Virus record (IMG/VR): IMGVR_UViG_2706794673_000002
Reading direction: 5' to 3' (one strand)
Source of the DNA: a virus
Taxonomy: Duplodnaviria > Heunggongvirae > Uroviricota > Caudoviricetes
DNA length: 13,800 nt
Shown here: positions 1 through 13,800 of the stretch, in pieces
Layout: every line of letters begins with the position of its first letter
Position numbering within the stretch: the stretch's first letter is position 1
The notes under the pieces: model-generated
Database searches by the model: none
Told to the model about the DNA's origin: nothing
The model's input: the letters and a program-made list of their open reading frames with translations, nothing else
Position numbers and translations under genes: made by a program

Positions 1-2
1 GG

Positions 3-212
3 TTATCGCTCGCCACGGGAATATCTGCGGCAGCGGGCTTGTAATGGGTTAAGTGATAACAGATGTCTGGAAATATAGGGGCAAATCCAATCGTCGCCGT
101 ATTCCCGTATTAACAGAGACCGTAGCCCGACGGGGAACTCCTTCTGCGCGAGTGTGCGGGAATAATCAAAAACGATGCACACCGGGGTTACCGGGTACAC
201 ATATTTCATCAT
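3..212 (-). CDS. hypothetical small protein (69 aa)
   Basis: Complete ORF with double-ATG start at 212/209 and TAA stop at 3-5. No convincing Shine-Dalgarno and no family recognised. Fully overlapped by an arginine-rich plus-strand ORF (53..256) that looks less protein-like. Confidence 0.25.
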   Translation of the reverse strand: MMKYVYPVTPVCIVFDYSRTLAQKEFPVGLRSLLIREYGDDWICPYISRHLLSLNPLQARCRRYSRGER

Positions 213-257
213 GCCAGCGAGTCCGGTTCTGGCACGGAAGAAACCGGACGTTATGAT

Positions 258-683
258 TTAGTGCGGAAATATTTGTGTAGTGTTCTGTATGTTCTCAGTA
301 AAGAGTAATGAATTATCAAAGGTATAGTAATACCTTTTGTTTTCGTGGATATTTGTAATCCATCTGAAAACCCCTGCTGTAGCAAGATTTTTCCTGTATT
401 CGTAAAATGATAACTCTCCTGATTTGAATCCTTTTAAGGTGGCTTCTATAAGGCATTTATTTTTTGAAAATCTTACATTTACAACCTTACCCTGTCCTTT
501 TATTAAAACCGTATTATCGTTTTCAAGAACAAGATGAATATTCTCTGTGGCTAAATAGTAAATGTAATGTGAGACATTGTGACGTTTTAGTTCAGAATAA
601 AACCAGTGATAGTTTAAATTATTTCGCACTTTATCGAATATTTGTTTAAAAATGGCAACCTGAGCCATTGTAGTACCTTCCAT
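258..683 (-). CDS. hypothetical protein, AT-rich accessory gene (136-141 aa); possibly DUF1398/YdfO-YbcV-like
   Basis: Long minus-strand ORF in a region of about 30-35% GC in sampled 60-nt blocks, versus about 55% in the structural genes. The second in-frame ATG (668-666) has a GGAAGG Shine-Dalgarno about 8 nt upstream, so the likely CDS is 258..668 (136 aa). No transmembrane stretch or catalytic motif recognised. Family assignment is from recalled gene order in E. coli lambdoid prophages, not from a search. Confidence 0.6.
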
Positions 684-725
684 GTGATATGAGGGGGCGT
701 AGTCTGCACGATTATCTAAATTGCT

Positions 726-959
726 TCAATCTGGTCTAACCTGTTTTCTGAGCAATTCAGTAATGTCACTCTTTTCTTTGTTTGCTTCAGGCGAAACTCT
801 TTTTTCTGAGCACAGTCTCCGGCGGCAGGCTTCAATGACCCAGGCTGAGAAATTCCCGGACCCTTTTTGAACAAGAGCGATGTTAATTTGTTCAATCATT
901 TGGTTAGGAAAGCGGATGTTGCGGGTTGTTGTTCTGCGGGTTCTGTTCTTCGTTGACAT
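726..959 (-). CDS. small ribbon-helix-helix-like DNA-binding protein (77 aa); possibly YnfO/YlcI-like
   Basis: Minus-strand ORF whose N-terminal region RNIRFPNQ-MIEQINIALVQKG-SGNFSAWVIEACRRRL follows the strand-helix-helix pattern of Arc/MetJ/CopG proteins. Lies 42 nt (57 nt if the 668 start is used) upstream of the 258..683 gene on the same strand. Weak AGGG Shine-Dalgarno-like element upstream of the ATG. Confidence 0.6.
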   Translation of the reverse strand: MSTKNRTRRTTTRNIRFPNQMIEQINIALVQKGSGNFSAWVIEACRRRLCSEKRVSPEANKEKSDITELLRKQVRPD

Positions 960-1099
960 GAGGTTGCCCTGTATTCAGTGTCGCTGATTTGTATTGTCTG
1001 AAGTTGTTTTTACGTTAAGTTGATGCAGATCAATTAATACGATACCTGCGTCATAATTGATTATTTGACGTGGTTTGATGGCGTAGATGCACGTTGTGA

Positions 1100-1330
1100 C
1101 ATGTAGATGATAATTATTATCATTTTGCGGGTCCTTTCCGGCGATCCGACAGGTTACGGGGCGGAAGGCGCGCGGGTTTTCGCTATTTATGACAATTTTC
1201 CGGTTTAAGGCGTTTCCGTTCTTCTTCGCCGTAACCTAATGTTTTTATTTAAAACACCCCCTGAAAAGAAAGGAAACGACAGGTGCTGAAAACGGGCTTT
1301 TTGGCCTCTGTCGTTTCCTTTCTCTGTTTT
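1100..1330. other. cos: cos region (cosQ side, cosN, cosB)
   Basis: Sequence ...gcgggtcctttccggcgatccgacaggttacg | gggcgg...cgcgggttttcgctatttatga... matches the lambda right-end/left-end junction as I recall it. Three CGTTTCC-type Nu1-binding repeats at 1211-1217 (+), 1272-1278 (inverted) and 1312-1318 (+) correspond to R3, R2 and R1, with an A/T-rich IHF-like tract between R3 and R2, immediately upstream of nu1. Confidence 0.85.
1159..1170. other. cosN: cosN 12-nt cohesive-end segment (GGGCGGAAGGCG)
   Basis: Position equivalent to the lambda 12-nt 5' overhang GGGCGGCGACCT, flanked by conserved acaggttacg and cgcgggttttcg. Six of twelve bases differ from the lambda sequence as recalled. Confidence 0.7.
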
Positions 1331-1347
1331 TGTCCGTGGAATGAACA

Positions 1348-1867
1348 ATGGAAGTCAACAAAAAGCAGCTGGCTGACATTTTCGGTGCGAGTATCCGTAC
1401 CATTCAGAACTGGCAGGAACAGGGAATGCCCGTTCTGCGAGGCGGTGGCAAGGGTAATGAGGTGCTTTATGACTCTGCCGCCGTTATAAGATGGTATGCC
1501 GAAAGGGATGCTGAAATTGAGAACGAAAAGCTGCGCCGGGAAGTTGAAGAACTGCGGCAGGCCAGCGAGACAGATCTCCAGCCAGGGACTATTGAGTACG
1601 AACGCCATCGACTTACGCGTGCGCAGGCCGACGCACAGGAGCTGAAAAATGCCAGAGACTCCGCTGAAGTGGTGGAAACCGCATTCTGTACTTTCGTGCT
1701 GTCGCGGATCGCAGGTGAAATTGCCAGTATTCTCGACGGGATCCCCCTGTCGGTGCAGCGGCGTTTTCCGGAACTGGAAAACCGACATGTTGATTTCCTG
1801 AAACGGGATATCATCAAAGCCATGAACAAAGCAGCCGCGCTGGATGAACTGATACCGGGGTTGCTGA

Positions 1868-1893
<26 letters not shown>
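1348..1893 (+). CDS. nu1: terminase small subunit Nu1 (181 aa)
   Basis: Protein MEVNKKQLADIFGASIRTIQNWQEQGMPVLRGGGKGNEV... is near-identical to lambda gpNu1 with a few substitutions. Same length as lambda, sits directly downstream of the cosB R sites, TAA stop at 1891-1893. Confidence 0.97.
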
Positions 1894-5576
<3,683 letters not shown>

Positions 5577-5596
<20 letters not shown>

Positions 5597-6657
5597 TCTC
5601 CCGCATATTGCCAGCATGGCTTTTAATGAGCCGCTGATGCTTGAACCCGCCTATGCGCGGGTTTTCTTTTGTGCGCTTGCAGGCCAGCTTGGGATCAGCT
5701 GCCTGACGGATGCAGTATCCGGCGACAGCCTGACTGCCGGAGAGGCACCCGCGGCGCTGGCGTTATCCGGTGATGATGACGGACCACGACAGGCCCGCAG
5801 TTATCAGGTAATGAACGGCATCGCCGTGCTGCCGGTGTCCGGCACGCTGGTCAGCCGGACGCGGGCGCTGCAGCCGTACTCGGGGATGACCGGTTACAAC
5901 GGCATTATCGCCCGTCTGCAACAGGCTGCCAGCGACCCGATGGTGGACGGCATTCTGCTCGATATGGACACACCGGGCGGAATGGTGGCGGGAGCATTTG
6001 ACTGCGCTGACATCATCGCCCGTGTGCGTGACATAAAGCCGGTATGGGCGCTGGCCAATGACATGAACTGCAGCGCAGGTCAGCTGCTTGCCAGTGCCGC
6101 CTCCCGGCGTCTGGTCACGCAGACCGCCCGGACAGGCTCCATCGGCGTCATGATGGCTCACAGTAATTACGGCGCTGCACTGGAGAAACAGGGCGTGGAA
6201 ATCACGCTGATTTACAGCGGCAGCCATAAGGTGGATGGCAACCCCTACAGCCATCTACCGGATGATGTCCGGGAAACATTGCAGTCCCGGATGGATGCAA
6301 CCCGCCGGATGTTTGCACAGAAGGTGTCGGCATATACCGGCCTGTCCGTGCAGGCTGTGCTGGATACCGAGGCTGCAGTGTACAGCGGTCAGGAGGCCAT
6401 TGATGCCGGACTGGCTGATGAACTTGTTAACAGTACCGATGCGATCACCGTCATGCGTGATGCACTGGATGCACGTAAATCCCGTCTCTCAGGAGGGCGA
6501 ATGACCAAAGAGACTCAATCAACAACTGTTTCAGCCACTGCTTCGCAGGCTGACGTTACTGGCGTGGTGCAAGCGACGGAGGGCGAGAACGCCAGCGCGG
6601 CGCAGCCGGACGTGAACGCGCAGATCACCGCAGCGGTTGCGGCAGAAAACAGTCGCA
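5577..6657 (+). CDS. C: head maturation protease/scaffold C, 3' end masked
   Basis: GTG start at 5577 with GAGGAGG about 8 nt upstream, overlapping the B 3' end by 20 nt as in lambda. VTAELRNLPHIASMAFNEPLMLEPAYARVFF... matches lambda gpC. The ORF runs into the N block at 6658; expected end is near 6896 if collinear with lambda. Confidence 0.92.
6291..6657 (+). CDS. nu3: scaffolding protein Nu3 (internal in-frame start within C), 3' end masked
   Basis: In-frame ATG at 6291 (MDATRRMFAQKVS...), 714 nt downstream of the C start, the same offset as lambda nu3 relative to C. Confidence 0.8.
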
Positions 6658-6905
6658 NNNNNNNNNNNNNNNNNNNNNNNNNNNNNNNNNNNNNNNNNNN
6701 NNNNNNNNNNNNNNNNNNNNNNNNNNNNNNNNNNNNNNNNNNNNNNNNNNNNNNNNNNNNNNNNNNNNNNNNNNNNNNNNNNNNNNNNNNNNNNNNNNNN
6801 NNNNNNNNNNNNNNNNNNNNNNNNNNNNNNNNNNNNNNNNNNNNNNNNNNNNNNNNNNNNNNNNNNNNNNNNNNNNNNNNNNNNNNNNNNNNNNNNNNNN
6901 NNNNN
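6658..6905. other. masked or unsequenced block (248 N) covering the C/nu3 3' end and D start
   Basis: Run of N directly visible in the sequence. Confidence 1.
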
Positions 6906-7232
6906 AGCAAAGAAACCTTTACCCATTACCAGCCGCTGGGCAATAGTGACCCGGCTCATACCGCAACCGCGCCCGGCGGATTGAGTGCGAAAGCGCCTGC
7001 AATGACCCCGCTGATGCTGGACACCTCCACCCGTAAGCTGGTTGCGTGGGATGGCACCACCGACGGTGCTGCCGTTGGCATTCTTGCGGTTGCTGCTGAC
7101 CAGACCAGCACCACACTGACGTTCTACAAGTCCGGCACGTTCCGTTATGAGGATGTGCTCTGGCCGGAGGCTGCCAGCGACGAGACGAAAAAACGGACCG
7201 TGTTTGCCGGAACGGCAATCAGCATCGTTTAA
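6906..7232 (+). CDS. D: head decoration protein D, first two codons masked
   Basis: [41 protein letters not shown]...[11 protein letters not shown] matches lambda gpD residues 3-110. Inferred start at 6900 lies inside the N block. TAA stop at 7230-7232. Confidence 0.93.
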
Positions 7233-7249
7233 CTTTACCCTTCATCACT

Positions 7250-7274
7250 AAAGGCCGCCTGTGTGGCTTTTTTT
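7250..7274 (+). terminator. stem-loop followed by T-run in the D-E intergenic region
   Basis: aaaggcc-gcctgtgt-ggctttt followed by further T residues: a 7-bp stem with one G-U pair and an 8-nt loop, then a T tract. Sits 14 nt upstream of the E start. Could be a weak terminator or an RNA-stability or translation element. Confidence 0.3.
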
Positions 7275-7287
7275 ACGGGATTTTTTT

Positions 7288-8313
7288 ATGTCGATGTACA
7301 CAACCGCCCAGCTGCTGGCGGCAAATGAGCAGAAATTTAAGTTTGATCCGCTGTTTCTGCGTCTCTTTTTCCGTGAGAGCTATCCCTTCACTACGGAGAA
7401 AGTCTATCTCTCACAAATTCCGGGACTGGTAAACATGGCGCTGTACGTTTCGCCGATTGTTTCCGGTGAGGTTATCCGTTCCCGTGGCGGCTCCACCTCT
7501 GAATTTACGCCGGGATATGTCAAACCCAAGCATGAGGTGAATCCGCAGATGACCCTGCGTCGCCTGCCGGATGAAGATCCGCAGAATCTGGCGGACCCGG
7601 CTTACCGCCGCCGTCGCATCATCATGCAGAACATGCGTGACGAAGAGCTGGCCATTGCTCAGGTCGAAGAGATGCAGGCAGTTTCTGCCGTGCTCAAGGG
7701 CAAATACACCATGACCGGTGAAGCCTTCGATCCGGTTGAGGTGGATATGGGCCGCAGTGCGGCGAACAACATCACACAGTCCGGCGTCACGGAGTGGAGC
7801 AAGCGTGACAAGTCCACGTATGACCCGACCGACGATATCGAAGCCTACGCGCTGAACGCCAGCGGTGTGGTGAATATCATCGTGTTTGACCCGAAAGGCT
7901 GGGCGCTGTTCCGTTCCTTCAAAGCCGTCAAGGAGAAGCTGGATACCCGTCGCGGCTCTCATTCCGAGCTGGAGACAGCGGTAAAAGACCTGGGCAAAGC
8001 GGTGTCCTATAAGGGAATGTATGGCGATGTGGCCATCGTCGTGTATTCCGGACAGTACGTGGAAAACGGCGTCAAAAAGAACTTCCTGCCGGACAACACG
8101 ATGGTGCTGGGGAACACTCAGGCTCGCGGTCTGCGCACCTATGGCTGCATTCAGGATGCGGACGCACAGCGCGAAGGCATTAACGCTTCTGCCCGTTACC
8201 CGAAAAACTGGGTGACCACCGGCGATCCGGCGCGTGAGTTCACCATGATTCAGTCAGCACCGCTGATGCTGCTGGCTGATCCTGATGAGTTCGTGTCCGT
8301 TCAACTGGCGTAA
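7288..8313 (+). CDS. E: major capsid protein E (341 aa)
   Basis: From ATG at 7288, MSMYTTAQLLAANEQKFKFDPLFLRLFFRESYPFTTEKVYLSQIPGLVNMALYV... matches lambda gpE at the same 341-aa length. The six-frame track extends upstream to a GTG at 7261, which I reject. Confidence 0.97.
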   Translation: MSMYTTAQLLAANEQKFKFDPLFLRLFFRESYPFTTEKVYLSQIPGLVNMALYVSPIVSGEVIRSRGGSTSEFTPGYVKPKHEVNPQMTLRRLPDEDPQNLADPAYRRRRIIMQNMRDEELAIAQVEEMQAVSAVLKGKYTMTGEAFDPVEVDMGRSAANNITQSGVTEWSKRDKSTYDPTDDIEAYALNASGVVNIIVFDPKGWALFRSFKAVKEKLDTRRGSHSELETAVKDLGKAVSYKGMYGDVAIVVYSGQYVENGVKKNFLPDNTMVLGNTQARGLRTYGCIQDADAQREGINASARYPKNWVTTGDPAREFTMIQSAPLMLLADPDEFVSVQLA

Positions 8314-8354
8314 TCATGGCCCTTCGGGGCCATTTTCTCTCTGTGGAGGAGTTC

Positions 8355-8753
8355 ATGACGAAAGATGAACTGATTGCCCGTCTTCAGGAGCTGGGTGAGC
8401 AATTGAACCGCGATGTCAGTTTGACGGGAACGAAAGAAGAACTGGCGCTTCGTGTGGCAGAGCTGGAAGAAGAGCTTGATGACACGGATGAAACTGCCGG
8501 TCAGGACACCCCTCTCAGCCGGGAAAATGTGCTGACCGGGCATGAAAATGAGGTGGTATCAGCGCAGCCGGATACCGTGATTCAGGATACGGCTGAACTG
8601 GTCACGGTCGTGGCACTGGTGACGCTGCATACTGATGCACTTCACGCCACGCGGGATAAACCTGTGGCATTTGTGCTGCCGGGAACGGCGTTTCGTGTCT
8701 CTGCCGGTGTGGCAGCCGAAATGACAGAGCGCGGCCTGGCCAGAATGCAATAA
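8355..8753 (+). CDS. FI: head assembly/DNA packaging protein FI (132 aa)
   Basis: ATG at 8355 with GGAGGA Shine-Dalgarno. MTKDELIARLQELGEQLNRDVSLTGTKEELALRVAELEEELDDTDE... matches lambda gpFI. Confidence 0.95.
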   Translation: MTKDELIARLQELGEQLNRDVSLTGTKEELALRVAELEEELDDTDETAGQDTPLSRENVLTGHENEVVSAQPDTVIQDTAELVTVVALVTLHTDALHATRDKPVAFVLPGTAFRVSAGVAAEMTERGLARMQ

Positions 8754-8764
8754 CGGGAGGCGCT

Positions 8765-9118
8765 GTGGCTGATTTCGATAACCTGTTCGATGCTGCCATT
8801 GCCCGCGCCGATGAAACGATACGCGGGTACATGGGAACGTCAGCCACCATGACATCCGGTGAGCAGTCAGGTGCGGTGATACGTGGTGTTTTTGATGACC
8901 CTGAAAATATCAGCTATGCCGGACAGGGCGTGCGCGTTGAAGGCTCCAGCCCGTCCCTGTTTGTCCGGACTGATGAGGTGCGGCAGCTGCGGCGTGGAGA
9001 CACGCTGACCATCGGTGAGGAAAATTTCTGGGTAGATCGGGTTTCGCCGGATGATGGCGGAAGTTGTCATCTCTGGCTTGGACGGGGCGTACCGCCTGCC
9101 GTTAACCGTCGCCGCTGA
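8765..9118 (+). CDS. FII: head completion protein FII (117 aa)
   Basis: GTG start at 8765 with GGGAGG Shine-Dalgarno. MADFDNLFDAAIARADETIRGYMGTSAT... matches lambda gpFII at the same length. Confidence 0.95.
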   Translation: MADFDNLFDAAIARADETIRGYMGTSATMTSGEQSGAVIRGVFDDPENISYAGQGVRVEGSSPSLFVRTDEVRQLRRGDTLTIGEENFWVDRVSPDDGGSCHLWLGRGVPPAVNRRR

Positions 9119-9129
9119 AAGGGGGATGT

Positions 9130-9708
9130 ATGGCCATAAAAGGTCTTGAGCAGGCCGTTGAAAACCTCAGCCGTATCAGCAAAACGGCGGTGCCCGGTGC
9201 CGCCGCAATGGCCATTAACCGCGTTGCTTCATCCGCGATATCGCAGTCTGCGTCACAGGTTGCCCGTGAGACAAAGGTACGCCGGAAACTGGTAAAGGAA
9301 AGGGCCAGGCTGAAAAGGGCCACGGTCAAAAATCCGCAGGCCAGAATCAAAGTTAACCGGGGGGATTTGCCCGTAATCAAGCTGGGTAATGCGCGGGTTG
9401 TCCTGTCCCGCCGCAGGCGTCATAAAAAGGGGCAGCGTTCATCCCTGAAAGGTGGCGGCAGCGTGCTTGTGGTGGGTAACCGTCGTATTCCCGGCGCGTT
9501 TATTCAGCAACTGAAAAACGGCCGGTGGCATGTTATGCAGCGTGTGGCCGGGAAAAACCGTTACCCCATTGATGTGGTGAAAATCCCGATGGCGGTGCCG
9601 CTGACCACGGCGTTTAAACAGAATATTGAACGGATACGGCGTGAACGTCTTCCGAAAGAGCTGGGCTATGCGCTGCAGCATCAACTGAGAATGGTAATAA
9701 AGCGATGA
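9130..9708 (+). CDS. Z: tail completion protein Z (192 aa)
   Basis: MAIKGLEQAVENLSRISKTAVPGAAAMAINRVASSAISQSASQVARETK... matches lambda gpZ at the same length. Confidence 0.95.
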   Translation: MAIKGLEQAVENLSRISKTAVPGAAAMAINRVASSAISQSASQVARETKVRRKLVKERARLKRATVKNPQARIKVNRGDLPVIKLGNARVVLSRRRRHKKGQRSSLKGGGSVLVVGNRRIPGAFIQQLKNGRWHVMQRVAGKNRYPIDVVKIPMAVPLTTAFKQNIERIRRERLPKELGYALQHQLRMVIKR

Positions 9709-10100
9709 AACATACTGAACTCCGTGCAGCCGTACTGGATGCACTGGAGAAGCATGACACCGGGGCGACGCTTTTTGATGGTCGCCCCGCTGTTTTTGAT
9801 GAGGAAGATTTTCCGGCAATTGCCGTTTATCTCACCGGCGCTGAATACACGGGCGAAGAGCTGGACAGCGATACCTGGCAGGCGGAGCTGCATATTGAAG
9901 TTTTCCTGCCTGCTCAGGTGCCGGATTCAGAGCTGGATTCGTGGATGGAGTCCCGGATTTATCCTGTGATGAGCGATATCCCGGCACTGTCAGATTTGAT
10001 CACCAGTATGGTGGCCAGCGGCTATGACTACCGGCGCGACGATGATGCGGGCCTGTGGAGTTCAGCCGATCTGACTTATGTCATTATCTATGAAATGTGA
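9705..10100 (+). CDS. U: tail terminator protein U (131 aa)
   Basis: [54 protein letters not shown]... matches lambda gpU. ATGA overlap with the Z stop. Confidence 0.96.
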
Positions 10101-10107
10101 GGACGCT

Positions 10108-10674
10108 ATGCCTGTACCAAATCCTACAATGCCGGTGAAAGGTGCCGGGACCACCCTGTGGGTTTATAAGGGGAGCGGTGACCCTTATGCGAACCCGCTT
10201 TCAGACGTTGACTGGTCGCGTCTGGCAAAAGTTAAAGACCTGACGCCCGGCGAACTGACCGCTGAGTCCTATGACGACAGCTATCTCGATGATGAAGATG
10301 CAGACTGGACTGCGACCGGGCAGGGGCAGAAATCTGCCGGAGATACCAGCTTCACGCTGGCGTGGATGCCCGGAGAGCAGGGGCAGCAGGCGCTGCTGGC
10401 GTGGTTTAATGAAGGTGATACCCGTGCCTATAAAATCCGCTTCCCGAACGGCACGGTCGATGTGTTCCGTGGCTGGGTCAGCAGTATCGGTAAGGCGGTG
10501 ACGGCGAAGGAGGTGATTACCCGCACGGTGAAGGTCACCAATGTGGGACGTCCGTCGATGGCAGAAGATCGCAGCACGGTGACGGCGACGACCGGCATGA
10601 CGGTGACACCCGCCAGTGCTTCCGTGCGGTGTCTGCGGATAAAACAAAAGCCACCGTGTCGGTCAGTGGTATGA
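10108..10674 (+). CDS. V: major tail tube protein V, N-terminal tube domain intact, C-terminal Ig-like domain disrupted
   Basis: ATG at 10108 with GAGG Shine-Dalgarno. [42 protein letters not shown]...TVTPAS matches lambda gpV to about residue 160. The ORF then leaves the lambda frame and ends after an unrelated 20-aa tail ([18 protein letters not shown]), giving 188 aa from this start against 246 in lambda. Confidence 0.85.
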
Positions 10675-10778
10675 CCATCACCGTGAAAGGTGTTGCTGCA
10701 GGCAAGGTCAACATTCCGGTCGTATCTGGTAATGGTGAGTTTGCTGCGGTTGCAGAAATCAACGTCACCGCCAGTTAA
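10623..10778 (+). pseudogene. V: out-of-frame remnant of the gpV C-terminal Ig-like domain
   Basis: A different frame encodes [51 protein letters not shown] followed by a stop, matching the last about 50 aa of lambda gpV. About 25 residues of lambda gpV between TVTPAS and RAVSADK are missing, and the joint is shifted by 1 nt. Confidence 0.8.
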
Positions 10779-10793
10779 TCCGGAGAGTCAGCG

Positions 10794-11216
10794 ATGTTCC
10801 TGAAAACCGAATCATTTGAACATAACGGTGTGACCGTCACGCTTTCTGAACTGTCAGCCCTGCAGCGTATTGAGCATCTCGACCTGATGAAACGGCAGGC
10901 AGAACAGGCGGAGTCAGACAGCAACCGGAAGTTTACTGTGGAAGACGCCATCAGAACCGGCGCTTTTGTGGTTGCGATGTCCCTGTGGCATAACCATCCG
11001 AAGAAGACGCAGATGCCGTCCATGAATGAAGCCGTTAAACAGATTGAGCAGGAAGTGCTTACCACCTGGCCCACAGAGGCAATTTCTCATGCTGAAAACG
11101 TGGTGTACCGGCTGTCCGGTATGTATGAGTTTGTGGTGAATGATGCTCCTGAACAGGCAGAGGACGCCGGGCCTGCAGAGCCTGTTTCTGCGGGAAAGTG
11201 TTCGACGGTGAGCTGA
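10794..11216 (+). CDS. G: tail assembly chaperone G (140 aa)
   Basis: MFLKTESFEHNGVTVTLSELSALQRIEHLDLMKRQAEQAESDSNRKF... matches lambda gpG at the same length. GGAGAG Shine-Dalgarno upstream. Confidence 0.96.
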   Translation: MFLKTESFEHNGVTVTLSELSALQRIEHLDLMKRQAEQAESDSNRKFTVEDAIRTGAFVVAMSLWHNHPKKTQMPSMNEAVKQIEQEVLTTWPTEAISHAENVVYRLSGMYEFVVNDAPEQAEDAGPAEPVSAGKCSTVS

Positions 11217-11632
11217 GTTTTGCCCTGAAACTGGCGCGTGAGATGGGGCGACCCGACTGGCGCGCCATGCTTGCCGGGATGTCATCCACGGAGTATGCCG
11301 ACTGGCACCGCTTTTACAGTACCCATTATTTTCATGATGTTCTGCTGGATATGCACTTTTCCGGGCTGACGTACACCGTGCTCAGCCTGTTTTTCAGCGA
11401 TCCGGAGATGCATCCGCTGGATTTCAGTCTGCTGAACCGGCGCGAGGCTGACGAAGAGCCTGAAGATGATGTGCTGATGCAGAAAGCGGCAGGGCTTGCC
11501 GGAGGTGTCCGCTTTGGCCCGGACGGGAATGAAGTTATCCCCGCTTCCCCGGATGTGGCGGACATGACGGAGGATGACGTAATGCTGATGACAGTATCAG
11601 AAGGGATCGCAGGAGGAGTCCGGTATGGCTGA
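10794..11632 (+). CDS. T: tail assembly chaperone G-T fusion produced by -1 frameshift at 11192-11198
   Basis: The -1 frame ORF downstream of the slippery site (track ORF 11198..11632) matches lambda gpT. Total span of 839 nt equals the lambda G-T span. Its end overlaps the H start. Confidence 0.9.
11192..11198 (+). promoter_or_regulatory. -1 programmed ribosomal frameshift slippery heptamer G GGA AAG (G to G-T)
   Basis: Heptamer GGGAAAG lies in the G zero frame as (gc)G GGA AAG, 6 codons before the G stop. Reading in -1 from here continues as GKVFDGELSFALKLAREMGRPDW... to a stop at 11630-11632. Confidence 0.9.
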
Positions 11633-13800
11633 ACCGGTAGGCGATCTGGTCGTTGATTTGAGTCTGGATGCGGCCAGATTTGACGAGCAGATGGCCAGAG
11701 TCAGGCGTCATTTTTCCGGTACGGAAAGTGATGCGAAAAAAACAGCGGCAGTCGTTGAACAGTCGCTGAGCCGACAGGCGCTGGCTGCACAGAAAGCGGG
11801 GATTTCCGTCGGGCAGTATAAAGCCGCCATGCGTATGCTGCCTGCACAGTTCACCGACGTGGCCACGCAGCTTGCAGGGGGGCAGAATCCCTGGCTGATC
11901 CTGCTGCAACAGGGTGGTCAGGTTAAGGACTCCTTCGGCGGGATGATCCCCATGTTCAGGGGGCTTGCCGGCGCGATCACCCTGCCGATGGTGGGGGCCA
12001 CCTCGCTGGCGGTGGCGACCGGTGCGCTGGCGTATGCCTGGTATCAGGGCAACTCAACCCTGTCCGATTTCAACAAAACGCTGGTCCTTTCCGGTAATCA
12101 GGCGGGACTGACGGCAGATCGTATGCTGGTCCTGTCCAGAGCCGGGCAGGCGGCAGGGCTGACGTTTAACCAGACCAGCGAGTCACTCAGCGCACTGGTT
12201 AAGGCGGGGGTAAGCGGTGAGGCTCAGATTGCGTCCATCAGCCAGAGTGTGGCGCGTTTCTCCTATGCATCCGGCGTGGAGGTGGACAAGGTCGCTGAAG
12301 CCTTCGGGAAGCTGACCACAGACCCGACGTCGGGGCTGACGGCGATGGCACGCCAGTTCCATAACGTGACGGCGGAGCAGATTGCGTATGTTGCTCAGTT
12401 GCAGCGTTCCGGCGATGAAGCCGGGGCATTGCAGGCGGCGAACGAGGCCGCAACGAAAGGGTTTGATGACCAGACCCGCCGCCTGAAAGAGAACATGGGC
12501 ACGCTGGAGACCTGGGCAGACAGGACTGCACGTGCATTCAAATCCATGTGGGATGCGGTGCTGGATATTGGTCGTCCTGATACCGCGCAGGAGATGCTGA
12601 TTAAGGCAGAGGCTGCGTTTAAGAAAGCAGACGACATCTGGAATCTGCGCAAGGATGATTATTTCGTTAACGATGAAGCACGGGCGCGTTACTGGGATGA
12701 TCGTGAAAAAAAACGCCTGGAGCGGGATGCAGCCCAAAAGAGGGTAGATCAACAGCGTCAACAGGACAAAAATGCGCAGCAGCAGAGCGATACCGAAGCG
12801 TCACGGCTGAAATATACCGAAGAGGCGCAGAAGGCTTACGAACGGCTGCAGACGCCGCTGGAGAAATATACCGCCCGTCAGGAAGAACTGAACAAGGCAC
12901 TGAAAGACGGAAAAATCCTGCAGGCAGATTACAACACGCTGATGGCGGCGGCGAAAAAGGATTATGAAGCGACGCTGAAAAAGCCGAAACAGTCCGGCGT
13001 GAAGGTGTATGCGGGCGATCGTCAGGAAGACAGTGCTCATGCGGCCCTGCTGACGCTTCAGGCAGAACTCCGGACGCTGGAGAAGCATGCCGGAGCGAAT
13101 GAGAAAATCAGCCAGCAGCGCCGGGATTTGTGGAAGGCAGAAAGTCAGTTCGCGGTACTGGAGGAGGCGGCACAACGTCGCCAGCTGTCCGCACAGGAGA
13201 AATCCCTGCTGGCGCATAAAGACGAGACGCTGGAGTACAAACGCCAGCTGGCTGCACTTGGTGACAAGGTTACGTATCAGGAGCACCTGAATGCGCTGGC
13301 GCAGCAGGCGGATAAATTCGCACAGCAGCAACGGGCAAAACGGGCAGCCATTGATGCGAAAAACCGGGGGCTGACTGACCGGCAGGCAGCGCGGGAAGCC
13401 ACGGAACAGCGCCTGAAGGAACAGTATGGCGATAATCCTCTGGCGCTGAATAACGTCATGTCAGAGCAGAAAAAGACCTGGGCGGCTGAAGACCAGCTTC
13501 GCGGGAGCTGGATGGCAGGCCTGAAGTCCGGCTGGAGTGAGTGGGAAGAGAGCGCCACGGACAGTATGTCACAGGTTAAAAGTGCAGCCACGCAGACCTT
13601 TGATGGTATTGCACAGAATATGGCGGCGATGCTGACCGGCAGTGAACAGAACTGGCGCAGCTTCACCCGCTCCGTGCTGTCCATGATGACAGAAATTCTG
13701 CTTAAGCAGGCAATGGTGGGGATTGTCGGGAGTATCGGCAGCGCCATTGGCGGGGCTGTTGGTGGCGGCGCATCCGCGTCAGGTGGTACAGCCATTCAGG
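11625..13800 (+). CDS. H: tail tape measure protein H, 3' truncated by the window edge
   Basis: ATG at 11625 with AGGAGGAG Shine-Dalgarno. MAEPVGDLVVDLSLDAARFDEQMARVRRHFSGTESDAKKTAAVVEQSLSRQALAAQKAGISVGQYKAAMRMLPAQFTDVATQLAGG... matches lambda gpH. The frame stays open for about 725 codons to the end of the window. Confidence 0.96.
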   Translation, partial: MAEPVGDLVVDLSLDAARFDEQMARVRRHFSGTESDAKKTAAVVEQSLSRQALAAQKAGISVGQYKAAMRMLPAQFTDVATQLAGGQNPWLILLQQGGQVKDSFGGMIPMFRGLAGAITLPMVGATSLAVATGALAYAWYQGNSTLSDFNKTLVLSGNQAGLTADRMLVLSRAGQAAGLTFNQTSESLSALVKAGVSGEAQIASISQSVARFSYASGVEVDKVAEAFGKLTTDPTSGLTAMARQFHNVTAEQIAYVAQLQRSGDEAGALQAANEAATKGFDDQTRRLKENMGTLETWADRTARAFKSMWDAVLDIGRPDTAQEMLIKAEAAFKKADDIWNLRKDDYFVNDEARARYWDDREKKRLERDAAQKRVDQQRQQDKNAQQQSDTEASRLKYTEEAQKAYERLQTPLEKYTARQEELNKALKDGKILQADYNTLMAAAKKDYEATLKKPKQSGVKVYAGDRQEDSAHAALLTLQAELRTLEKHAGANEKISQQRRDLWKAESQFAVLEEAAQRRQLSAQEKSLLAHKDETLEYKRQLAALGDKVTYQEHLNALAQQADKFAQQQRAKRAAIDAKNRGLTDRQAAREATEQRLKEQYGDNPLALNNVMSEQKKTWAAEDQLRGSWMAGLKSGWSEWEESATDSMSQVKSAATQTFDGIAQNMAAMLTGSEQNWRSFTRSVLSMMTEILLKQAMVGIVGSIGSAIGGAVGGGASASGGTAIQ

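Follow-up and report, generated by a model that had tools for sequence, protein, structure and literature searches.

Two prophage accessory genes, probably regulated separately, between the lysis genes and cos of a lambda-like phage: a ynfO-like gene and a DUF1398 gene

The window, i.e. the whole stretch of DNA analysed, comprises 13,800 nucleotides from a virus of the Caudoviricetes (IMG/VR record IMGVR_UViG_2706794673_000002). Within its apparently intact lambda-like late region two genes are located on the minus strand: a gene of the DUF3950 or YlcI-YnfO family at 726..959 (77 aa), which comes first, and a gene of the DUF1398 family (ydfO/ybcV/lambda p78) at 258..668 (136 aa). The gap between them is 57 nt (669-725) or 42 nt (684-725), depending on the start codon used for the second gene, and the pair adjoins and diverges from Nu1 (1348) and cos. 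The ORF list thus agrees with a preliminary description of this DNA, which had reported minus-strand ORFs of 77 and 136-141 aa at a distance of 42-57 nt. Both ORFs are real genes and chance ORFs are excluded, because 258..683 matched Pfam DUF1398 (PF07166) with an E-value of 3e-43 and 147 bits across profile positions 1-119 of 119 (gathering cut-off 22 bits), and 726..959 matched Pfam DUF3950 (PF13132) with an E-value of 2e-20 and 72.8 bits (cut-off 25 bits) as well as NCBIfam YlcI_YnfO_N (NF041551) with 35.2 bits (curated cut-off 30). The two Pfam families are those that the preliminary description had named for profile searches. Its estimate of 30-35% GC for the second gene versus about 55% was accurate too: the DUF1398 gene has 31.4% GC with a GC3 of 30.7%, the ynfO-like gene 44.4%, Nu1 52.7% and the late region (1348-13800) 56.8%.

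The DUF1398 gene can start at either of two in-frame ATG codons, at 683 for a protein of 141 aa (258..683) or internally at 668 for 136 aa. From the sequence the 136-aa start appears likelier, because a Shine-Dalgarno-like GGAAGG (676..681, minus strand) is located 7 nt upstream of ATG 668, no comparable motif was seen before ATG 683 on inspection, and K-12 ydfO is 411 nt long in RefSeq. GGAAGG is conserved in an alignment of four elements, i.e. the window, Qin, DLP12 and lambda, and RefSeq places the starts of both K-12 ydfO and ybcV at the position corresponding to ATG 668. Just 3' of the stop codon an inverted repeat (GTCCGGTT / AACCGGAC; 221..249, minus strand) forms a hairpin with an RNA folding energy of -15.2 kcal/mol (z -1.46) without a U tract. 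The terminator scan did not call it, and as a candidate terminator it is not convincing.

The product, of about 16 kDa, would be soluble and located in the cytoplasm, and its sequence is 76-78% identical to those of YdfO, YbcV and lambda p78. Although the preliminary description saw no recognisable motif in this protein, it has, apart from its Pfam family, a solved close homologue in the NMR structure of YdfO (PDB 2HH8; E 1.4e-69), which is a soluble monomer. The protein adopts the fold of YdfO, consisting of two alpha-alpha-beta-beta-beta repeats that constitute an internal duplication; apart from 2HH8 the fold comparison yielded no resemblance to a structure of known function. In the family alignment conserved positions are limited to L27, Y35, T41, N43, G99 and Y114, and invariant acidic, His or Cys residues are absent. 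Neither a hydrophobic segment nor a signal peptide is present, the maximal Kyte-Doolittle mean over 19 residues being 0.39. Family and fold searches gave no nuclease, NTPase, TIR/SIR2, membrane or other effector-like features. Position-wise comparison of 39 DUF1398 proteins of E. coli, which are paralogues, showed only a mild peak of variability at residues 71-80, a helix. Sub-threshold matches to HEPN_AbiA_CTD (Pfam, E 0.014, 15.8 bits versus a cut-off of 27), Csx23 (PADLOC, E 0.025) and anthranilate synthase (NCBIfam) were treated as noise.

The 77-aa protein (9 kDa) is very basic with a pI of 10.9. It is identical to K-12 YnfO at 75 of 77 positions (97%), and its residues 1-54 are 96% identical to YlcI and the 64-aa ORF of lambda. 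It is built of a basic N-terminal arm, a conserved core (residues 1-50) and a variable C-terminal tail; in the family alignment the core is invariant while the tails are mosaic. The AF2 monomer model shows helices at 19-32 and 34-52 separated by G33 with a pLDDT of about 85, residues 1-18 being unstructured. The ribbon-helix-helix pattern called clear in the preliminary description is present as RNIRFP-helix-G33-helix and is plausible, but found no confirmation in profile and fold searches. YnfO is similar in size to the ribbon-helix-helix repressors Arc and Mnt of phage P22, and the helix-turn-helix hairpin of the model has helices of equal length to theirs. The N-terminal motif is in the same register (NLRWP in Arc, NIRFP in YnfO), a Gly is placed between the helices and a Ser opens helix B. 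On the other hand, none of the Pfam RHH families matched at E-values up to 10 across 18 YnfO members, hhalign against Arc found the correct register with a probability of 3%, Foldseek with the YnfO model returned 0 hits, and the family profile had no match in the PDB, a search of low power given a very shallow profile (Neff 1.6). The assignment thus fell short of significance in every profile and fold test and is plausible from the sequence pattern. YnfO would then most likely be a dimeric DNA-binding regulator of the ribbon-helix-helix type with an Arc-like N-terminus. In Pasteurella phage Pmp7 tblastn matched the YnfO core under a gene labelled 'transcriptional repressor'; the match was discarded, as it lies on the opposite strand of that gene. 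Point mutations in ylcI are listed in two evolution studies, which attach no functional claim to them; we suspect paralogue-mapping noise.

The DUF1398 gene is preceded by a promoter-like site (711..738, minus strand) made up of a -35-like TAGACC (738-733), a 16-nt spacer and a -10 hexamer GATAAT (716-711), with 9/12 matches in the consensus scan. Qin has retained GATAAT, and so have DLP12 and lambda, where it is displaced by 3 nt. We infer that this candidate promoter is used in the present element. A PdhR-box-like palindrome, AtcTGGTctaACCtgTT (729..745, plus strand), overlaps the last ynfO codons and the -35-like hexamer; its PdhR core TGGTNNNACC lies at 732-741. The core motif occurs three times in the window versus 1.5 expected, which is not statistically unusual. 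The homology upstream of the DUF1398 gene in the window, Qin, DLP12 and lambda starts exactly at the PdhR box, so that a conserved 5' block is shared by four elements whose upstream neighbours differ. A box overlapping a -35 more usually represses than activates; because the box at 729..745 does so, the activation by PdhR that was reported for K-12 may be indirect.

In K-12 PdhR sites were mapped by gSELEX at both loci, ybcV/ybcW and ynfO/ydfO, and ybcV mRNA was down 10-fold in a pdhR mutant (PMC7660256). The palindrome of the window agrees in position and sequence with these sites, with 10/14 matches each. Furthermore, RNA-seq of K-12 showed a convergent transcript overlap of ybcW and ylcI (PMC12288877), and ydfO was induced 12- to 116-fold by ionic liquid (PMC4077768). 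The statement in the latter paper that overexpression of YdfO raises oxidative-stress resistance was set aside; it is probably a gene-name mix-up, the cited Wang et al. 2010 naming YfdK/YfdO/YfdS of CPS-53 and no ydf genes. CRISPRi of lambdap78 resulted in efficiencies of plating of 1.9 and 1.3 (PMC10695390); on this basis lambda p78 is dispensable for lytic growth. Thus PdhR binding and dependence, transcription in the prophage state and lytic dispensability stem from the literature on K-12 homologues and lambda, not from this element. Taken together, the DUF1398 gene would have its own control region, composed of a weak -35 overlapped by the PdhR box (729-745), GATAAT (716-711) and GGAAGG. 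With such a region the gene would be transcribed leftward in the prophage state, in the direction opposite to the late operon, and would be tied to the host pyruvate sensor PdhR.

The region from ynfO up to cos (960..1158, no strand assigned) is 95% identical to lambda in the alignment. It contains an inverted repeat (1029-1041/1049-1061) and a palindrome (1107-1123); a consensus scan of 960..1158 found no sigma-70 site for ynfO. The position of cosN, 1159..1170 on the plus strand, followed from the alignment with lambda and from pattern counts in related loci (GGGCGGAAGGCG versus GGGCGGCGACCT of lambda, 12 bases) and marks the right-hand limit of the cassette. The YnfO core together with the 199 bp up to cosN is 95% identical to lambda, whereas identity drops to 59% in the adjoining ynfO tail. 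In an Stx2a phage the DNA that precedes its ynfO homologue is unlike 960..1158. Because of this lack of conservation the repeats are assigned to the cos-left region of the lambda type and not to ynfO itself, and a role of the inverted repeat at 1029-1061 as a family-wide YnfO operator was ruled out. Rfam and tRNA scans of the window gave no matches.

The resemblance to ynfO/ydfO of Qin, which the preliminary description had pointed out, was exactly right. Families, order and strand are those of ynfO-ydfO in the Qin prophage of E. coli K-12 (b4533, b1549), and both elements consist of a 234-nt gene, a 57-nt gap and a 411-nt gene adjoining a Nu1 homologue (nohA in Qin). The 5' region of Qin ydfO is almost identical to that of the window including the PdhR box, the spacer of which reads cta in the window and ctg in Qin. 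Yet the window has another allele of the DUF1398 protein, with 76% identity to YdfO, and Qin is a decayed prophage while the window cassette is part of an apparently intact late region. The right end of lambda (lambdap78, lambdap79 and the unnamed 64-aa ORF) and ybcV-ybcW-ylcI of DLP12 are colinear with the window at the DNA level from the bor-proximal side to cos; identity to the lambda-type right end is 83% in the DUF1398 coding sequence and 95% in both the YnfO core and the ynfO-cosN spacer. However, lambda and DLP12 are longer here by about 560 bp, their two genes being separated by ybcW/p79 on the opposite strand. Their YnfO protein (64 aa) has a shorter and different tail, and bor follows downstream; ybcW and bor are absent from the window and its near relatives. 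The preliminary description's equation of this slot with that of lambda bor was inaccurate in that lambda has bor plus, adjoining it, homologues of both genes. More distant relatives are ycgX of E. coli and chromosomal DUF1398 genes of Klebsiella, Kluyvera, Pseudocitrobacter, Raoultella and Salmonella, which share the Pfam family, the length and the predicted secondary-structure pattern at 25-44% identity. They stand alone in non-phage or island contexts (iraM/bluR; YeeE/TusA/GapC; GGDEF/cold-shock; SopE) and, unlike the gene of the window, without a DUF3950 gene or a terminase nearby.

With its location between functional modules, its distinct GC content (31% in the DUF1398 gene versus 57%), a promoter-like site of its own and the conserved 5' block, the cassette qualifies as a moron, the evidence for expression coming from the K-12 homologues. 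The same features and its orientation support the preliminary view of a compositionally foreign moron slot with own expression signals. Lambda bor and lom are likewise non-essential genes lying between functional modules, and their expression does not depend on the late operon. Their products reside in the outer membrane and have known phenotypes, while the two proteins of the window have neither export signals nor a known phenotype.

Are the two genes coupled? Among GenBank phage records the YnfO core was present in 153, DUF1398 in 43 only; the corresponding numbers for complete E. coli genomes were 4,184/5,426 and 5,376/5,426. Stx phages carry ynfO alone; in one Stx2a phage the gene is flanked by the lysis genes on one side and an unrelated HNH/TerS/TerL module on the other. 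No YnfO-like ORF was found near 20 enterobacterial chromosomal DUF1398 loci and 36 ycgX loci, and no Nu1 near ycgX and the 20 chromosomal loci. In the window's own lineage, on the other hand, both genes were together in 77 of 80 IMG/VR loci, in one orientation and 57 nt apart, and here the two may be co-transcribed or functionally linked. Across the families YnfO and DUF1398 do not co-occur as strictly as a toxin and its antitoxin. We would thus view them as two separate genes that share one slot between lysis genes and cos and not as one two-part machine, DUF3950 travelling with the packaging end of lambdoid genomes whether DUF1398 is present or not.

The preliminary description had considered a toxin-antitoxin, abortive-infection or exclusion module, and the data do not bear this out. 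In a type II toxin-antitoxin or abortive-infection pair the DUF1398 protein would act as the toxin, and YnfO would neutralise it as an RHH antitoxin that also represses its own gene. Indeed, the gene of a small basic RHH-like protein immediately precedes that of another small protein on the same strand, with a gap of 42-57 nt, in an AT-rich prophage region, and the pair is kept together in the window's lineage. The arrangement of a small DNA-binding-like gene followed by a small gene on the same strand of a mobile element is also that of ParDE, RelBE and CcdAB, operons with RHH antitoxins. Yet the cassette differs from those operons by its 57-nt gap with promoter-like signals, by partners that do not strictly co-occur and by a second protein that belongs to no toxin family. 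In the window the gap holds a promoter-like site and the PdhR box lies inside the ynfO end, and the DUF1398 gene has a conserved 5' region of its own; in lambda and DLP12 a gene on the opposite strand splits the partners, which are uncoupled among phages (153 versus 43 records). A toxin should not survive without its antitoxin, and the lone DUF1398 genes of E. coli (ycgX), Klebsiella, Kluyvera, Salmonella and others therefore count against the pair as well. No toxin family or fold was matched in Pfam and the fold search, PADLOC gave no match, and HEPN_AbiA_CTD stayed below threshold (15.8 versus 27 bits). We consider this explanation very unlikely. It is unlikely that the DUF1398 protein, by itself or with YnfO, mediates anti-phage defence or superinfection exclusion by a mechanism that the defence catalogues do not yet contain. 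Accessory slots of prophages often hold such genes, rexAB being among the lysogen-expressed genes of lambda (PMC7067206). The cassette is AT-rich, is directed against the late operon and, according to the K-12 homologues, is expressed in the prophage state, and the moderate variability of the E. coli paralogues centres on helix 71-80. Against this, YnfO had no match in PADLOC-DB 2.0 (2023) and the DUF1398 protein only Csx23 at an E-value of 0.025, although a defence role yet to be described would escape this catalogue; effector-like features are absent from the latter, its homologues are single genes in ordinary chromosomal contexts, and the literature searched contains no link of DUF1398 or DUF3950 to defence.

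Database labels place the DUF1398 protein in the virion or the envelope: PHROG 413 is called 'head protein', and lambda-type GenBank/RefSeq records read 'putative envelope protein' (lambda p78) or 'head protein'. These labels come from automatic annotation, not from experiment, and such a role is extremely improbable with a gene on the strand opposite to the late operon, a protein without signal peptide or hydrophobic segment (maximal 19-residue mean 0.39), a soluble monomeric homologue, unaffected plating of lambda upon CRISPRi knock-down (PMC10695390) and homologues encoded in chromosomes outside prophages. A further explanation concerns YnfO, which might be a cis-linked regulator of the packaging end that binds DNA close to cos or to the promoter region of the terminase or damps antisense or late read-through, the DUF1398 gene being an unrelated passenger. 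The YnfO core is always immediately upstream of and divergent from packaging genes, in two unrelated terminase systems, i.e. Nu1/A of lambda and HNH/TerS/TerL of an Stx2a phage, and capsid-forming PICIs with a TerS/TerL of their own are listed as having YlcI/YnfO proteins (PMC13612085). Core and 199 bp to cosN are 95% identical to lambda versus 59% for the ynfO tail, and the cos-left region has conserved repeats. However, the DNA upstream of ynfO differs between the lambda type and the Stx type, so that there is no shared operator, and linkage to cos together with frequent recombination may be enough to explain the high conservation. The region left of cosQ is not known to be needed for lambda packaging. 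We regard this explanation as quite unlikely. Decidedly improbable is a broader proposal with two separate parts: the YnfO family would act as a conserved DNA-binding factor of the packaging end in lambdoids and PICI satellites with any type of terminase, for instance by controlling how cos is used, how the terminase is expressed or how far late transcription reads through, be it in the prophage or during satellite interference, and the DUF1398 protein would be a PdhR-wired effector by which prophages sense or adjust host pyruvate metabolism.

Thus we favor the view that the cassette is the ynfO-ydfO (ylcI/ybcV) accessory region of lambda-type phages and prophages with independent genes, probably two separately regulated prophage accessory genes. 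It draws on the observed sequence identity, synteny, uncoupled distribution, conserved 5' region and fold; the explanation as a whole, including the regulatory and binding roles, has in our judgement an even chance of being correct. The DUF1398 protein would most likely act by binding a host component conserved in Enterobacteriaceae and would not be an enzyme, a toxin or a part of the virion.

The pair is already known, very common and catalogued in databases with families and a structure, and as a discovery the present finding is modest. A 2024 survey of the y-ome lists ynfO and ydfO as uncharacterised (PMC11551758). Both genes belong to the small set of conserved lambda reading frames without a known role. 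Their independence narrows the range of worthwhile experiments and stops false labels such as 'toxin-antitoxin' or 'head protein' from spreading. The DUF1398 gene appears wired to the host pyruvate regulator PdhR, and the YnfO gene tracks the packaging module. If a role as packaging factor or PdhR effector were true, it would provide a function for genes that have long been unexplained in phage lambda itself.

The window covers the late-gene end of a phage or prophage of the lambda type. Downstream of Nu1 (1348..1893) come the large terminase subunit and a series of plus-strand morphogenesis ORFs. Two runs of N, 3152-3401 (250 bases) inside the large terminase ORF and 6658-6905 (248 bases) inside a long plus-strand morphogenesis ORF (5442..7232), mean that neither ORF can be judged intact from the window. 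On the minus strand to the left of Nu1 lie a DUF3950/YlcI-YnfO ORF (726..959, 77 aa) and a DUF1398 ORF (258..683, 141 aa, or 136 aa if the ATG at 668 is used). The shorter form is preferred: a ribosome-binding site, GGAAGG, precedes its ATG by 7 nt, and RefSeq starts the K-12 homologues at the corresponding codon. Depending on the start, the gap between the ORFs is 42 or 57 nt. The GC content is 31.4% for the DUF1398 gene and 44.4% for the ynfO-like gene versus 56.8% in the late region; both the gaps and the contrast in composition agree with the preliminary description.

The smaller protein matched Pfam DUF3950 and the NCBIfam YlcI/YnfO model and was identical to K-12 YnfO in 75 of 77 residues. 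The larger one covered the entire Pfam DUF1398 model (E 3e-43), matched the NMR structure of E. coli YdfO (2hh8, E 1.4e-69) and shared 76% identity with K-12 YdfO, 78% with YbcV and 76% with lambda p78. The K-12 prophage Qin has the arrangement of the window: nohA is followed by ynfO of 234 nt and, 57 nt further on, by ydfO of 411 nt. The preliminary description was therefore correct in likening the cassette to ynfO/ydfO. The accompanying proposal that lambda carries bor in this slot was inaccurate: the window aligned colinearly with lambda from the bor-proximal side through to cos, so that the slot is the lambda position of the same two genes. DNA identity to lambda was 83% for the DUF1398 coding sequence, 95% for the YnfO core (800-959), 59% for the YnfO tail and 95% for the 199 bp from the ynfO start to cosN. 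Lambda and the K-12 prophage DLP12 differ from the window by a shorter, dissimilar YnfO tail, by bor further left and by about 560 extra bases that separate the DUF1398 gene from the YnfO-like ORF and hold ybcW/lambdap79 on the opposite strand (2364-2570 of the lambda locus L001), a gene missing in the window. A preprint of September 2026, which deals with a bacterial NADase immunity domain, reportedly names lambdap79 six times. By CRISPRi in lambda, lambdap79 was scored essential, and plating was unaffected with p78 (PMC10695390); our guess is that the essential score reflects a blocked late transcript.

Left of the cassette are two small ORFs, 3-212 (minus) and 53-256 (plus), in DNA sharing 79% identity with lambda's non-coding bor-promoter region. 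Their PHROG matches were partial, to unannotated or spanin-labelled families, and resemble annotation noise. The lambda bor promoter hexamers are not kept at the left end of the window, and the related loci had no downstream bor homologue.

The predicted structure of the DUF1398 protein (pLDDT 87.7, pTM 0.81) consists of two alpha-alpha-beta-beta-beta repeats, and the halves showed weak profile self-similarity (P 9e-4). Among 19 diverse members only L27, Y35, T41, N43, G99 and Y114 were near-invariant, and no acidic residue, His or Cys was conserved; no hydrophobic segment was found in the protein. The fold, the conserved positions and the lack of a hydrophobic segment do not suit an enzyme, membrane protein or component of the virion and fit a putative soluble binding protein. 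Nothing supports the labels 'putative envelope protein' and 'head protein' given in databases.

With a pI of 10.9 and six Arg/Lys within residues 1-20, YnfO is a very basic protein. Residues 1-50 are almost invariant across the family, while the tail is mosaic. The monomer model has an unstructured N-terminus and helices at 19-32 and 34-52 separated by Gly33. In the motif that underlies the ribbon-helix-helix reading, RNIRFP...G.SxNFS aligned in register with NLRWP...G.SVNS of the Arc repressor, whose sequence was verified against the PDB. The fold itself is plausible but unproven. The family profile is shallow (Neff 1.6), which limits the power of tests for it.

A promoter-like site of the DUF1398 gene (738..711; TAGACC, 16 nt, GATAAT) lies inside the 3' end of ynfO and overlaps the palindrome AtcTGGTct(a/g)ACCt(g/c)TT at 729-745. 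In the window, Qin, DLP12 and lambda alike, the 5' homology of the DUF1398 genes starts at this palindrome and extends to the start codon; the DNA beyond is unrelated, with the ynfO tail in two of the four elements and the ybcW side in the other two. At both K-12 loci the palindrome was reported as a PdhR binding site by genomic SELEX, and a pdhR mutant had 10-fold less ybcV and 8.9-fold less ybcW mRNA (PMC7660256). The PdhR core motif by itself was not statistically unusual across the window; the designation of 729-745 as a putative PdhR box rests on positional homology with the mapped K-12 sites. A convergent overlap of ybcW and ylcI transcripts ('excludon') in K-12 RNA-seq (PMC12288877), a 12- to 116-fold induction of ydfO by ionic liquid (PMC4077768) and changed ydfO expression upon DicC overexpression show that the K-12 homologues are transcribed in the prophage state. 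The ionic-liquid study also states that YdfO overexpression increases oxidative-stress resistance, citing PMC3105296. That paper covers YfdK, YfdO and YfdS, which belong to prophage CPS-53, and no word in it begins with ydf; apparently the gene names were confused.

Several independent results argue for two genes rather than one module. By tblastn against 50,697 GenBank phage records the YnfO core was present in 153 records versus only 43 with DUF1398; Stx1- and Stx2-converting phages carried it without DUF1398, and in a Stx2a prophage a lone ynfO homologue is flanked by the lysis genes on one side and by an unrelated packaging module (HNH/TerS/TerL) on the other. A 44%-identical DUF1398 subgroup is E. 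coli ycgX, adjoining iraM and bluR at the e14 border. None of 36 ycgX viral-contig loci had YnfO, Nu1 or Rz homologues, with just three including the upstream sequence where ynfO would be expected. In 33 of these 36 IMG/VR prophage predictions ycgX lies exactly at the contig edge, where boundary callers seem to end the e14-adjacent element. DUF1398 homologues of 25-38% identity turned up only in Enterobacteriaceae (Kluyvera, Klebsiella, Pseudocitrobacter, Raoultella, Salmonella); none of 20 such loci had a YnfO-like ORF or Nu1 within 4 kb, and the contexts examined were chromosomal or island (YeeE/TusA/GapC; GGDEF/cold-shock; SopE). The family is small, with 189 matches at E <= 0.001 among 1.84 billion cluster representatives. 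Within the lineage of the window the pair is stable, the YnfO core accompanying the DUF1398 allele in 77 of 80 IMG/VR loci. The cassette is widespread: in 5,426 complete E. coli genomes the ynfO core occurred at 9,861 places (4,184 genomes) and DUF1398 DNA at 8,879 (5,376 genomes). RefSeq already gives the products of the region as 'DUF1398 domain-containing protein', 'YlcI/YnfO family protein' and 'DNA-packaging protein'.

A type II toxin-antitoxin or abortive-infection pair, as the layout had suggested initially, is thus very improbable: the distributions are uncoupled, the pair is split in lambda, DUF1398 genes stand alone in chromosomes, neither a toxin-like family nor a toxin-like fold was found, and PADLOC reported nothing. 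A role of the DUF1398 protein, alone or with YnfO, in defence or superinfection exclusion is unlikely as well; no finding points toward such a function.

On the cos side, the 12 bases at the cosN position (1159-1170) read GGGCGGAAGGCG versus GGGCGGCGACCT in lambda, differing at five positions within lambda-like flanks. The variant occurred in 12 of about 151 cos matches among related IMG/VR loci; in PhiR49_1, an inducible phage that is closely related, cosN is canonical. A sigma-70-like site directed toward cos and Nu1 (plus strand, 1096-1123; GTGACA, 16 nt, TATCAT; 10/12) overlaps a near-perfect palindrome (ATGATAAT-T-ATTATCAT, 1107-1123) about 35 bp left of cosN, and both are kept in lambda, Qin and DLP12. 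A 13-nt inverted repeat with a 7-nt spacer (ATCAATTAATACG / CGTCATAATTGAT, 1029-1061) precedes the start of ynfO by 70-100 bp. Qin and DLP12 have the identical repeat, but the DNA upstream of the ynfO homologue of the Stx phage lacks it.

Copies of lambda YlcI and YbcV riddled with errors are encoded on many ENA contigs of about 3.5 kb; database entries for Staphylococcus aureus, Bacillus sp., Klebsiella and the spider Caerostris extrusa include near-identical proteins, and a 48-kb 'Campylobacter phage CJLB-4' record contains the lambda right end. These cases look like contamination of public assemblies by lambda control or vector DNA, possibly, as a guess, the 3.6-kb nanopore control amplicon.

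Public databases already contain both families, the genes of Qin and DLP12, the ORFs of lambda and a structure; a 2024 y-ome survey listed ynfO and ydfO as uncharacterised (PMC11551758), and a 2025 study found no inference possible for ycgX. A known, unexplained gene pair was correctly recognised, not a new system. The best-supported view of the cassette is two independently regulated accessory genes. The DUF1398 gene would be PdhR-linked, with a cytoplasmic product probably binding a host component, and YnfO would be a small, probably ribbon-helix-helix-type DNA-binding protein travelling with the packaging end of lambdoid genomes. YlcI/YnfO proteins also occur in capsid-forming PICIs (PMC13612085). 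Together with this presence, the unchanged position of YnfO next to two terminase systems that are unrelated stands out as the most interesting loose end.

Follow-up and report, generated by a model that had tools for sequence, protein, structure and literature searches.

The sequence considered here, which we will call the window, is a stretch of 13,800 nucleotides from a virus of the Caudoviricetes (IMG/VR record IMGVR_UViG_2706794673_000002). It is about 97.5% identical to phage lambda, from lambda position 48,141 through the cos junction to position 12,717. The first element of its cos site is cosQ, the packaging-termination element (GGGTCCT, 1129-1135, plus strand), which sits at -30 to -24 with respect to the top-strand nick and has the same sequence and register as in lambda. 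It is followed by a spacer (1136-1156, plus strand) that is identical to that of lambda from -16 to -1 and whose single change is a C for a T at -17 (window position 1142). The cosN core (1157-1172, no strand assigned) consists of GGGCGGAAGGCG flanked on each side by a CG dinucleotide (1157-1158 and 1171-1172), both of which are kept as in lambda, and it can be aligned without any gap to the cosN of lambda, 21, phi80 and N15, four phages with annotated or determined ends. From this homology, we infer that the top strand would be nicked between 1158 and 1159, and the bottom strand between 1170 and 1171. The predicted 12-nt 5' cohesive end is then GGGCGGAAGGCG (1159-1170, plus strand), a sequence that is present once in the window and that is changed with respect to lambda at positions 7, 8, 9, 10 and 12 (window positions 1165, 1166, 1167, 1168 and 1170).

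On the other side of cosN, the cosB site R3 (AGGCGTTTCCGTTCTT, 1208-1223, plus strand, lambda bp 50-65) has the sequence that it has in lambda and lies at the same distance from cosN, with no indel in the interval. R3 is the binding site of the small terminase subunit that anchors the nuclease (PMC9026076). The inverted R2 (1267-1282, minus strand) and R1 (1308-1323, plus strand) are also identical to lambda. The initial annotation of this region had described the flanks of the overhang and the cosB R sites as conserved, and this is indeed the case for cosQ, for both CG dinucleotides and for R3, R2 and R1. Among the features by which Feiss et al. (2015) recognize a lambda-like cos, those of the sequence are present, namely a GGGCGG left half with its CG flanks, the distance to cosQ, a complex cosB and adjacent terminase genes.

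The gene of the terminase small subunit, Nu1 (1348-1893, plus strand), is an intact ORF encoding 181 aa, with the substitutions K48R, A75T and L132I with respect to lambda. The gene of the large subunit, A (1868-3795, plus strand), is broken in the window only by a run of N (3152-3401). This is the first of two masked runs, the second one (6658-6905) being in the C/Nu3 region, where it joins ORFs in the program-made list (5442-7232). As A is split there into two ORFs (1868-3463 and 3577-3795), a dead terminase resulting from a frameshift was considered and rejected. The apparent frameshift is an artefact of the length of the run, because the 250 N take the place of 248 bases, as can be seen from L018 and L010, identical contigs that both encode an intact gpA of 641 aa. 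Read from L018, which is 100% identical to the window, gpA has 637 of its 641 residues in common with lambda, i.e. four substitutions. With 178 of 181 residues in common for Nu1, both subunits are near-identical to their lambda counterparts, as had been stated at the outset.

Further downstream, the tail tube gene V (10108-10674) has lost 70 bp between GCTTCCGT direct repeats, with a junction near 10615-10625. The deletion exists relative to lambda and also relative to two contigs that are otherwise 100% identical to the window (L010 and L015). The frame shifts after about residue 172 and the protein stops at 188 aa, with loss of the C-terminal Ig-like domain. This domain is dispensable for tail assembly and improves infectivity. 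The viability of the window's own prophage is therefore uncertain, and one might consider that the changed overhang belongs to the decayed cos of a cryptic prophage, in which packaging is no longer selected. The frameshifted gene V speaks for such a decay, and so does the case of another sequence with the same overhang (L012), in which a deletion following cos removes Nu1 and about the first 55 codons of A, leaving a remnant that keeps the exact overhang allele. The weight of this explanation depends on the other carriers of the allele, which are described below.

The overhang itself was examined through gap-free alignments with lambda (DE3 prophage, NC_001416), 2H10, Perceval, PhiR70_1, an Stx1a phage, 21, 4A7, PhiR12_1, HK225 and N15, the sticky ends being annotated in the DE3, N15 and phi80 records. 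GGGCGGAAGGCG falls without gaps on the lambda overhang GGGCGGCGACCT, and it also sits at this place in the alignment with 21 and phi80. The changes are C7A, G8A, A9G, C10G and T12G, with GGGCGG and C11 kept. The overhang is indeed a changed one, as the initial annotation had claimed, and it differs at five of the 12 positions rather than at six. The lambda cohesive end given there for this comparison was the right one, and the notion that the classical lambdoid phages have a common cohesive end is borne out for lambda, 21 and phi80, all of which have GGGCGGCGACCT. The window falls outside this canonical allele, which is that of lambda, 21, phi80 and 434. HK97, the cos of which is of a different type, is absent from the matches of the cos-region searches.

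The five changes are grouped in a way that the general divergence from lambda hardly accounts for. At a background divergence of 2.5%, a cluster of five changes in six neighbouring bases should arise about 1.4e-4 times in the whole 2.36 kb of aligned sequence. Moreover, within 250 bp on either side, the nearest relative with the canonical allele (L122) differs from the window only at -188, at the five overhang positions, and at 35, 78 and 261. On these two grounds, the block is a discrete allele and not the product of local drift. The GC content of the overhang is 10/12, equal to that of lambda. The rotational symmetry of the 16-bp core goes from 10 matched positions in lambda to 8 in the window, with G3:C10 and G6:C7 lost and C4:G9 gained, and the window still has the naturally conserved pairs, G2:C11 and those of the CG flanks.

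This block falls in the part of cosN that varies naturally. Over lambda, 21, phi80, N15, HK225, 4A7 and PhiR12_1, the invariant columns are G1 to G6, C11 and the flanking CG dinucleotides, so that a CG and the GGGCGG left half on one side, and a second CG on the other, make up a constant frame around the six right-half positions. The window allele alters variable columns only, and all of its differences are within bp 7-12. On a right flank of the lambda type, scans excluding the canonical base 12 or 7 gave at least seven right-half alleles (AGACCT, TGACCT, CGACCG, AAGGCT, CAGACG, CTGACG and AAGCGT), and the CGTCCG type of N15 and HK225 sits on a flank of its own. Three alleles are one-step neighbours, namely GGGCGGAGACCT in the isolated phage PhiR70_1 (L002), GGGCGGAAGGCT in L274 and GGGCGACGACCT in L090, the last of which is a variant of the left half and is unusual because this half is normally conserved. 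We also observed that the hexamer AAGGCG of the window overhang (1165-1170) is repeated directly at 1207-1212, 42 bp downstream, on the left edge of R3. A change templated from this repeat was not relied on, since the repeat of a 6-mer within about 200 bp is plausible by chance and since one-step neighbours (AAGGCT, AGACCT) exist.

Variation of this kind has been documented in the literature. Differences within bp 7-12 are common among lambda-like cosNs, and are found at 9 and 12 in N15 and phiD326, and at 8, 9 and 11 in Gifsy-1 (PMC4669245). Mutations of the right half have a minimal phenotype, while the symmetric changes in the left half are severe: G2C leads to a tenfold loss and C11G has no effect (PMC4669245). 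The asymmetry between the two halves is due to the TerL anchored by cosB, the bottom strand being nicked regardless of its sequence (PMC4669245). In addition, the lambda terminase and an N15-hybrid terminase give equal bursts on cosN-lambda and on cosN-N15, and Feiss et al. conclude that the maintenance of bp 7-12 is not under selection (PMC4669245). The right half of the window, with its five substitutions, goes beyond the natural variants and mutants of documented function, which have one to three changed bases. A survey specifically dedicated to the variation of lambda-like cosNs was reportedly published by Vahanian et al. in 2017 (Virology 509:140). In our full-text literature search, the scope of which did not extend to that survey, GGGCGGAAGGCG returned no phage paper and only unrelated plant and Streptomyces papers.

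The allele is nevertheless widespread in sequence collections. In IMG/VR, 14 carrier contigs with 93-100% identity to the window came out of a 31-mer scan, four of them (L007, L010, L013 and L018) reaching 100%, and a looser scan found the allele in at least 15 further contigs with other spacers. This amounts to about 30 IMG/VR contigs and, overall, to at least 35 copies on 17 distinct flank haplotypes. The E. coli complete genomes were searched with a 60-mer query, on which the canonical allele scores 90%; the band at 95% identity or above holds about 95 of the 4,690 matching records. The exact allele was present in the three genome records inspected from this band, as well as in the two phage records inspected from the equivalent band of the search among phages. 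In these complete genomes, the best full-length matches to the window are at 98.8%, and a scan of genome contigs gave one carrier, Escherichia sp. E1V33 (L144), 97.7% identical to it and hence not its source. In PLSDB, 17 plasmid records fall in the band at 95% or above; they come from E. coli, E. fergusonii, E. albertii and Shigella sonnei and are mostly of 42-48 kb. When a scan put no condition on the overhang, the matches listed comprised 117 canonical loci and one GGGCGACGACCT, with no AAGGCG variant among them. The allele is therefore a minority type, whose frequency can roughly be put at a few percent at most. Right-half variation of cosN is an established phenomenon in lambda-like phages, to which GGGCGGAAGGCG adds one well-populated allele. 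As a side observation, the canonical lambda cos was matched in records named after unlikely hosts (Bacillus thuringiensis with plasmid HM037272, Klebsiella oxytoca, Alicyclobacillus, Paenibacillus, Stenotrophomonas and a 'Campylobacter' phage), which most likely corresponds to cosmid or lambda vector sequence or to assembly contamination.

Two carriers were found in the phage collection, PhiR46_1 (PV340565, L278) and YDC107_1 (CP025712), and no record of this collection was found to begin at the GGGCGGAAGGCG overhang. PhiR46_1 is a deposited complete genome with ECOR13 as propagation host. It possesses telL/telR, ParAB, a primase and the full lambda virion module, which makes it an N15-like linear plasmid prophage. 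The PhiR series to which it belongs goes back to Brenes and Laub 2025 and is presented as a plaque-tested panel of temperate phages related to lambda (PMC13190303, 2026 Nature), in an available text that does not name PhiR46_1. A whole family of N15-like elements of 42-48 kb (L278, L139, L142 and the PLSDB plasmids) has the same organization, with telL/telR, ParAB, a large primase and a complete lambda head and tail module, and the AAGGCG overhang appears to be its usual type. With a deposited phage and many phage-plasmids of 42-48 kb among them, the carriers may well be viable.

Their terminases lead to the same view. A full-length gpA of 641 aa is encoded by 14 of the 15 variant carriers with enough sequence, the exception being the L012 remnant mentioned above. 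Through tblastn, an uninterrupted gpA was found in six further carriers on other spacer haplotypes, so that the terminase is full length in 20 of these 21 carriers. Nu1 is 92.8-100% identical among carriers when that of PhiR46_1 is taken as the reference. Coming back to the decayed cos of a cryptic prophage, we consider it very unlikely: a decaying site would not turn up with one and the same five-base block in about 30 viral contigs, as well as in about 95 genome records and 17 plasmid records, nor with all the bases that matter for function still intact around that block, and besides these full-length terminases, the allele is carried by a deposited phage genome and by 42-48 kb phage-plasmids from four host species.

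The sequences of gpA also bear on another explanation, according to which the terminase would have co-evolved with the new cosN through a change of its nicking specificity. The gpA of the window lineage is four residues off lambda, two of which are in the C-terminal half (L404R and T466I), and these could have been the trace of such an adaptation. However, L404R is not found in the other carriers, and position 466 varies between I and T within both groups. Indeed, no gpA column separates the 12 unique sequences of variant carriers from the 31 of canonical carriers, and the identity between the two groups (98.1-99.8%) is in the same range as within them, the nearest canonical gpA being at one to five scattered residues from those of the variant carriers. 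Published work also reports no TerL cosN specificity for right-half changes (PMC4669245). A co-evolved terminase is, in our opinion, extremely improbable. In the absence of a discriminating column, the same enzyme evidently serves both alleles. The initial annotation had found a changed overhang unexpected next to a lambda-like terminase, and this surprise does not hold, as variation in bp 7-12 is common (PMC4669245), the allele is widespread and gpA has no matching change. It had itself allowed for the sequence being a common lambdoid variant, and this is what emerges from the wide recurrence of GGGCGGAAGGCG and from the right-half differences already known.

The environment of the allele is mosaic. 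The homology between carriers ends abruptly just left of cosQ (left of -31, as seen when L153, L166, L205 and L251 are compared to the window). At least four unrelated sequences are joined there to one and the same cos module, so that the phage right arm terminates in a mosaic junction. Inside this module, cosQ is unchanged in 35 of the 36 carrier loci (the exception is L006), and the right part of the cosQ-cosN spacer (about -13 to -5) is naturally hypervariable, with at least seven versions of the spacer among the other carriers of the AAGGCG allele. On the right side of cosN, an A-to-C change at lambda bp 35, in the cosN-R3 interval (window position 1193, plus strand), is found among carriers only in the window, in L007, L010, L013, L015 and L018, and in L006, and is private to the sub-lineage of the window. 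The allele is constant in 35 of 36 occurrences while the adjacent spacers vary strongly, a pattern that one would not obviously expect under pure neutrality. Since all four combinations of allele and spacer exist, the 12-nt block has passed from one unrelated background to another, and for this, ordinary recombination can be a sufficient explanation. Heteroduplexes formed by the annealing of ends and persisting through replication, as described by Feiss et al., would move exactly the overhang bounded by the nicks.

The same block also shows up in elements of another nature. At L162 (3676-7204), L279 and L280, we observed an element that combines an AlpA regulator with a lambda-type cosQ and cosN, a member of the Nu1 family that is 35% identical to Nu1 itself, an Abi_C protein and a capsid-E gene that is truncated, and within 3.2 kb no large terminase was found. 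The overhang is AAGGCG in L162 and canonical in L279 and L280; near cos, they differ exactly at positions 7, 8, 9, 10 and 12. This layout resembles the cos-rpp arrangement of the enterobacterial PICIs.

These observations give some substance to a more ambitious explanation, in which the overhang would be a selected compatibility type. The 12-nt ends would move as discrete cassettes among lambda-like phages, N15-like phage-plasmids and satellite-like elements, either by the annealing of heterologous ends or by very short-patch conversion at cos, and the alleles would define groups of cyclisation compatibility that penalize chromosomes packaged across alleles. In such a scheme, AAGGCG would be one of a few exchanged 12-nt types, moved exactly at the nick-bounded overhang, acting as a barrier to cyclisation between co-resident relatives and possibly matching satellites to their helpers. 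The identical five-base block on 17 flank haplotypes, where no fewer than four unrelated sequences are found left of cosQ, can be read in this way, and so can the four combinations of the allele with spacer haplotypes only 5-12 bp away, as well as the separation of L162 from L279 and L280 by this very block in elements that are 94.6% identical. It is also known that mismatched ends survive ligation and replication and give rise to both alleles, a 2-base mismatch costing about fourfold in yield (PMC4669245). However, ordinary homologous recombination over long times would also produce the four gametes, there is no evidence for mixed-allele concatemers frequent enough to exert a selection, the many singleton alleles look more like drift, and the conclusion of Feiss et al. 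on bp 7-12 is that they are not under selection (PMC4669245). We therefore hold a selected compatibility type to be unlikely, and the exchange of AAGGCG as one of a few such types to be just as doubtful. If it were true, a selected type common to helpers and satellites would be a modest addition to the biology of phage satellites.

The explanation that we favor is simpler: the window very probably contains a functional cos site of the lambda type, equipped with a naturally occurring alternative sticky-end allele. By analogy with lambda, Nu1 would bind R3, R2 and R1 of cosB, IHF would bend the DNA between R3 and R2, and the resulting complex would place gpA on cosN. gpA would then nick the top strand at 1158/1159 and the bottom strand at 1170/1171 before separating the strands, and the site is presumably active in this prophage. 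The left end would then be 5'-GGGCGGAAGGCG, with the complementary 5' extension CGCCTTCCGCCC at the right end. Both ends of a given genome should pair perfectly, because they come from identical cos copies in the concatemer, and such matched ends, with a GC content like that of lambda, could cyclise after injection. The five changes all fall where the cosB-anchored nuclease is known to tolerate change (bp 7-12), and nothing that is selected has been touched, whether cosQ, the GGGCGG half, the CG dinucleotide at either nick or the distance from cosN to R3. In short, the allele is an ordinary one, because it is confined to the half of cosN that varies freely and is common to many apparently intact phages.

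The initial annotation had suggested that the changed overhang would matter for the symmetry of cos cleavage and for packaging compatibility with lambda cosmids. For the first, the number of matched positions does drop, yet just from 10/16 to 8/16. An effect on cutting is unlikely given the tolerance of the right half, the lack of a matching change in gpA, this limited loss of symmetry and the conservation of G2:C11 and of the CG dinucleotides. Cutting and packaging by a lambda-type terminase should be unaffected, and lambda packaging extracts should still cut such sites. For the second, the concern applies only to a molecule having one end of each allele. A chromosome packaged from the cos of one allele to that of the other would have five mismatches, which would probably cost much more than fourfold and lead to poor cyclisation. 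In practical terms, such cos sites will escape annotation pipelines and end predictors that look for the exact lambda 12-mer. More generally, these data bring support at the scale of populations to the published view in which the constraint does not extend beyond cosQ, the nick flanks and the GGGCGG half of cosN.

It is useful to compare this site with the known systems. N15, phiD326, HK225 and mEp237 have GGGCGGCGTCCG as their sticky end, and they have in common with the window T12G and a change at position 9. The N15-type cosN is two positions off lambda, against five for the window, and the lambda TerL cuts it as well as the lambda cosN. N15 and HK225 have different flanks (CGCAGATTCTCGC), and the cosB of N15 has one R site. 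In Gifsy-1 (8, 9 and 11), as well as in mEp213 and LLS, whose overhang is GGGCGGCGCGCT (PMC12315714), the variation is within bp 7-12 as in the window, and the left half and the nick flanks are conserved, but the sequences differ. PhiR46_1, YDC107_1 and the plasmid pAH01-1 have the same overhang allele and the same cosB as the window, with near-identical Nu1 and A. They are N15-like linear plasmid prophages, whereas the window is a lambda-like element with the right-arm end of lambda, and their spacer differs from that of the window by two bases (A-10G and T-5C). Finally, lambda itself is 98.3% identical to the window lineage in Nu1, 99.4% in gpA and about 97.5% at the DNA level in the head and tail genes. 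Its cos has the same architecture, the same spacing and the same sequence, except that the window has AAGGCG where lambda has CGACCT.

Follow-up and report, generated by a model that had tools for sequence, protein, structure and literature searches.

A likely 70-bp repeat-bounded deletion truncating the tail tube gene V in a lambda-like prophage of Shigella sonnei

Results

The window analyzed here is a 13,800-nt stretch of DNA that makes up the whole of record CWTL01000112.1, part of the draft assembly GCA_001253255.1. It holds the head-tail module of a lambda-like prophage from a Shigella sonnei draft genome, with late-region genes in the order DUF1398, Nu1, A, W, B, C, D, E, FI, FII, Z, U, V, G, T, and the start of H. 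The tail tube gene V, whose product is the database entry CSF43705.1 (“Major tail protein V [Shigella sonnei]”), lies between U and G in the order Z-U-V-G-T-H (Pfam: Minor_tail_Z, Phage_tail_U, TAC_2, and Phage_tail_T). Two runs of Ns interrupt the window, one of 250 nt inside the terminase gene A (3152-3401) and the other of 248 nt spanning the end of C and the start of D (6658-6905). These show the record to be a scaffold, with contigs joined by software, and the public gene calls in A and C/D are fragmentary because the gaps interrupt both. The lengths of the two runs fit the reference prophage of E. coli ET82, where they are 248 and 254 nt. The public calls also show a broken H, and a decayed or error-rich contig was considered. 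This was rejected, as A and C/D are broken by the N-gaps only and H is open to the end of the contig, with no indels in comparison to the references. Outside the N-gaps, the sole coding indel in the window relative to the ET82 prophage is in V.

A few other features were observed along the window. A G-run at position 693 is longer by one G (GAGGGGGC) than its counterpart in ET82 (GAGGGGC); it adjoins, on the upstream side, the start of the minus-strand DUF1398 gene (258-683), and the extra base may be real or a homopolymer miscall. Roughly the first 90 nt (1-89) have no counterpart in the alignment to the ET82 prophage, yet the top matches to the whole window begin at query position 1; prophage copies thus vary in what lies upstream of the DUF1398 gene. 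The cos region (1150-1175) is lambda-like on both flanks, ..CCGACAGGTTACG | ...GCGGGTTTTCGCTATTTATGA.., with a 12-nt cohesive-end segment reading GGGCGGAAGGCG where lambda has GGGCGGCGACCT; searches of the window with lambda cos patterns (a 12-mer with up to 1 mismatch and a 25-mer with up to 3 mismatches) found no match. The portal gene of ET82 is annotated with an internal stop. Among other, otherwise near-identical copies of the window's prophage (L010 and L012), 1-nt indels split Z and/or H, reflecting either independent decay or sequencing errors of those assemblies.

Gene V runs from 10108 to 10674 on the plus strand, from an ATG at 10108 to a TGA stop at 10672-10674, and its 188 codons specify a protein of 188 aa, versus 246 aa for the intact protein. 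Alignment to lambda gpV and to the parent allele described below shows that codons 1-173 (10108-10626) are native, and this part is identical at 171 of 173 residues (99%) to the solved structure of lambda gpV (PDB 6P3E). The remainder of the reading frame (10627..10674, plus strand) translates out of frame into a foreign tail of 15 codons, basic and with two cysteines, followed by the new TGA. A Pfam profile search of the zero frame recovered a complete Phage_TTP_12 domain (profile positions 1-135 of 135, 236.5 bits) and found no Ig domain. The initial annotation had placed the end of the match to lambda gpV at TVTPAS, with 20 unrelated residues after it. The match does reach that point, but it extends through three further residues (ASV), which are native in the parent allele, to residue 173, and the unrelated residues number 15. 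The predicted mass of the truncated protein is 20.3 kDa in comparison to 25.8 kDa for the intact one, in agreement with the approximately 20 and 26 kDa that had been anticipated.

The end of the Ig-like domain at the C terminus is stranded in the −1 frame of the plus strand, where a Big_2 remnant of 52 codons and the original TAA extends over 10620..10778. Its coding part (10620-10775) corresponds to gpV residues 195-246 and its stop to 10776-10778. This segment had been described as about 50 aa in another frame starting at 10623, which was correct as to frame and within one codon of the exact start. The remnant is identical at 50 of 52 positions to PDB 2L04 (residues 40-91), but it covers only positions 34-78 of the 79 in the Big_2 profile, with positions 1-33, the first third of the domain, lost. 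The −1 frame is open from 10494. The new stop of V (TGA, ending at 10674) is 104 nt upstream of the original one (TAA, ending at 10778), and the distance from the V stop to the start of G is 119 nt here versus 15 nt in the parent; any effect of this longer gap on G expression is speculative. The new stop overlaps an ATG (ATGA), in the sequence GTATGACC, that opens a 35-codon reading frame on the plus strand (10671..10778, MTITVKG...INVTAS). Although called as a separate gene in public annotation (L004, 10564-10671, weak Big_2), this frame is a by-product of the frameshift that holds a fragment of the Ig domain, and is not an evolved gene. Downstream, the chaperone gene G (10794..11216, plus strand) is intact (Pfam Phage_TAC_2, positions 1-125 of 126). 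The −1 slippery heptamer of lambda G/GT, GGGAAAG, is conserved at the end of G (11192-11198), and the T frame is open from 11198 to 11632; the canonical tail-chaperone frameshift is intact.

The net loss of about 70 nt with a frameshift that the initial annotation had proposed was borne out exactly. Alignments to phages 2G7b, 434, and lambda, to E. coli ET82, and to the parent allele all showed 70 nt missing from V, and the nucleotide comparison with lambda V, suggested in advance as a check, gave one clean gap of this size. In 2G7b, 434, and ET82 the gap is flanked by the octamer GCTTCCGT, while the two lambda copies have diverged to ACCTCGGT and GCTTTCGT. The parent allele was found on a contig (L009, GCA_950287575.1, CATNON010000099.1) reached through a look-up of the window's exact G protein, and the collection lists its intact V protein as “phage tail protein [Shigella sonnei]”. 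Over window positions 8363-13716 the two sequences are identical at 5,353 of 5,353 aligned bases, with no mismatches and with the 70-nt gap as the sole difference; this degree of flanking identity over 5.35 kb excludes a chance resemblance. GCTTCCGT occurs twice, without mismatch, in the parent V (nt 511 and 581), and one copy survives in the window, at the deletion junction (10618..10625, plus strand). The 70-nt spacing of the repeats equals the 70 nt deleted, the microhomology at the deletion ends was computed as 8 nt, and the junction (CCAGTGCTTCCGTGCGG) bears no other change. In silico removal of nt 511-580 from the parent V gave window positions 10108-10778 as an exact string. The deletion thus takes away codons 174-196 (23 residues) plus one base, rather than the roughly 25 residues first estimated, and as 70 is 3 × 23 + 1, the frameshift belongs to the same event as the deletion, and an additional homopolymer error is unneeded. 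The pair of octamers was absent from the five repeat families returned by an automated repeat search, and a direct string search confirmed it. A search for a DNA hairpin joining the repeats found none (z = +0.74), giving no extra structural support for slippage.

In contrast to the abundance of the intact gene, the truncated allele was found only once. The exact 188-aa V protein occurs on a single contig, which is the window's own, while the exact intact parental V protein occurs on at least 1,000 contigs; in the collection, 8,272 indexed blocks contain the exact G protein of the window. In the relatives compared, V is one continuous frame. For complete E. coli genomes and phage records the junction query was a 44-mer whose design keeps intact alleles from seeding a match; with a longer query, of 76 nt, an intact allele matched in two pieces ranks level with any match in one piece, which made that query uninformative. 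The 44-mer did not detect the junction in 5,426 complete E. coli genomes or in 50,697 phage records, and an exact 29-mer did not detect it in GTDB representative genomes, IMG/VR, or JGI metagenomes. The lesion is therefore a singleton on an otherwise identical and very widespread prophage, and is either very recent or not real.

Other lesions are found in the same gene. A Logan contig (ERR14994991, positions 1501-2190; L006) carries an S. sonnei allele, P0069, with an in-frame 51-nt deletion in V. This contig differs from the parent contig by 1 mismatch in 3,690 nt, so it carries the same prophage, and its deletion is bounded by 9-nt direct repeats (GCACGGTGA) and removes residues 140-156, the end of the N-terminal tube domain. 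P0069 is present in NCBI and Logan assemblies alike and on more than one contig. More broadly, a homology search showed that many natural V alleles are damaged in the linker/Ig region. These include in-frame deletions (P0026, P0023, and the whole class of 227-229 aa), frameshifts (P0021, P0062, and P0024), replacement of the Ig region by unrelated sequence (P0020 and P0022), and alleles in which V is fused to G or to a protein of the Ail/Lom family (P0025, P0054, and P0037); in one replaced allele the unrelated sequence has GAHTHS-like repeats. The fused and replaced alleles (P0025, P0054, P0037, P0038, P0020, and P0022) suggest that the C terminus of V is often rearranged in E. coli prophages.

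Discussion

The data above are best accounted for by one recent 70-bp deletion, bounded by short direct repeats, that truncated V and represents early prophage decay rather than an adapted variant. We consider this reading likely. Short perfect repeats at both ends of a deletion, with one copy kept, are an established signature of slipped-strand, short-homology deletion. By this route, one copy of GCTTCCGT and everything between the two copies would have been lost from the parent V through slipped-strand deletion, and translation past the junction, now frameshifted, would add the 15 unrelated residues before stopping at the new TGA. The recurrence of repeat-bounded deletions in V supports a biological origin for the 70-nt event.

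The main competitor is an artefact of assembly or gap closing, in which the true V is intact and software joined contig ends through the GCTTCCGT overlap, dropping 70 nt. Several points give this some weight: the record is a scaffold with two N-gaps, the allele has the look of an artefact in that a single assembly shows it whereas the intact protein is on at least 1,000 contigs, and E. coli genomes carry V-like sequence in multiple copies (median, 2 places), which favors graph breaks inside V. An exact overlap of 8 nt is, however, very short for assembly software, less than scaffolders and gap fillers in common use require by default and far below a de Bruijn k-mer. In addition, the other two unresolved spots of this scaffold stayed as Ns and were not collapsed, and the analogous 51-nt deletion of the same prophage is found in independent assemblies from two sources. 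An artefact is, on balance, unlikely, but it has an appreciable chance of being the true explanation. A different kind of error was put forward in the initial annotation, in which an in-frame deletion of 69 nt (23 codons) was joined by a separate 1-nt homopolymer sequencing error near “gcttcc”. Frame arithmetic alone speaks for such a combination, but it fails against the alignment, as one 70-nt excision between the perfect GCTTCCGT repeats reproduces the window base for base. GCTTCC is parental at both copies of the repeat, no homopolymer run there exceeds 2, and the 5.35 kb aligned to the parent shows no further single-base indel. This makes such a combination extremely improbable.

If the deletion is real, the arrangement it left behind might still be thought functional. 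Across a 57-nt overlap with V the −1 frame of the remnant stays open, and slippage there could attach the remnant to yield two isoforms of V in the manner of SPP1 gp17.1/gp17.1*, where tail-tube proteins gain Ig-like domains by frameshifting (PMC8718954). Tetramers at lysine codons, A-AAA-C (10641-10645) and A-AAG (10647-10650), would allow re-pairing of a single tRNA. Against this, the overlap (zero-frame codons 10618-10674) contains no X-XXY-YYZ heptamer, the minimum free energy of the downstream RNA (−28.6 kcal/mol, z = −1.03 versus shuffles) is not distinctive, and the arrangement is one deletion away from an in-frame parent and conserved nowhere. In addition, the first third of the Big_2 fold is missing from the remnant, which could not make up the domain, and recoding of this sort is hardly to be believed. 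It is also very improbable that the allele is an established and selected variant, from a circulating phage lineage that shed its Ig-like domain adaptively. Other natural V alleles without the Ig region, or with an altered one, are compatible with such a lineage, as is the dispensability of the domain in the laboratory, but this allele is a singleton with no accompanying substitutions relative to an intact parent, it is absent from the phage isolates and complete genomes searched, and a frameshift with a junk tail is atypical of selection for loss of a domain. The description of the allele as a natural truncation variant in the initial annotation thus does not fit with its presence on one contig, versus at least 1,000 with the intact protein. 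A more elaborate scenario combines a real deletion with an inducible prophage, which would make bald tails from the 20.3-kDa V, with occasional −1 slippage at A-AAA-C or A-AAG re-attaching the Ig remnant to a minority of subunits; considered with the independent 51-nt deletion, the linker/Ig region of V could also be a slippage hot spot that generates tail-surface diversity in S. sonnei prophages. Such a scenario is a very long shot. If true, it would offer an accidental snapshot of how a decoration domain attached by frameshifting, as in SPP1 gp17.1*, can originate.

Returning to a recent deletion in a decaying prophage as the favored explanation, its consequences can be considered from what is known of gpV. 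The N domain of this protein (residues 1-156) forms the tube, and the C domain (157-246), Ig-like and of the Big_2 family, decorates the exterior of the tube (PMC8718954; PMC10721106; PMC12617516). According to Katsura (1981), as cited in PMC1885665, up to one-third of gpV can be deleted from the C terminus without harm to lambda tail assembly, and a laboratory-truncated gpV was incorporated into lambda tails (PMC1885665). The reverse primer of that study maps to V nt 509-528, so the laboratory gpV ends at residue 176. The truncated V described here keeps 173 of 246 native residues, within the one-third limit, comprising the whole N domain and part of the linker. If expressed, the 20.3-kDa product should still polymerize around the tape measure into a bald, undecorated tube. 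The initial annotation was correct that the Ig-like domain is dispensable for assembly, but its view of the truncation as viable calls for moderation. For gpV without the C domain, Pell (2010), as cited in PMC8718954, reported that tails do form but that biological activity is approximately 100-fold lower. Function of the truncated V is thus plausible but probably impaired, and phage yield or infectivity would probably be lowered. While the prophage is resident, the lesion is probably near-neutral to the host, and near-neutrality in a resident prophage fits with early decay. Escape from the HigBAC/TAC defense, which senses gpV, was considered as a possible advantage and rejected, as the trigger lies in the β2-β3 loop (S54) of the N domain, a loop that is unaltered in this V.

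As for its wider meaning, the deletion is a clean textbook example of a repeat-bounded event for which the exact parent is available, nothing else differing between the two over 5.35 kb. In itself it matters little, and can at most be set beside the laboratory “small V” mutants as their equivalent in nature. The practical consequence is that the V entry CSF43705.1 should be regarded as a pseudogene-like allele or an assembly error. Of broader interest to those who study prophage decay or gpV display could be the recurrence of short-repeat deletions in the linker/Ig region of V in E. coli and Shigella prophages.

Comparison with known systems

The SPP1 tail tube provides a known case of a similar gene arrangement. 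In this phage a programmed frameshift adds an Ig-like FN3 domain to gp17.1 to produce gp17.1*, and virions are viable when only the short form is present (PMC8718954). SPP1 and the window are alike in having a tail-tube gene with an Ig-like segment behind it in a different frame. The SPP1 arrangement, however, is a conserved product of evolution and specifies a whole domain, while that of the window is accidental and unconserved, with an incomplete domain, no slippery heptamer, and no distinctive downstream RNA structure.

Close parallels at the protein level come from lambda itself. In the “small V” mutants (Katsura, 1981, as cited in PMC1885665) and in the gpV of display vectors, as in the V of the window, the C-terminal third is lost and the tube domain kept, and the laboratory truncation at residue 176 is just three residues past the last native residue, 173, of the V described here. 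The “small V” and display alleles were selected or engineered in the laboratory in lambda, and their incorporation into virions has been demonstrated; the V of the window is a spontaneous frameshift allele in an S. sonnei prophage and would bear a 15-residue foreign tail. A similar comparison can be made with the gpV lacking gpVC (Pell et al., 2010, as described in PMC8718954). Both proteins are without the Big_2 domain (157-246), although the V of the window keeps residues 157-173, unlike gpV lacking gpVC. The approximately 100-fold loss of activity in that case suggests that the allele in the window is likely impaired rather than neutral.

With regard to the DNA lesion, the 51-nt deletion of P0069 shares with that of the window the same prophage background, the same region of the gene, and a repeat-bounded footprint; it differs in being in frame, in keeping the Ig-like domain, and in its presence on more than one contig. 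A further parallel is that of lacI, in which spontaneous deletions between short direct repeats were reportedly described by Albertini et al. in 1982. Deletions of that type and the one in the window have perfect end repeats, one copy kept, and a length equal to the repeat spacing, and nothing is different in kind between them; for the window, the slippage mechanism would be read from this footprint. The truncated V is thus a single-isolate case of a well-known kind of lesion, ordinary prophage decay (or assembly error), and not a new biological feature.
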